Source: Minisyncoccota bacterium
Lineage (GTDB): Bacteria > Patescibacteriota > Microgenomatia > UBA1400 > PJMF01
NCBI GenBank assembly: GCA_018657765.1
Contig: JABHWM010000018.1
Span: forward strand, 91,541-155,540
DNA length: 64,000 nt
Reading direction: 5' to 3'
Within the stretch, counting starts at the first letter, position 1, and every line of letters starts with the position of its first letter. Under the pieces are notes generated by a model. That model was given only the letters and a program-made list of their open reading frames with translations, had not been told where the DNA came from and made no database searches. Shown piece after piece: positions 1-64,000 of the stretch. Made by a program: the position numbers and the translations under genes.

Positions 1-1933
1 CACCAGATCCACCTTTAACTATTCCCGGTTTATATTTTGAAGTGATATCTTCTTGATAATCTGGTTTCTGTCCTTGAGACTTCAAGAAGTTTGTTAAGTT
101 ACGAGTTTCTTGCTCAGAAATAAATGTTCCTTGAACACGACTCGGCTTGGCTTTATCAGGAGAGATATATAACATATCACCCCGACCTAACAATTTTTCT
201 GCTCCAGAAGAATCCAAAATAACTCTAGAATCTGTCTGAGAAGATACATTGAAAGCAATTCTAGTAGGAATATTAGCCTTGATAAGACCAGTAATAACAT
301 CAACAGAAGGACGTTGAGTTGCCAATACCAAATGAATACCCACAGCCCGAGCCATCTGAGCAATTCTAGTGATACTTTCTTCTACTTCGTTAGGTGCAAA
401 TAACATCACATCAGCTAACTCATCGATCACGATCACAATGTTTGGCATCGCTACTAATCCAGCTAGCTCATTATATGAATCAATATTTTTCACCCCAACT
501 TCGGCCAGTTGTTTATATCTATCTTCCATCAGCTTCACGGCCCACTTCAAGGCAGAGACAACTTTACTAGGTTCGACAATAACTGGAGTCAAAAGATGAG
601 GAATATCATTATATGCAGTCAACTCCACACGTTTTGGATCAACCAAAATAAATTTAACTTCTGAAGGACTTGCTCTAAATAAAATAGAACTCATGAAAGC
701 ATTGATAGCTACAGATTTACCAGAACCAGTAGCACCAGCAATCAATACATGAGGCATTCTAGAAATATCTGCGGCAACTGCTTTTCCAGAAACATCAATT
801 CCCAGAGAAACAGCTAACTTTGAAGGATGCTTTTTCAAGGCAGGAGAACTCAACATTCCTTTGAGAGTTACAAACTCTGCAGAATGATTAGGAACCTCGA
901 TACCCACTAATGAACGACCAGCAATTGGAGCCTCGACTCTAATCTGCCCTGTTGGTGCAGCAAGAGCCAGAGCTAGATCTGTAGATAAACTGGTAATCTT
1001 GGAAAGACGAGTTCCTTTAGAAATTTCTAGAGCATATTGAGTCACAGCAGGGCCAAAATTAACCTCTGCTACTCTAGCTTTAATACCAAAAGAATCCAAG
1101 GTGTTTTCGATTATTTGAGCATTTGCCTTTACATCACCTCTTTGGGCTTTACCACCGGGTTTATCTGATAAAAGACTTAGTGGTGGGTACTCCCACAAAA
1201 CAGGCGTATTTGATGGCATTGCGTCCGTTGGGCGAAGAAGATTTTTACCTTCAACTGGTTTCTTTTCTGAACTGATTTTTTCTTTAGTTTTGGCTTGATC
1301 AGAGAGTAACTCTGTTTCTGATTCTATTTTTTTGCCTTCATTAACAGCAAAACCTTTTTTTATTGACTTACCCATTCCTGGAATCTTCAATTGCTCTAGG
1401 CTAAAGCCTTTTTTCTTATCTGAAAAGAGATCTTTAGTTTCTTTATCTGCTTCTTTCTTATTCTTTTTCTTACTGAAAAACTTGGTAATTTCTGCAACTG
1501 ACCATTGAGTCATAACCAAAAAACCAATCACTCCAAAAGAAAAAAACAAAACTATTGAACCAATAGCAGTCAACAGATTAGCAAAATTTGTATAGAGGGC
1601 TCTACCAATTTCTCCTGTACGACCCAGACCTAAAGTCGAGAACATCATCAGTAATGTACCAAGTAATACATGAGGTTTTGACCAAACCCACTTTGCTCTA
1701 AGTGTGGCCAATCCTGCGGAGATAAACACAAAAGGTAAAAATAACATTGCTAAACCAAGTTTTTGAGTTAGTAAATTATTCATTTTTTGTAATAAAAGAC
1801 CTTGTCCAGAGAACGAAACCAAAATAAGCACTCCAAAAGCCATTAGAAAAATAGCTAACACAGAATGAGATGTCTCTGGAGGAATCACTAATTTAAGCTG
1901 ATGCTTTTTTCTTCTTTTTCTCTTTTTTGCCAT
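1..1933 (-). CDS. ftsK: DNA translocase FtsK/SpoIIIE (3' end runs off the window)
   Basis: Not in the ORF track; translated by hand from ATG at 1933 (MAKKRKRRKK...). N-terminal TM helices, MPHVLIAGATGSGKS Walker A, IVIDELAD Walker B, ATQRPSVDVITG, GAEKLLGRGDML. Confidence 0.96.
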   Translation of the reverse strand, partial: MAKKRKRRKKHQLKLVIPPETSHSVLAIFLMAFGVLILVSFSGQGLLLQKMNNLLTQKLGLAMLFLPFVFISAGLATLRAKWVWSKPHVLLGTLLMMFSTLGLGRTGEIGRALYTNFANLLTAIGSIVLFFSFGVIGFLVMTQWSVAEITKFFSKKKNKKEADKETKDLFSDKKKGFSLEQLKIPGMGKSIKKGFAVNEGKKIESETELLSDQAKTKEKISSEKKPVEGKNLLRPTDAMPSNTPVLWEYPPLSLLSDKPGGKAQRGDVKANAQIIENTLDSFGIKARVAEVNFGPAVTQYALEISKGTRLSKITSLSTDLALALAAPTGQIRVEAPIAGRSLVGIEVPNHSAEFVTLKGMLSSPALKKHPSKLAVSLGIDVSGKAVAADISRMPHVLIAGATGSGKSVAINAFMSSILFRASPSEVKFILVDPKRVELTAYNDIPHLLTPVIVEPSKVVSALKWAVKLMEDRYKQLAEVGVKNIDSYNELAGLVAMPNIVIVIDELADVMLFAPNEVEESITRIAQMARAVGIHLVLATQRPSVDVITGLIKANIPTRIAFNVSSQTDSRVILDSSGAEKLLGRGDMLYISPDKAKPSRVQGTFISEQETRNLTNFLKSQGQKPDYQEDITSKYKPGIVKGGSG

Positions 1934-2116
1934 ATTTTCCCTAAGGAAATCTCTGTCTGTGATCTTAAAATAAGTTTTAATAAACTTTAATTAAGATTTA
2001 TATTTAAAATATTATAGGATATTATGCCCAAAGTCAAGCAGTTCATAAAAAATATAATCCACCATCTGGTAAAAACAAACTATAACTCTTCCAATATAGC
2101 ATAGCCAGAGAACGGC

Positions 2117-3784
2117 TTACACATCTAAAATAACTGGAATAATCATTGGCTCTCGACGAATAACCTTGAAAAGTTTTCTAGATAATTTCTTTTCTAGAAT
2201 ACCCAAGATATCTTCCTCTTTCTTGATTTTCTTTGAAGCTTTCTCGAAAATAGCAACTGTTTCTTGTTTTACAAAATCAATAACTTCATTAGATTCCTGT
2301 ACAAATACAAAACCTTTAGAAATTACATCCATTTTACTAAGATCTAGTCTGCCATTAATTCTAGGTAATACCAAAACAACCATTCCTGCTTGAGAAAGAG
2401 AACGACGATCAGATAGCACTGATGGACCAACATCTCCAATACCCAAACCATCTACAGTTCTTGGTTTAATAGTAATAGAGTCAACAACTTTTATCTCACC
2501 ATTACTAATACCCAAAACCTCTTCATGCTTAGGAATAAGAGTAAATCCTTTTTTATATCCCAAAGATTGACTGACATATTCTCTAAATTTGGATCTATGA
2601 CGATCTTCACCACCAATAGGCATCACATACTTGGGATGCAAAAGCTTTACAACCTCTCGTTGCTCTGCTGCACTAGCATGACCAGACTTATGAAGATCTG
2701 GAACAACATCAGGATAAACAACAGTAACGTCATTACCAGCTAACTCATTAACTACTCTGTAGTAAGGAATTTCACTTCCAGGAATAGCTCCTGCAGAAAA
2801 AACAACTTTATCGTTAGGGAAAATCCTAATTTGACGATGTTCACCAAAAACAGCTCTGGTAAGAGAAGAACCTTCTTGACCCTGACTACCAGCAATAACA
2901 ATACATAATTCTCTATCACGATATTGCTCTATATCTCTTTTATCGATCATCACACCATTAGGAATCTTTAGTTTTTTGAGTTCTAGAGCAATCGTTACAT
3001 TCTGCTCTACAGACCTACCAATGAAAGCTACTCTTCTATTCAATTTCTCTGCAGCATCAACTACTTGTTGAATACGATGAATGTGAGAACTCATCAAGGT
3101 AATAACATATTTACCCTTGGTATTAATCATTTGTTTTTCGAGTTCCGGACCAGTAAGAGATTCAGAACCAGTTGGCTCTAGTTGCTCAACTCTGAGACAA
3201 TCTAGTAAAGCCAAAACAATACCTTTATTCCCAACTCGTTTCATAGTCTCGAGATCTGTCTTTACACCATCTATAGGATTATCATCTAACTTGAAATCTG
3301 AACCATGGTAAACAGTTCCTTCTGGAGTCTCGATAACTAGATGTTTTGTATCTGGTACAGAGTGAGTTACAGCCAAAGACATTACAGAGAAATGTTCTCC
3401 AAATTTTACAGGCTCCAAATCTTTAAAAACATTCAGTTCTACCGCTAGTTTCTTTTCTTGAATTTTTTTCTTAACAAAACCAATTGTTAAAGTTGATCCC
3501 CAAATTACAGGCATCTTTTCAAACTCTGGCAAGATATATGGCAAAGCTCCCATATGGTCTTCATGACCATGAGAAATTACCATTCCTACTACTTTTTTAC
3601 CCTGAGCTATCTGCTCATGAAGGTAAGTTGTATCTGGAATAAGAGTATCTACTCCAGGCATATACTCATCTGGAAAACCAATTCCACAATCCACAATGAG
3701 AATTTCATTCCCATATTCATATAAATACATATTTTGGGTTACTTTTCCTAGGCCACCCAATGGCACTATTCTTAATTCTGACAT
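2117..3784 (-). CDS. rnj: Ribonuclease J
   Basis: PLGGLG start, HGHEDHMGA metallo-beta-lactamase motif, HSVPD, GSQG, HKSGHA; 555 aa. Confidence 0.95.
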   Translation of the reverse strand: MSELRIVPLGGLGKVTQNMYLYEYGNEILIVDCGIGFPDEYMPGVDTLIPDTTYLHEQIAQGKKVVGMVISHGHEDHMGALPYILPEFEKMPVIWGSTLTIGFVKKKIQEKKLAVELNVFKDLEPVKFGEHFSVMSLAVTHSVPDTKHLVIETPEGTVYHGSDFKLDDNPIDGVKTDLETMKRVGNKGIVLALLDCLRVEQLEPTGSESLTGPELEKQMINTKGKYVITLMSSHIHRIQQVVDAAEKLNRRVAFIGRSVEQNVTIALELKKLKIPNGVMIDKRDIEQYRDRELCIVIAGSQGQEGSSLTRAVFGEHRQIRIFPNDKVVFSAGAIPGSEIPYYRVVNELAGNDVTVVYPDVVPDLHKSGHASAAEQREVVKLLHPKYVMPIGGEDRHRSKFREYVSQSLGYKKGFTLIPKHEEVLGISNGEIKVVDSITIKPRTVDGLGIGDVGPSVLSDRRSLSQAGMVVLVLPRINGRLDLSKMDVISKGFVFVQESNEVIDFVKQETVAIFEKASKKIKKEEDILGILEKKLSRKLFKVIRREPMIIPVILDV

Positions 3785-3835
3785 TTTGTCCTTTCTTAAT
3801 TAAGTGAAGTTAAAAATCAAAACTTTTTTACAAGT

Positions 3836-4462
3836 TTAAAATAATATTTCTTCTATATTTCCTTTTAATTTTTTTGTTTGTTTTTGTTGTCCTATCCAGT
3901 CTAGAATCTTTTCTATCTTTTGAAAATCAGCTAAAAAGGATATTTTTGTTTTTCCAGAGTAAAGTGCTGCTGCTGGATGATACATTGGTAAAATAAATAT
4001 ATTTTTACCTTCCCAATTTACCTTGTGTAAATGACCATGAACCTGAGAGATTTTTACATCTGGTAAAAACTTTCCCATACTAAACCTACCAAGCGTCACG
4101 ATTATTTCTGGTTGTAAGATCTCTATTTCTTTGTTTAGAAAAGGTCTATAAGCTTCTATTTCCTCTGGTGTAGGATCTCTATTCTCGGGAGGTCTTACTT
4201 TTACAATATTACTAATAAAGACTTTTTCTGGTTTCAAGCCTACTTCTGTAAGAGTTTTTCTGAGTAGCTTTCCAGATCTCCCAACAAATGGTCTTCGTTG
4301 AATTGCTTCATCTTTACCTGGTGCTTCTCCTATCAACATAATCTTTGCACTGGCGTCACCTTCACCATGTACTAGATCTTCTTTTTTTGTAGCTAAAGGG
4401 AGAATATGATATGAATTTTCTATTTCTTGTTGCAAATCCTCGAGCAAAGCAGCTTTATCCAT
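3836..4462 (-). CDS. Uracil-DNA glycosylase family 4, lacking Fe-S cysteines
   Basis: GEAPG, PFVG, RPPENRDP and YHPAAAL motifs; no Cys in the protein. Confidence 0.92.
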   Translation of the reverse strand: MDKAALLEDLQQEIENSYHILPLATKKEDLVHGEGDASAKIMLIGEAPGKDEAIQRRPFVGRSGKLLRKTLTEVGLKPEKVFISNIVKVRPPENRDPTPEEIEAYRPFLNKEIEILQPEIIVTLGRFSMGKFLPDVKISQVHGHLHKVNWEGKNIFILPMYHPAAALYSGKTKISFLADFQKIEKILDWIGQQKQTKKLKGNIEEILF

Positions 4463-4578
4463 TGGTATATGATAACACAGAAGTGGGTTTTTTCTTGTTT
4501 TTGGTGAAATTTAAGTATTTAGTACCTAAAATAGCAAAAAAGTAATATGGATAATTAGCTAAAATAAATACCAATACA

Positions 4579-4602
4579 AAAGGGAGCCGGAGGGCTCCCT
4601 TT
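4579..4602 (-). terminator. Intrinsic terminator after the 4634-7152 gene pair
   Basis: AAAGGGAGCC-GGAG-GGCTCCCTTT inverted repeat with flanking A/T tracts. Confidence 0.75.
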
Positions 4603-4633
4603 ATTTAGTTTTCTGTTTTAATAAATTTAAAAA

Positions 4634-4837
4634 CTAATTATCTTCAGCTTTTTCTTCTACTATGACTTCTTCCATTTCTTTAACTAATTCACCAGATCTA
4701 TCAGCAGAATCTGCTTGAGCTTGAGTAAGAGCAGCCATTGTTCGAAGTTTCTCTTCAGAAACACCCAAATCTTCAATATCTTTATAAAAATCATCAGCGG
4801 ATTGAGTCTGAGAGTTTTGTGCTTGTTGGTCTTGCAT
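4634..4837 (-). CDS. Small acidic hypothetical protein
   Basis: 67-aa ORF with AAGGA SD, followed by a terminator; no recognisable motif. Confidence 0.7.
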   Translation of the reverse strand: MQDQQAQNSQTQSADDFYKDIEDLGVSEEKLRTMAALTQAQADSADRSGELVKEMEEVIVEEKAEDN

Positions 4838-4878
4838 AATTTTATCCTTTTTTTATTTTATTTAGTTAAACTTAATAA

Positions 4879-7152
4879 CTACTTAAATGCTGCTAATTCT
4901 TCAGCCATTCTACTAGCCAGCTCATCTTGACCTGCTTCTCTGAGATCTTTAACTATTTTCCTCAAATTTTTAACAGCCTCTTTATTATCTTTTTTAAGAG
5001 CAGCCTCCTCTTTTTTAGCTGATTTACCAGCTCCTATACCTACTTTTTCTGCTAATCCAGAGAGAATATTTAAAGAAGCCCAGCCACTTGATATACCAGC
5101 TGCTACTTTTACTGATTTTGGAGAATTATCTACAATAAATCTAGCAAATTCAACAGCTTTACCTGTAGCTTCAGCTCCAACGGCTGATGCACTAACTGCC
5201 CATACTCTCAATTTTTCTAAAATATCAGGAGCTGACTCAACAGCTACTCGTGATCCTTCAGCTATGGCTTGACCAGAACTTTCTAATAATCCAGGGCCTA
5301 GCTCTGCAATTGCCACTCCACCAATAGTTGCCAATCCTGCAGCAGCAAAATATCTTATTATTTTATCTACAGTTGGTTTTTCATCTGTGATTCTTTTACT
5401 AAGGCGCTTGAGAATTTTTGTGTAGTACTCTCTTCTTTCTTTTTGAGTTTTAAGTTCAGATGCAGTATTTTGTTTCTCTGAAGAAGATGCTTCTTTTCTG
5501 TTTGTTATAATTCTTGACTGAACAATAACTTCTGAAGCTATCTTATTTTTTGTAAACTCTAATACTGACTTTGCTTGCATAATTCTCTCTGCCAGTACCA
5601 TGAGTTGATCAGCTGCTTCTGGATGATTTTCTACATGATCTCTCAAACTATCATAAGATATTAGCAATTTGGCATATTCTCCATAAGCTTGGAGTGCATT
5701 CTCATACATAGATCCAGGAACAACCTCATGTTTATCATAAATTTTTTGGTTTTTATTTTCGTCAGTCATCTTTCCACCAACTTTTTCCATAACCTCTGTT
5801 TTTTGATCTCTATTAAGAGCACCAAACATTTCATTTGGTTTGATAAGTTCTTTGAAAATATCTCCAGAGGCTTGTCTCATTGTTTCTCTATCTAAAACAA
5901 TAGCTTCTGAAACTCCATTAACTACTCCCTTTGATACTTGCCATGGGGCAATTGCTTCAAGTAATGCTGCTCTAATTTCTTTGGCTTTTCCTGGGAAACG
6001 TTGTTCCATACTCATAGCAATCTTTTTGAGAGGACGGATAACATCCATAGATTTTCTAGAAAAATCAATTGCTTTAACTCTAGCAGTAATTAACTTATCA
6101 ATAGTAAGATCTGCAGCAGATTTTGGAAGAGCATCTACTACTTCCCAGCCTAATTCAAAAGCTTCTTCTTGAGCTTTCTCGCTAGACTCTACCTGCTTAC
6201 CTTCATACTCCCAAGAAAGATCTTTATCTTCTCCTCTAGAATCAAGAACTAATTGTTTAGTTTCTGTAATACTTTTCAGAGCATCATTAAATCCTTCTAA
6301 AAGCTCAGCCATACTTACATTACTTTTTTCAAGTTCTTCTCTTGTTGCTGGATCATTCAATAATTCACTTAATGATTCCATTGCTCCGCCTGTTTTTCCA
6401 CCAAAACTAGCTGATTCCATGATTAATGCTGTTAAAGATTTCAAAACAACTGGGCCAACTTTTTTTGCGAGTTCAGTACTTCCCAAACTTTTCTCCAAAA
6501 GAGCTGGAAGTTGACTATCTCTAACTTGATCAAATTTAACTGCAGCATCTAGGTTACCCATAATGTCACTGATAAGTTTTGATCCTTCAATAGTGCTTTC
6601 TGCTCTTCTTTGAGAACGCTCTGATGTTTCTTCTTCTGGTTTTTCATCAGTAGTTTCACTAACTTCTTCTGCAGCTTTCTCCTTCTTTAAACCTAAAGTT
6701 TTTAGAACTGGAACAACTCTCTCTGCTACTAAACTAGAGATTCTTCCTTTTATCTCACGACCAATTACTGCTTCAACTTCCGTTCTAATTTTCTCTGTAA
6801 CTTTTATTCCAGCTTCCTTCAATTTAGCAATTATCACTTCATCTGAAAGATCTTTATGAATAGAGTCCTTTAGATTTCCTGCTGTTAATTCAATATTTTT
6901 ACCAAGTTGTCCTGCTCTATCTCCTACAACATCAACTCCTTTTCCAAACTTATCAGCAACTTCACCAGCTGCATGTCCTGCCTTTACAGCAGTATCAGTT
7001 ACCAAATTCACCCCTTGGGTAGCTCTTGTTACAGCAGCACCTTCTTCGGCTCTTTTCCCCAAACTATTTGCTATTTTATTTTCTTTAATTTTTTGACCAA
7101 ATCCAGACATTTTTTCTTTAAAACTTGGCTTTGGAGAAGAACCTTCTGTCAT
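4879..7152 (-). CDS. Large helical hypothetical protein with C-terminal Gly/Ala-rich hydrophobic segments
   Basis: 757-aa ORF, E/K/A-rich; hydrophobic stretches such as YFAAAGLATIGGVAIAELG near the C-terminus. Confidence 0.8.
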   Translation of the reverse strand: MTEGSSPKPSFKEKMSGFGQKIKENKIANSLGKRAEEGAAVTRATQGVNLVTDTAVKAGHAAGEVADKFGKGVDVVGDRAGQLGKNIELTAGNLKDSIHKDLSDEVIIAKLKEAGIKVTEKIRTEVEAVIGREIKGRISSLVAERVVPVLKTLGLKKEKAAEEVSETTDEKPEEETSERSQRRAESTIEGSKLISDIMGNLDAAVKFDQVRDSQLPALLEKSLGSTELAKKVGPVVLKSLTALIMESASFGGKTGGAMESLSELLNDPATREELEKSNVSMAELLEGFNDALKSITETKQLVLDSRGEDKDLSWEYEGKQVESSEKAQEEAFELGWEVVDALPKSAADLTIDKLITARVKAIDFSRKSMDVIRPLKKIAMSMEQRFPGKAKEIRAALLEAIAPWQVSKGVVNGVSEAIVLDRETMRQASGDIFKELIKPNEMFGALNRDQKTEVMEKVGGKMTDENKNQKIYDKHEVVPGSMYENALQAYGEYAKLLISYDSLRDHVENHPEAADQLMVLAERIMQAKSVLEFTKNKIASEVIVQSRIITNRKEASSSEKQNTASELKTQKERREYYTKILKRLSKRITDEKPTVDKIIRYFAAAGLATIGGVAIAELGPGLLESSGQAIAEGSRVAVESAPDILEKLRVWAVSASAVGAEATGKAVEFARFIVDNSPKSVKVAAGISSGWASLNILSGLAEKVGIGAGKSAKKEEAALKKDNKEAVKNLRKIVKDLREAGQDELASRMAEELAAFK

Positions 7153-7314
7153 AATTTCTTTCTTATAATAATTAACTTACTTACTAAAATTACTAATAAT
7201 ACATACAAGATCTATTAGACATCAAAACTACCCCTTCAGTCAATATATTTAAATCATACAAACTAGATCAGTTAACCCAAGAAGCATAATTTATAAAAAA
7301 ATAAAACAAAAAAC

Positions 7315-8373
7315 CTAATACCTAGGCATAAAAATCTTGGCGTTTTCTTTGGTAATAACTACCTTTTCGAAATCACGTTCTACAATAATTCTGACTGCTT
7401 TACGAACAGCACCCATTAGGGTTCTTTGCAATGTACGAATACCCATGTCATACCCCAAAGGACGAGTAATCATTTTCCAAACATCTTCCTTCAGAATAAA
7501 CTGTTCTGGTTTGAGACCAGCATCTTTTAATAATCCAGGAAGAATATATTGCTTGGCAATCTCTATTTTTTCATTATCTGTATAAGAAGGCATTGTGATT
7601 TTTTCCATACGATCCATAACAGCAGTAGCAATCTTGGTTGTATTATTTGCCGTAGCCAAGAAAATACAATGACTCAGATCTACTGGATAATCTATATATG
7701 AATCTGTAAAAGCATGATTTTGAGCAGGATCTAGTAACTCCACCAAAACACCCATTAGATCCATATTAGCGTCTTCCGCTCCACGATCTATTTCATCAAG
7801 TAAAATAACTGGATTTTTTACACCAGCTTCAGAAATACCTTTTATAACTTTACCAGGTTCAGAGCCAAGTAGTAAACGAGAATTACCTCTTAGTTCTTTG
7901 GCAGAACCCATACCACCAAAAGGTATACGAACTAACTCTCTCCCCAAAGCTTCTGCCAGAGAATAAGCAAAAGTTGTTTTACCAGTACCCACCAAACCAA
8001 CCAATAATAAAATAGGAGCTTTAAAACCTTCTCCTGTTGATTGCTTACCACGAAGATTCAGAACAGAAATATATTCTAAAAAACGATCCTTAACCTCCTG
8101 CATACCATAATGATGCTTATCAAAAATCTCTTTGGCTTTTTGCAAATCAGTGGTATCTGTAGTTTCTTTTACCCAAGGAATACTTAATACCCAGTGAATA
8201 TATCTAGAAACTTTTTCATATTTCTCATCATAACTACCCAGTTCAACACTTCTTTCCAGAGAGACAATTTCTTTGTCTACTTTTTCACGCATTTCTTCTG
8301 GTAAATCTGCTTTACTAGATTCATCACGAAGGTCTTGAATTTCTTGTTGGAGAACTTGTTTGTAATCAGTCAT
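7315..8373 (-). CDS. Lon-type AAA+ ATPase module without N-domain or protease domain
   Basis: HHYGMQEVKDRFLEY, GLVGTGKT Walker A, NPVILLDEID Walker B, LLDPAQNHAFTDSY, ATAN, DRME, GIRTLQR; ends where the Lon protease domain would begin. Confidence 0.9.
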   Translation of the reverse strand: MTDYKQVLQQEIQDLRDESSKADLPEEMREKVDKEIVSLERSVELGSYDEKYEKVSRYIHWVLSIPWVKETTDTTDLQKAKEIFDKHHYGMQEVKDRFLEYISVLNLRGKQSTGEGFKAPILLLVGLVGTGKTTFAYSLAEALGRELVRIPFGGMGSAKELRGNSRLLLGSEPGKVIKGISEAGVKNPVILLDEIDRGAEDANMDLMGVLVELLDPAQNHAFTDSYIDYPVDLSHCIFLATANNTTKIATAVMDRMEKITMPSYTDNEKIEIAKQYILPGLLKDAGLKPEQFILKEDVWKMITRPLGYDMGIRTLQRTLMGAVRKAVRIIVERDFEKVVITKENAKIFMPRY

Positions 8374-8409
8374 GGGCAGTAGACTCTACTATATATATTT
8401 CTGATACTT

Positions 8410-9006
8410 CTAAACTTCTTGATCGTTTTCTGAGGCTTCTTCTTTTAGAACTTCCTCATCTATTTCTTCTGACAATTCTGTAACAGGTAATACTTGTTGA
8501 GTCACAACACCCATTCCCATCAGGAATAGTCCACCAACGATCATTAAAAAAGTATTTTCTACACCACCAGAAACAGGTAAGGTTGCAGAACTACTTTCTG
8601 TAGCTCCACCAACACCAGTATCTGTAGTAGTCGTCGTGGTTGTTGTAGTAGTTGTTTCAGAGGTTCCTGAATCTATTAACAAAATATAATCTAGTGTTTC
8701 TAGATTGGAAGCAATCTTCAGAGTATGTGCTGCATCAGCCAATTCACTGATAGGAGTATAGGTCCAGTCTCCATCAACATCTGCCAAAACAGCAACTGTC
8801 AGATCATCAATAGTAATATCAACTGTAGCATCTGGAGAAGCTTTACCTACCAAAGTAGGAGTAGAGTCTGTAGTGCTGATACTAATCAAAGCACCAACAG
8901 TCGTTCCTCCTGCGCTAATAAGCTCTAGAGTTGCGGCGAGAACATAGCTATTTGTCATCAACAAAAAAGCCAAAAATACCATTGCTATCTTAATAATTTT
9001 ATTCAT
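8410..9006 (-). CDS. Secreted Ig-like surface protein with Thr-rich linker and LPxTG-like (LPVSG) signal
   Basis: Signal peptide, TPTLVGKA...ADVDGDWTYTP Ig-like pattern, poly-Thr, LPVSG followed by a TM helix. Confidence 0.75.
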   Translation of the reverse strand: MNKIIKIAMVFLAFLLMTNSYVLAATLELISAGGTTVGALISISTTDSTPTLVGKASPDATVDITIDDLTVAVLADVDGDWTYTPISELADAAHTLKIASNLETLDYILLIDSGTSETTTTTTTTTTTDTGVGGATESSSATLPVSGGVENTFLMIVGGLFLMGMGVVTQQVLPVTELSEEIDEEVLKEEASENDQEV

Positions 9007-9137
9007 ATTTATGTATTTTTCTCTTAAATTTCAAAAAGAGTACTAAGGATCTAATATACCTCATAACAAACCCTCAAAACAACCGATCAATATATATCAA
9101 AAAAATAATTAGCCAAAATTATAAAAAATAGAATGAT

Positions 9138-10058
9138 CTAACCCTTAATTCTATCCCTACCTAATAAACCAGTCTGAGCACCAAAATATCTAATTACAGA
9201 TCCTGCATTTCTAACTCCCCACTCGACTGATGTTTTGGGAGGTAAGTTCAAATATTGACCAGCTACATAACCTGTTGCAAAGGCATCACCAGCACCAGTA
9301 TCATCAACAGATTTTGATTTAGCTCCAAAAAACTTCAAAGATTTTTCTCCATGAATATATACCTCACCACCTTCAGCACCTTTTGTAACAACTATTTGAG
9401 GAATTTCTTTGATTAATTGCTTTTGCTGCTTTCTAACCAACTCCCACTCTTTTGCATTCAGAAACAGAATCAAACAAGGAATCTCCTCAATATTTATTTT
9501 TCCATCAGCTAGCAAGGCTAATTCTTTACTACCAGGATTCCAAGAAAGCTTTAATTCTGGGTTTACTTTGACAAGTTCAAAAATACGCTTTAATGTTTCT
9601 AGACGACCAGAAATACTAGATAAATGAACCCAACGAGCCTTGGTTAATCTATATGGCGAGATATCAAATGAATCTAGCATAGAAGCAGCACCTCGATGAA
9701 CCATGACTGTTCTTCTACCATTGCCAGAAACCAAGATCACAGAACCACCTGTAATCTCTCGTTTCTCTTTGATAATAAGACTGGTATCTACTCTATTTTT
9801 TTGTAAATTTCTGAAAATAACATTAGCAAAATCATCTTTACCGGTCTCACTAATTACAGCAGCATCAAAACCCAATCTAGTGAAACCTGTAGCTGTGTTA
9901 GCTCCTCCTCCGCCAATTCTAACCACAAAACTCTCGATATCTACTTTATCTCCCTGCAAAACAAAACGATTTTCTCCATCCAAATCATCCACTTTGAACT
10001 TATCAGAATGAATAAACATATCAACTAAAGAAGAACCGATAGAAATAAAATCATGCAT
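9138..10058 (-). CDS. PfkB-family carbohydrate kinase
   Basis: GGGGANTA, VTKGAEG and DDTGAGDAF motifs. Confidence 0.93.
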   Translation of the reverse strand: MHDFISIGSSLVDMFIHSDKFKVDDLDGENRFVLQGDKVDIESFVVRIGGGGANTATGFTRLGFDAAVISETGKDDFANVIFRNLQKNRVDTSLIIKEKREITGGSVILVSGNGRRTVMVHRGAASMLDSFDISPYRLTKARWVHLSSISGRLETLKRIFELVKVNPELKLSWNPGSKELALLADGKINIEEIPCLILFLNAKEWELVRKQQKQLIKEIPQIVVTKGAEGGEVYIHGEKSLKFFGAKSKSVDDTGAGDAFATGYVAGQYLNLPPKTSVEWGVRNAGSVIRYFGAQTGLLGRDRIKG

Positions 10059-10076
10059 ACTAAAAGTGTACTCTGT

Positions 10077-10703
10077 TTATGATCTGCTAGGCAACCGACA
10101 ACGATTGGCGAGATCTGATTCAAACTCATTCAAAGCTCTAATTAACTCTTCTTCATCTCTAGCTATTTTATAAACCAAATGTTCTTTTTCACCAATAAAA
10201 AAGTTTTCTCCAATTACTCTCATTACTTCATGCCAAAAATCTCCATATAAAATCATTGGCTTATGATTTCCATAATACAAATGACCCAGCAACCAAGCTG
10301 TAGCCCATTCACTAAGAGTACCTGTCCCACCTCGGACACAAATAAAAGCATCTGACTGATCCATAAGCCCAAACATTCTTTCTATATAGTTTGTAGCTTT
10401 TATTTCTTTATCTACGTGATTCTGATCATCTGCACCTTCAAACTCTGGCATATCTGTAGGATTAAGTGTGACCGCAACTGTCTCTCCTCCAACAGATTGA
10501 GCTCCCTGAGTAGCTGCTAGCATTGTTCCTGGACCACCACCATCTACCACAGTTTTACCCTGATAAGCTAAAAAACGAGCAATCTTAAAAGTTTCTTGAA
10601 AAAGTGGATGTTTCTCATCTACATCCGCACTACCAAAAACAGCAATTCTTTGGATAGTACAAGTTTTTTTTACCTCAGGAACAATAATATTAGTCTTTAT
10701 CAT
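10077..10703 (-). CDS. LOG-family nucleotide monophosphate nucleosidase
   Basis: AVFGSA, GGGPGTM, ER, GGTGTLSE motifs. Confidence 0.88.
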   Translation of the reverse strand: MIKTNIIVPEVKKTCTIQRIAVFGSADVDEKHPLFQETFKIARFLAYQGKTVVDGGGPGTMLAATQGAQSVGGETVAVTLNPTDMPEFEGADDQNHVDKEIKATNYIERMFGLMDQSDAFICVRGGTGTLSEWATAWLLGHLYYGNHKPMILYGDFWHEVMRVIGENFFIGEKEHLVYKIARDEEELIRALNEFESDLANRCRLPSRS

Positions 10704-10754
10704 AGAACTATACTAACAAATTTTGCTAACCTCACCTATTAGTAAAGTTAAAAA

Positions 10755-11432
10755 CTATATTTCAGCAAGTTTCTGATACTGCTCACAAAAATCTTCGGAT
10801 TTCCATAACAAACTACCAACAACCAGAGAAGTAACACCTAATAGATCAAGTTTTTCTGCATGCTCTTCTATTACTCCACCATCAAAAGTAATTTCCATGG
10901 TATCTGCCGATAAATCCTGATCATTTTTAACTAAATCTGCCTCTACAAATAATTTAATCTTTTCAAATACCTGTGGTATTAATTTCTGACCCTGGAACCC
11001 AGCTTCTATTCCCATAAACTGTAAAATGCTAATCTCACTCAAAATATCTTCATCTAGAGAATCTACTGGAGTATAAATATCTAGAGATAACCCCACCTTA
11101 TAACCCATCTTTTTTACATCTTCTACAAAATCTTTTTGATAAGTCATTTTTTCTATTTGAGCAATAATCGTTCTAATAGGTAAATTATTTTCCAAGTTTT
11201 CTATTTCTGAAATCATATCCATTGGCTCATCTACCATAAGATGTAAATCTATTTGCAAATCTCCAAAATCGACCTCCAACAAACTTTGTGGAGAAACAGT
11301 GATGTTATCTGCAAAAAATCCATCAATAATATCAATCTGTAAAATTTCTACAGAAGAGCAAGATTTTGCCAGATCTACTTGTTTTTGAATCTCTTCTATA
11401 GAATCGCTTAAAATAGCTGGATATATTTTCAT
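10755..11432 (-). CDS. rpe: Ribulose-phosphate 3-epimerase
   Basis: PAILS, QIDIIDG, DLHLMV, GFQGQ, DGGV, VVGS; adjacent to rpiB. Confidence 0.88.
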   Translation of the reverse strand: MKIYPAILSDSIEEIQKQVDLAKSCSSVEILQIDIIDGFFADNITVSPQSLLEVDFGDLQIDLHLMVDEPMDMISEIENLENNLPIRTIIAQIEKMTYQKDFVEDVKKMGYKVGLSLDIYTPVDSLDEDILSEISILQFMGIEAGFQGQKLIPQVFEKIKLFVEADLVKNDQDLSADTMEITFDGGVIEEHAEKLDLLGVTSLVVGSLLWKSEDFCEQYQKLAEI

Positions 11433-11465
11433 TTTTTCCTTGTGCCCTTTAGGGTATTTCTTAAA

Positions 11466-11921
11466 TTATTTTCTTTTTTCATAATCATGTATCTGGTTGA
11501 TACGACGTTGATGACGAGATTCTTTAGAAAAATCTGTCTCTAAAAACTCTACTACTACTTTTTTTGCTTTTTCTTCTGAAGATACAAAATCTGCACCTAC
11601 AACTAATATCTGAGCATCATTGTCTTTTCTAGCGTGAGCTGCTGATTCTTCATCTATAGCAGAAACTGCTCTGATACCAACTACTTTATTAGCTGCTATC
11701 GCTACTCCACCTCCAGAACGACATAATAAAATACCAAAAGAACCTTGATTGTTTTTTACTTTTTCTGCAACAGTAAAGCTTATTTCTGGATAATCATCCC
11801 CAGGATCCAAGAAAAGAGCTCCGCAGTCTTCAACTTCATAATCTAGTTTTTCCAAAAAAGGGATTAGGATATTCTTAAGAACAAAACCACCATGATCTGC
11901 ACCAATAAATATTTTTTTCAT
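11466..11921 (-). CDS. rpiB: Ribose-5-phosphate isomerase B
   Basis: GADHGG, DDYP, CRSGGGVAIAANK, RHQRR. Confidence 0.93.
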   Translation of the reverse strand: MKKIFIGADHGGFVLKNILIPFLEKLDYEVEDCGALFLDPGDDYPEISFTVAEKVKNNQGSFGILLCRSGGGVAIAANKVVGIRAVSAIDEESAAHARKDNDAQILVVGADFVSSEEKAKKVVVEFLETDFSKESRHQRRINQIHDYEKRK

Positions 11922-12016
11922 TAAAGCTCCTTAAATTGTTTTTTAAGTTTATCTTTATAAAGAATGTACCTTTTTTAGGATACTTTTCCCATAGTTATTT
12001 TAATATTCAAAAAAAT

Positions 12017-12334
12017 TTATAAACCTAACTCTAATCTAACTTCCTCTGACATCATATCTGGTAACCAAGGAGGATCAAAAGTTAGAACAATCTCTACATC
12101 TTGTTCTACATCATCCACAAGACCAAACATACTTTGTCTAACCATATCATCAATGACTGGAGCTAAAGGACAACCAGGAGTAGTTAATGTCATAGTTATT
12201 TTTACAGTAGTAGATGTTGGTAACTCTACTTTATAAATAAGACCCAAGCTAACAATATCTACCATCAGCTCTGGATCTATAACCTTAGACAAAGCTTGAT
12301 AAGCTTTTTTTTCTGTAATATCTATTTTACTCAT
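12017..12334 (-). CDS. DUF59/SufT-like Fe-S cluster assembly factor
   Basis: VIDPEL-x2-DIVSLGLIY, TLTTPGCP, FDPPW motifs. Confidence 0.92.
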   Translation of the reverse strand: MSKIDITEKKAYQALSKVIDPELMVDIVSLGLIYKVELPTSTTVKITMTLTTPGCPLAPVIDDMVRQSMFGLVDDVEQDVEIVLTFDPPWLPDMMSEEVRLELGL

Positions 12335-12439
12335 TATTAATCTTAATTTTTGTATTTCTAGATTTAGACTTCAAGAAACATATTATACCTGGAGATCTAT
12401 AAAAAGTTTGTTGGTCATCATACAAAATATATGCCCAAC

Positions 12440-12482
12440 AAAAAACCCTCCCTCGTCGAGATAAATCCCAACGAGGAAGGGC
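12440..12482 (-). terminator. Long-stem intrinsic terminator
   Basis: Minus strand CCCTTCCTCGTTGGGAT-TT-ATCTCGACGAGGGAGGG-TTTTTT, just after the 68-aa gene. Confidence 0.8.
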
Positions 12483-12509
12483 TCATTTACGTATTTAAAA
12501 CCGAGCTAA

Positions 12510-12716
12510 TTAAGCGCTCTTCTTCAAAACTGGCATTCCAGTTCTTTTGGTTTCCATTACTTCAAAACCTTCAGGAACGGCATCTAAAGAACCGTCTCTA
12601 ACATCACGAGCAAAGAAATAAATTCTTTGAACTCTACCATTTTTCAAGGTTACCTCACGTGTGTGAAGGTAATAGGTTTGACCCTTGGAATTTGTGTAAC
12701 CGTAGGCATCTGCCAT
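12510..12716 (-). CDS. Small hypothetical protein
   Basis: 68-aa ORF with AAGGA SD and its own terminator; globular-looking sequence (YTNSKGQTYYLH...YFF...RTGMPVLKK). Confidence 0.8.
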   Translation of the reverse strand: MADAYGYTNSKGQTYYLHTREVTLKNGRVQRIYFFARDVRDGSLDAVPEGFEVMETKRTGMPVLKKSA

Positions 12717-12812
12717 AGTGGTGTTCCTTTTTTCTGACCCGAGTACTCTCGAGGTCTTTACTACTTATTAAAGCCTAACATACTTGGCGTCTTAATCAAG
12801 ACGCAGTTCTAT

Positions 12813-13322
12813 TTATTCTTCTTCTCTGATCATCCCTTTTAGAAGAATTTCCTCTAGTTGATCATCACTTTCCATTTCTTTACTAACAATAACTTCGAAT
12901 GGAAGTGTGTCTGCATTTATAGCAGCAGATCCCATATATCCACCTTTACCATACTCCAAAATCATTGCTTTTCTTTTACCATCACTATCTACATCTTTAA
13001 GCCAAACTTGGTAATGACCTGCTGTTAATTCTGGTAAAACAGCTGAAACACTGAATAAAACTTTACCATCTTTAACTTCATATCGAATTTCTCCAAGATT
13101 TGTTTCTTCACCCTCTAAAGTCTCTGTTTTGTAATCTTTTGTACCTTTCAAAAAGCCGTTTGCTTCTTGAGGATCTAAGTTTTCAATTTCTACACCATCA
13201 CTTAGTAAAGAAGTAAGTCCTTCTCTCTGAGTACGTAGATTGTACCAACGGAATAAAAGAAAAAGTACAAATAAGAAAGCAATCGCAGGAAATATATATG
13301 GGTAAAGTTTTTTCATTTTCAT
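12813..13322 (-). CDS. Membrane-anchored hypothetical protein with extracytoplasmic beta domain
   Basis: N-terminal TM helix; LPELTAGHYQVWL resembles the anti-sigma-K (RskA) C-terminal domain pattern; GGAGG SD. Confidence 0.7.
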   Translation of the reverse strand: MKMKKLYPYIFPAIAFLFVLFLLFRWYNLRTQREGLTSLLSDGVEIENLDPQEANGFLKGTKDYKTETLEGEETNLGEIRYEVKDGKVLFSVSAVLPELTAGHYQVWLKDVDSDGKRKAMILEYGKGGYMGSAAINADTLPFEVIVSKEMESDDQLEEILLKGMIREEE

Positions 13323-13519
13323 AATGGCCCCTCCAAGGCATTAATGTTTGTTAATACTCAACGAACAAAAAACTTGTTAGCTGAGGGGGCAGTAGTTGTT
13401 TTAATGCATCACTGCACAAAACTAATGATTATGTATCACTTCTGTGTATTCTGAACTAGAAATAGAAAGAGTCAAGATCGTTTATTTTAGAATTATGGGA
13501 TAGATATAAATATAAAAAT

Positions 13520-13909
13520 TTAATATAACCTAGAAAAACCTATTATAGCTGGAGATTGAATGGCTATTAGAGCGTCTCTAAAAGATGACATTTTTTCATC
13601 AAAAATAGTCTCTGCTGCTTCTAGATTACATGGAGTTAAAACTTGAATTTCCTCAAGGACATATTCTTTTTTTTCTTTTAGACGTTGTGTGACTATTTTT
13701 GCTGAAATATCTTGACCAAATTCTGGAGCTTCATGAAAACTAGGACGACTTATTTGTTGGGATTCAAAATACTCTCCCACTATTTTAGTTATTCTCTCTT
13801 CAGCAGCTACTCTTTTAATCTCAAGCTTTCTCCTTTTAGAAATAGCTTCTTCTGGAATTGGTTTTAAAGTATCTAACATAATATTATTTATTATATCAAA
13901 ATAAATCAT
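13520..13909 (-). CDS. Hypothetical protein (start probably later, at MLDTLKP)
   Basis: Fills the intergenic gap; no motif. Confidence 0.55.
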   Translation of the reverse strand: MIYFDIINNIMLDTLKPIPEEAISKRRKLEIKRVAAEERITKIVGEYFESQQISRPSFHEAPEFGQDISAKIVTQRLKEKKEYVLEEIQVLTPCNLEAAETIFDEKMSSFRDALIAIQSPAIIGFSRLY

Positions 13910-13969
13910 TTAACACAAAAATCCTTCTAGTAGAAATATATCTTTCAAAAAATGTTAGTATTTTAATCA

Positions 13970-15613
13970 ATGATAAAAATCAACTCTTTAAATTTTAAAA
14001 ATTTAAAAAAAATTACTAAAAAAATAGATTTTACAAAAATAATGCTTGCGTTCATTATTCTAACCGGACTCTGGCTCCGCTTAAAGAACATCGATAATAT
14101 GGTTTGGGAGCAAAGTGGCTATGATGAACACAGAGATATGCTTGTGGCAGAACATATTTTAAATAATAAGGAACATGTCATCAGAGGACCTCTTGCAGCA
14201 GGAGGATTCAACTGGCTAAAAAACTCACCAATATATTTTTATCTTGTTACTGCTTTATGGTCTGTAACAAGAACACCTCCTCTATTTTTAAAACTTTGGG
14301 CTGTATTACTAGGATTAATGCCTCTGCTTGCCTATAAAATAAGTACTAGTCTGAAAAATAAAAAACTAGGTCTGATTACAGCTGCCTTATTTGCCTTCAA
14401 TGGAGAGTTAATTTATGAAAGCAGACAGCTTCTACAACCATTTTTACTACCAGTTTTTTCTCTTCTATTTGTCTGGATGTTAATTAAATTCAAAATTAAA
14501 AAACATTATTCATATCTATCTTGGGCTATTGCTTTTTTACTGTTACCTCTTCATTTTCATTATGGTATCTTTCTTACTTTACCGATAGGCCTCTTTTTAA
14601 TTATTTATTACTGGGCAGAATTAATATCTGAAGATTTTTCTTGGAAAAATGTGCTTTTACCTGGCTTTACTATGATTGTTTTTGGATTATTATGGATCTT
14701 TCTTACTTATAGAACTCATTTATTTGATCAATTTTTCTTTTTTGTTCTAAATTTTAGTGATCACAACAAAGATTTTTTAACACAAACAAATAATATTCTT
14801 CAAGCAACCATAACTATGATCTGGAGAGGACAAAACTCTAATAAAACTTTATTAATAACTATGTTTCTAACTTTCATAGCATTTATAAAAACAAAAAATA
14901 ATAAAAAAAATTGGTTCAAAACAAGCCCTGTCTTTTTATTATCACTATCTGTTTTGTTTATGACTATCTCTAATGGTTTTGTAGCAGATACTTATCTATT
15001 AGCTTTATTACCGTTCTTCTTGATAATACTTGCTATCGGCATATACGAATTATTTTCTATCAATCATTTACTTGGATTTTTATTTCTCTGTATAGTTTTA
15101 TTCCAGCAATATCTTTATTCACTAAAAGAAGTAACTTACTACATCCCAAAAGAATCTTTTTATGAACAAAACTTCAAAATATCACAAGTTATTTTCACAG
15201 ACTACTTTTCAAGTAACAAAGTAAATAAAGAACCAAACTTTGCTTTGGCTTTACTCACTACTAGTGGAACTTTGCCTTTTGATGGCTGGGGTACTAGTGG
15301 TTTTTGGTTTAATTTGGAAAAACTCACAAACAAAAAATTAGTAAAAAATACTGATTATGGAGTTAATAGCAAACCTCTAGTAAAAAATGCAGATATTATT
15401 TATCTTATTTGTGATCACCGTACAAAAAAGAAACTAGTAAAAACAGAGTGTCTAGATCGTTTTATTGATGCTAGAGACTACCTAGATCCCAATTATCAAA
15501 AAATATTTAGTTCTGATACTTATACAGTGTGGAAATTTAAAATAGATGGTGATAAAGAAAAACCAAGATCTAGCCACCTATATAATCATGTCTATAAAGA
15601 ACTAATGAATTAA
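13970..15613 (+). CDS. GT-C superfamily (ArnT/PMT-like) membrane glycosyltransferase
   Basis: TM helix ending LRL, then YDE-x-RD acidic loop, GP motif, about 11 TM segments. Confidence 0.8.
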   Translation: MIKINSLNFKNLKKITKKIDFTKIMLAFIILTGLWLRLKNIDNMVWEQSGYDEHRDMLVAEHILNNKEHVIRGPLAAGGFNWLKNSPIYFYLVTALWSVTRTPPLFLKLWAVLLGLMPLLAYKISTSLKNKKLGLITAALFAFNGELIYESRQLLQPFLLPVFSLLFVWMLIKFKIKKHYSYLSWAIAFLLLPLHFHYGIFLTLPIGLFLIIYYWAELISEDFSWKNVLLPGFTMIVFGLLWIFLTYRTHLFDQFFFFVLNFSDHNKDFLTQTNNILQATITMIWRGQNSNKTLLITMFLTFIAFIKTKNNKKNWFKTSPVFLLSLSVLFMTISNGFVADTYLLALLPFFLIILAIGIYELFSINHLLGFLFLCIVLFQQYLYSLKEVTYYIPKESFYEQNFKISQVIFTDYFSSNKVNKEPNFALALLTTSGTLPFDGWGTSGFWFNLEKLTNKKLVKNTDYGVNSKPLVKNADIIYLICDHRTKKKLVKTECLDRFIDARDYLDPNYQKIFSSDTYTVWKFKIDGDKEKPRSSHLYNHVYKELMN

Positions 15614-15627
15614 ATTATTTTTTAAAA

Positions 15628-16362
15628 CTAATCAAACTTCTCGTAATGAATAGCTTCTTGCTGTACACCTCTTTTTAGAAGAACTTTTTGAACATCGGCA
15701 ATCATTTGCTTCGCTCCACAAAGGTAAAAACCCGCATTTTCTGGAAGATCATGAATACCTACACAATCAGTTACATGACCCCTACATAAAGGCCATTCTT
15801 GTTGTGCCTTGGAAAGCACTGGGTGAAACTGAAATCGAGGAAAATCTTGAGCTAGTTCTTGAAATTCATCTTGCCAAATCATATCTTCTGCATGACGTAG
15901 ACCCCAATATAAAGTAATATTTCTAGTATCTTTAGTGGATGACTCTGAGTTATTTTGCAATAAATCCAAAATCATACTATGAAAAGGAGCAACTCCAGAC
16001 CCGGTAGCAATAAAAACTATGCTGTCTTCTTTTGGCTCATCTTGTAAAACAAAATTACCCAAAGGACCCAAAACTTTTACCTCTTGGCCAAATTCTAGAT
16101 TCTTAAAGAACTGAACCCCTAAACCATCTGGAGTAATATCTAGAGTAATCTTAAATCCATGTGCTAATTTTGGAGAACTAGAAATAGAATAAGAACGTCT
16201 TTCTTCTTTCTCAGAAACAATAAAAGAAACATATTGACCAGCTATAAACTCTATTTTATTGGGCTCAACAAGTTCAAAATGGAACTCAATAAATTTGTCA
16301 TTGAGAACCTCTTTCTCAGAAAGTTTTACTGTGTACATTTGTGGGGGGGGAAATTTTTGCAT
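15628..16362 (-). CDS. FAD/NAD(P)-binding ferredoxin-reductase-type oxidoreductase
   Basis: AGQY, RSYSISS, GPLGNF, IATGSGVAP, YLCG, YEKF. Confidence 0.92.
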   Translation of the reverse strand: MQKFPPPQMYTVKLSEKEVLNDKFIEFHFELVEPNKIEFIAGQYVSFIVSEKEERRSYSISSSPKLAHGFKITLDITPDGLGVQFFKNLEFGQEVKVLGPLGNFVLQDEPKEDSIVFIATGSGVAPFHSMILDLLQNNSESSTKDTRNITLYWGLRHAEDMIWQDEFQELAQDFPRFQFHPVLSKAQQEWPLCRGHVTDCVGIHDLPENAGFYLCGAKQMIADVQKVLLKRGVQQEAIHYEKFD

Positions 16363-16392
16363 AAATTAATTATTCTTATATTTGACTAACTA

Positions 16393-16980
16393 CTAAAAAA
16401 TCTTCTTTGCCTTGTCACCACCATACCAGATTCCCAGGGCAAGTTTAATAATACCGTGATACTCCTCTGTTCTATCTATAAAACCATCAGTAAGAATACC
16501 AATAAGTCCTTGTTCTTGTTTGATCTTATTCATGTCTTTCTCACCAATAATATGCGCTACAGCATGCCCCATCTCTATTTTTTGTCTAATTTTATTTGCG
16601 ACAGAGTTTGGAACCTGGAAACGAGCCCCTGCAGATAAGGCTAGGTTTCCCTTTTGATCAATTACAGCAGCCCAAACAGTAGACCACATTTCTTTTCCAA
16701 GATCCACTATTCCACCTTCCATACCAACACCCAAAATATAATCATTATTTTCTATATTTTCATCTGTTGAGTTTTTCTTATACTGAAAAAGACCTTTTTC
16801 CAAAGCAGCTTTGGCTCTATTGATAGCTCCTTGCTTTGTTTCTTCATCACTTTTGGGCTGATCTGATACACCACTTTCTACCTCAAAACCCCTAGCAACA
16901 ACATCAGGCCATGTTTCGATAGCTGCAGCGAGAACTGCATTTACTTTTACTGGATTTGCTGAACCGACAAATATTTTCAT
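16393..16980 (-). CDS. yjjX: Inosine/xanthosine triphosphatase (YjjX family)
   Basis: GSANPVKV, SGVSDQP, GAINRA, GMEGG, GLIGILT. Confidence 0.9.
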   Translation of the reverse strand: MKIFVGSANPVKVNAVLAAAIETWPDVVARGFEVESGVSDQPKSDEETKQGAINRAKAALEKGLFQYKKNSTDENIENNDYILGVGMEGGIVDLGKEMWSTVWAAVIDQKGNLALSAGARFQVPNSVANKIRQKIEMGHAVAHIIGEKDMNKIKQEQGLIGILTDGFIDRTEEYHGIIKLALGIWYGGDKAKKIF

Positions 16981-17002
16981 TAATTATATTTTCTGATTTA
17001 TG

Positions 17003-17030
17003 TCCCAACCCCTAACGGGGTTATCTCATA
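17003..17030. repeat. Short intergenic palindromic repeat, copy 1
   Basis: TCCCAACCCCTAACGGGGTTATCTCATA; near-identical copy at 48098-48127. Confidence 0.8.
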
Positions 17031-17417
17031 CTAATCTGACTTTTTATTTTCTTTAAATACTTTCTGTACTGCCTTCAGCCCCATCATAAAACATTTTTCT
17101 CTTCCTGCAGTAATTTCTTCCATCCCAAAAAAAGGTAGTAAATCCTCCTTACCCCAATTTTTAACTTCTGCCACTTTAGCCCCTTTTAATTTTACAGAAA
17201 GTAAACTCATACTAGTCTGACTAACAGAGCAACCATTACCCATCCACTTTACATTTTCTATAGATTTTTTATCTTCAGAAAGCTTGATACTAATAGTTAT
17301 TTCATCACCACAAGAAGCATTAGTCTCTTTATGATCAAAATCTGCACTAGTAATTTTTCCTTGGTTTTGAGGTTCACGAAATTCTGCAATCAAAGCAGCC
17401 TGATAAAAATCACTCAT
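17031..17417 (-). CDS. sufU: SufU/IscU-like sulfur-transfer or scaffold protein
   Basis: NASCGD, GCSVSQ, REKC; directly after sufS. Confidence 0.9.
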   Translation of the reverse strand: MSDFYQAALIAEFREPQNQGKITSADFDHKETNASCGDEITISIKLSEDKKSIENVKWMGNGCSVSQTSMSLLSVKLKGAKVAEVKNWGKEDLLPFFGMEEITAGREKCFMMGLKAVQKVFKENKKSD

Positions 17418-17419
17418 TT

Positions 17420-18682
17420 TTACTTTCCAAAAATCTTCAATACTCTATCAAATGCTCTGACCAAAGCATCAATATCTTCTTTGGTGTTATAAACATTAAA
17501 ACTTGCTCTAGTAGTAGCTTGCCATCCACAAGCAATATGCAAAGGCATAGTACAATGATGTCCAGATCTAACAGCTACCCCTTCGCTATCCAAAATCTGT
17601 GCCAGATCATGAGCGTGAACTTCATTGTGAATAAAAGATACTGAACCTAGTCTATTAGGTTGCCCTTGACCATCCTTTTCTGGTTTCAAGCCTACAACCA
17701 TCAAACCATCTACCTTAGAAAGTTTTTCATAAGCATATTTCACCAGTGAAAAATCATGCTCCATCACTTCCTTCATTCCCAAGTCACTAAGATATTCACA
17801 AGCAACTGCTAATCCTTTTGCAGAGGCAACATCTGGAGTTCCTGCTGTAAATAAATCTGATAAATCTTCCGCATAACTTGCATCTAGTTTATGAACTTGA
17901 TTGATCATCCCACCTCCAAATAACCAAGGTTTCATTTCTCCATCTTGGAGAAGAGATTTTTTAACCAATAATCCAGCTGCACCCATAGGAGCAAGCATTT
18001 TATGACCACCAAATGCCAAAAAATCTACCTTTAGACCATGAAAATCTACTGGCATATGAGGAGCAGATTGAGCAGCATCAAGTACGATACGAGCAGAAGG
18101 AGTATGTTTTTTTACAAAAGAAACTATCTCTGCAACAGGATTCACTGTTCCCAAAGTATTGGAAACATGAACAAAAGCCACAAGTTTTACTGGATTTTGT
18201 TTTAGAATATCTTCAAACTCTGCTAGATCCAAAGTAGATTTATCTTTCAAACCAACTACTTTGAGTACTGCCCCAGTTCTTTTACACAACTCCTGCCAAA
18301 CAACTAAATTTGCATGATGTTCCATCTCTGTACTAACAACTACATCACCTTTTTTTAGATTGTTATCTCCCCAGCCATAAGCAATTCCATTAATGGCTTC
18401 TGTTGTGTTTCTAGTCAAAATTAGTTCGTCACTTTCAGCACCAAAAAACTCAGCTACTGTTTTTCTACTGTCTTCAAAAACTTGGGTACTTCTATCAGAT
18501 AGAGTATGAACTCCTCGATGAACATTAGATGTATCATGAAGATAATAATTTGAGATAGCTTCTATAACTTGAGTTGGTTTTTGGGAGGTGGCTCCACTAT
18601 CTAGATATACTAGTCGTTTACTCCCATGAACTTTTTGAGAAAGAATAGGAAAATCTTTGAGAATAACTTTTGAATCTAGCAT
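17420..18682 (-). CDS. sufS: Cysteine desulfurase SufS
   Basis: YLDSGATSQKP, DAAQS, GHKML (PLP Lys), RSGHHC catalytic motif. Confidence 0.96.
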   Translation of the reverse strand: MLDSKVILKDFPILSQKVHGSKRLVYLDSGATSQKPTQVIEAISNYYLHDTSNVHRGVHTLSDRSTQVFEDSRKTVAEFFGAESDELILTRNTTEAINGIAYGWGDNNLKKGDVVVSTEMEHHANLVVWQELCKRTGAVLKVVGLKDKSTLDLAEFEDILKQNPVKLVAFVHVSNTLGTVNPVAEIVSFVKKHTPSARIVLDAAQSAPHMPVDFHGLKVDFLAFGGHKMLAPMGAAGLLVKKSLLQDGEMKPWLFGGGMINQVHKLDASYAEDLSDLFTAGTPDVASAKGLAVACEYLSDLGMKEVMEHDFSLVKYAYEKLSKVDGLMVVGLKPEKDGQGQPNRLGSVSFIHNEVHAHDLAQILDSEGVAVRSGHHCTMPLHIACGWQATTRASFNVYNTKEDIDALVRAFDRVLKIFGK

Positions 18683-18712
18683 AATAAAAAGTATTGTAAC
18701 AAATTAAATTAT

Positions 18713-19210
18713 TTATAAATTGAGAAATCCATCAACCACCATCTCTTCTGCCTTCTCTCTGCCAATACCTCTAGTCTCTAAATAAAATAAATGCTCTTCA
18801 GAAATACTACTAATACTAGCCGCATGAGAACACTGGACATCATCTGTCTTTATCTCTAGATCTGGAATAGCCTCTGCTTTAGCCTTATCTGACAAAAGTA
18901 AAACACGCTCTGTTAGAAAAGAACTAGAATCACCACAATTCTCATCGATAATTATTTTCCCTTTCAACTGTAAAAAAGAACTATCTCGTACTACTCCTTT
19001 TAGAACTGTCTCTGCCTTTGTGTGTGGAGCTTTATGATGAATTACTACATATATCTCTAACTTATTTTTTTCTTCAGCTTTAAAAACTCCAGTTATATCT
19101 ACAGAAGAACCTGCTCCAGTAAGCTCTATTAAATAACTACCTGACTTTGTCAGTTTTATTTTTTCATGCTGGTCTTTTTTTATAGTATAAATTTTCATTT
19201 TTTGCAACAA
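18713..19210 (-). CDS. sufD: Short SufD-family protein
   Basis: LLLSDKAKAEAIPDLEIKTDDVQCSHAAS, FYLETRGI, GF; located between sufB and sufS. Confidence 0.88.
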   Translation of the reverse strand: MLQKMKIYTIKKDQHEKIKLTKSGSYLIELTGAGSSVDITGVFKAEEKNKLEIYVVIHHKAPHTKAETVLKGVVRDSSFLQLKGKIIIDENCGDSSSFLTERVLLLSDKAKAEAIPDLEIKTDDVQCSHAASISSISEEHLFYLETRGIGREKAEEMVVDGFLNL

Positions 19211-19233
19211 TTTTATAAATTATTTTTTCTAAT

Positions 19234-21804
19234 TTATCCCACTGACCCCTCCATCTCAAAATCAATTAATCTATTCATCTCCACCGCATACTCCAAAGGT
19301 AACTTTCTCACCAGATCCGCAATAAAACCATTGACGATCATTTTTCTAGCATTTTCTTCTGAGACACCTCTACTCATCAGATAAAACAACTGATCATCAC
19401 CCACTTTGGAAACAGTAGCTTCATGCTGAATCTCTACCTGGTTATTAGATATTTTATCTACGGGATATGTATCAGATCTAGAATCACCATCCAAAATCAA
19501 GGCATCACAAACAACTGTGTTTTTACTATGGTGAGCTTCAGGGGCAACATAAACTAAGCCTCTATAACTAGCTCTACCACCACCTTTACTAATAGATTTT
19601 GAGATAATCGTTGAAGAAGTATAAGGAGCTAAATGAATCGCCTTAGCACCGGTATCTTGATGTTGTCCATGTCCCGCCAAAGCCATCGATAAAACCTCAC
19701 CCTTTGCACCTTTGCCTGCCAAAATATACCCAGGATATTTCATTGTTACTTGTGAACCCATGTTGAAATCAGTCCAGACCATTTTTCCATCTTCATGAAC
19801 ATAAGCTCTTTGAGTTACTAAGTTATAAATATTCTTATACCAATTCTGAACAGTAGTGTACTGACAGGTAGCTCCTTTTTTTACGATAATCTCTACCACT
19901 CCAGAGTGAAGAGAACTCGAGGCAAATTGAGGTGCCGTACAATTATGAACTGCAACTCCATTGGCTACATAACTTTCATCTTGTTTAACACTAAAATTAT
20001 AAACATCAATATTTTTTACTTCAGTTTTAGAAATATTATTTACTGGAGAATATAAATATTTATCATCTAAATAATAAAAAGTTGCTCTTTTTTTTCCATT
20101 TATTTTTGCTTCTATTTTCTGACCAACTAACTCACCAAACTTAACCATGTATTCACCACCAATAACCAGATTAAACATTGTTTGACGACCTTCATGTTTT
20201 CTAACTCTCTTATTAATACCACAAGCGATATCTAATCTTAGTAAAATCTGTTTCATCTGATAAACCAAATTTTTAGAAGTAGTTGAACCTCTAAATATTT
20301 CTTTTAAACCATGTTTTAACTGCTTATTGTAATAATTCCCATCACCTCTATACCAGCCCAAAATCACTTCTGATTGTTTCTTTGGAGAAGCCTGCATAAC
20401 CCATTTGGGAACTTGTTTACTTGACGATGATGTACCAAATTGCTCAAAAATTCTACATAATTTTGTTGAACTAACAACAACAGACGTTCCATTATTAGTT
20501 TTATGATGATTTTCTCTAATTCTATCCTCATTAAAAACCAATTTAATTAGCCTTTTTACATCATCAATATATTCTCTTTCATAAGATCCAAAAGAAAAAT
20601 TCAAATAGTGACCACTACTAATACTACCCTCTGCCAAATAGTAGCCAATTAATCTAAAAAACTCAGGTATTAAAGGTACTTTTACAGCAACTTTAGAAAA
20701 ACCATGTCTACCTGCTCCCATTTTAATAGTCTGTTCAAGAAACTTAGATTCTTTTACTAATCTATCTATAGGAGTACAAACATAATCTCCTTTAGTTACA
20801 TTTTTTATAGCTAACCACTCTGGTTTCCACTTTTTATTACGTTCATTATTTTTTATTCTCTTAACAACAAGAAATGGATGCTCTTCTGTGGCCTCAATAA
20901 CTTGATGGATATTTCCGGTTACTTTAACTTCATAAAGCTCCCCAGAATATTTTCTAATCTGGGTATGACCAACTGATCTAACCCTACCAGCATGGGTCAA
21001 AACTTTATCTGTAGCCAAAACATCTTTAATAGGAATAATTCCTCTATCTGTCGTAATTTCTGTCTCTGCTGTAAAACAGCCTTCTACGTAATGAACAGAA
21101 GCTCCTTCATCCACAATAATCAAGGTTCTCTCGAACTGCCCAAAAGATTCTGAGTTAATCCTAAAGTAAGTCTGTAAAGGCATTTTTACATGAACTCCAG
21201 GAGGAATATAAACAAAAGATCCACCAGACCATACAGCAGTATTAAGAGCTGCATATTTATTATCATCATTAGGGATTACTGTCCCAAAATATTTTTTGAA
21301 TAATTCTGGATGCTTAGACAAACCTTCTTCTATAGAAACAAAGATTACTCCATCTTTTTCCCAGGCCTGTTTTAGTGATCCATAAATGATTTCACTATCA
21401 TATTGAGCTTTTACCCCAGCCAGGTGAGCTCTCTCTGCTTCTGGAACACCGATTCTCTCGAAGGTTTCTTTTACTTCTGGAGGAACATCATCCCAAGACC
21501 TTGCTTGTTGATCGGTTGGTTTCAGATAATATGATAAATCATCCAGTTTGAGATCAGATAAATCTGGACCCCAGCTAGGAATTTTTTTATTCTGGAATTC
21601 TTTAAAACCAGCCAAACGATTCTTTAACATCCAGTCTGGTTCTTGTTTCATACCAGAAATCTTCTTTACTATTGCTTCATCCAAACCTTTTTCAGCCTGA
21701 AAAGCATAATCTTTGGTATTAAAAGAATATCCATGCTCATAACTATCTTGATCTTTTATGAAATTATCCCCTGGTTTACTGACTTTGGTAGTTTTTTTAG
21801 CCAT
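19234..21804 (-). CDS. sufB: Fe-S cluster assembly protein SufB with intein (477-aa extein)
   Basis: AQYDSE, WSGGSFVY, GQFERTLII, YVEG|CTAP, LHSGVVE, HEATVSK, EMEGSVG C-terminus. Confidence 0.97.
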   Translation of the reverse strand: MAKKTTKVSKPGDNFIKDQDSYEHGYSFNTKDYAFQAEKGLDEAIVKKISGMKQEPDWMLKNRLAGFKEFQNKKIPSWGPDLSDLKLDDLSYYLKPTDQQARSWDDVPPEVKETFERIGVPEAERAHLAGVKAQYDSEIIYGSLKQAWEKDGVIFVSIEEGLSKHPELFKKYFGTVIPNDDNKYAALNTAVWSGGSFVYIPPGVHVKMPLQTYFRINSESFGQFERTLIIVDEGASVHYVEGCFTAETEITTDRGIIPIKDVLATDKVLTHAGRVRSVGHTQIRKYSGELYEVKVTGNIHQVIEATEEHPFLVVKRIKNNERNKKWKPEWLAIKNVTKGDYVCTPIDRLVKESKFLEQTIKMGAGRHGFSKVAVKVPLIPEFFRLIGYYLAEGSISSGHYLNFSFGSYEREYIDDVKRLIKLVFNEDRIRENHHKTNNGTSVVVSSTKLCRIFEQFGTSSSSKQVPKWVMQASPKKQSEVILGWYRGDGNYYNKQLKHGLKEIFRGSTTSKNLVYQMKQILLRLDIACGINKRVRKHEGRQTMFNLVIGGEYMVKFGELVGQKIEAKINGKKRATFYYLDDKYLYSPVNNISKTEVKNIDVYNFSVKQDESYVANGVAVHNCTAPQFASSSLHSGVVEIIVKKGATCQYTTVQNWYKNIYNLVTQRAYVHEDGKMVWTDFNMGSQVTMKYPGYILAGKGAKGEVLSMALAGHGQHQDTGAKAIHLAPYTSSTIISKSISKGGGRASYRGLVYVAPEAHHSKNTVVCDALILDGDSRSDTYPVDKISNNQVEIQHEATVSKVGDDQLFYLMSRGVSEENARKMIVNGFIADLVRKLPLEYAVEMNRLIDFEMEGSVG
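19942..21078 (-). mobile_element. Intein with LAGLIDADG homing endonuclease (379 aa) in sufB
   Basis: Starts CFTAET after VHYVEG; block B ATEEHPF; LIGYYLAEG and ILGWYRGDG motifs; block F VYNFSV; ends AVHN before C+1 (CTAP). Confidence 0.96.
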
Positions 21805-21833
21805 ATTGTTTTGAAATATTTGTAATTTGTTAT

Positions 21834-22583
21834 CTAGTCACTTATCTGACCATAACCTGTTTTTTCTAACTCCTCTACCAATTCAGAACCACCAGTTTTT
21901 ACCACTCGTCCACCAGAAATAACTAAAACTTTATCGTAATCTAAATACTGTAATATCCTTTGATAATGAGTAATCACTATCACTGTCATGTTTGTTTTTT
22001 TCTTTAGATCAGCTACTCCCTGAGCTACAATCTTGATAGCATCTATATCAAGACCAGAGTCTGTTTCATCCAAAATAACTAGCTTTGGTTCTAGAACAAT
22101 CATCTGTAAAATCTCTAACTTCTTTTTCTCCCCACCACTGAATCCTTCATTGAGCCCACGCATCAATAAATCTTTTGAAATAGCTAGTTCTGTGGCTTTC
22201 CTTTGTAAAAAATCTCTAAAATCAACAATCGAAGAGTACTTACGTGTTTCTCTATCTGGATATTTTTCTATATAAAGATTCCATAAAAAATTCAAGATCT
22301 TAACTCCAGGTATCTCTACAGGATACTGAAAAGCCAAAAACAAGCCGGCTTTTGCCCTTTTATCTGGAGAAAGATCAAAAAGTTCTACTCCATCTAGAAC
22401 AGCAGACCCCGTTGCCAGATAATCTGGATGACCTGCAAGAACATTTGATAAAGTTGATTTACCAGAGCCATTAGGCCCCATGACCACAACCATTTCACCT
22501 TTATCTATCGAGAGATCTATTCCTTTTAGAATAGGTTGCTTCTCTATTTCTGCATGAACATTTTTGACTTCAAAAAAAGACAT
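21834..22583 (-). CDS. sufC: Fe-S assembly ATPase SufC
   Basis: GPNGSGKST, AFQYPVEIPG, GFSGGEKK, LDETDSGLD, ITHYQR; start moved to the ATG at 22583 (MSFFEVKN). Confidence 0.96.
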   Translation of the reverse strand: MSFFEVKNVHAEIEKQPILKGIDLSIDKGEMVVVMGPNGSGKSTLSNVLAGHPDYLATGSAVLDGVELFDLSPDKRAKAGLFLAFQYPVEIPGVKILNFLWNLYIEKYPDRETRKYSSIVDFRDFLQRKATELAISKDLLMRGLNEGFSGGEKKKLEILQMIVLEPKLVILDETDSGLDIDAIKIVAQGVADLKKKTNMTVIVITHYQRILQYLDYDKVLVISGGRVVKTGGSELVEELEKTGYGQISD

Positions 22584-22686
22584 AATTACTTTCTCTATTA
22601 TTAAATCTATAAACCTCAAAATATAAAATATATTTAAATTTTTTAAACTACTTTATAAAAAAAATAAACTTAACTTACTAGTTTTT

Positions 22687-23172
22687 TTACTTCAAGCCTT
22701 CTTTGGCAATTGTTTTTACAAAGCTACCAACAGGTTCACCAAAATCAAGACTTTCTAGTTCGTTACCGTCAACCCAGCGATATTCTGTATGCTCATCAGA
22801 TATCATAACTTGATCTGGATTTAAATCAGTAATGTCTCTTACAACCCAGCCACACACAATAGAATAAACCTGTTTTTTTACATCAAAGTAACTGAAAAAA
22901 TGAACCATGTTTTTAAGTTCAAAGACTTCTGGTAAAACTTCCAATCCTGTTTCTTCTATAACTTCACGAGCAATTTCTGCTTGATGTATATTACGAGCAG
23001 ACTCTTCAAGATCAACTGGCCACTCTGCATTTCCTCCTGGTAAATCCCAAGCACCTGGCCTGCTAAGAGCCGTATCAGGACGCTTCAGAACAAGTACTTT
23101 TCCATGATTAACTAGCGCTACTTTGTGGAGAAACTTTACATTTTTTGTAAGTTGGTGTGGTGTTTGTTCCAT
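22687..23172 (-). CDS. NUDIX hydrolase
   Basis: WDLPGG...AREVIEETGL and SDEHTEYRW. Confidence 0.88.
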   Translation of the reverse strand: MEQTPHQLTKNVKFLHKVALVNHGKVLVLKRPDTALSRPGAWDLPGGNAEWPVDLEESARNIHQAEIAREVIEETGLEVLPEVFELKNMVHFFSYFDVKKQVYSIVCGWVVRDITDLNPDQVMISDEHTEYRWVDGNELESLDFGEPVGSFVKTIAKEGLK

Positions 23173-23226
23173 AAATTCTTTCTATTAATTTTCTTTAAAA
23201 TTTTTCTTGTATTTTCCTAAAAAAAT

Positions 23227-23784
23227 CTATTTTACTTTCTCCAAAATCTTAGCAGTATTTTCCAGTGCCCAGCTAGCTTCATAACGAACCTCTGGAATAG
23301 TCTCTAAATCTTTAAGATCTTCTTTAGAAAACCAAGCTATCCCATCGGTTTCTTCAACATTTTGTTTGAACTCAATGCTACCTGTTGGTTTCACCAAATA
23401 TGTGAAAACTAGATGTTTTTCACAACCCAATTTCCAAATAGAACTAACGACTTTTTTATCTGGAGTGTCACTTTCAATTCTTTGTTTATAAAAATCTTTA
23501 TTAATCCAGTGCAAATTAACAGCAAAAGGAGTGGGATAGTATCCAGAATTATCCGTTCCTGGAAAAAGTGACTGAGTGCTTTGAGCCTCCACTTTTACAT
23601 TTGTTTCTTCCCAAAACTCTCTTTCTGCTGCCTGATGAGGCATCTCTCCATCATCGATATGTCCACCTGGAGCCAACCAAATCCCGAGTTTTTTGTGTTT
23701 GATCAATAAAACTTTATCGTCTACCACTAGGAAACCTGCTGCTGTTAGACATGCTTTTGGAGGAAATTTTGAAGATTCTTTCAT
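23227..23784 (-). CDS. NUDIX hydrolase
   Basis: HKKLGIWLAPGGHIDDGE...AAEREFWEET Nudix box. Confidence 0.9.
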   Translation of the reverse strand: MKESSKFPPKACLTAAGFLVVDDKVLLIKHKKLGIWLAPGGHIDDGEMPHQAAEREFWEETNVKVEAQSTQSLFPGTDNSGYYPTPFAVNLHWINKDFYKQRIESDTPDKKVVSSIWKLGCEKHLVFTYLVKPTGSIEFKQNVEETDGIAWFSKEDLKDLETIPEVRYEASWALENTAKILEKVK

Positions 23785-23877
23785 AGAAGAATTGTAACAT
23801 CCTAATCCTGATCTAACCGTCCTATTAGTAGCCTGTCTAGTATAATTACTAACAATATATATTCTGCATAAATAAAA

Positions 23878-24558
23878 ATGATGAAAAATAATAATTTAGA
23901 TAAAGTTACCCTTGTAGATACCAATGACCAAGTAATTGGAGAGATGGATAAATACAAAGCTCATGAACATCCAGCCAAACTTCATAGGGCTGTTTCTGTC
24001 TGGCTAATAAATGATCAAGGAGAAACATTACTTCAAAAAAGAAGTAAAAAGAAAATCGTTGGAGCCACTTGGTGGGGAAACACTATCTGTGGCAATCTTA
24101 GACCAACAGAGACATATCTGGAATGTGCTGTTCGTAGATTAAAAGAAGAAGTAGGAATTATTGTAGATCCAAAAGATAACCAAAAAGAAACTTTAGAACT
24201 AATACCCGTCCATAAATTTATTTATAAAGCTTACTGTAATGAAAAATATGGGGAACACGAAATAGATCAAGTTTTTATAGCTAAATATAATGGGAAAGCT
24301 ATTCCCAACAAAGATGAAGTTAGTGAAGTTGCTTGGGTTGATTTAAACAACCTTACTTTGCAACTAAAGAAAAATATAAAGCTAAATTCCCCACTTAGAG
24401 ATTCCCAGAAAACTTTAGACATGAATCTTGAACAACTCAAATTGCAGACAGCTCCTTATAAATTTGAAGTTAATGAAAAAAATCAGCTCCTAGCTCCATG
24501 GAGTTGTATGATGTTGAACTCTATAAATTTTGAAAAATATCAAATCAAACTCATCTGA
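23878..24558 (+). CDS. idi: Isopentenyl-diphosphate delta-isomerase type 1
   Basis: LHRAVSV, LLQKRS, NTICG, RRLKEEVGI, EHEID, APW; overlaps the convergent gene by 19 bp. Confidence 0.85.
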   Translation: MMKNNNLDKVTLVDTNDQVIGEMDKYKAHEHPAKLHRAVSVWLINDQGETLLQKRSKKKIVGATWWGNTICGNLRPTETYLECAVRRLKEEVGIIVDPKDNQKETLELIPVHKFIYKAYCNEKYGEHEIDQVFIAKYNGKAIPNKDEVSEVAWVDLNNLTLQLKKNIKLNSPLRDSQKTLDMNLEQLKLQTAPYKFEVNEKNQLLAPWSCMMLNSINFEKYQIKLI

Positions 24559-25124
24559 ACTCCAGCATTTTTCTGCGGAGTAAAAGTAAAATCAACAGGT
24601 GCAGTAATCAACCTATTCCATCTATTACGAAACTTCACCTCACCTTTATTGTAACCATAATCCAAAACCTCTTTGGTAACCTTAACATCCTGAATACAAT
24701 ATTTTTCTAGTTTATCCCACTGCTGTCTTTGATAATATTTGATAGCATCCAAACCATCTCCAGTTTTACCAATTCCTAATGTTTCCTTAGCTACTGCATC
24801 TAAGCCAATTCTGTGTCCTACTGAATCCTTAATTCTTGACATCACATCTAAGGTTGGAATATTCCTGATATCACCAGAGTAATATTCTGTGAAAGTCGGC
24901 ATATCAAAGCCATCAATGTTAAAACCAATAACTACATCTGCTTGTTCTAATAATGGGAATAACTTTGGTAAATCTTTTTCGAAATATGACCTGTATTCAC
25001 CTTCTTCTCCAAAACCATTACGGACATTAACCCCAACAAAAGAGATTCCCAAACGATCTGGAAAAAATCCACCTACTTCATCAAAAGTTTTTTTTGTTTC
25101 AACGTCTAAGATTACCTGCAACAT
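24540..25124 (-). CDS. RNase H-like / DEDD 3'-5' exonuclease (YprB-like)
   Basis: LDVET, GFNIDGFD, LDAVAKETLG, YCIQDV; C-terminal QMSLI. Confidence 0.85.
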   Translation of the reverse strand: MLQVILDVETKKTFDEVGGFFPDRLGISFVGVNVRNGFGEEGEYRSYFEKDLPKLFPLLEQADVVIGFNIDGFDMPTFTEYYSGDIRNIPTLDVMSRIKDSVGHRIGLDAVAKETLGIGKTGDGLDAIKYYQRQQWDKLEKYCIQDVKVTKEVLDYGYNKGEVKFRNRWNRLITAPVDFTFTPQKNAGVQMSLI

Positions 25125-25170
25125 AAGGTATTACCTTACCTAATTTTTCCACAGAAAAAAAGGGGAAAAT

Positions 25171-25785
25171 CTAGTCTTCCAAAGCTAACTCATAGAGTTC
25201 TGCTACTTTGGACCAGTTCACAACATTCCAAAATGCTTTAATATAATCAGGTCTTCTATTCTGATAATTGAGATAATAAGCATGTTCCCAAACATCAATT
25301 GTCAAAACTGGCTTCAACTTATCTGTCCATGGGTTGAATTGATTGGGAGTACTCACAATCTCCAACTTTCCATGTCTCACGACCAACCATGCCCAACCAG
25401 AACCAAATCTTGTTGCGGCTGCTGCTGCAAACTCTGCTTTGAACTCTTCTACAGAGCCAAACTGGGCTTCTATAACAGCTTGGAAGTCTTTATCCATCTC
25501 TTGCTTTTCTGGGCTCAGAATCTGCCAAAAGAAGTTATGATTAGCCACTCCACCACCATTATTCTGAACAGCAACACGAAGTTTTGAATCACGAATTTTT
25601 TTCAAAGACTGCATTAATACTTCTACTGGTAACTCCTGCATATCTGGAAGACTTTCCAAAGCAGCATTAAGTTTATTTACATATCCTTGATGATGTTTTG
25701 AATGATGAATTTCCATTGTCTGTGCATCTATATGAGGTTCTAGAGCATCATAAGCAAAATCTAGTTTTGGTAAAGTATGTGACAT
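25171..25785 (-). CDS. sodA: Superoxide dismutase, probably Mn type
   Basis: HHSKHH, NNGGG-x2-[21 protein letters not shown]. Confidence 0.93.
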
Positions 25786-25885
25786 AAAATTCCTTTTTTT
25801 GAAATTAAAATAATATTTGTATATCTAAAGAAATTATACCTAAATAAAAGGCTAACACAGTGGGCAAACTTACAAAAAAAATTAG

Positions 25886-26731
25886 CTACTCTCCTTGAGA
25901 CTCTTTTACAATCCGCATCAACTCTATAATTCTATCTTTACCAGTAGTTTTCAAGAATTTTTCTATCTCTTCAAAATCTGGAGATTGATCTTCAAGACGT
26001 AAAGAATTTACCTCTTCCCATAAAGTCTGACCAATCATAAAACCACTAGCTCCATTTTCTGTACTTACCCGGACAAACTCTTTGAATTCTTCATATTTCA
26101 CTCCATCAGAGTGAACAATCCAAGGGATATCCAAAGCACTAGTGATCGTTGCTGTAGCTAGGGGATCTTGAGGATACTGTAAAGAAAGAATGCTTGCTGA
26201 TTTTTGTAGTTCAGAGATAGCTTCTAACTGAGTTTCTTGAAACTTGATAGTATCTAGATCAATTCCTGGTGGATGATAAATCACTAATTTTAGTAAAAAA
26301 TCAATTCCCTCGTACTGACAAAAATTGAAAAGCTCTGCTACAAGTTTCTTTTTTTCTGCGGCTTTTTCTTCTGCAGGGTGATACAACAACTCTAATTTGG
26401 CCACACCATAGTTATTTCTGACTTCTTCTATTCCCCATTGATGAATAAATCTAGGTAAACTCAGTGGATCTTGATCATGTTCTTGTTCCAGACGAAGTAG
26501 TAATCCTGAGTTATTATGCTTATAACTCAGGAAAGGCAAAGAATAAGTAGGATCCAGAACTACCCCTGTAGTATGTTCTGTATATAAAATTAAAAACCTA
26601 GTAATCAAAGCATTAAGATTCTCGACATTGGTAGGTTCTGATAAAGATAACCCTAGATTTTCTGCAAAAGAATAAGCCCCGTCTAAAGCTAATATTCCGA
26701 TACCGTTTTTTTGTAGGGCAGAGACTTTCAT
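25886..26731 (-). CDS. Tagatose-bisphosphate-aldolase (LacD)-like TIM-barrel protein, degenerate
   Basis: LALD, VVLDP-x-Y, GLLLRLE, AKLELLYHP, GASGFMIG-x2-LW. Confidence 0.7.
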   Translation of the reverse strand: MKVSALQKNGIGILALDGAYSFAENLGLSLSEPTNVENLNALITRFLILYTEHTTGVVLDPTYSLPFLSYKHNNSGLLLRLEQEHDQDPLSLPRFIHQWGIEEVRNNYGVAKLELLYHPAEEKAAEKKKLVAELFNFCQYEGIDFLLKLVIYHPPGIDLDTIKFQETQLEAISELQKSASILSLQYPQDPLATATITSALDIPWIVHSDGVKYEEFKEFVRVSTENGASGFMIGQTLWEEVNSLRLEDQSPDFEEIEKFLKTTGKDRIIELMRIVKESQGE

Positions 26732-26798
26732 CTGTCTAGTATATCGATTTAAAAAAAACTATTCAATTGAAGGATTTCTAATATCCCAAACCTCAATT

Positions 26799-26829
26799 AA
26801 AAAAGCCCCCACCTTTCAGTGGGGACTTT
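26799..26829 (-). terminator. pnp terminator (GAAA-loop family)
   Basis: GTCCCCACT-GAAA-GGTGGGGGC-TTTTTT on the minus strand. Confidence 0.85.
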
Positions 26830-26853
26830 CTAATTTTCTTTTTTAAAGATTAT

Positions 26854-29184
26854 TTAAGAATCACGTCTGCGGAATCCATCACGAGGGCCATCTGAACCTC
26901 TTGAACCTCCACGACTGTCTCTAGAGTAACCGCGACCTCCTCGATCATTGCGACCACCGCCACGGCGATCTCCACCATATCGGTTGTCTCTACCACCTCC
27001 GCGACCTCCGCGGTCTCCACCACTAGGTTTCTTTGCGGCAGCTTCTTCTGCAGTAATCATGGATAAACCAATCTTACCATCATCTTTTACTTCAGAAATT
27101 CTGACATGAGTAGCATCACCAATCTTGGCAATAGCTTCAACATCATCAACTCTTTCTGTAGACATTTGAGAAACGTGAACTAAACCTTCACGACCTGGAA
27201 GATATTCAACAAACACACCATAGCCTTCTACTCTGGTAATATTACCGTCGAATTCATCTCCTACTTCAATGACACGAACCAAGTTGCTGACTATTGTGAC
27301 AGCTGCATCGATTTTTTCTTGTTCACTAGAAGAGATATTAACTATTCCTAGTTCTCTCTCTTTATCTTCGTCAACATTAATGTCTGCACCAGATTGTTCA
27401 ATGATTGATTTGATCATTTTTCCACCTGGACCGATTAAAGCACCGATTTTTTCAGCTGGAATCTCTATCTGGAAAACTTTTGGAGCATATTGAGAAATTT
27501 GATCTCTAGGAGCTTCAATAGCTTTCATCATTTCACCCATGATATGCATTCTGCCTTCATGAGATTGAGAAAGAGCTTGCTCAAGAATTTCTTTGGAAAC
27601 TCCTTTAAGCTTGATATCCATCTGAATAGCAGTAATACCTTCTTTTGTTCCGGCTACTTTGAAATCCATATCACCGATATGATCTTCAAGACCTTGAATA
27701 TCAGAAAGAACTACATGTTTTTCACCATCACTCATAAGACCCATAGCAATTCCAGAAACTGGTCGTTTGAGAGGAACACCTGCTGCCATCAAAGACATAG
27801 TTGAACCACAAACTGCAGCTTGAGAAGTTGATCCATTAGAACTCATGATTTCTGTTACCACATGAATTGTGTATGGGAAATCAGCTTGACTTGGGATCAT
27901 TGGATATAGAGCACGTTCTGCGAGAGCACCATGTCCTATTTCTCTACGTTTTGGAAATCCGAAACGTCCTGTTCCCCCGAAAGAGTAAGGAGGCATGTTG
28001 TAGTGATGCATGTAATGAAGAGTATCTTCACCGTCAATGCTTTCTACTAACTGACCCAAAGATGGATCTGCCAAAGTTGTAACAGTTACAGCTTGAGTAG
28101 CACCTCTTTTGAACATTGCAGAACCATGAGTTCTAGCAAAAACATCTGTTTCACACCAGATTGGGCGAATCTCTGTAGTTTTTCTACCATCAGGTCTAAC
28201 ACCTTCTTCAAGAATCATTTTTCTTGCTTCTTTTTTGGTCAAAACATAGAGAGCTGCACCGATTTGTTTCTCAGTGATTTCTTCTGCATCTTCATCAAGA
28301 TCAGCATTTAATTTCTCGAAAATAGCGGTTTTAACTTCATCTTCATTAGTAGGAAGTAAACGACCACTTTTTTCTACGATTTCACGAACCTGTTCTGCAT
28401 AATCTACATAGATTTTATCTGCAAGTTCTTCTGTTGCTTGAACCTTGAGTCTATCTTCTTCAGAAATAAGTTCTATTTTTTCTTTACCTATCTCTGCGAC
28501 CATTTCATCAATGACATCACAAACAGCACCTAGTTCTTTCTGAGCGAGAATCATGGCCTCGACCATAACTTCTTCAGAAACTTCTTTTGCTGCAGCTTCT
28601 ACCATAACGATAGTTTTGCCACTTCCAGAAACAATGAGATCTAAATCATTAGCATCACGTTCTGTATGAGTAGGATTAATAGAAAACTTACTAGTTTCTT
28701 TGCTATAACCTACACGAAGACCTGCTAAAGGACCATCGAAAGGAATCTCGGAAATAGCCATACCAATGGTGCTTCCCAAAAGACCCAACATGTCTGGATC
28801 ATTTTCTTCATCATATGAGAAAACAGTGTTGATAGCTTGAACTTCGTTAGTGATTCCATCTGGAAACATTGGACGAAGAGAACGGTCAATAACACGAGCT
28901 TTCAAGATCACGTTATCGTTAGGACGTCCATCACGTTTCATCCAACGAGAACCTTTGATAGTTCCTGCGGAATATAGTTTTTCTGCAAACTCTACTGAGA
29001 GAGGAAAATAGCCAAGATTGACTTTTCTTCCTAGACCAATGGTTGAATGAACTACTGTTTCACCACATGTGATGAGAACTGCAGCAGCAACTTGTTCTGA
29101 GAACTTTCCTACTTCTATAGTGACTTCTTTACCTCCGAGGGTAATAGTCTTTTTATATGTATCTGGATATTTTGGATAACCCAT
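26854..29184 (-). CDS. pnp: Polyribonucleotide nucleotidyltransferase
   Basis: DRSLRP, RREIGHGALA, SNGSTS, GDMDFKVAGT, KH and S1 domains, RGG-rich tail. Confidence 0.98.
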   Translation of the reverse strand: MGYPKYPDTYKKTITLGGKEVTIEVGKFSEQVAAAVLITCGETVVHSTIGLGRKVNLGYFPLSVEFAEKLYSAGTIKGSRWMKRDGRPNDNVILKARVIDRSLRPMFPDGITNEVQAINTVFSYDEENDPDMLGLLGSTIGMAISEIPFDGPLAGLRVGYSKETSKFSINPTHTERDANDLDLIVSGSGKTIVMVEAAAKEVSEEVMVEAMILAQKELGAVCDVIDEMVAEIGKEKIELISEEDRLKVQATEELADKIYVDYAEQVREIVEKSGRLLPTNEDEVKTAIFEKLNADLDEDAEEITEKQIGAALYVLTKKEARKMILEEGVRPDGRKTTEIRPIWCETDVFARTHGSAMFKRGATQAVTVTTLADPSLGQLVESIDGEDTLHYMHHYNMPPYSFGGTGRFGFPKRREIGHGALAERALYPMIPSQADFPYTIHVVTEIMSSNGSTSQAAVCGSTMSLMAAGVPLKRPVSGIAMGLMSDGEKHVVLSDIQGLEDHIGDMDFKVAGTKEGITAIQMDIKLKGVSKEILEQALSQSHEGRMHIMGEMMKAIEAPRDQISQYAPKVFQIEIPAEKIGALIGPGGKMIKSIIEQSGADINVDEDKERELGIVNISSSEQEKIDAAVTIVSNLVRVIEVGDEFDGNITRVEGYGVFVEYLPGREGLVHVSQMSTERVDDVEAIAKIGDATHVRISEVKDDGKIGLSMITAEEAAAKKPSGGDRGGRGGGRDNRYGGDRRGGGRNDRGGRGYSRDSRGGSRGSDGPRDGFRRRDS

Positions 29185-29203
29185 TTTTTTCTTTCTGTTA
29201 GCA

Positions 29204-29391
29204 TGCTACGAGAATCACGTTCAGATTATTTATCTGCGTGACAAACGAGCTCGAATAAGAGCTAACTTCTTCATAAATTCTAGGGGAATACATTCTTCAA
29301 TAAGCAGGGAGTACCTGTGGTTTCAACCACTCCTTGCTGATCGAAGAATTTTGAATATTAATAAATTTATATTCCCGTAGCAACTATTATA
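29204..29391 (-). promoter_or_regulatory. pnp promoter (-10 TATAAT) and structured 5' leader
   Basis: TATAAT at 29391-29386; GCTACGGGAAT/ATTCTCGTAGC closing stem enclosing three hairpins. Confidence 0.65.
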
Positions 29392-29431
29392 CAGGAAGAT
29401 CTTAATTTAAATGTAGAAGTAAGTTTTCTTT

Positions 29432-29462
29432 AAAAAAAGCCCCTGCTTTTCAGCAGAGGCTT
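29432..29462 (-). terminator. rpsO terminator (GAAA-loop family)
   Basis: GCCTCTGCT-GAAA-AGCAGGGGC-TTTTTTT on the minus strand. Confidence 0.85.
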
Positions 29463-29487
29463 CCAATTTCTAAAAATTTATTTAAGC

Positions 29488-29757
29488 TTATTTATTTAAA
29501 CCTAATTTTTTAATCAAACCAGCATATCTCTCTTGGCTTCTGCTTTGTAAAAAGCGAAGTAAGCGACGTCTCTTGGAAACCTGCTTAAGAAGACCTCTAC
29601 GAGAGTGGTTGTCTTTTTTGTGTTTCTTAAGATGGTCAGTAAGCTCTTGGATAGAAGCAGTCAATAAAGCCACCTGTACCTCTGGAGATCCTGTATCACC
29701 TTCGAAAAGCTGAAAATCTGTTACTATTTGAGTTTTTTGGGACTTTGTAAGTGCCAT
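29488..29757 (-). CDS. rpsO: 30S ribosomal protein S15
   Basis: [24 protein letters not shown]. Confidence 0.98.
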
Positions 29758-29886
29758 GGTATTTCCTTTCCTTAATAAGCGAGCCTTCGCAAGCTTATAA
29801 AGTAACCTTTATTTATACTTCTGTTAATTTTATTATTAATTAATCAGAGGTGAGATTATATCACACCTGATCAGTTTTTTATTTTT

Positions 29887-31359
29887 CTAATCCTCGTCAT
29901 CCTCTATTTTGTAAGCAACGACTATATCGCCTACCTGGAAATCAAGTTTCTTTTTCTTGAAAGTCAGACCACCTTCGTTTTTTGTCTTGATTACGAGAAT
30001 GTCTTCTTTACCATGCTTCATTCCAGAAATAACTGGGTTAGCAATGATTTCTTCACCACGTTTGAGATGTAAAAGATCAGATCTCTTGATCTCACCAGTC
30101 TTGACTTTTATTCCGGCAATCTTGTCACCTTTCATCTCAAAAATCTGTAAAATCTCTGCTTCACCTGTAGTTATTTCATCAATAGTAGGCTCAAGAATCT
30201 TTAACATTTGTTTTTGAAGATCTTCGATAAGATGATAAATAATGCCGTATTCTTTGACTTTTACACCAAGACTCTTGGCAAAATTCTTTATTTTACGAGG
30301 AACTTTTAGGTTAAAAGCAATAACTAGAGCATTACTAGTCTCTGCCATTTCTAGCTCTCCTTCAGTCACAGGACCTACTCCAGCACTAATAAGGTTGACA
30401 CTATCAGGATCAATATTTTGCTCGATAGCCTCAAGAGTTCCTTTGACATCAGCTTTTACAATCAAGTTCATTTTTATTTTTTCGCCAAATGCACCTTCAA
30501 TATCAAAATCTGCCCATTCATTCACTTCACCAGCAACAGCTTCTTCTTCTACAACTTCTTTTTCTACGTATTCTTTGCCTTGTTCTTTGACGATAGAACC
30601 AACTTCTGGAGCACCTTTAAGACCAACAATCTCTGCAGGAGAACCAGGAAAAACTTCTTTCAAAGATTTTCCATTTTCATCACTAAGAAGTTTTACTCTA
30701 CCTTGAATTTCATCAATAAAAATATCTTGACGGGTAGAAAGAGTACCTTGCTGAACAATCACACTAGCCAAAGAACCTTTACGAGGATCTCTGGAAGACT
30801 CGACCACTACAGCTTCTAAAGGAGCTGAGGCATCTGCCTTAAGTTCTTGAAGTTCTGCCAATAGAGAAATAGTTTCTAGAAGTTTATCAACTCCTTTTCC
30901 AGTTTTTGCAGAAACTTCTACGACTTCGACATCGCCACCAAAATCTTGAACAATTACTTCATGTTCTGCCAATTGAGCTTTAACATCATCTATTCTGATA
31001 CCTTCTACATCTATTTTATTCATTACGACTAAGAAAGGTACTTTAGATTCCTTTATGTATCGTATTGATTCTATAGTTTGTGGTTTGACTCCATCATTTG
31101 CAGCTACAACCAAGATTACGATATCTGTAATTTGAGATCCACGTTGACGCATTTTATTAAAAGCTGCGTGACCCGGTGTATCGATAAAAGTAATTTTATT
31201 ACCCTTGTAATCTATCTGGTAAGCACCGATATGTTGAGTAATTCCACCCTGTTCTTTACCCTGAACATTAGTTTTACGGATGTAATCCAATAAACTAGTC
31301 TTCCCATGATCAACATGACCTAGGATCGTAATAATTGGTGGGCGAGGTGTTAATGCCAT
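29887..31359 (-). CDS. infB: Translation initiation factor IF-2 (no N-terminal domain)
   Basis: RPPIITILGHVDHGKTSLLD, GGITQHIGAY, DTPGHAAF, NKID; 490 aa. Confidence 0.97.
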   Translation of the reverse strand: MALTPRPPIITILGHVDHGKTSLLDYIRKTNVQGKEQGGITQHIGAYQIDYKGNKITFIDTPGHAAFNKMRQRGSQITDIVILVVAANDGVKPQTIESIRYIKESKVPFLVVMNKIDVEGIRIDDVKAQLAEHEVIVQDFGGDVEVVEVSAKTGKGVDKLLETISLLAELQELKADASAPLEAVVVESSRDPRKGSLASVIVQQGTLSTRQDIFIDEIQGRVKLLSDENGKSLKEVFPGSPAEIVGLKGAPEVGSIVKEQGKEYVEKEVVEEEAVAGEVNEWADFDIEGAFGEKIKMNLIVKADVKGTLEAIEQNIDPDSVNLISAGVGPVTEGELEMAETSNALVIAFNLKVPRKIKNFAKSLGVKVKEYGIIYHLIEDLQKQMLKILEPTIDEITTGEAEILQIFEMKGDKIAGIKVKTGEIKRSDLLHLKRGEEIIANPVISGMKHGKEDILVIKTKNEGGLTFKKKKLDFQVGDIVVAYKIEDDED

Positions 31360-31396
31360 ATCGTTGTTATTCTTTCTTTATAAAAGTTAAAGTAAC

Positions 31397-32740
31397 TTAC
31401 TTTGCTTCAGTTTCTTCTACTTTTTCTTCAGTTGATTCTGTCTTTAAAGCTTCTGCATCAGCCAAGAAACTCTTCTCAAGTTCTGCACGAGCTTTCATTC
31501 TAGCTTCTTGCTCTTTTTTATCTGCTTCTACTTTTTTGGTCAAAATCTCTTTTTGATCATCTTCCAGATCTAACATCTCCATCCATTTGTTTTCAAAACG
31601 AACTAAATCATTAAGAGTAGTGAGTTTATGACTAATAAGCTGTTCTCTGGTTTCATCACTAATACCTTTGAAAGTATCAATCTCATATTCTTCTTTACCA
31701 GTAGCTTTGGTCTCGATCTTACCGCTAGCAGACTTGATAGTGATCTTATATTCAGTAAGCTTGGCAGCAAGACGAACATTTTGTCCACCTCTACCAATTA
31801 CCAAAGAAAGTTGATCATCAGGAGCAGTCACTTCTGCTGTCTTTTTCTCTTCATCTACTTCTATCAATAAATTCTCTGCTGGAGCCAAGGCACCTTTGAA
31901 ATATGTAACCATGTCATCAGAGTGAGGAATAATATCGATTTTTTCGTTATTTAATTCTTCGATTACTTTCTGAACACGAACACCACGTTGTCCAACACAT
32001 GAACCAACTGGATCTACACCTTCTTGAACAGAACGGACAGCGAGTTTAGTTCTAACCCCTGCTTCTCTAGCAATTGCTACAACTTCTACTGCACCAGATG
32101 CAACTTCAGGAACTTCACGTTCAAATAACTTGGAAACTAAGTTCTTATCAGCTCTGGAAACAACCACTACCTGACCACGAACTGTTTCACGAATATCTTT
32201 GATATATACAGCAAGACGAGCATTAAGACGATAAAATTCTCCACGCATCTGCTCTTCTGGAGGCATCCAACCATGACCTCTGCCCATATCAATAATTACA
32301 TTACGACGATCCATACGAAGAACTTGACCAGTGATCATGTCACCGATTTTGTCTTGGAACTCAGAGATTATTTGATCTCTCTCTGAGCGACGAATCTTTT
32401 GCAAGATAACTTGCTTTGCAGTTTGAGCAGCAATTCTTCCAAATCCTGCTGGAGTAACATCTTCAGATTTCTTTTCATCCCACTTGGTAGGCTCTAATGT
32501 TTCTTCATCAAACTCCAAGACTGGAGCTTTGAAAATTCTAGCTTCACCTGTTTCTTCATTTAGTTCTGTGTAGTAGTAAAAATCATCATCCAAGAATCCC
32601 ATTTGCTTACGATAAGCAGATACGAGAGCCTGACGAATAGCGTCAAAAATAGCTGATGCTTCGATTTTTCTTTCTGATGCAATTTGAGCAATAGCAGCTG
32701 CGAACTCTGTTCTAGCAGTTGTTGAAATCTTATTAGACAT
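31397..32740 (-). CDS. nusA: Transcription factor NusA
   Basis: FGRIAAQTAKQVI, EVPEV, AREAGVRTK, DPVGSCVG, IGRGGQNVRLA. Confidence 0.97.
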   Translation of the reverse strand: MSNKISTTARTEFAAAIAQIASERKIEASAIFDAIRQALVSAYRKQMGFLDDDFYYYTELNEETGEARIFKAPVLEFDEETLEPTKWDEKKSEDVTPAGFGRIAAQTAKQVILQKIRRSERDQIISEFQDKIGDMITGQVLRMDRRNVIIDMGRGHGWMPPEEQMRGEFYRLNARLAVYIKDIRETVRGQVVVVSRADKNLVSKLFEREVPEVASGAVEVVAIAREAGVRTKLAVRSVQEGVDPVGSCVGQRGVRVQKVIEELNNEKIDIIPHSDDMVTYFKGALAPAENLLIEVDEEKKTAEVTAPDDQLSLVIGRGGQNVRLAAKLTEYKITIKSASGKIETKATGKEEYEIDTFKGISDETREQLISHKLTTLNDLVRFENKWMEMLDLEDDQKEILTKKVEADKKEQEARMKARAELEKSFLADAEALKTESTEEKVEETEAK

Positions 32741-32860
32741 GTTTTTCCTTTTTTATGCTTCTTTTCTGAATATAAACAAATTTTTTAATATTTATTTATT
32801 TTCAAAAAAAGCTTTCTTTTAATTTCAATTTTTTACTAATTTTATCTAGCTAAAGATATG

Positions 32861-32924
32861 AAAAAAGACGTGACCAATATAGTGTCCGTCTTCATCAGTA
32901 TCTAGCCAGGTCATTATTATAACA
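32861..32924 (-). promoter_or_regulatory. nusA promoter followed by a leader terminator (putative attenuator)
   Basis: TGTTATAAT extended -10 at 32924-32916, then AAGACGGAC-ACTATATTG-GTCACGTCTT-TTTT. Confidence 0.6.
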
Positions 32925-32985
32925 CAAGTTAGAGAAATTATTATTAAAATATATTTCTAAAAAAACAAGAATTTGAGAATCTTAG

Positions 32986-34173
32986 TTACTCATAACGCAA
33001 AGCATCTATTGGCTGTAACTGAGCAGCTTGTTTGGCAGGATACCAGCCAAAAATAACTCCAACAGAAGCAGATACTCCAATTGCCAATAAAATAGAAGAT
33101 AAACTAACAATAAACGGAATACTCAACATTGAAGCAGCCAAAAATGTTATAGCAATTCCCAGAGACATTCCAATAATCCCTCCCATCAAAGTCACCACTA
33201 TAGCCTCGATAAGAAACTGCATCAAAATATTATTTTTCTTGGCTCCCAAAGCCTTCAATAAACCTATCTCTTTGGTTCTCTCTGTCACAGTCACCAACAT
33301 AATATTCATTATGCCAATCCCACCCACTACCAATGAAATAGCCGCTATACCAGCCAACATGGCAGATAAAGTCCCGGTCACAGAACTAATAGAAGAAATC
33401 ATTTCTTGAGAACTACGAATACTAAAATCAGCATCCTCCGCATCATCAATATCATGTTGCAACAACAAAATATCCTCAACAGAAGTCTCCATAGACTCGA
33501 CAAGATCACTATCAGAAATCAATAACTCGATACTATTGAGATAATCTTGAGATAAAAGTATCTTTTGAGCCGTATAAAGTGGGACCAAAACACTAGAACT
33601 ATCCGTAATCACCCCAATAATTCTAAAAGTCTTACCGTCTATTCTCACTGATTCACCCACTACTTCTGCATCTTCACCAAACAACTCTGTGACGATTTCA
33701 TCTCCTAGAACAACAACCTTAGATCTAGTTACTACTTGTGACTCTGTAAAAAAAGTTCCTTGAGAAAAATTTAGTTCATGAACATCTTGATAAACAGCCT
33801 CTGCACCAATAATGCTAGATTGCATTGTTTCACCGTCATAACTGAGTTGTTTATTAGTAGAAACCAAAGCAGTCGCTACATCAACATTTTCAAGAAGAGC
33901 TAGAGATTCCACATCATCATAAACTAAAGTGTCAGTCGTAGATCCACCTCCGCCTCCTGGACCTCTACTATTTTTACCAGGTGAAATAGTCAAAACGTTA
34001 GCTCCAAAACTAGCAATTTCTCCAACAATAGATTGGGTAGCCCCTTCACCCAGAGAAATAATAATAATCACTGAAGCAATTCCAATAATTACCCCAAGCA
34101 TCGTCAAAACTGTTCTAATTAAATTAGTTTTTAAAGCATTAATGGCCAGAATAAATAACTCTATAAAATCCAT
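32986..34173 (-). CDS. MacB/FtsX-family ABC transporter permease
   Basis: RTVLTMLGVIIG, GGIGIMNIMLVTVTERTKEIG, PIDALRYE. Confidence 0.95.
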   Translation of the reverse strand: MDFIELFILAINALKTNLIRTVLTMLGVIIGIASVIIIISLGEGATQSIVGEIASFGANVLTISPGKNSRGPGGGGGSTTDTLVYDDVESLALLENVDVATALVSTNKQLSYDGETMQSSIIGAEAVYQDVHELNFSQGTFFTESQVVTRSKVVVLGDEIVTELFGEDAEVVGESVRIDGKTFRIIGVITDSSSVLVPLYTAQKILLSQDYLNSIELLISDSDLVESMETSVEDILLLQHDIDDAEDADFSIRSSQEMISSISSVTGTLSAMLAGIAAISLVVGGIGIMNIMLVTVTERTKEIGLLKALGAKKNNILMQFLIEAIVVTLMGGIIGMSLGIAITFLAASMLSIPFIVSLSSILLAIGVSASVGVIFGWYPAKQAAQLQPIDALRYE

Positions 34174-34881
34174 TTATTTAGACTTTCTTTTGTTTTTACT
34201 ATCTTTTTTAACAAGTCCATCTTGAATACGAATAACTCTTTTGGCAAACTTTGCAATATCTTCTTCATGAGTAATCAAAATAATAGTATGACCTTTTTTG
34301 TTTAACTCCTTGAATAAATTCATGATTTCATGAGCAGTTTTTGTATCTAGATTTCCAGTTGGCTCATCAGCCAAAAGAATAGCTGGTTTCATAACTAATG
34401 ATCTAGCAATAGCCACCCGTTGAATCTGTCCACCAGAGATATGATTAGATAAATTATCTGCTTTATCTTCTAGACCAACTAACTTTAAAGATTCCAAAGC
34501 TCTTTTGTTTCTTTCCACTGGCGAAACACCTCCATACATCATTGGTCGTTCTACATTCTTGAGAACAGAAGTCCTAGGTAAAAGGTTAAAAGATTGAAAG
34601 ATAAAGCCAATTTCTTTGTTTCTAATTTCTGCTAACTCGTCGTCATCATAAGAATCTATTAGTTTTCCTCTCAGGTGATATTCACCAGAAGTAACAAGAT
34701 CCAAAGCTCCAATAATATTCATTATCGTTGACTTACCAGAACCAGAGGGACCCATGATGGCCACAAACTCACCAGAATTAATCGAGAAATTAATATCTTT
34801 CAAAGCTTCATAAGAAACAGGACCAGTCTTGTAAACCTTCCTGACTTTTTTAAAAGAGATAATAACTTTACTAGAAGACAT
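34174..34881 (-). CDS. ABC transporter ATP-binding protein (MacB/LolD type)
   Basis: GPSGSGKST, SGGQIQRVAIAR, LADEPTGNLD. Confidence 0.95.
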   Translation of the reverse strand: MSSSKVIISFKKVRKVYKTGPVSYEALKDINFSINSGEFVAIMGPSGSGKSTIMNIIGALDLVTSGEYHLRGKLIDSYDDDELAEIRNKEIGFIFQSFNLLPRTSVLKNVERPMMYGGVSPVERNKRALESLKLVGLEDKADNLSNHISGGQIQRVAIARSLVMKPAILLADEPTGNLDTKTAHEIMNLFKELNKKGHTIILITHEEDIAKFAKRVIRIQDGLVKKDSKNKRKSK

Positions 34882-34890
34882 GTTTAAACT

Positions 34891-36087
34891 TTATTTTCCA
34901 AATAAACCACCACCAGAGCTACTCTTACCCAATTCGCTAATAATAATCTTCTGTCCTTCTTCAAGACCAGAAGTTATTTCTACATTTGCAGTACCTGTTG
35001 CCCCTATCTTTACAGGTTGATAAATAACTGTTTGACTTTGTTCATCAAAGATTTGAACAGCTTTTTCTCCTTGATATGGCTTGATGGCTGTAATAGGAAC
35101 AACTAAAATATCATTTTTTTCTTGAGTCAAAATATCTACCTGAGCAGTCATGCCTGGCCTAATCTCTTGATCTACTTCATCTAAAGTCAGATAAACATAG
35201 TAAACAGCAACATCAGATATAACCGTTGCGAATTCATCAACTCTTTGAACAGTAGCTGGTAAAGTTGAGCTGGATAAAGCATCTACTTTTACTTCTGCTG
35301 TTTGTCCTGGAGAAATATCTTTAATATCATTCTCATTAATAGCAATCTCTACCCAAGTCTCGGAGTTAGTTTTAATAATCAAAGCCAAATCTGTAGCAGA
35401 AGACATCTGACCTTCAGCCAAAGCCAAGTTAACAACTTGACCATCAATCGTAGCTTTCACTGGACCATCAGCAGTAGCCTGATAAGCTAACCAAGAACTA
35501 CTTACTGCAGCCTGCCCCTGAGAAATTACATCTTTTTGATTCAAATAATTAGCTTCTGAAGCATGCCAATCACGTTCTGTTTGTATAAAAATAGGATCAT
35601 CTACAGATAACTCTGTATCAAGTGCACGAGCCTCAAAATCTTCATGAGCAGCCCACATCTTGGATTCTAGAGAATTAAGATTTGCTTTTGCAGATTCTAG
35701 ACTATTTTTGGCTGATAAATAACTAGAGTAAGCTTTGCTTCTCTCGGCCTCCGTAGCACTACTAACAACATAAAACAACTTATCACCTCTTTTTACTTCA
35801 GCTCCATTTTCTACATAAACCTCTGTAACTACACCATCTATAGTGCTGTTTATCTCTACTTTGTTGGAAGTAGTAATACTACCAGTTTCAGAGACTTGCT
35901 CGATAATATTACCTCTACTCACCTGACCAAACTTATAAGTAGGACCTTCTTCTTCTTTATTTAGTTGCCCATTAGCAATAAATACGACAGTAACCGCAAC
36001 AGTAATAATTAATAATTTTTGAAATTTTGTCTTGTTTTTAAATTTATTTAAAACAGACAATCCCAATGATTTTATTTTTTTTATCAT
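34891..36087 (-). CDS. MacA/HlyD-family membrane fusion (adaptor) protein
   Basis: N-terminal TM anchor, GVVTEVYVENG lipoyl half-motifs, coiled coil, RPGMTAQV. Confidence 0.9.
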   Translation of the reverse strand: MIKKIKSLGLSVLNKFKNKTKFQKLLIITVAVTVVFIANGQLNKEEEGPTYKFGQVSRGNIIEQVSETGSITTSNKVEINSTIDGVVTEVYVENGAEVKRGDKLFYVVSSATEAERSKAYSSYLSAKNSLESAKANLNSLESKMWAAHEDFEARALDTELSVDDPIFIQTERDWHASEANYLNQKDVISQGQAAVSSSWLAYQATADGPVKATIDGQVVNLALAEGQMSSATDLALIIKTNSETWVEIAINENDIKDISPGQTAEVKVDALSSSTLPATVQRVDEFATVISDVAVYYVYLTLDEVDQEIRPGMTAQVDILTQEKNDILVVPITAIKPYQGEKAVQIFDEQSQTVIYQPVKIGATGTANVEITSGLEEGQKIIISELGKSSSGGGLFGK

Positions 36088-36107
36088 AATATTCTTTTCC
36101 AGTCTAT

Positions 36108-36494
36108 CTATTTTCTATCTCCAGGACCACCACCTGCTCCAGGACCTCCTCCTGTCCCAGGGCCAGTCCCAGTAGAGTGTCTTACTGTACGCATTATCGA
36201 TCCAAAAATACTAGTCTCTCTCTCTGGTAAATTACTTGCTCTATCTTCTTCTAATTTTTCTTGAATTTCTTCTTCACTTAATCCTTGAGATTCCCAGAAC
36301 TCAACTAATTTCTTTTGTTGAATCTGAGTAGCTTCTCTACGAACGGCTGATTGTTTTTGAAATTTAAGAAATTGAAATGCTGTAAATATAGAAACAACAC
36401 CAAGTAATATTAAAACCCATTTTAACCAGGATTTTTTATTTTTTTTTGAACCAACTGTCTTTTTTGTTTTTTGTTTGTCTGTATTTTCTTTCAT
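36108..36494 (-). CDS. Membrane-anchored hypothetical protein, first gene of the ABC operon
   Basis: Basic N-terminus, one TM helix, Gly/Pro-rich tail. Confidence 0.7.
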   Translation of the reverse strand: MKENTDKQKTKKTVGSKKNKKSWLKWVLILLGVVSIFTAFQFLKFQKQSAVRREATQIQQKKLVEFWESQGLSEEEIQEKLEEDRASNLPERETSIFGSIMRTVRHSTGTGPGTGGGPGAGGGPGDRK

Positions 36495-36556
36495 GAGCTT
36501 AATTCTATAGAACTAAGTTGAGAAAGTCTTGAGAGTTTTACAATTAGTTAATATAG

Positions 36557-36817
36557 TTAATACTGATCATGTGTTACCAAATCAAAAAATACATACTCAC
36601 TACCATCTTTAATACCCAAAGCTCTTAAATCTCCAGTAATCCAAATAGCATATTGCCTGGATCTTTTCCCCTGAAGCTTATGTATTTTTAGTGATGGATG
36701 CTTATGGTTTTGTTGAAACAAAGAAAATTGTTTAGCTAATTCTAGCCTTAATTTAGGATCTTTCTTGCAAAATTTTTGAGCTTTTTTTTGAAATGTTTTT
36801 GTTAGAGAGAAGTTCAT
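36557..36817 (-). CDS. RelE/YafQ-family toxin
   Basis: 86 aa, basic, HPSLKIHKLQG, GDLRA, ends HDQY; 4-bp ATGA overlap with the upstream gene. Confidence 0.85.
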   Translation of the reverse strand: MNFSLTKTFQKKAQKFCKKDPKLRLELAKQFSLFQQNHKHPSLKIHKLQGKRSRQYAIWITGDLRALGIKDGSEYVFFDLVTHDQY

Positions 36818-37074
36818 AACTCCTCAAAAAATTGTTTTGCATCAGTGACTTTAGTAGTTTTACCAGCTCTATGTTCTGCTAGGGCTTCCAAACCTTTTCT
36901 CTCTGTTTTTTCACTCATTTCATAAACAGGAGTTATTCCCTGTTTTAGAATCTGAGCAGTAGCTTGAGCAATAAAGAATTTAGCAGTCTTGGGAACATTG
37001 TAACCAAGTTGAGTACCATATCCAGCCAAAATAGCTGCTTCTTGATCAGTTAGGGTAAGTTGAACTTTTGTCAT
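36814..37074 (-). CDS. Antitoxin (RelB-like)
   Basis: 86 aa; RHH-like N-terminus and ALAEHRAGKT...FFEEL tail; coupled to the toxin. Confidence 0.8.
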   Translation of the reverse strand: MTKVQLTLTDQEAAILAGYGTQLGYNVPKTAKFFIAQATAQILKQGITPVYEMSEKTERKGLEALAEHRAGKTTKVTDAKQFFEEL

Positions 37075-37225
37075 AATGGGTAAAATATAGCATAAAAGTA
37101 GTAAAAATACAATACTTTTTGATAAAAAACCAATTATCCTTAGCTTAGTTTTTCTGATACTTAGCTAGGAAAGTTAAGTCCACCCAGCTTACGTTGGAGA
37201 AATTAAATAAAGAAGTAAAGAAGTG

Positions 37226-38101
37226 TTAAAGCCCAGCCTTTTGCAGCTCTTTTATCAACTTCTTCTGTCCTCTAGAGAGTTTTTCTGGAATATCCACTAC
37301 AATTCTGACATAAAGATCACCTTTACCTCTTGATTGTAGATGACTCACCCCTTCACCTCGCAGACGAATCAAGCTGTGAGATTGAGTGCCTGGTCTGATC
37401 TTCATCTTAAGGTTATCTTCAGTCAAGGTAGGGACCTCTACTTTACCGCCCAGAAGAGCCATACTGATAGATATCTTTTGAACCACAAAAACATCATAGC
37501 CTTCTCGTTTGAAACGATCATGAGTCTTTACATCGATAGTTACATCAAAATCTTTAAAACGAATTCTAGTACCATCATTAGCACCAGCAGGAACCTTTAT
37601 TTTTTGGGTTTTCCCCTCGATAGTAACTTCTTTGGTTACTCCATGAACAGCCTCCATGAACTCTATGGTCAAACCATATCTGGAACGACGAGCCGCTCTA
37701 CCTCCAAAACCACCACCAAAAAATGACTCAAAAATATCGAAAGGGTCATTAAAATCAAAATCAGCTCCAGATTGACCTCCCTGACCGCCTGAGTTCTGGT
37801 AACCCCAGGTAAATGGACCAGATTGAGCACCACTGAAGGGATTTCCTGCTCCACCGCCAAAACCACCGCTAGATGGGTCAAAAGCAGCATGTCCGAATTG
37901 ATCATATTGTTGACGTTTTGTTTTATCAGATACTACTTGGTAAGCTTCATTTATTTCCTTGAACTTTTCTTCTGCATCTTTGGCTTTATTTTTGTCTGGG
38001 TGGAACTTGAGAGCCATCTTGCGATAAGCAGATTTTACCTCTGCAGCAGTAGCTGTTTTGGAAACACCTAGAATTTCATAGTAATCACGTTTGGTAGCCA
38101 T
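37226..38101 (-). CDS. dnaJ: DnaJ-family co-chaperone without zinc finger (class B)
   Basis: DYYEILGV, HPD, G/F-rich region, DIF motif, C-terminal domain; no CxxCxGxG repeats. Confidence 0.9.
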   Translation of the reverse strand: MATKRDYYEILGVSKTATAAEVKSAYRKMALKFHPDKNKAKDAEEKFKEINEAYQVVSDKTKRQQYDQFGHAAFDPSSGGFGGGAGNPFSGAQSGPFTWGYQNSGGQGGQSGADFDFNDPFDIFESFFGGGFGGRAARRSRYGLTIEFMEAVHGVTKEVTIEGKTQKIKVPAGANDGTRIRFKDFDVTIDVKTHDRFKREGYDVFVVQKISISMALLGGKVEVPTLTEDNLKMKIRPGTQSHSLIRLRGEGVSHLQSRGKGDLYVRIVVDIPEKLSRGQKKLIKELQKAGL

Positions 38102-38280
38102 ATGTTTTCCTTAGAAAGGTAATCTGAATTATCTTGATTTAATATTTAATTAATAATCTTTATTTCTATTTTGCTATCTGCTTTACTATCTTCAAACCTC
38201 TGGTAAGAGTCTATTTTGATAATATTTTCTAGCAACCTTTTTATAGGTGGAGTGATTGTAACAGGGAAAAGAGGAAAAAT

Positions 38281-38307
38281 TAAGCAGAGAAATGGTGGGA
38301 GTGCTAA
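38281..38307. promoter_or_regulatory. CIRCE-like operator upstream of dnaJ
   Basis: TAAGCAGAG-N9-GAGTGCTAA (one perfect half-site); TGTTACAAT -10 lies just downstream on the minus strand. Confidence 0.65.
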
Positions 38308-38436
38308 AGAAGATAATTAAAAAGAAATCTTAAGAACCTGAGTTCGCAAACGAAGTGCAACACTTTCGCGCGGTAGAATACCGCAAGAAAGGAAGGCATG
38401 AAGTACACACAGCTGAAAGAATTAAGTCCTATAATA

Positions 38437-38465
38437 TTGACAATATAAGACTATTATTATATAAT
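38437..38465 (+). promoter_or_regulatory. Consensus sigma70 promoter
   Basis: TTGACA-17 bp-TATAAT, then AAGGAGG SD before the ATG at 38515. Confidence 0.9.
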
Positions 38466-38514
38466 GGACAGTTAGAGCTCGTTAAAAATCCCCAATATAA
38501 GGAGGTACAGTCGC

Positions 38515-39231
38515 ATGAAGCGTCTTACCCTATTATTTATTCTGTTCGCTAGCTTGTTAGTTGGCTGCAATGGTCAGGAAATTCCTGAATGTGGAGATAC
38601 TGTTTTCAACACTCCTCATATTACTATTGCTACTGCTTTCTGGATCGAAACTGATGCTGTCAAACAGCAGATGCTTAATCAAGAAAGTTGCCAATTTGAA
38701 AATTCTACCTACACTGTAGGAAAAATTGGAGAACAACAAGTTCTATTGTTCGAAACTGGTGTTGGCTCTGAAAAAGCCATTGCTAGTACAAATAGAATCG
38801 TTTCAAATTTCGAAATAGAAATCATTATTTTCTCTGGTATTGCCGGAGGAATTGAAGATTCAGCCATAGGCACAACTTTTGTGCCATATAAATGGTTTGA
38901 TCTGGAAACTGGAGAAAGTGTCTTTGTTAATGAATCACTTCTCTCTCTAGTAACTAGAGAACAAATAACTGGCATAACATCGCCAGAATTTGTAAGCGAT
39001 CCAGAAATAGTAGAGTTTATAAGGAGTAATTTTCAAGCAATTGTTGTGGATATGGAAACATACCACGTAGCCAAGATTGCCTCTGAAAATAATATTCCTT
39101 TTATTGCCTTCCGCAGTGTGAGCGATCATGCTGATGGGGATAAAAAGAGAGAATCTTATCAACAAGCTGCCAATGCAAGTGCAGTTCAAGTGATAGATTT
39201 TATCTGGCTCTATAGTAACACCTCTCCTTAA
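38515..39231 (+). CDS. Lipoprotein of the MTA/SAH nucleosidase (PNP_UDP_1) family
   Basis: Lipobox LVG-C18; GVGSEKA, FSGIAGG, VDMET, FRSVSDHAD. Confidence 0.88.
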   Translation: MKRLTLLFILFASLLVGCNGQEIPECGDTVFNTPHITIATAFWIETDAVKQQMLNQESCQFENSTYTVGKIGEQQVLLFETGVGSEKAIASTNRIVSNFEIEIIIFSGIAGGIEDSAIGTTFVPYKWFDLETGESVFVNESLLSLVTREQITGITSPEFVSDPEIVEFIRSNFQAIVVDMETYHVAKIASENNIPFIAFRSVSDHADGDKKRESYQQAANASAVQVIDFIWLYSNTSP

Positions 39232-39248
39232 AAACGAGAGGTGTTTTC
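39217..39248 (+). terminator. Intrinsic terminator overlapping the nucleosidase stop codon
   Basis: AACACCTCTC-N9-GAGAGGTGTT-TT. Confidence 0.75.
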
Positions 39249-39306
39249 ATTTAATTAGAAAAATATATAATTCCCAATTTAATATAATAGTTAGAGTCTT
39301 ATAGTA

Positions 39307-39335
39307 TTGACATATTGGATAGTATTTGATATACT
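39307..39335 (+). promoter_or_regulatory. Near-consensus sigma70 promoter with extended -10
   Basis: TTGACA-17 bp-TATACT with TGn before the -10. Confidence 0.85.
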
Positions 39336-39342
39336 TGATCAC

Positions 39343-39480
39343 GTTGTTACACAATCTTTATGTCTATGCGATATAAATGATTGTCAAACAACAGCACTTT
39401 AAAAAATTCAAGAGTAAATTTCTGGTTTTGCAGATGAAGCCAATCACCTTTGGTTGGTTTCTCTGTCAAAATCAGAGATT
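39343..39480 (+). promoter_or_regulatory. Structured 5' UTR with two long hairpins
   Basis: About 20-bp stem at 39343-39392 and about 29-bp stem with 4 G-U pairs at 39417-39480, ending just before the AAGGAG SD. Confidence 0.75.
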
Positions 39481-39499
39481 CAAGGAGAAAAAAAAGATA

Positions 39500-40672
39500 A
39501 TGGAAACCCTACTACTAATACCTGTAGTACCAGTGGTGATTGGCATCGTTGTAGGTTTGTTTAATAAACGTTCTACAAGATATCAAAGATCACAAATGTT
39601 AAACATTATTGAATTTGGTGTTCTAATTTTTCTAGTGAGCATCGTTGGTATTTTTGGCTGGTTCATGTTCCGTGACAGCCAGATGAAATCAATGGAATTC
39701 CTTAATGGTGAAATTGCTGCTAAAGATTTTAGCGATATTTCTTGCCGTCACTGTCACACTGTTTGTGACTCACGCGACGATGATGGGAACTGTACAAGTT
39801 CTCATGAAGAATGTGATCATTCATACGACAGAATTTGGTGGGCTGAAACCAACTATAATTTTGACGGGTATGGTCATATTGAATTTCCAACAACTGATCG
39901 GCAAGGATTGAATCAACCAGAAAGATGGACTGCTGTTGTTATAGGTGAAAGTGCTACAAGCCTTCACCCATTTACCAGCTACCTAAAACCTTCTGGCGAA
40001 TCTGACTCATTCCCGATCCCGTTGGATATGAAAGAATTGTATGGGGACCTGGTCCCTGTGCATAGCACAGAACTTGCTTATGATTACTATCATGCGATTA
40101 AAGTTCAGGCGGTTGGTTTTGAAACACCACCTCCAGGATTTAGCATGGCAATAGTCAATAATCATGAGGTAATGACAAACCTGGTGCTGAATAGTCAGGT
40201 AGAAGATACCAATCAACCGATTGGTCCAGAAAAGCAAGGCAACTTGCAAATCTTCTATGTTAATGCTCAAACAATACCAGATAATCGTTTTGCAGACCTA
40301 AGTCTCGGCACTTGGCGAGGTGGTGGTAAAAATGATATTACTATCTGGATTGGCATAAACAACTGGCCTGAAATTTCATGGGCCAGGGTAACACTCGGTG
40401 CAACAGAGATCGGCAACGAGCTCTTCGTTATCCAACTGCGTGATGCAATTAGAAATATGGAGACTGTTGAAAACCTATCTGAAATCCTAAAAGTTGCAGA
40501 AGCACAAGTCTTCAAGAACTTCGATAGAAAACAGATGGCAGAATTTGCTGATCGAAAACCGGGTATTCACCCAACGTCGGGACAACTTACTGCACTTTAT
40601 ATAATCGTAGTTGTCATTTCAATCGGAGGATCATTGTACTTTTATTCTAATGATCCCTTCGAAGTAGAATAG
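39500..40672 (+). CDS. Membrane protein with Cys/His-rich extracytoplasmic region and TPM-like C-terminal domain (390 aa)
   Basis: Start re-assigned to ATG 39500 using the SD; two N-terminal TMs, SCRHCHTVC...CTSSHEECDHSYD, DRQG-x3-PERW, WRGGGKNDITIWIG, C-terminal TM. Confidence 0.8.
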   Translation: METLLLIPVVPVVIGIVVGLFNKRSTRYQRSQMLNIIEFGVLIFLVSIVGIFGWFMFRDSQMKSMEFLNGEIAAKDFSDISCRHCHTVCDSRDDDGNCTSSHEECDHSYDRIWWAETNYNFDGYGHIEFPTTDRQGLNQPERWTAVVIGESATSLHPFTSYLKPSGESDSFPIPLDMKELYGDLVPVHSTELAYDYYHAIKVQAVGFETPPPGFSMAIVNNHEVMTNLVLNSQVEDTNQPIGPEKQGNLQIFYVNAQTIPDNRFADLSLGTWRGGGKNDITIWIGINNWPEISWARVTLGATEIGNELFVIQLRDAIRNMETVENLSEILKVAEAQVFKNFDRKQMAEFADRKPGIHPTSGQLTALYIIVVVISIGGSLYFYSNDPFEVE

Positions 40673-40689
40673 AGCTATAGGAGCCTATT

Positions 40690-41316
40690 ATGAACAGTTC
40701 AACAAACAGCTCAACCCGTATTGCCATTGCTGGCATAATTATCTTGGGCGTAGTATTTGTACTTGGCGGAATATTTTGGGATACCAGTGTGGGACGTTCC
40801 CTTAATGCCATCGTTGCTCAAGTTGAAATCTGCGAAACAACTCTCACTCAAAGCTACAACACCATTTCTGAAACAGCACAAGTGACTGTCAGCTTCGAGG
40901 AATTTGGTAAAGATTTGTTCCGTGAAGCCTTAGGAGGCAATAAAGAAGCTACAAATAACATGATTGCCTTCATGACTGCCAATAGTGGTACAGACCTTGG
41001 TGCTACACATACACAGCTTCAGCAAGTAATAGAAGCTCAACGTGGAAAATACACTAATTGTGTGGCAGAAATGCAGCGTCTGCAACTTACTGCATCAAAT
41101 AAGTTAGAAGGTACCTTTGGTCGTAATTATGCAAAATTTTGGGAACAACCCAAGGTTTTGCCTCTAAATGCACCAGCAAGACCTCTCGTTGACTTAGATG
41201 GTGACGGCAAAATCACCGCTCTAGATTACCCCGCGGTAACTGCTGGATTCGCTGTTGATGCTCATCAAACTGGTGAAGACCCAGGAACCATTGACCTCTT
41301 TGGTGAAGATAACTAA
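40690..41316 (+). CDS. Membrane-anchored helical-bundle protein, LemA-like
   Basis: AGGAG SD; N-terminal TM, heptad helices, TQLQQVIEAQR, C-terminal IDLF motif. Confidence 0.7.
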   Translation: MNSSTNSSTRIAIAGIIILGVVFVLGGIFWDTSVGRSLNAIVAQVEICETTLTQSYNTISETAQVTVSFEEFGKDLFREALGGNKEATNNMIAFMTANSGTDLGATHTQLQQVIEAQRGKYTNCVAEMQRLQLTASNKLEGTFGRNYAKFWEQPKVLPLNAPARPLVDLDGDGKITALDYPAVTAGFAVDAHQTGEDPGTIDLFGEDN

Positions 41317-41476
41317 AAAGTTAACACTAACCATCTCCTAAACCACCCTAACTCTACGGGGAACCCATTCATAAAGTTTCAATGGAGTATCTTGCAACAA
41401 TATAGATACATACAGAAACAAAATAAAATCAATTTAGATTGGGAAAAATAGTAGCTTAATACTTTTGAATTTGATC

Positions 41477-41510
41477 AGCGCCCCTTAACTGGGGCGCTTT
41501 TCTCTTTTTC
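41477..41510 (+). terminator. Intrinsic terminator closing the island
   Basis: AGCGCCCC-TTAACT-GGGGCGCT-TTTCTCTTTTT. Confidence 0.85.
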
Positions 41511-41514
41511 ATAC

Positions 41515-41781
41515 CTACATCACCAAATCCGGAAACTCCACAACATCATGCTCCTCTGAAAAACTACCATAATGTTCACTCTGTGTACTGTAGGCTACCC
41601 TTGCAGTAATTTGATCATTTTTTTCTGAAGCATATAAAATCAAGCCACACGTCCAGCAATAAGCCACTATCTTAAACTCTTTCAAAGCTGCCTTTAATTC
41701 AGCTGGCCAGATATCTTCTTTACCTTCTTGTTCTAGATCCTGTTCTTTTTCTGAAATATCAAACTTTCTTTTTAGATTTTC
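41515..41781 (-). pseudogene. Start-less open frame with CxxC...H...H pattern, probably a 5'-truncated gene
   Basis: 88 sense codons (...FDISEKEQDLEQEGKEDIWPAELK...YCWTCG...EHYGSFSEEHDVVEFPDLVM*); no 5' ATG; overlaps the end of the upstream gene in the +1 frame. Confidence 0.45.
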
Positions 41782-44368
41782 TTACTTTCCACAACCATCC
41801 TCCAACACCTATAAAACTTACTCCACTCACAATCATCCCCACCACTAACCACTTTGGACAATAAACCATCGTGATTCTCTGCTCTGCAAAATCATCAAAA
41901 ATAATCTTCCTCATCCCACTAAAGTTCTCTATTGTCTGCTCTTCACCATTTATAAACACTCGCCAATCAGTATCATAACGATCCGCCACAATTAATGACT
42001 CATGCTGTTGGTCATTTTGAATAACTACATCTATCCTTCTAGGATTTTCTCTTTCCACAAATATTCCATCTGTAGTTCCATCCTCAAAACGAAAACGATC
42101 CAAAGCATTCTCTCTTTCCAAAATCTGCCACCGGCTATTTTGTTTTTCTATTTCACCCATTCCACTCATACCTACTTGTTCATTTTGTTCATCCCACTCA
42201 CCTTCAACAACATTTCCACCAGCTCCACCTACTTTTTCTACCACCCCCACTTCACCCATCTTTGTAAAATCACTTAGATCTTCTTCCACCTCAAACCACG
42301 TATCAACGAGATAATATTTCACTGCCCACTCATCCAAAAGCTTGCTACTAGGATCTACATAATCTATAAGATTAATCCTTGGGTTTTCTGAAACCTGCCA
42401 CAACTTTGCATAGTCATTTGGTAAAAGAGTCGCATAGCCATTTACTACTGGGACACCAAAAACCATGTTCCAGTTAGGCGTCATTCCATCTCTTAAGTTC
42501 TGTGCATGCCTAAATTCTTGTAGCTCTTTGTCATCCACAAATGAATCAGAAAATGGTTCACGCACTAACATCGCTTCCCAGTAGGTCGTGTAATCTGTAT
42601 AAGGTTTGTTAGAATTTCTAGTCAAAATTCTACCGTTAATAAATCTATCATTACTATTATTTTCCAAACCTTCACCGACATCTTCAGAGCCTTTTGTTAG
42701 CTCGATTTTCTGCATGATTTTTTGTGAATTTTCTGTCACTGTCTCATAGATTTTACTAGGTGCAAAATATAACATTCCTTGGGTGTTCACCAACATCTCC
42801 AAAGCTAAGATAAAAACTACTATTCGTGTTTTCTTTGCCCTGAAAAAATATAAAGATGCAATAAAGAATACACTGTTAAATACAATATTTCTTAATATTT
42901 CGAATAAAATTACTTTATCCCTCTCTAAGGTATGGAAAGCACCATTGGAAAGCGAAGAAGAAACGAAAGAATCTATCATCTTCCAAACCGTCTCAAACCC
43001 GTAACTCCACACTCCAAGACCCACTAGTCCCATCACCAAAGCGCTCATTCCCAACCACATTAACCAACGATAGTTCTTATGAAAAATCCTGTCAAAAACA
43101 TCATCTATTTGCAGATTTTTTAGCACCCTAATCAGCCACAAAATCAATATTATATTCGTAGCAATCATCACCATACTAGGATAACGAGCAATCCGGAAAA
43201 GAGGAAATATTTTTTGGATGAAAGAAAATCCTGGCAAATATTGACCCAATGAAAAAATCAAAGTACTAATAGTAACTACACTAAAAAATATTTTTTCTTT
43301 ACTCCATCTTCCCAAAACTTTTTTATTACTTTTCCTAACAAATAGACTTAGCCCTATCACTACCCAACCCAACCACGTCACATAAATTCCCACATTGGAT
43401 TCACCAGTCCATGCTGGACCCCATTTCATTCCCGCACTGGGATTATCAAAGAAATATGGCAACACAAACTTAATCAACATTGCAGGATTCAAAGAACCTA
43501 CCAAAGCTTGCTGGGCTGTTTGTTCCATCCTGGTTGATTCCAATAACATATCCACAAATGGCATCCAAGCCACCGCAGATAGGCCAAAAACCAAGATTGC
43601 AGTCACAGTCCAAGACTTTAGCCATTCTATAAAGATAGAAGTGTTCTTAGAGTTGTTTTTTCTCGAGAAAATCTTAAAAAGACTACTCAAAGTAAATTGT
43701 GATTTTTGCTTGTTTTTTATAGAAGAATTCAGACAACTATCAAACCCAGACAACACCACCGCTAGTCCAATCCCATAAATTACATGCTGTGGATACCCAC
43801 CCAAGACCTGCAACATCACCACTACAGCAAACCAAACTCTAGCCTTACTTTCTTTGACCAATCTCAAACCAAAGTAAGATAATAAAGGTAACCATACTAA
43901 CGACTGCAAAATAGAAAAGTTATTCAAACTCTCAGTGACCTTTGCAGAAAACATCCACAACCCACCAGCCAACAAAGCTAGCCAATGATCTTTTACCCAT
44001 CTCTTTGCCAAAAGATACATCCCAGTAAAAGCTATAAAAGAGTGACTCACTAATAATAAATTGAAAGCCACAACTGGTGAAAAAATAATAAACAACAAAG
44101 TACTAGGATAAAAAACAGATTGATTAATATCAGCAATCCAAGGCATTCCAGAAAATATATATGGATTCCACAATGGTAAAACACCTTGTCTCAGCCACTC
44201 TGCTGTAAAAATCTTGCCAGGAATCATTAACGAATAATTATCTCCAAAAATAAGGGTTTTGCCGTATAAAAAGGGTAAAAATCTAACGGTAATAAAAACT
44301 AAGAAAATAAGAAAAAACTGAAACCACTCTGTTTTCAGCCATTTTTTTAAAGTCTTTAGTAAGCTCAT
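41759..44368 (-). CDS. YfhO-like GT-C membrane protein
   Basis: GD-x5-P, LPLWNPYIFSGMP, FYP, GYPQ, RYPS, C-terminal DRYDTDWRVFING. Confidence 0.85.
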   Translation of the reverse strand: MSLLKTLKKWLKTEWFQFFLIFLVFITVRFLPFLYGKTLIFGDNYSLMIPGKIFTAEWLRQGVLPLWNPYIFSGMPWIADINQSVFYPSTLLFIIFSPVVAFNLLLVSHSFIAFTGMYLLAKRWVKDHWLALLAGGLWMFSAKVTESLNNFSILQSLVWLPLLSYFGLRLVKESKARVWFAVVVMLQVLGGYPQHVIYGIGLAVVLSGFDSCLNSSIKNKQKSQFTLSSLFKIFSRKNNSKNTSIFIEWLKSWTVTAILVFGLSAVAWMPFVDMLLESTRMEQTAQQALVGSLNPAMLIKFVLPYFFDNPSAGMKWGPAWTGESNVGIYVTWLGWVVIGLSLFVRKSNKKVLGRWSKEKIFFSVVTISTLIFSLGQYLPGFSFIQKIFPLFRIARYPSMVMIATNIILILWLIRVLKNLQIDDVFDRIFHKNYRWLMWLGMSALVMGLVGLGVWSYGFETVWKMIDSFVSSSLSNGAFHTLERDKVILFEILRNIVFNSVFFIASLYFFRAKKTRIVVFILALEMLVNTQGMLYFAPSKIYETVTENSQKIMQKIELTKGSEDVGEGLENNSNDRFINGRILTRNSNKPYTDYTTYWEAMLVREPFSDSFVDDKELQEFRHAQNLRDGMTPNWNMVFGVPVVNGYATLLPNDYAKLWQVSENPRINLIDYVDPSSKLLDEWAVKYYLVDTWFEVEEDLSDFTKMGEVGVVEKVGGAGGNVVEGEWDEQNEQVGMSGMGEIEKQNSRWQILERENALDRFRFEDGTTDGIFVERENPRRIDVVIQNDQQHESLIVADRYDTDWRVFINGEEQTIENFSGMRKIIFDDFAEQRITMVYCPKWLVVGMIVSGVSFIGVGGWLWKVRKSKKKV

Positions 44369-44479
44369 AAAATCATTCTATCTGTCTTACAATTTTTTCT
44401 TGTAACTAAAAAAAATTATCTTTAATAAGTACGTGTATCTTATCACGCTACTATCTATCTCTAATATTTTTTTACATTG

Positions 44480-45184
44480 TTACGGTAAAATTCGTAAACC
44501 AAAAATCACCCTCAAAGCATCCAAGCCATCACGCCACGAAATCTTTTTACCTTCAGAAAAATCACGCCCCACATAAGTAATTGGCACTTCAAAAATATTT
44601 ATCCCACGCTTCAACAACTTACAAGTAATCTCCGGCTCCATATCGAATTTGTTTGACCTAATATCCAGCTCACGAAATAATTTCGTAGGAAGAACTTTGT
44701 AACAAGTCTCCATATCTGTCAGAGTCGTATCATACAAAATATTAACCAGAAAATTAAGAAAACTATTTCCCAAACGATGCCAAAACAAAAGATTAGAATG
44801 TGGACCAATAAACCTAGAACCATAGACAACTTCTACTCTGCCTTTTTTAATATGTTCTACAAGTGCTGGAATATCATCTGGGTCATACTCAAGATCTGCA
44901 TCTTGAATCATCGTATATTCCTGAGAAACCTTCTCCAAACCAAGTCTAACAGCACTACCCTTACCTCCATTTTGTTTTTTGAAGTAAGAAATCTTCTTTA
45001 TTCCTTTTTTCTTTGACTTGAGAAGTTTCTGGATTTTTTTATCAGTGCCATCAGTACTACCATCATTTACAACAATTACTTCCTTTACCATAGGAACAGT
45101 AGCAACTTTACTAAGTATCTCTACTACAGTTGCCTCTTCATTATAAACCGGCATGATTACAGAAAGTTTCATCTCTCTGATCAT
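44480..45184 (-). CDS. GT2 glycosyltransferase (DPM1/polyprenol-phosphate sugar synthase-like)
   Basis: SVIMPVYNE, VNDGSTDGT, QDADLEYDP, GSRF, TDMETCYK, EGKKISWRDG. Confidence 0.93.
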   Translation of the reverse strand: MIREMKLSVIMPVYNEEATVVEILSKVATVPMVKEVIVVNDGSTDGTDKKIQKLLKSKKKGIKKISYFKKQNGGKGSAVRLGLEKVSQEYTMIQDADLEYDPDDIPALVEHIKKGRVEVVYGSRFIGPHSNLLFWHRLGNSFLNFLVNILYDTTLTDMETCYKVLPTKLFRELDIRSNKFDMEPEITCKLLKRGINIFEVPITYVGRDFSEGKKISWRDGLDALRVIFGLRILP

Positions 45185-45237
45185 ACCTATTTTTTATGGT
45201 TTGTGGACTAGGAAAAATTATAGGAAATACTATATCT

Positions 45238-45324
45238 CTAAGATTTCTTCTTCGCGCTCTTAGAATTTTTTCTCTTTGTGAGCATCTTTACTATCTTCTT
45301 AACGCTTTTCTTCTTTTTTATCAT
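45238..45324 (-). CDS. Putative 28-aa Lys-rich micro-protein
   Basis: AAGGAG SD, ATG, MIKKKKSVKKIVKMLTKRKNSKSAKKKS, TAG; TATAAT about 45 nt upstream. Confidence 0.55.
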   Translation of the reverse strand: MIKKKKSVKKIVKMLTKRKNSKSAKKKS

Positions 45325-45430
45325 CTCGATTCTCCTTTTATTATTTCTTAATTTCCCTGTTTACTAATTATAAAGTAAATATAACGTATAAAAGAGGTAA
45401 TAAATCAGTAAAACTTTAATAAAAACAAAC

Positions 45431-45460
45431 AAAAAGCCCCACTTTTCAGCGGGGCTTTTT
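45431..45460 (-). terminator. dnaK terminator (GAAA-loop family)
   Basis: AAAAAGCCCCGCT-GAAA-AGTGGGGCTTTTT on the minus strand. Confidence 0.9.
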
Positions 45461-45495
45461 CCATGTTCTGAGAACTAGTTAATAATTAAAAATCT

Positions 45496-47433
45496 TTATT
45501 CTTTAACTACTTCACCTTCTTCTGCATCCTTTTTATCATCAGCTTTATCATCCTTCTTATCTTCTTTTTTATTACCCTTACTGTCTTTACCAGCAGCAGC
45601 ATTAGCTTCGGCAGCTTGTGCTTTCTGCATAGCTTCACCTAGTTTCTGAGCAGAGTTCAAGGTTTCTTCTGTGGCTTTATCAAGATCTTCTTTGGAAACA
45701 TCTTCTTTGGCAGCCATTTCTTTGAGTTTTTTAATATTCTCTTCAATAGCTTCCTTGTCTTTTGGATCAACTTTGTCACCATAATCTTTGACTTGTTTCT
45801 CCATCTCGAAAGCAATGCTGTTAGCCTTGTTTTTGGCTTCAATAAGCTCTTTTTTGGCTTTATCTTCATCAGCATGTTTCTCGGCATCATCCTTCATCTT
45901 TTTGACTTCATCGTCAGAAAGATTAGTGCTGTTTTGAATAGTAATCTTTTGTTCTTTACCAGAAGTTTTATCTTTGGCAGAGACATTCAATATTCCATTG
46001 GAATCAATATCAAAGGTAACTTCTACCTGAGGCATACCACGACGTGCTGGTGGAATACCATCCAAGACGAATCTTCCTAGAGTTTTGTTATCAACAGCCA
46101 TTTCACGCTCACCTTGCAAGACATTAATCTCGACTTGAGTTTGATTATCTGCAGCAGTAGAAAAGATCTGTGACTTACTGGTAGGAACTGTTGTATTTCT
46201 CTCGATCAAAGCAGTTCTGATTCCACCAAGAGTTTCTAAACCCAAAGTCAAAGGAGTTACATCTAGCAAGACCACATCTGTGACATCTCCACCGATTACT
46301 CCAGCTTGAATAGCAGCACCAATAGCCACTACTTCATCAGGATTTACACCTTTATGAGGTTCTTTACCGAAGAATTTCTTGACTTCTTCTTGAATCTTAG
46401 GCATACGAGTTTGACCACCTACAAGAATGACATCACTAATATCTTTAGGTTCTAACTTAGCATCTTTAAGAGCTTTACTAACTGGACCAAAAGCTTTTTT
46501 GACCAAATCATCGACTAACTCTTCTAGTTTTGCACGAGTTAAACTCATGGTCAGATGTAAAGGACCGTTCTCACCTTGAGTAATGAAAGGTTGATTAATT
46601 TCTGTCTGTTGAGCAGAAGATAACTCTATCTTTGCTTTTTCAGCGCTATCCTTCACACGTTGCATTGCTTGAGGATCATTAGCCAGATCTTGACCGCTTT
46701 CTTTTTTGAACTCAGCAAGAATATGCTCAATGATTACATTATCAAAATCATCTCCACCAAGGAAAGTATCTCCATTGGTTGATTTTACTTCAAACACACC
46801 ATCACCAATTTCTAAAATAGAGATATCAAATGTACCTCCACCAAGATCAAAAACAGCAATAGTTTCAGTACCTTTTTTATCAAGACCATAAGCCAATGCT
46901 GCGGCAGTTGGTTCATTTACGATACGCTCCACAGTAAGACCAGCGATCTCACCAGCTTGCTTGGTAGCCTGACGTTGAGAGTCATCAAAATATGCAGGAA
47001 CAGTCACAACAGCTCTAGTGATTGTTTCACCAAAATAGCTTTCTGCATCAGCTTTTGCTTTTGCAAGAATCTTGGCAGATATTTCTTGAGGTGTGTAGGT
47101 TTTATTATCTACCTTCACCACTGCCATACCATCTTTACCATCTGTAATTTCATAAGCAACGTGCTTTAGAGCATTTTTTACAGCTTTATCATTAAGCTTC
47201 TTACCCATAAAACGTTTTACAGAATGAACTGTAGATTTTGGATTCATCACCATTTGACGCTTAGCAGAATCACCAACAATCACATCAGAACCCTTAAAGT
47301 TCACGATAGAAGGAAAAGTATTTCTTCCTTCAGTTGTAGCGATTATTTTTGGAGATCCACTTTCCATCACTGCAACAGCAGAGTTGGTGGTTCCAAGATC
47401 TATACCGATTATTTTTCCAGATTTATCTGACAT
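45496..47433 (-). CDS. dnaK: Chaperone DnaK
   Basis: [34 protein letters not shown]. Confidence 0.99.
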
Positions 47434-47531
47434 ACATTATCCTTTTTACTTTTTTGTTTCTTTTTAACTTCTACTTATATATTGATTATTACTCAATATT
47501 TTTAATATTTAATAACTGTAATATACACCTT

Positions 47532-47558
47532 TTGGCAAACATGTCAAGTGACTGCTAG
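47532..47558. promoter_or_regulatory. CIRCE-like operator overlapping the dnaK -35 box
   Basis: Minus strand CTAGCAGTC-ACTTGACAT-GTTTGCCAA, with TTGACA inside the spacer. Confidence 0.7.
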
Positions 47559-47602
47559 CAATAGCCTATATTCTTCTGCCAACTTACCTTTTAGACAAAT
47601 TG

Positions 47603-48070
47603 TTAGTCTAAAACAACCTTGGCATGTTGGATTACCACCCCATTGAGACGATAACCTTTTTGAGCAACTCTAGTCACAGTCTCACCTTTTTCTGTTTTTT
47701 CTACAGCCTCCATTATTTCAACATCAAATTCTTTACCGATTACATCTATTTCTTCTAGACCAAAATCATTCAATACTTTTTTGAGTTGTTCTAGAACCAT
47801 GCTTAGACCAGTGTCTTCTATTTGGGTTGAAGCCATCTGGAGATGTTCAAAAGGTTGTACCAAAGACTCCATAAGATCTCTATTGGCCATCTGGATAGTC
47901 TTCATTCTTTCTTCTTGAGTACGGCGAACTAGATTATGGTAATCAGCTAGAGAACGTTTCTCTTTTTCTTGAGCCAGATGTAACTGTTCTTCTAACTCAA
48001 TAATTCTTTGTTGAGCTTTTTCTAGAACTTTGTCTGTAGCGGGTGTTGTTTTATCTTTTTTTATTTTCAT
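47603..48070 (-). CDS. grpE: Nucleotide exchange factor GrpE
   Basis: ADYHNLVRR, FD-x3-MEAV, QKGYRLNG-x-VI-x2-AKV; lies between hrcA and dnaK. Confidence 0.93.
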   Translation of the reverse strand: MKIKKDKTTPATDKVLEKAQQRIIELEEQLHLAQEKEKRSLADYHNLVRRTQEERMKTIQMANRDLMESLVQPFEHLQMASTQIEDTGLSMVLEQLKKVLNDFGLEEIDVIGKEFDVEIMEAVEKTEKGETVTRVAQKGYRLNGVVIQHAKVVLD

Positions 48071-48097
48071 ATATATTTTCTAGTTGGGAGGCGAACA

Positions 48098-48127
48098 TCC
48101 CAACCCCCTAACGGGGTTTATCTCATA
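48098..48127. repeat. Short intergenic palindromic repeat, copy 2
   Basis: TCCCAACCCCCTAACGGGGTTTATCTCATA; matches 17003-17030. Confidence 0.8.
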
Positions 48128-48150
48128 TTTTTATGACACTTTTGTAATAA

Positions 48151-48876
48151 TTACCCTGCAATCTCCTCTATTAAACCTTTAAAATACTTCATCATTGGAA
48201 TAATGTATGGATAGTCAAAACGATGAGATCCTAGCACACCCAATTTACATGATTTACCGGCAGCGTTAACTTCCATATAAATCACACTCACAGATTCTAG
48301 ATTTCTATTTCCTAGTTCTTTTCCAAAGACAAGATGAACTGGATTCTCACTTTTACCCAGATTAAAAATCTCGGTCATGATGCTGCTTTCTTCAATCAAG
48401 TTCAAAACATTACGCATCACTCTAATATCAAAAAACTCTGGCATATTGAGTAAATTAGCATATCCTGAATGATAAACTCTGTGTTTCTTACCAGTCATCG
48501 CAATCCCGATTGCTCCAGATTTTTCAGCAAGAATCTTTGCAGCTTCATAGATCAAAATATCTGTATCTTGTCGATACTTCCAGATTTTTTCCTTTGCCCC
48601 CACCTCATCTGCCACAGAGAGTTCTTTTTCTTTCATTAATTCATTGACGTATAAACGTAAAGCGAGTGGTGTGGGAATTCTTCCAGCCGAGATATGAGAT
48701 TTTTGCAAATATCCTTGTTTGGTCAGATAAACCATTTCATTACGAATGGTTGCAGGAGAAACTCCTATATTGAATTTTTTATCGATAGTATCAGAACCAA
48801 CCGGCTTGGCTGTAGAGATAAACTCCTCGATAATAGCGCGTAAAATTTGAATCTGTCTGGCAACTAGATCTATCAT
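48151..48876 (-). CDS. hrcA: Heat-inducible repressor HrcA (short form)
   Basis: RQIQILRAII, PVGS, SPATIRNEM, HISAGRIPT, GVLG-x2-RFDY. Confidence 0.95.
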   Translation of the reverse strand: MIDLVARQIQILRAIIEEFISTAKPVGSDTIDKKFNIGVSPATIRNEMVYLTKQGYLQKSHISAGRIPTPLALRLYVNELMKEKELSVADEVGAKEKIWKYRQDTDILIYEAAKILAEKSGAIGIAMTGKKHRVYHSGYANLLNMPEFFDIRVMRNVLNLIEESSIMTEIFNLGKSENPVHLVFGKELGNRNLESVSVIYMEVNAAGKSCKLGVLGSHRFDYPYIIPMMKYFKGLIEEIAG

Positions 48877-48879
48877 ATG

Positions 48880-48906
48880 TTAGCAATGATACGTGCTGAG
48901 TGCTAG
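48880..48906. promoter_or_regulatory. CIRCE operator overlapping the hrcA promoter
   Basis: TTAGCAATG-N9-GAGTGCTAG; on the minus strand TTGACT-17 bp-TATCAT overlaps it. Confidence 0.85.
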
Positions 48907-50054
48907 GAAGTCAAGCTTCTTTCTACTACCTTCTTGATTCCCTTGATGAACTCTTTTTGATTGAATTTTTGAGCCCATTGTTTAATTTCTTGTTCTTTGA
49001 AACTAATTTTCTCAAACCTCTGCAAAGCTTTTTTTAGTCCATCTTTATTTAGATCATCAAAAACTACTCCAGTTTTTCCATCAATCACTGTTTCCTTGGG
49101 GCCACCAGACTTATGAGCAATTACAGGGACACCATATAGCATTGATTCTACTGGAACCATTCCAAAATCCTCATGCTCTACTGGATAAAACAAAGCCTTT
49201 GCCCCGCCATAAAGTTTTGTGAGTTCTTGATCAGAAACAGCACCCATAAACTCTATTGTTGGGCCGGCAATAGCTTGTAAATGAGCCATCATTTTTCCAG
49301 TTCCTACAACCTTTAGTGGTAACTCCAGATCTGTACAGACTTCTACTGCTAGTTCTGGATGCTTGGCTAAAGCAAGTCTATTGACGTACAAAAAATATTC
49401 TTCTTCTTTTAAATTTTTGCTTTCTAATGACTTCTTAGAATCTAATTCTTTTGTTCCTGAAAAATCAACAGGTGGATAAACCACTACAGAATCTAGTTTA
49501 TAAAACTTCTTGATTCTACTGGCAGTTTCTTTAGAATTTGCAATAAATAAATCTACTCTTTCTCTAGAAACTTTAACATCGATAATTCTCATAAAATGAT
49601 TGAGAAAATATCCCGCAGTTCTCATCAACGGATTTCTCTTCCAATCACTCATTGCAGAATACCCATACAATACTCTAGGTGGGGTGTGACAGTAACAAAG
49701 ATGTTTTCCATTAGGAACGCTGACTGCTTTGGCAAAATATGCATTTGAAGAAGAAATAACCACATCATACTTGGACATATCTAGACTAGAAAAAGCCCAT
49801 GGTGCTAGGAAACGTAGTGGAGAGTGGAGCTTCTTAAATCCCGGGATTTTACCCAACCAAGTTTCTCTAATATCCCAGCCTTCATATCTTTTTGCATGAA
49901 CACCTAGAGATTTTCTATCAAAAAAAGCCGTATAAACTGGAGCTTCTGGATACATTTCATGTAAACTTTCCAGAACTCTTTCTGCTCCACCAAACTCTCG
50001 TAAATAGTCATGAACTAGCGCTACTTTTAGTGTATTATTTTTTTTATTTTGCAT
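48903..50054 (-). CDS. GT4 glycosyltransferase
   Basis: VALVHDYL-x2-FGGAERV, YCHTPPR, EDFGMVPVES. Confidence 0.93.
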   Translation of the reverse strand: MQNKKNNTLKVALVHDYLREFGGAERVLESLHEMYPEAPVYTAFFDRKSLGVHAKRYEGWDIRETWLGKIPGFKKLHSPLRFLAPWAFSSLDMSKYDVVISSSNAYFAKAVSVPNGKHLCYCHTPPRVLYGYSAMSDWKRNPLMRTAGYFLNHFMRIIDVKVSRERVDLFIANSKETASRIKKFYKLDSVVVYPPVDFSGTKELDSKKSLESKNLKEEEYFLYVNRLALAKHPELAVEVCTDLELPLKVVGTGKMMAHLQAIAGPTIEFMGAVSDQELTKLYGGAKALFYPVEHEDFGMVPVESMLYGVPVIAHKSGGPKETVIDGKTGVVFDDLNKDGLKKALQRFEKISFKEQEIKQWAQKFNQKEFIKGIKKVVERSLTS

Positions 50055-50984
50055 TTAAAACAATGCCTCCTGAATAGATGACTCAAAAGCATCCTGTGGT
50101 AATAACTTCACTAAAGATCTAAAATTCAACTCTTCAAAAAGATTAGTAATTATTTCTTTATTATAAGAAGAAACCTTGCAGTCTTCCAAAATAAAATCTA
50201 TATCTACATCTATCAAAATAGTAGCTAGATGTTTACTGAGAATGGCATTTTCTTTATCTGTTATCAATTTATTTTTTACTGATTTTGTAAAAACAGAATT
50301 ATCCACTTCTGATTCCAGGGCTTTATAAACTCCTTCAATAGAATCAAAAGCTTCTAGCAATGCATTAGCAGTTTTTGGGCCAATTCCTTTTACTCCAGGG
50401 ATATTATCAGAACTATCTCCCATCAAACCCTTAAGATCAATCACTCTATCTGGAAAAACGCCCAATTTTTCTTTTACTTTTTCAACATCATACTCAACAT
50501 CATTTTGAAACTTACCTCTACCTGGCATATAAACATGGGTATCGTTATCAACTAACTGAAGCATGTCCTTGTCCCCAGTGAGAATCATTGTCAGTAACTC
50601 CTTATCCAAAGACTCGACTTTTCTATTAATCGTCCCGATAAGATCATCTGCCTCGAAACCTTCTTTTATAAAGAGAGGAATATTCAAAGCTGTTACTACA
50701 TCCTTGATCATCTGGATCTGAGGCCTCAACTCTTCTGGCATAGAAGGTCTATTTGCCTTGTACTCTTTGTATTCTTTACTGCGATTAGTGGGCTTTCGGT
50801 GATCAAAAGTCACAGCCATATGAGTAGGCTCAATGTCGCGAATAACTGTCAAAAGAATTCTGGAAAATCCATAAACAGCATTAATCAATTGACCAGAAGT
50901 TGAAGTCAAAGTTTTGGGAAATCCATAGAAACAACGATAAATAAGGGCATGTCCATCAACTAAAAGGAATGTTTTACGTGGCAT
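50055..50984 (-). CDS. Stand-alone 5'-3' exonuclease / flap endonuclease (Pol I N-terminal domain)
   Basis: LVDGHALIYR, YKANR, EADDLIG, TGDKD, GDSSDNIPGVKGIGPKTA. Confidence 0.94.
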   Translation of the reverse strand: MPRKTFLLVDGHALIYRCFYGFPKTLTSTSGQLINAVYGFSRILLTVIRDIEPTHMAVTFDHRKPTNRSKEYKEYKANRPSMPEELRPQIQMIKDVVTALNIPLFIKEGFEADDLIGTINRKVESLDKELLTMILTGDKDMLQLVDNDTHVYMPGRGKFQNDVEYDVEKVKEKLGVFPDRVIDLKGLMGDSSDNIPGVKGIGPKTANALLEAFDSIEGVYKALESEVDNSVFTKSVKNKLITDKENAILSKHLATILIDVDIDFILEDCKVSSYNKEIITNLFEELNFRSLVKLLPQDAFESSIQEALF

Positions 50985-51032
50985 AGAACTATATCTTAAC
51001 AGGTTATTTCACCGCCTGAAATACAAAATGAG

Positions 51033-51482
51033 TTACAATCTCCACCTCTGTGGAGCTTTAGTACTTTCTTTTTGTTTAATCAAAAAGTCAGTCTTATGCC
51101 TCAGGGTATTAACGTTATCTTCCATTCTATCTAGTTTTTCATGAATACGACGCCATTCATAATCTTCCTGTACCTGATTCAGGTAAACCGTAATCGTACC
51201 CACTAGAGTACCAAACATAACTGCTCCAGAAATCTGTAAAAAGGCGCCAATAACCCTACCACCAGTGGTTACTGGAACTAAATCACCATAGCCCACAGTA
51301 GTAACCGTGGTAATAGCCCACCATAAACCATCAACAACAGTATTTATGGTTGTGTTATCTGCTTGCATCTCAAAAGGAATAACCACCATCCCTGCAAAAA
51401 TAGTTAAGGTAAAAATAACGATTAGAATTTTACTGAGACGACGAGCTAATGGAAAACGACGAACTAGAATTGAGGCAGACAT
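51033..51482 (-). CDS. 2-TM potassium channel (KcsA-like)
   Basis: WWAITTVTTVGYGD selectivity filter. Confidence 0.93.
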   Translation of the reverse strand: MSASILVRRFPLARRLSKILIVIFTLTIFAGMVVIPFEMQADNTTINTVVDGLWWAITTVTTVGYGDLVPVTTGGRVIGAFLQISGAVMFGTLVGTITVYLNQVQEDYEWRRIHEKLDRMEDNVNTLRHKTDFLIKQKESTKAPQRWRL

Positions 51483-51536
51483 AGATCTACTATACGAAAA
51501 AAAACAAAGAAGAACAATGCTTAACTAGATAAAAAC

Positions 51537-53480
51537 TTAACTTTTCTTAAGCTGTTTCTTTGCCTTTGGCATCTTCATCACCTCTGTAAAAGTATCACCA
51601 TCCAAGGTTTCTACTTCAAGAAGTTTTTTAGTAACTAGATCTAGTTCTTTTCGATATTTTTTGAGTAGAGTCATAGCCTTTGCTTGAGCTTCATCTATAA
51701 ATTTACGAACCTCTACATCTACTTTATCCTGAAGATTAGTAGAAATTTTGAGTGGTTCTCCCCAATTTTTTGAGTAATCGCTATTATATTGAGGTGTAAA
51801 GTTCATTGGACCCAATTCACTCATCCCATACTCCATCACCATTGATCTAGCAACTCTAGTTGCTCGTTCTATATCATTACTTGCACCAGCTGTTTGTTCT
51901 TTATAAATCAAAAGTTCTGCAGCACGTCCACCCATCATCATCACCATGTCGTCCAAAATCTCTGATTTTAGCAACTGAACTCTGTCTTTTTCTGGAGGAG
52001 TAAAAGTATAACCCAAAGCATGACCCCTAGAAACAATAGAGATTCTATGAACTGGATCAGAGAAAGGTAATACATGAGCCAAAACAGCGTGTCCTGCCTC
52101 ATGATAAGCGGTCATTTCACGCTCATAGTCATCATGAAGACGTTTCTTACTAGGACCATACTTGACCTTCATAGAAGCTTCTTCAATGTCATCCATAACA
52201 ATTTCTTTTCTGCTTTCGCGAGCAACAGCAATAGCCGCTTCATTCATCATGTTTTCAAGATCAGCTCCAGAAAAACCTACGGTACGTTTGGCTATCTTTT
52301 CCCATGTTAAATTCTTACTAAGAGGTTTACCCTTGGCATGAATCTTCAAAATAAATTTACGTTCTTCAATATCTGGCAAAGTTACTGTGACTCGTCTATC
52401 AAAACGACCTGGTCTTACCAAAGCGTTATCCAACATATCACCACGATTTGTAGCAGCCATAACTAGCACATTCTCGTTACGAGCAAAACCATCCATCTCG
52501 ACCAAGATTTGATTCAAAGTCTGTTCTCTCTCGTCATGTCCGCCCATATTTCCTCTGCCACGAGCTCTACCAATAGCATCTATCTCATCGATAAAAATAA
52601 TTGCCGGAGCAAGTTTTTTTGCGGTATTAAAAAGATCACGAACTCTAGAAGCACCAACTCCTACCAACATCTCCATAAATTCAGAACCAGCGATAGAAAG
52701 AAACTGTACATTTGCTTCACCAGCAACGGCTCTAGCAAGTAAGGTCTTACCTGTTCCAGAAGGACCTACTAACAAAACACCTTTTGGAGTACGAGCTCCA
52801 ACCTTGATGTATTTTTTTGGGTTCTTCAAGAAATCAACAACTTCTTGTAATTCTTTTTTTGCCTCAGCCATTCCACCAACATCAGCAAATGAAATATTCT
52901 GTTTACCTTTAATAAATATCTTTGCTTTGCTTTTGCCAATCCCCATGATTCCATCTTGAGAACCTCTAGCCTGACGGAACATCATCATAAAAAAGAAAAT
53001 CATCAAACCAATAGGTAAGAAGTTAATTATTAACTCCCACATAAGTTGACTAAAAGCCAGATTTTCTACAGTTACATCAACCTCAGCAATATCAATCCCT
53101 GCAGAATCTAGAATTCCCAAAGCTTCTTGTCCTTCTTCTTTCAAAGCATATTTTTTACTATCATCTTTATAAATCCCACGAAGTTCTGTACCAGTCACCT
53201 GGATTTTCTCTATTTTTTCTTCACGAACATCACGAACTAACTGACTCAAAGAAATATATTCTGTAGAATTAAAACCAAACATTGATTTTATAGATGGCCA
53301 AAAAATAAGAAGTAGAATCAAGACCACAAATCCTTTATTAAAAAGACTACTGAGGTTTATATTCATCTTAAAAATTTTTACATTTTTAGGTAATTTACCT
53401 GGTTTATTAGGTTTTTTTGGTGATTTGTTTTTAGAAGAAAGTGGTTTTTTTTCTTGTTTTTTTTCAGACTTTTCGATCAT
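51537..53480 (-). CDS. ftsH: ATP-dependent metalloprotease FtsH
   Basis: Two TMs, [31 protein letters not shown]. Confidence 0.98.
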
Positions 53481-53547
53481 AGTGACAGGTATTGTAACAT
53501 GGGCTTCTGATCAAGGTAGTACATCTTAAAATAAAATTTGTACCTGA

Positions 53548-54414
53548 TTAATCTGAACTAATAAACTCCAGAATAAATGGAATATCTTCTACTAATCTCA
53601 AAAACTCAGGATTATCTTCAGTTTCTAGTTTAATTAAAATCTGTTTCAAGTCTGGTGCTTTTTTGCCATTTTCTCTAAAAATAACCGAGATTTTACTTCT
53701 ATGACCAAGAGATAATCTAATAAATTCTTCTAAGTTATCTTCTCTCAAAAGCTCCAAAGAAGTTAATATATCTATCGGTAACTCAAGATCTTTACTCTTC
53801 AGAAAAAAATCTACATTAGATTTTTTTCTGAAATAAAAAAGCATAAAATCATAAATAGATTCATTAGCTATATCTACCAAAGATTGATATGGATCAATAG
53901 GTAAATCATTCTCAGAATCAATAAAAGCCTGTTCTATTAATTCTGGTGCATTGAAAAAAAATCTTAAAAAAAGATCATCATCTATCAATGAAGAATGCTT
54001 ATCAAATAATTCAATAAAATTATCAGGACTCTGTTTTATAAGTTTAAGCATATTAAACAAAACAGCTGAGTTATTATCTTCTTCACTCAGTCCCAGGTCT
54101 TTTGACCTACCCATATGTATCAAATGAATCTCTGTTTCACAATGAAAACAATTTACTCTGACATTACTATCTGAGTTATACCTTCCATTTCTTCTGGCAT
54201 CATGATCTAGATGACCAACAATTGATTCATCATTAGTAATTTTTACTCCACAATTTTCACATTTGCCTTCTGACCTAGCTACTACTTCTTTTCTTCTGTC
54301 AGTTCCTGCCGCAGCAGTAGCAAGAGTACCCAAAACAGCCAAAGCGCCAAAAATAAAAGCAGCATCTTTTGCTACTTTACCCAAACTCTCTTTTCTATTC
54401 TTGGAACGTTCCAC
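53548..54414 (-). CDS. HNH-like zinc-binding domain protein with helical repeats
   Basis: CENCG...VGHLDH...NVRVNCFHCE-x2-IH; likely GTG start at 54414 (the track start is 54528). Confidence 0.6.
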   Translation of the reverse strand: MERSKNRKESLGKVAKDAAFIFGALAVLGTLATAAAGTDRRKEVVARSEGKCENCGVKITNDESIVGHLDHDARRNGRYNSDSNVRVNCFHCETEIHLIHMGRSKDLGLSEEDNNSAVLFNMLKLIKQSPDNFIELFDKHSSLIDDDLFLRFFFNAPELIEQAFIDSENDLPIDPYQSLVDIANESIYDFMLFYFRKKSNVDFFLKSKDLELPIDILTSLELLREDNLEEFIRLSLGHRSKISVIFRENGKKAPDLKQILIKLETEDNPEFLRLVEDIPFILEFISSD

Positions 54415-54591
54415 CGAATTAACTTTCAAAGATTTATAAAAATCTAAAATATCTTTATATAAATATGTTTCAAAAGAAACAAGTTCAACGTGAATAATTA
54501 AAAATAACAAACTTGTTACATATAACAAACAGCATCAAACTGTATTATCTAAAAAAAACGAAAAAATTCAAGAGCAATAAAATTAAAAAAC

Positions 54592-54927
54592 CTACCTCAC
54601 TACAGTACCGACAGCAACTTCAGGCTTTAGGGCAAAAGGAACAGGTTTGTCAGCTCCATCAGCCATGATCATCATCCCCTGACTCACGCTTTCACCCATT
54701 TTTCTTTCGGCAAGATTAATCACGAACATATAAGTATTACCGACAAAATCATCTGGTGAGTACCACTCTTTAATTCCTGATAAAATATTTTTCTCACCAA
54801 TTTCTTCTCCAAAATCTACAGTAAGTTGTAACAACTTTTTACTCCAGTCTGGTTCAGAAGCAGCAATTACTTTTCCTATTCTAATATCTAGTTTTTCAAA
54901 ATCACTGTATTCAATAATTGGTTTCAT
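54592..54927 (-). CDS. tRNA-binding OB-fold protein (MetG C-terminal/CsaA/Trbp111 family)
   Basis: DFEKLDIRIGKV, VDFG, ILSGI, NL-x2-RKM, SQGM. Confidence 0.92.
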   Translation of the reverse strand: MKPIIEYSDFEKLDIRIGKVIAASEPDWSKKLLQLTVDFGEEIGEKNILSGIKEWYSPDDFVGNTYMFVINLAERKMGESVSQGMMIMADGADKPVPFALKPEVAVGTVVR

Positions 54928-55009
54928 TTTTATTCCTTTAGCTCAAAAAGCTTATTATTTTATATATAAAAAACTCATTTTAAATAAATAAATTTTTCAC
55001 AATTTTTTA

Positions 55010-56044
55010 TTAATTTAATTGGTTTTCAATTCCCAATACTTGGTAAACTTCTTTCATCGTAGCATCAGCTACTTTAGCAGCTTCGTCTGCACCATTCTTA
55101 AGAATCTCTTTAACTTGATTCAAATCCTGCTCAAGATTTCTTCTACGATCACGAGCTTGTGCAAACATTCTCTGATGAGCCAAGAAAAGCTTTTCTTTGA
55201 CTTCTACATCACCCACTGTTCCAACAGTATATCTATCCTTCAAATCAGCCACTTCAGCTAAGTCATCATTCAATAAATCATGATACAAAAACACTGGATT
55301 ACCTTCTACTTTTCCAGGATCAGTAGCCTTTTTTCTATTGGGATCTGTAAAACAACTCATGATCTGTTTACGAATCACTGCCTCATCCTCGAAAATACCG
55401 ATAATATTACCCAAAGATTTACTCATCTTACGCTTACCATCTGTACCAATAATCTTACCAATAGTTTTTGAGATTAATGGTTCTGGCAAAGGAAAGACAT
55501 CCTTCTTATATGTACGATTAAAGTTCTCTGCAATATCGCGAGCCAGCTCAATGTGTTGCCTTTGATCCTCACCAACAGGTACCCCAAATGGCTTATATAT
55601 CAAAATATCTGCTGCCATCAAGATAGGATAGTTAAACAAGCCCATGTTGATAGATTCCACACCTACATTTTTCTGTAACTTATCCTTGAAAGCATGCATT
55701 CTTTTCATTTGACCAAAAGAAACATAATTAGCCAAGACTACAGCTAGCTGCGTATGAGACATTACCTGAGATTGACGAAAAAACACTGAGTTACTCGGAT
55801 CTAGTCCCAATGATAAATAATCCAAAACAACTCCAGTAATATTCTTTTCTAGAGCTGCTGCATCATGAACTGTTGTCAGAGCATGAAGATCAGCTATAAA
55901 ATAATGGGTATCTGTTGTCAGATCATTCTGTAGTTCTAGCTGTGGTTTTACCGCACCAAAATAGTTCCCGATGTGGAGTGAGTTACCACTGGGAGTAATA
56001 CCAGATAAAATTCTTTTTTTGTTATTTGTTTGTTGTGTTGACAT
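55010..56044 (-). CDS. trpS: Tryptophanyl-tRNA synthetase
   Basis: HIGN, ADLHALT, YPILMAADIL, VPVGEDQ, KMSKS. Confidence 0.98.
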   Translation of the reverse strand: MSTQQTNNKKRILSGITPSGNSLHIGNYFGAVKPQLELQNDLTTDTHYFIADLHALTTVHDAAALEKNITGVVLDYLSLGLDPSNSVFFRQSQVMSHTQLAVVLANYVSFGQMKRMHAFKDKLQKNVGVESINMGLFNYPILMAADILIYKPFGVPVGEDQRQHIELARDIAENFNRTYKKDVFPLPEPLISKTIGKIIGTDGKRKMSKSLGNIIGIFEDEAVIRKQIMSCFTDPNRKKATDPGKVEGNPVFLYHDLLNDDLAEVADLKDRYTVGTVGDVEVKEKLFLAHQRMFAQARDRRRNLEQDLNQVKEILKNGADEAAKVADATMKEVYQVLGIENQLN

Positions 56045-56117
56045 ATGACTTTCTTAATTATAAATGAATACTATTTTTTTCTGAGAGGAAAATAATTTCA
56101 AAATATCTTTTTGATAT

Positions 56118-56230
56118 AAAAAATCCCCTCAACAGGGGCTTTATATATTTTATATATTTAGATACACAAAAATCCCCTAAACTAGAGAGGTTCGCCAATA
56201 AAAGCTAGAATTTGTGTTTAGAATTAACAT
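56118..56230 (-). promoter_or_regulatory. Putative Trp attenuator: leader peptide, antiterminator and terminator
   Basis: Leader ORF 56230-56177; two AGGGGATTTTT segments compete for one AAAGCCCCT segment. Confidence 0.75.
56177..56230 (-). CDS. TrpL-like leader peptide MLILNTNSSFYWRTSLV
   Basis: ATG...TGG CGA ACC TCT CTA GTT TAG; WRTS equals the end of E. coli TrpL (WWRTS). Confidence 0.7.
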   Translation of the reverse strand: MLILNTNSSFYWRTSLV

Positions 56231-56241
56231 ATTTTTCTTAA

Positions 56242-56405
56242 TAGATTTGTAGTAAAACAAAAATTATTGTTAATTTTGCATATATTTTATTAAATTTAGA
56301 TTTTTCTGATGACAATAGTAGCTATGTCTACTTGCGGAAGAAGAAAATTATAAATTTTTAAAATAGATGTAAAAGTGCTGTTATTTTTATTTTACTACAA
56401 ATCTA
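56242..56405. repeat. 23-bp inverted repeat (22/23 identical) around a 118-bp spacer
   Basis: TAGATTTGTAGTAAAACAAAAAT (56242-56264) versus ATTTTTATTTTACTACAAATCTA (56383-56405). Confidence 0.85.
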
Positions 56406-56489
56406 ATATAAATCTTAAAATAAATTAAAGATACCAAAAAATCACTGAATCCATAGATTATTAATTAAAATAATCTATGAATTATTCAA

Positions 56490-57359
56490 CTATAGTTCTT
56501 CTATTTGAACATTAGGGTTCAAATCAGGAGTGTCTATAAGATTGAGATATTTTTCAGTAGTAGTAATACGTTTGTGACCAACTAGTTGAGAAACATAAAC
56601 CAATGGTGTTCCAGCTTTGAGCTGTTCAACAATGAAAGTATGTCTAAGATCATTTACCTTAGCTCCTTTAATACCGGCCAAACGGAAATAACGATCGATA
56701 GCTGTACGAATATTTCTAACCAAGAATGGTCTACATGTTTTGGTTAAAAAGACTGTTTTTTCTCTAGCTCTAGGACGAACCTTGAGATATTCCATAACAG
56801 CTTTTTTGGCAGCTTTATTCAAAGGAACTTTACGTTCTTCTCTAGAATTTTGAGCTAAGATCATGATGATACCTCTTTCAAGATCAACATCATCAGAAGC
56901 CAAAGCCGCTAACTCACTGATTCTCATACCAGTCTGTAAAAGTAATTCTACAATTGCAAAAATACGAGCATCACCTCTACAAGCATCTCTCAGAGCACGA
57001 TACTCCAGACGAGAAAGAACTCTTGGGGGAACTTGCTCTATTTTTGGATGAGTAATAGCCTGAGCTGGATTTGTTTCAACAATGCTTTCTGCTATTAAAT
57101 AGCGGAAGAAAGCCTTGATAGAATTAATCTTTCTAGAAATAGATTTACTTGTGTAACGTTTCTGTTTTAAATCACTTTTGAAAAGATCAATATCATCAGT
57201 AGAAACCTCGGCAGCCAATGTTTTACCATTGTTACCAACGAATTGAACTAATTGCTCAATGTCTTTGCTATAAGCAATAACCGTAGCATTAGCTTTACCT
57301 TTTTCTCTAAGGTGTTGTTCAAATTTGACGTGAGCGTCAACCAAAACTGTCTGTTGCAT
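56490..57359 (-). CDS. Tyrosine recombinase, XerC/XerD family
   Basis: N-terminal SAM-like domain, TGMRISEL, NDLRHTF, LVGH-x3-TTEKY. Confidence 0.92.
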   Translation of the reverse strand: MQQTVLVDAHVKFEQHLREKGKANATVIAYSKDIEQLVQFVGNNGKTLAAEVSTDDIDLFKSDLKQKRYTSKSISRKINSIKAFFRYLIAESIVETNPAQAITHPKIEQVPPRVLSRLEYRALRDACRGDARIFAIVELLLQTGMRISELAALASDDVDLERGIIMILAQNSREERKVPLNKAAKKAVMEYLKVRPRAREKTVFLTKTCRPFLVRNIRTAIDRYFRLAGIKGAKVNDLRHTFIVEQLKAGTPLVYVSQLVGHKRITTTEKYLNLIDTPDLNPNVQIEEL

Positions 57360-57495
57360 ATTTATTTTTTCCTCCTATACAGTAGCTTTTAATATTAAAG
57401 CCAGTGTATGATATAGAGCAGATTACTTAATTTTTTATAGTTTTCTATAATCTAACGTCTTATAATACCACACCAAGGGATTTTTTGCAAATAGC

Positions 57496-57861
57496 ATGAT
57501 GAATTTTTTTCAAAGAACACCATCTATCCTCTTTATAACCCTTATAACTATATTATTTATTTTCTCTTTAAGGAGAACAGCTAGTAAAAGTATTGTCTCC
57601 CAAGAAAATGTTGAGGTATTAGAACATACTCTCCAGGATATTACAACCAAGATAGAAATAGAAAAAAAAGAACTAGAATATACGTCCTCAGAGTTTGCCA
57701 AAGAAGGAATTCTTCGTAATGAGCTTTTACTACAAAAACCTGGAGAGTATATTCTCCAGATTCCACTCGAGGAAAAAGAAATAGAAAAACAAAAACTTTC
57801 TCAAGAAAAAACTCCTTGGGAAACTTGGAAAAATCTACTTTTAAATAAAAAAGTTAACTAA
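57496..57861 (+). CDS. FtsB/DivIC-like septum formation protein
   Basis: TM helix, coiled coil, EGILRNELLLQKPGE motif. Confidence 0.75.
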   Translation: MMNFFQRTPSILFITLITILFIFSLRRTASKSIVSQENVEVLEHTLQDITTKIEIEKKELEYTSSEFAKEGILRNELLLQKPGEYILQIPLEEKEIEKQKLSQEKTPWETWKNLLLNKKVN

Positions 57862-57947
57862 AATAAGATCAGCAACTTATACTTACTTATTTTTCCCCAA
57901 GTCTAATGCCTCAACAAGTAGTAAAATACAGTTGAAATACATAAATA

Positions 57948-58889
57948 ATGAGCAAAAAAATAAAAAAACCTACTGGAGAAGCTGCTTTTCTGGCTTACTA
58001 TAGAACACTATTCAAGAATGAAGAAGAGTTTATATCTTGGGAAAAAGCTTTGAGATCTCAGAAGCAACCCATTTTACGCTTCCATCCAAAATATAAAGAA
58101 GAACTAAAAGCTCTCTGGAAAGAGGCTAATCTTCCCTGGAAAACATTGAACTGGTATCCACATGCACTAATCTGGCCAGAAGGTACTCCTCCAAAAACAA
58201 CACTTCCAGGATTTGAAGAAAGATATTTTTATGCCATGAATGCATCTTCTTTATTGCCTATTTTGGCTTTAGAAGCTGGAGCTGGAGATCTTGTCCTAGA
58301 TGCTTGTGCTGCCCCTGGTGGGAAAGCCTTGTTTATAGATGATTTACTAGATAAAAAAGGACATTTAATAGCTAATGATTTATCTAGTTTTAGAAGAGGG
58401 AGAATGAGACAGATTTTCCAGGCTTATGATAAACCACATATAGAGATCTGGGGCCAAAAAGCCGAGACTATTTTTTATTCCTATCCAGAGTATTTTGATA
58501 AAATTTTGATAGACTCACCTTGTAGTAGTGAAAAACATATTATCCAAGAACCTAAAGAACTCCAAAAATGGAGCTATGGAAGAATAAAAACTCTTTCTAA
58601 ACGTCAAAAGAACCTCCTCAAAGCTGTCTGGATGGCCTTAAAACCAGGTGGAACTCTGGTCTACTCTACTTGTGCAGTAACCCCAGAAGAAAACGAAAAA
58701 GTAGTAGATGACTTCTTGAGAAATAATTCTGATGCAAAACTCCAGCCTTGGACTATTAATACACCAGGTGGCCCTGGAGTAAGTTTACAAGAAAAACTTA
58801 GTTTTCCTATGAAAAATGTTAGAAGAATTCAACCACATCAAGATAACCTAGATCCAATGTTCGTGGCAAAGTTTGTGAAAAATAAATAG
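57948..58889 (+). CDS. RsmB/RsmF (NOL1/NOP2/Sun) m5C RNA methyltransferase
   Basis: LDACAAPGGK, DSPCS, VYSTC, EENE. Confidence 0.93.
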   Translation: MSKKIKKPTGEAAFLAYYRTLFKNEEEFISWEKALRSQKQPILRFHPKYKEELKALWKEANLPWKTLNWYPHALIWPEGTPPKTTLPGFEERYFYAMNASSLLPILALEAGAGDLVLDACAAPGGKALFIDDLLDKKGHLIANDLSSFRRGRMRQIFQAYDKPHIEIWGQKAETIFYSYPEYFDKILIDSPCSSEKHIIQEPKELQKWSYGRIKTLSKRQKNLLKAVWMALKPGGTLVYSTCAVTPEENEKVVDDFLRNNSDAKLQPWTINTPGGPGVSLQEKLSFPMKNVRRIQPHQDNLDPMFVAKFVKNK

Positions 58890-58934
58890 AAATATAGTTT
58901 CTAAAATTATCCCAACTTATTAAAAAGAGGTTTA

Positions 58935-59306
58935 TTAAGCAACTAATGCTTGAAGGTATTTGATAATTTCACTTAACTGGACATTTGATTTTATAAAATA
59001 CTTCTTGGCTCCAAGAGCTAATACCTTATTTATATCCTCCTCAGATCCCAGTGCAGAAACCACAACTACAGGAATCTTTTTTGTTTCTTCATCAGCTTTT
59101 AGCTCTGCTAATACTTGAAAACCATCTTTATTAGGCATAATCAAATCAAGAACAATTACCTCAGGCTTCTCTTTTTTTGCAGTGCTCAACACATCTACAC
59201 CATCTTTAAGAAATAATACAGAAAAATCTGACATCTCGAATTTTTTTTGAGACAATTTACCCAAAAATAAATCGTCTTCTGCTAATAATATTTTATGTTT
59301 TATCAT
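58935..59306 (-). CDS. Stand-alone response regulator receiver protein
   Basis: AEDD, LDLIMP-x2-DG, VSA, YFIK. Confidence 0.92.
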   Translation of the reverse strand: MIKHKILLAEDDLFLGKLSQKKFEMSDFSVLFLKDGVDVLSTAKKEKPEVIVLDLIMPNKDGFQVLAELKADEETKKIPVVVVSALGSEEDINKVLALGAKKYFIKSNVQLSEIIKYLQALVA

Positions 59307-59769
59307 ATAGTTCTACCTCCGTAAAAAGTGATGTTTTTTCTACTAAATTTTTACTAGACAAATCCAATGCATGTAACCAATTTATCTTTACTTTATAAAC
59401 AGAATAATCATGCCCTTTAATCTGTAAAACTGGTGGCCAAAAATCATCTAAACTAGCAGCTGCCTCAGCAATTTTATCTACCACTTCTTCTGCTGCTTTT
59501 TGGTCGGTAATTTGATCTACAACACCATTTGCCTGCACTAACATCTCTTCAGGTTTCCAGACAGAAAAGCTAATATTTTTATTGTTTTCTATAGCCTTTG
59601 CTTTATAGCTAGAACTTATAGTTGCAAAATATAGAGTAAAGTCATCATCCAAGGCAAAAAGTAAAATCGTCGAAAGAGGTTTATTGTCTTTTTGACACAA
59701 GGCGACGGACATTAAGGAAGTTTTTTGTAAAAAACTAAGAATTTCTTGTTTTGAGTATGTTTTCGGCAT
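59293..59769 (-). CDS. Pyridoxamine-5'-phosphate-oxidase-like FMN-binding protein
   Basis: LYFAT-x3-SYKAKAIENNKNISF, VQANG. Confidence 0.8.
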   Translation of the reverse strand: MPKTYSKQEILSFLQKTSLMSVALCQKDNKPLSTILLFALDDDFTLYFATISSSYKAKAIENNKNISFSVWKPEEMLVQANGVVDQITDQKAAEEVVDKIAEAAASLDDFWPPVLQIKGHDYSVYKVKINWLHALDLSSKNLVEKTSLFTEVELYDKT

Positions 59770-59843
59770 TAACTAAATATATCGAAAAATAGAAAAAAGA
59801 ACAATTCTAATTTAAAATTATTAAAAAGAACCTAATTTTATAA

Positions 59844-60482
59844 CTACTTCAAAAAATTTTTAGTTCTTTCTATTAATTCTGCAATATCTCTTGATTCTAA
59901 AGAAGCTGTATATAAAAATTTAGTTATTTGATTATGAGCGACATTTTGGTCTTCAGCTTTAACAATAAAATTCTTTAAAGGCACCAAAATATCAAAGTAA
60001 ACGGGATCATAAGCCATCCCAGCAACTAAATTATGCTCTGTTCTTTCTTTTGGTAAATTATCATTTTCTTGACCATTAATAGATTCTACTGGCTTGAGAA
60101 GTTGAAGTTCACTTCTTAGTGTTCGATTAGCATACTGCAAAATATTTTTATATAAAATATTACATTGAGCATCACCTCTCCCACTTTCCAAAATTAGTTC
60201 TTCTAACTGATCTAAATTTTTTGGCTTATCTTCTTGTTTATTAATAAAATCAGTTATTACTTTTTCAGGCCAAGGACAACCATTAGAAAAAGCTAAATCT
60301 AAACGTTGTTTTAGAGCTAATAAAACTTTATCTATTGATTGATCTTCTGATGAATCAAAATCTATTTTTGATAAAATACTCTGAAAAATTTCTAAATACT
60401 GTTGATACTCATCTTTTTTTATAGATAACTCTAATCTTGTATCACCATCACCATGGACTCTTTTTAAATGTTCTTTTGACAT
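59844..60482 (-). CDS. Hypothetical protein
   Basis: 212-aa ORF, helical, no motif. Confidence 0.7.
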   Translation of the reverse strand: MSKEHLKRVHGDGDTRLELSIKKDEYQQYLEIFQSILSKIDFDSSEDQSIDKVLLALKQRLDLAFSNGCPWPEKVITDFINKQEDKPKNLDQLEELILESGRGDAQCNILYKNILQYANRTLRSELQLLKPVESINGQENDNLPKERTEHNLVAGMAYDPVYFDILVPLKNFIVKAEDQNVAHNQITKFLYTASLESRDIAELIERTKNFLK

Positions 60483-60484
60483 AA

Positions 60485-60700
60485 TTATTTATTAGCTTTC
60501 TTCTGAAGAATCAATCCTGCCAAACCAAAACCTATGCCAATTACAGGAATAATAATTGAAGTTTCAACTATTGGATTAGCCACATCAAAAAAATCTTCAA
60601 GAATATTTATAAAAACTCTCAAACCAAAGGTCAGTAACCAAATTAATTGGAAAGTCTTTGCAAGTCTTAGCATTTCTGCTTTGTTTGATTTTGATTTCAT
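60485..60700 (-). CDS. Small 2-TM membrane protein
   Basis: Two hydrophobic helices; 2-bp gap to the next gene; TATAAT upstream. Confidence 0.65.
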   Translation of the reverse strand: MKSKSNKAEMLRLAKTFQLIWLLTFGLRVFINILEDFFDVANPIVETSIIIPVIGIGFGLAGLILQKKANK

Positions 60701-60750
60701 ATTAAAATGAATTATATAACATATTTTGATGTTTTCTTTTTTTCAAAACA

Positions 60751-62508
60751 TTAATCTGAAATAACCTCCAAAAACTCCTGCCCATACCTTTCCCACTTAG
60801 TCTCTCCAACTCCAGAAATATCTAGCATCTCTTCTTTATTTTTTGGCTTTTCATTAGACATTTCCAAAAGAGTTTTATCATTAAAAATGATGTAGGCAGG
60901 ACATGAATTTTCTTTGGCTAACTGAGCTCTGAGCTCTCGTAGTTTTTCAAAAAGTGAGTTTTTAAAATAATTTTTGGCTTCTTTTTTTGTTTTTTTACTA
61001 CTTTTACTTACTTTAGAAAAATCTTGTTGTCTATCAACGAAAGTATCCAAGGTAACAAGTCTAACTTTTTTATTTTTCAATAAAATCTCTTCTCCTTTTT
61101 TTGTCAAAGAGAGATGCTGATTGTTATCAAAATTTACTTTTATTAAACCTAAATTCTTTAGTTGAGCAAGATAAAAATACCAATAGGCAAAACTAACTTT
61201 ACTACTTAAAGTTAGTAAGTGACTAACTAAATCTTCTGTTATAAAAGTAGATTTTTTAACAGCCCTCAGTACTTCTCTAGTAATTTTAGTTCCATCCAGA
61301 GTTTTATATGGATTCCTACAAATATCACAGTTCCCGCATTCTTTGTCATAAGGCTCATCAAAGTAACGTAAAAGTATCTGACGTCTGCAAATCACTCCTT
61401 CTGCATAATCTTTTATACGTTTCAACTTGGCCAGTTGTAAATTTCCTTGAGACTTATCAATAAAAAACTGTTCTATCATTCTGATATCTGCATAAGTGTA
61501 AAAAAGCAATGCTTCTGCCGGAGCAGAATCTCTCCCAGCTCTACCTATCTCTTGATAATATCCTTCAATATTTTTGGGAACATTATAGTGAATAATCCAA
61601 CGTACATTAGATTTATCTATTCCCATTCCAAAAGCAATCGTGGCACAAATTACCTGTGTTTTATCTCTAACAAAACTTCTTTGAATTCTGGATCTATCTT
61701 TTTTACTCATCCCAGCATGGTAACTAGCTGCACTCAATCCTTGTTGCTGTAAGTTTTTTGCTAATTTTTCTGTTTGTTTTCTAGTAAGACAATAAACAAT
61801 TCCAGACTGATGTAACTTATCACTTAAAAAGCTTTTTATTTGTTGAGCTCTTTTTTGTCCAGGTAAAACAGTGAGTGAGATATTGGGTCTATCAAAAGAA
61901 TCTACTAACTCTTCTGGATTATCCAACTCCAACTGAGACAAAATATCATTTCTTGTAACTGTATCTGCCGTAGCAGTAAGAGCAATAATCGGTACATCTG
62001 GAAACTGCATACGAAGTTCAGAGAGCTTTGTATAATCTGGTCTAAAATCATGTCCCCATGAAGATATACAGTGAGCTTCATCTATCGCAAATAAATTAAG
62101 TTTTATTTGTTTGAGAACTTTAAAAAATTGTGATGATACCAAACGTTCAGCAGAGACATAAAGAATCGAGATCTCACCTTTTAGCAATCTTTCTAAGATT
62201 TCATTTTGCTGATTAATATCCAAGCTACTATTCAAAAATTCTGCCTCGATACCATTAGCTTTGAGACCATCTACCTGATCCTTCATAAGAGCAATAAGAG
62301 GAGAAACAACTATGGTTGTACCCTTTAGAACTAATGCTGGAATTTGGTAACAAATAGATTTACCACCTCCAGTAGGCATTAAAACAAAAGCATCTTTACC
62401 AGCAAGAACCGCTTTTATAGCTTTTTCTTGGGTTGTATAAAACTTATCATAACCAAAGTATTTCTTGAGAGCTTTTTTTGCTTTATCGAATTTCATAGAC
62501 TTCATCAT
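60751..62508 (-). CDS. recQ: ATP-dependent DNA helicase RecQ
   Basis: MPTGGGKSICYQ, DEAHCISSWGHDFRP, QEIGRAGRD, RQC cysteines, HRDC domain. Confidence 0.97.
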   Translation of the reverse strand: MMKSMKFDKAKKALKKYFGYDKFYTTQEKAIKAVLAGKDAFVLMPTGGGKSICYQIPALVLKGTTIVVSPLIALMKDQVDGLKANGIEAEFLNSSLDINQQNEILERLLKGEISILYVSAERLVSSQFFKVLKQIKLNLFAIDEAHCISSWGHDFRPDYTKLSELRMQFPDVPIIALTATADTVTRNDILSQLELDNPEELVDSFDRPNISLTVLPGQKRAQQIKSFLSDKLHQSGIVYCLTRKQTEKLAKNLQQQGLSAASYHAGMSKKDRSRIQRSFVRDKTQVICATIAFGMGIDKSNVRWIIHYNVPKNIEGYYQEIGRAGRDSAPAEALLFYTYADIRMIEQFFIDKSQGNLQLAKLKRIKDYAEGVICRRQILLRYFDEPYDKECGNCDICRNPYKTLDGTKITREVLRAVKKSTFITEDLVSHLLTLSSKVSFAYWYFYLAQLKNLGLIKVNFDNNQHLSLTKKGEEILLKNKKVRLVTLDTFVDRQQDFSKVSKSSKKTKKEAKNYFKNSLFEKLRELRAQLAKENSCPAYIIFNDKTLLEMSNEKPKNKEEMLDISGVGETKWERYGQEFLEVISD

Positions 62509-62573
62509 AGTATAAGTTTATGAAAAATAAGTTGTAGAGTATCAAAAATGAAAAAATAGTTTTCTATATCAAT

Positions 62574-63626
62574 TTAATTTGTATTAATATGAGCTACACC
62601 TTCACTCTGTGCTGCCACAGAAGAAATAGTAAACTGAGCATTTTTTTGAAATTCTTTAATATTTTCTGCACCAGAATAAGACATGGCACTTCGTAAACCA
62701 CCAACTAAATCATTAATAATCATCTCAGCTGAGCCTTTATAAGGCATCATAGCCGTCACACCTTCTGCACTACGGAACTCTCCAAGTTCAGAACCATTAT
62801 CTTTCATATAATCTTCAGATGCTTGACCACGAATTTTTTTAAATCCAGCAATAGTTTCTCCAGGAGCCTCTTCTGTGCCTGCTAATATTGAACCAACCAT
62901 AATAACTTTAGCGCCTGCAGCAATTGCCTTAGCAAAATCAGCAGGTTTACGAATACCTCCATCAGCAATAACATCTAGACCAGAAGAAACAGTTTCGAAA
63001 ACTGCTGATAACTGAGGAAAACCAGAGCCAGCTACTAAACGAGTAATACACATACCACCTCCACCAACACCTACTCTTGCAATTTTAATTCCCGCCTTTT
63101 TATAAGACAATGCTTGATCATAATTAATAATATTGCCAGCAATAACAGAAATTTTTAACTTACTTTGAATCTCAACAGCTGTTTTTACAATATTTTTCAT
63201 ACCGCCATGAGCTACATCTAATAGCAAGGATTTAGCACCGAGCTTTTTAAATTTAGTTGCATCTTTTAAAGCATTTTTTAATCCAATTGAATAAACAGCA
63301 TCTATTTTTTTATTTTGTAAACGCTCACAAGAAGCTAAAGCTTCATTGATAAATACTCTAGGCATAAAGGTCAAACCACCAATTCGGTGCATTAATTTGG
63401 CCATTTTTTCACCACTAACAGTATCCATTGGGGCTGTTACAATCGGCTTTTTCAAATTAAATGAACCAAACTTTACTGATACATCAGTTTCCTTCCTAGA
63501 ACCTATCTTGGTCATTGATTGAGGAACTAATAAAACATCATCATAAGTAAGGCTAGCTGGATGAACATTACTGAGTTTAGGCCAAGCTTCTGTTTTTCCT
63601 AAGGAATGATAAAAATTAAAAGACAT
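62574..63626 (-). CDS. IMP dehydrogenase / GMP reductase family protein without CBS domains
   Basis: [47 protein letters not shown]. Confidence 0.9.
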
Positions 63627-63698
63627 TAGTAAACAGTATAAAAGAAATTAAATTAAAAAATAAGGAGACAAAATAAAGTGAGGTATTAGAACCTATTT

Positions 63699-63806
63699 TT
63701 ACTCAATAATTAAATTAATAGCATCATTGTCACTATAAAACACTCTTCCTTTTTCATCAGATTGAGCATGAGTGTGGAGATTGTGGGTCTCATTACTACT
63801 TGACAT
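63699..63806 (-). CDS. Possible 35-aa small ORF or gene remnant
   Basis: AAGGT SD, MSSSNETHNLHTHAQSDEKGRVFYSDNDAINLIIE*. Confidence 0.3.
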   Translation of the reverse strand: MSSSNETHNLHTHAQSDEKGRVFYSDNDAINLIIE

Positions 63807-64000
63807 ATTTACCTTTTTTTACTTAATGATTTAATCATATTATATATTAAAAAAACTACCGAATAGATCTTCTCTTCTTTGTTGCGAATGTGGGACGATA
63901 TCCGAACCTGGGTTATGGGACAAAGTAAGTTTGTTCTCCCCAAGTTGGAAATAGAAGTATCAAATAATAATGAATATTAGATTTGGAGAAATTCACTAAA

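Follow-up and report, generated by a model that had tools for sequence, protein, structure and literature searches.

A predicted tRNA-Trp-sensing transcription attenuator in the trpS leader of a Minisyncoccota bacterium and its homologues in related genomes

The 5' leader of a tryptophanyl-tRNA synthetase gene (trpS) in a 64,000-nt stretch of Minisyncoccota DNA, here called the window, is best read as a ribosome-mediated transcription attenuator that senses charged tRNA-Trp. We put the probability of this reading, which is drawn from sequence comparison, at roughly 75%. Its basis is a set of sequence elements with homologues in 10 other genomes, covariation in the terminator, joint variation of the three segments (2, 3, and 4) that form the alternative structures, a constant placement of the stop codon, and linkage to trpS or trpB-trpS. 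These observations argue that the window element is a real and conserved Trp attenuator. Elements of this kind are already known, as is the control of trpS by such elements in Actinobacteria; the host group and the leader family itself are new.

All leader features lie on the minus strand, and coordinates refer to positions in the window, which is about 35% G+C and reads cleanly in translation table 11. The whole element is housed in a 445-nt spacer between a gene for an Xer-like tyrosine recombinase (xer; 57359-56490), which lies directly 5' of the leader region and is in same-strand synteny with 16 loci, and trpS (56044-55010). The latter is the presumed regulated gene and encodes a tryptophan--tRNA ligase of 344 aa, as evidenced by matches to TIGR00233 (298 bits; cut-off, 176.75) and PF00579. 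The leader uORF, MLILNTNSSFYWRTSLV (56230-56177), has homologues at 10 related loci; it starts with ATG, comprises 17 codons plus a stop, and follows AAGAAA, a stretch similar to the purine tract that stands before trpS. Its stop codon, TAG, can be read at 56179-56177. The single regulatory Trp codon, TGG at 56197-56195, lies five codons 5' of the stop and is aligned with the first W of the tandem WW found in relatives. Segment 1 (CCTCT, 56190-56186) is a weak partner of segment 2 (AGGGGATTTTT, 56178-56168; TAGGGGATTTTT over 56179-56168), which overlaps the stop codon and is the best complement of segment 3 (AAAGCCCCT, 56142-56134). Segment 3 is common to the antiterminator (2:3) and the terminator (3:4), and segment 4 with its U-tract (AGGGGATTTTTT, 56129-56118) makes up the 3' arm of a putative intrinsic terminator. 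The coordinates that a preliminary description of this DNA had assigned to the uORF, the TGG, and segments 1 to 4 on the minus strand are right base for base.

Downstream, at 82 nt 3' of trpS, lies a minus-strand gene for a tRNA-binding-domain protein of 111 aa (54592-54927; PF01588). Because the terminator scan called no terminator-like site in the gap between the two genes, the tRNA-binding-protein gene may be co-transcribed with trpS. The window also holds a NusA gene. It contains no trpB, and the preliminary description had presumed its organism to be auxotrophic, but among the 77 relatives treated below, trpB stands beside trpS in 9.

In the proposed mechanism, in which termination and read-through are predictions, RNA polymerase would first transcribe the 17-codon uORF, followed by segments 2, 3, and 4. 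When Trp-tRNA is ample, the ribosome would reach the stop codon and, because this codon overlaps segment 2, would cover that segment; segments 3 and 4 would then pair, and transcription would end at the U-tract near 56118. With Trp-tRNA in short supply, the ribosome would stall at the TGG, covering segment 1 and leaving segment 2 free to pair with segment 3, and in the absence of a terminator the polymerase would read through into trpS and probably also into the tRNA-binding-protein gene. A ribosome footprint extends about 12 to 15 nt downstream of the decoding site, and a ribosome with the Trp codon in its A site would be expected to cover segment 1 and to end just short of segment 2, in line with the classical scheme. 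With a stability that equals or exceeds that of the terminator, 2:3 pairing should be able to block termination. Moreover, because 2:3 pairing outweighs 1:2 pairing, the role of main anti-antiterminator probably falls to the terminating ribosome itself, an emphasis that differs from the enterobacterial textbook case. The default without translation would be read-through.

Taken alone, the window element could be a product of chance. The 2:3 antiterminator, including an inner AU-rich TTTTGTGTAT/ATATATAAAA stem, folds at -12.8 kcal/mol (z -2.8; matched by 4 of 200 shuffles), which makes it stronger than the extended 3:4 terminator at -9.4 kcal/mol (z -2.0). The 1:2 hairpin reaches -4.1 kcal/mol, a value equalled by 111 of 200 shuffles and, in a second test, by 338 of 1000, and the whole 126-nt leader folds at -25.6 kcal/mol (z -1.85); overall, the fold z-scores of the window element span -1.4 to -2.8. 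The terminator scan calls CCCCTGTTGAGGGG plus its T-run and marks the 1:2 hairpin as a second terminator-like site. A loose pattern, defined as an ATG-initiated uORF of 8 to 30 codons with its last W 2 to 6 codons before the stop and a terminator 15 to 110 nt downstream, has two matches in the window when both strands are considered, the second at 32337-32375. The weak points of the window copy are thus its one Trp codon, its weak 1:2 hairpin, and its 5-bp G/C terminator core. Weak single-sequence statistics, the second pattern match, and a score of only 22.8 bits against the Rfam Trp_leader model are what one would expect of an ordinary intrinsic terminator after xer that happens to follow a fortuitous short ORF in an AT-rich spacer. 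Nevertheless, we regard such a coincidence as scarcely credible, as conservation and covariation across 10 other genomes extend to the uORF, the position of the Trp codon, segment 2 at the stop, and the terminator, and a model that had been built from those genomes and excluded the window contradicts it with a score of 50.7 bits, as described below.

The relatives come from a TrpS protein scan of species-representative genomes, which yielded 77 loci with best-segment identities of 35% to 84%. They stem from Pacebacteria, Woesebacteria, Collierbacteria, Dojkabacteria, Roizmanbacteria, and other Patescibacteria-type assemblies, some of which carry implausible taxon labels. A leader scan of both strands of these loci (969,594 nt), with terminator criteria loosened to take in L006 and L070, returned 33 rows; 10 of them had WW near the stop, spread over 8 loci. 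A WW-uORF followed by a terminator lies less than 300 nt 5' of trpS at six loci, where the peptides end, directly before the stop, in FAWWSLFA (L001), FSWWRHSK (L002), SSWWASLK (L003), FAWWNLFN (L006), SAWWLSQN (L017), and SAWWTRL (L070). The WW leader of L010, ending in SSWWTSLS, is 616 nt 5' of trpS, with an intervening ORF of 99 aa that belongs to no known family. Single-W leaders occur at three further loci: one ending in TAWQSSSK lies 146 nt 5' of trpS (L016), one ending in SSYWHNPE lies 1020 nt 5' of trpS (L018), and one ending in ACWLNSK precedes trpB (TIGR00263, 575 bits), with trpS directly after trpB (L043). The WW row of L021 lies 3.2 kb beyond the start of trpS and resembles the terminal part of a longer gene.

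The element is therefore present at 10 of the 77 related loci (7 with tandem WW and 3 with one W) and absent from 67. All 10 have a uORF of 15 to 19 codons in which WW or W is found three to five codons ahead of the stop. Segment 2 is G-rich and placed at the stop codon, segment 3 is complementary to it, and the terminator carries a T-run. Among the nine loci with a TrpS identity of at least 75%, seven have the element, and L004 and L067 are without it. L013 has xer, a terminator, and trpS but lacks the uORF, while in L003, L016, and L017 other genes stand between xer and the leader, yet the leader still adjoins trpS. When the 445-nt spacer was compared with the 77 loci by blastn and nhmmer, matches to the leader were weak and confined to L001 and L006. 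The same search gave an unexpected match in L058 that is positioned 5' of the uORF.

Comparison of the window with these 10 relatives, 11 sequences in all, reveals a conserved geometry. Terminators were located by folding, and segment 2 was sought as the best complement of the terminator 5' arm and loop between the last Trp codon and segment 3. Counted from the first base of the stop, segment 2 starts at a position between -1 and +5 nt in all 11 sequences (-1 nt in the window), and the last Trp codon is 3 to 5 codons 5' of the stop. Two aligned codon positions carry at least one TGG in every sequence; in the window, the first is TGG and the second is CGA. Moreover, the 2:3 helix uses the terminator 5' arm in 11 of 11 cases and is thereby mutually exclusive with the terminator, and it is equal or better in stability throughout (-11.5 to -16.8 kcal/mol for 2:3 versus -7.9 to -14.2 kcal/mol for 3:4). 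Because segment 2 shifts register in MAFFT alignments, the 2:3 helix was assessed per sequence by duplex prediction and shuffling. Out of 1000 dinucleotide shuffles, the number as good as the native helix was 30 for the window and 13, 112, 113, 24, 31, 40, 3, 10, 7, and 1 for the others. The 2:3 helix therefore beats its shuffles at 9 of the 11 loci (1 to 40 per 1000 as good), the exceptions being L006 (112) and L043 (113), although kinship among the loci means that these counts overstate their independence.

Segments 2, 3, and 4 change together between lineages. Their core is GGGG/CCCC/GGGG in the window, L001, L006, L002, and L043, and GGGAG/CTCCC/GGGAG in L003, L010, and L017. L018 has a variant in which CGCGGG is paired with CTCCCG, L070 has GGGAG/CTCCC as its 2:3 helix with GGAGAGC as the 3' arm, and L016 has its own version of the core. 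Covariation is also evident in the terminator helix itself. Across its 7 bp in the 11-sequence alignment (A2), 94.8% of cells are paired, and four of the seven pairs have changed on both sides. Its covariation score is 0.540, compared with 0.232 for shuffled alignments; none of 500 shuffles reached the observed value, and slid registers score at most 0.22.

The preliminary description had read the leader in terms of the classical 1:2/2:3/3:4 logic and had proposed a search upstream of related trpS genes for W-containing uORFs with covarying stems. Such a search did find a homologous uORF with a 2:3/3:4 alternative at 10 of 77 loci, the helices differ by compensatory substitutions, and the 2:3 and 3:4 parts of the logic were reproduced. 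The 1:2 part did not fare as well: the window hairpin can fold, at the modest energy given above, and does no better than its shuffles. A 1:2 hairpin with a lineage-specific sequence is predicted at 10 of the 11 loci (all except L070) and is better than shuffles at none. We thus regard 1:2 pairing as the weakest leg of the predicted switch, one that is only suggestive.

The uORF peptides are poorly conserved in sequence except for the W codons and their distance from the stop. This pattern bears on the idea that the uORF encodes a small peptide with its own function, like rhizobial peTrpL, and that the terminator just ends a small gene. Two reports (PMC7298713, PMC7968998) describe trans roles for a trp leader peptide and for attenuator RNA, and such a function would be compatible with attenuation. 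As a replacement for attenuation, the idea seems exceedingly unlikely, given that little of the peptide beyond the W codons and the stop distance has been kept and that the 2:3 alternative pairing would be left unexplained.

Family covariance models provide further support for the attenuator. The first, R1, was built from alignment A2, with the window included, and scored its 11 training sequences at 49.5 to 85.4 bits, separated from everything else in 548,797 nt. The second, R2, was built from the 10 relatives only, as a leave-one-out test of the window element; its alignment (A4) was guided by R1, whose training set included the window, and a small leak therefore attaches to the result. A MAFFT alignment made without the window (A3) was set aside because it misplaced segment 3 of L001 and L006. 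R2 matched the window at 56203-56113 over the full model length with 50.7 bits (rough E, 1.5e-9), and the runner-up in the window scored 18.6 bits. The gap between these two scores, obtained with a model from relatives alone, indicates that the element is more than chance and that it belongs to a Microgenomates trpS/trpB Trp-leader family. Together with the stop-codon geometry, constant in 11 of 11 sequences, this comparison supports the Trp attenuator that the preliminary description had proposed.

Known RNA families were searched as well. At the gathering threshold, Rfam gave no matches in the whole window, and no family reached its cut-off in the 10 relatives. A permissive search of positions 55900-56600 returned sub-threshold matches only, among which Trp_leader (RF00513) was the sole meaningful one; it aligns over its full length (model positions 1-100) to 56203-56116 with 22.8 bits, against a cut-off of 41. 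Among the relatives, the best Trp_leader score was that of the L002 leader (30.6 bits against the same cut-off of 41), also in an end-to-end alignment. Phe_leader gave weak sub-threshold matches of 19.9 and 29.7 bits (cut-off, 55). No T-box was found in the window at the gathering threshold, in 55900-56600 at an E value of up to 10, or among the 10 relatives at an E value of up to 1.

These results, in turn, make it very unlikely that the switch is set by a trans factor, whether through tRNA contacts like those of a T-box or through a Trp_repressor/YerC-type protein that binds Trp. Trp_repressor-family genes do adjoin trpB or trpS in several relatives, which speaks for such a protein. However, neither the window nor the 10 relatives contain a T-box or other Rfam family that reaches its cut-off, and no Trp_repressor gene was seen adjoining the window element. 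Moreover, in-frame Trp codons at a fixed distance from a stop that abuts segment 2 are a feature that only a ribosome could read.

Where transcription would start is a separate matter, and both promoter position and the share of trpS expression under the leader are predictions. A TAnnnT hexamer lies 5 to 9 nt 5' of the uORF ATG at 9 of the 11 loci, compared with 229 of 2290 background ATGs, and 4 of those 9 boxes carry a TGn extension. Because no purine tract stands between the box and the ATG, this arrangement suggests that the uORF transcripts are leaderless. The window and one other sequence have no TAnnnT box before the uORF; the window has TATTAA and the AAGAAA tract instead, and the scan called no promoter-like site just 5' of its uORF. 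The terminator scan called no terminator-like site between xer and the uORF, so that read-through from xer is possible. An insertion of 260 nt separates xer from the uORF in the window, where L001 and L006 have about 20 nt.

A proximal promoter for trpS, in addition to the leader-controlled transcript, may exist and is the main caveat to the attenuator reading. TATAAT at 56062-56057 on the minus strand, 12 nt 5' of the trpS ATG, resembles a -10 element and could be a promoter or part of an AT-rich ribosome-binding region. TAnnAT occurs 9 to 18 nt 5' of the trpS ATG in 24 of 78 sequences, against a background of 5.6%. These 24 include seven of the eight loci where the leader adjoins trpS, with the box between the terminator and trpS, as well as relatives without an adjoining leader (L004, L005, L008, L010, and L013). 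Since the box is kept in relatives with and without the leader, transcription of trpS may begin wholly or partly downstream of the terminator. If the TATAAT box is a promoter, it would supply a basal, attenuator-independent trpS transcript to which the attenuator would add inducible read-through. Transcription directed by this box would begin at or 3' of the conserved purine tract (AAGAAAG), from which we infer that a longer mRNA also exists.

The same observations raise the question of whether the window carries an eroded attenuator, descended from the WW family but with its regulation largely lost, so that it now serves mainly as a terminator for xer and the uORF, with trpS expression driven by the proximal TATAAT promoter. 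One W in place of WW, the weak 1:2 pairing, the missing TAnnnT box, the 260-nt insertion, and the TATAAT so close to the trpS start all fit erosion. We nevertheless consider it improbable: segments 2, 3, and 4 have been kept, as has the overlap with the stop codon, the antiterminator (-12.8 kcal/mol) still outweighs the terminator, and single-W versions with intact alternative structures exist in three other genomes. Also, the AAGAAAG tract, placed at or 5' of the start that TATAAT would set, argues by inference for a longer transcript.

Among known systems, a working attenuator of this form would resemble enterobacterial trpL (RF00513), with which it shares a short uORF, Trp codons shortly before the stop, a predicted 1:2/2:3/3:4 logic, and a terminator with a U-tract. 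It differs in that the window element would control a synthetase gene, whereas trpL controls a biosynthetic operon. The window also has one Trp codon, a segment 2 that lies over the stop, a weak 1:2 hairpin, and a host in the candidate phyla radiation, and its RF00513 score, like that of L002 (22.8 and 30.6 bits, respectively), falls under the cut-off of 41.

Aminoacyl-tRNA synthetase genes are themselves documented targets of this type of control. Classical attenuators were predicted 5' of Streptomyces trpS and leuS, with gamma-proteobacterial pheST as the precedent (PMC1262725). The Streptomyces trpS case resembles the present one in having a leader-peptide attenuator before a tryptophanyl-tRNA synthetase gene; it differs in phylum and in the high G+C content of its host. 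Experimental work by Vecchione and Sello in 2010 reportedly concerned, to go by its title, an auxiliary, antibiotic-resistant copy of trpS in Streptomyces, and a 2010 paper by Lopatovskaya et al. is said to be broader and comparative. The pheST operon likewise places aminoacyl-tRNA synthetase genes under leader-peptide attenuation but relies on Phe codons, not Trp codons; the Phe_leader scores of 19.9 and 29.7 bits fall far under the cut-off of 55 for this phenylalanine leader-peptide model, which need not cover pheST. T-box leaders of synthetase genes in Firmicutes also yield more synthetase when tRNA is uncharged and also act through a terminator and an antiterminator. The window element, in contrast, would sense by translating Trp codons where a T-box binds tRNA, and no T-box match was found.

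Bacteria of the candidate phyla radiation, most of them uncultured, possess very small genomes. In the literature searched, almost nothing in print was found on their gene regulation, and no description of leader-peptide attenuation in Patescibacteria or the candidate phyla radiation was found. The term "leader peptide" in one candidate-phyla-radiation paper refers to bacteriocin processing and not to attenuation. A conserved sensor before trpS, or before trpB in relatives, points to a fluctuating tryptophan supply that these organisms meet, and the response indicated is to make more synthetase or more of the enzyme that converts indole to Trp. With this element, the known range of classical attenuation at aminoacyl-tRNA synthetase genes would no longer be confined to Proteobacteria and Actinobacteria. 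It also offers a concrete cis element that is testable in a heterologous host, and the covariance model can be used for surveying the rest of the radiation.

Beyond the trpS leader, we tentatively propose, at somewhat less than even odds, that Microgenomates-type bacteria of the candidate phyla radiation have a small regulon based on leader-peptide Trp attenuation. It would comprise the trpS type described above, a WW-x-x-x-Y-L-W type before a lone trpB, and cases, in some genomes, in which the C-terminal tail of a Trp_repressor-family gene takes the place of a separate uORF as the sensor, with the Trp codons among its last codons and the stop abutting the antiterminator; most of its uORFs would appear leaderless, with a -10 box 5 to 9 nt before the ATG. 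If this reading is true, it would give the candidate phyla radiation its first described system of amino-acid sensing at the RNA level, and it would include an unusual fusion of a regulator gene and an attenuator leader. Greater novelty than that of the trpS leader itself may lie in the second leader type, the Trp_repressor-tail leaders, and the uORFs that appear to be leaderless.

Several observations underlie this proposal. Leaders of the second WW type, each with its own terminator, lie 5' of trpB in L022, L038, L043, and L046 and have a further W about five codons after the WW, as in the C-terminal ends NWWSSKYLW, KWWQANYLWR, DWWQMYLLWRGQV, and VWWTRSRWRG, each followed directly by the stop. 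Since L043 has such a leader besides its single-W leader, it would carry two attenuators in tandem. Finally, at scores of 28 to 43 bits, R1 matched sites in L026, L027, L015, and L062 at which a Trp_repressor-family ORF (PF01371) has Trp codons in its C-terminal tail. The stop codon of this ORF abuts a G-rich box in L026 and L062, and a terminator follows at all four sites.

In 9 of the 11 trpS-type leader sequences (the window and 10 relatives), a −10-like hexamer ends 5 to 9 nt upstream of the ATG of the upstream open reading frame (uORF). The hexamer takes the form TATAAT, TAGAAT, TATACT, or TATGAT, with a TGn extension in four cases, and no purine tract lies between it and the ATG in any of those nine sequences. 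The proximity of the hexamer, together with the lack of an intervening purine tract, suggests that the leader peptide is translated leaderless in the relatives that carry it; the window has no −10-like hexamer within 5 to 9 nt of its uORF ATG.

Other Trp-codon-bearing arrangements occur among the related trpS loci. A second leader type lies directly 5′ of trpB in L043 (1570 to 1620), L022 (1597 to 1662), L038 (1590 to 1652), and L046 (4057 to 4119), each followed by its own terminator. Its peptide has a WW pair, about five further codons, and another W near the stop (e.g., a C terminus of NWWSSKYLW). L043 carries a trpS-type leader and then a trpB-type leader, a predicted pair of tandem attenuators. 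A conserved W-rich uORF (e.g., MKFFAWWLGKYLWRAKT and stop) is also found 3′ of trpS, starting 1 base past the trpS stop codon in L068 (1720 to 1773) and L069 (4025 to 4078), while a similar ORF begins a few bases past trpS in L060 (about 4061 to 4164). In all three loci, a terminator comes after the W-rich ORF, with a further gene beyond it; this gene is peptidase M28-like in L068 and TrpB-like in L060.

Trp codons also occur in the tails of Trp_repressor-family (PF01371) ORFs in L027 (329 to 637), L026 (752 to 1054), L015 (1395 to 1709), and L062 (1458 to 1745), as exemplified by C termini of SESWWDSSSEKGVL and AHAWRGSSD. A terminator lies 3′ of all four ORFs, and in L026 and L062 a G-rich, antiterminator-like box sits at the stop codon. 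It is as if the attenuator leader were supplied by the 3′ end of the regulator gene itself.

Between the Xer-like recombinase gene and the uORF, a 97-nt stretch of the window (56254 to 56347, minus strand) shows 75% identity to the xer-trpS spacer of another related locus, L058 (2866 to 2962; blastn E value, 1e-10). Within it, a 23-nt imperfect palindrome (56311 to 56333, minus strand) has an exact copy in L058, which has no Trp leader. Apart from one weak match, the palindrome was not found in the other loci at ≤5 mismatches. The palindrome is a possible recombinase (dif-like) site neighboring the Xer-like gene.

The trpS frame stays open for ~500 to 1,800 nt further upstream in L062 and 14 other loci (L014, L019, L024, L032, L040, L046 to L049, L051, L053 to L055, and L063). 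In L062, the fused ORF (2497 to 4017) encodes a 506-amino-acid product in which TrpS is joined to an N-terminal aminoacyl-tRNA editing domain (PF04073, YbaK-like). Many of the related assemblies are titled "uncultured Pseudomonadales" or "Gammaproteobacteria"; these labels look wrong, because TrpS and the gene order are of the Patescibacteria type.

Across the 64-kb window, no Rfam model, those for tRNA and rRNA included, reached threshold, trpB was not found, and none of 45 ORFs scanned against family libraries was an aminoacyl-tRNA synthetase gene other than trpS. The window also encodes an intein-interrupted SufB of 856 amino acids (19234 to 21804, minus strand), in which models of the N- and C-terminal splicing regions match residues 243 to 313 and 600 to 622.
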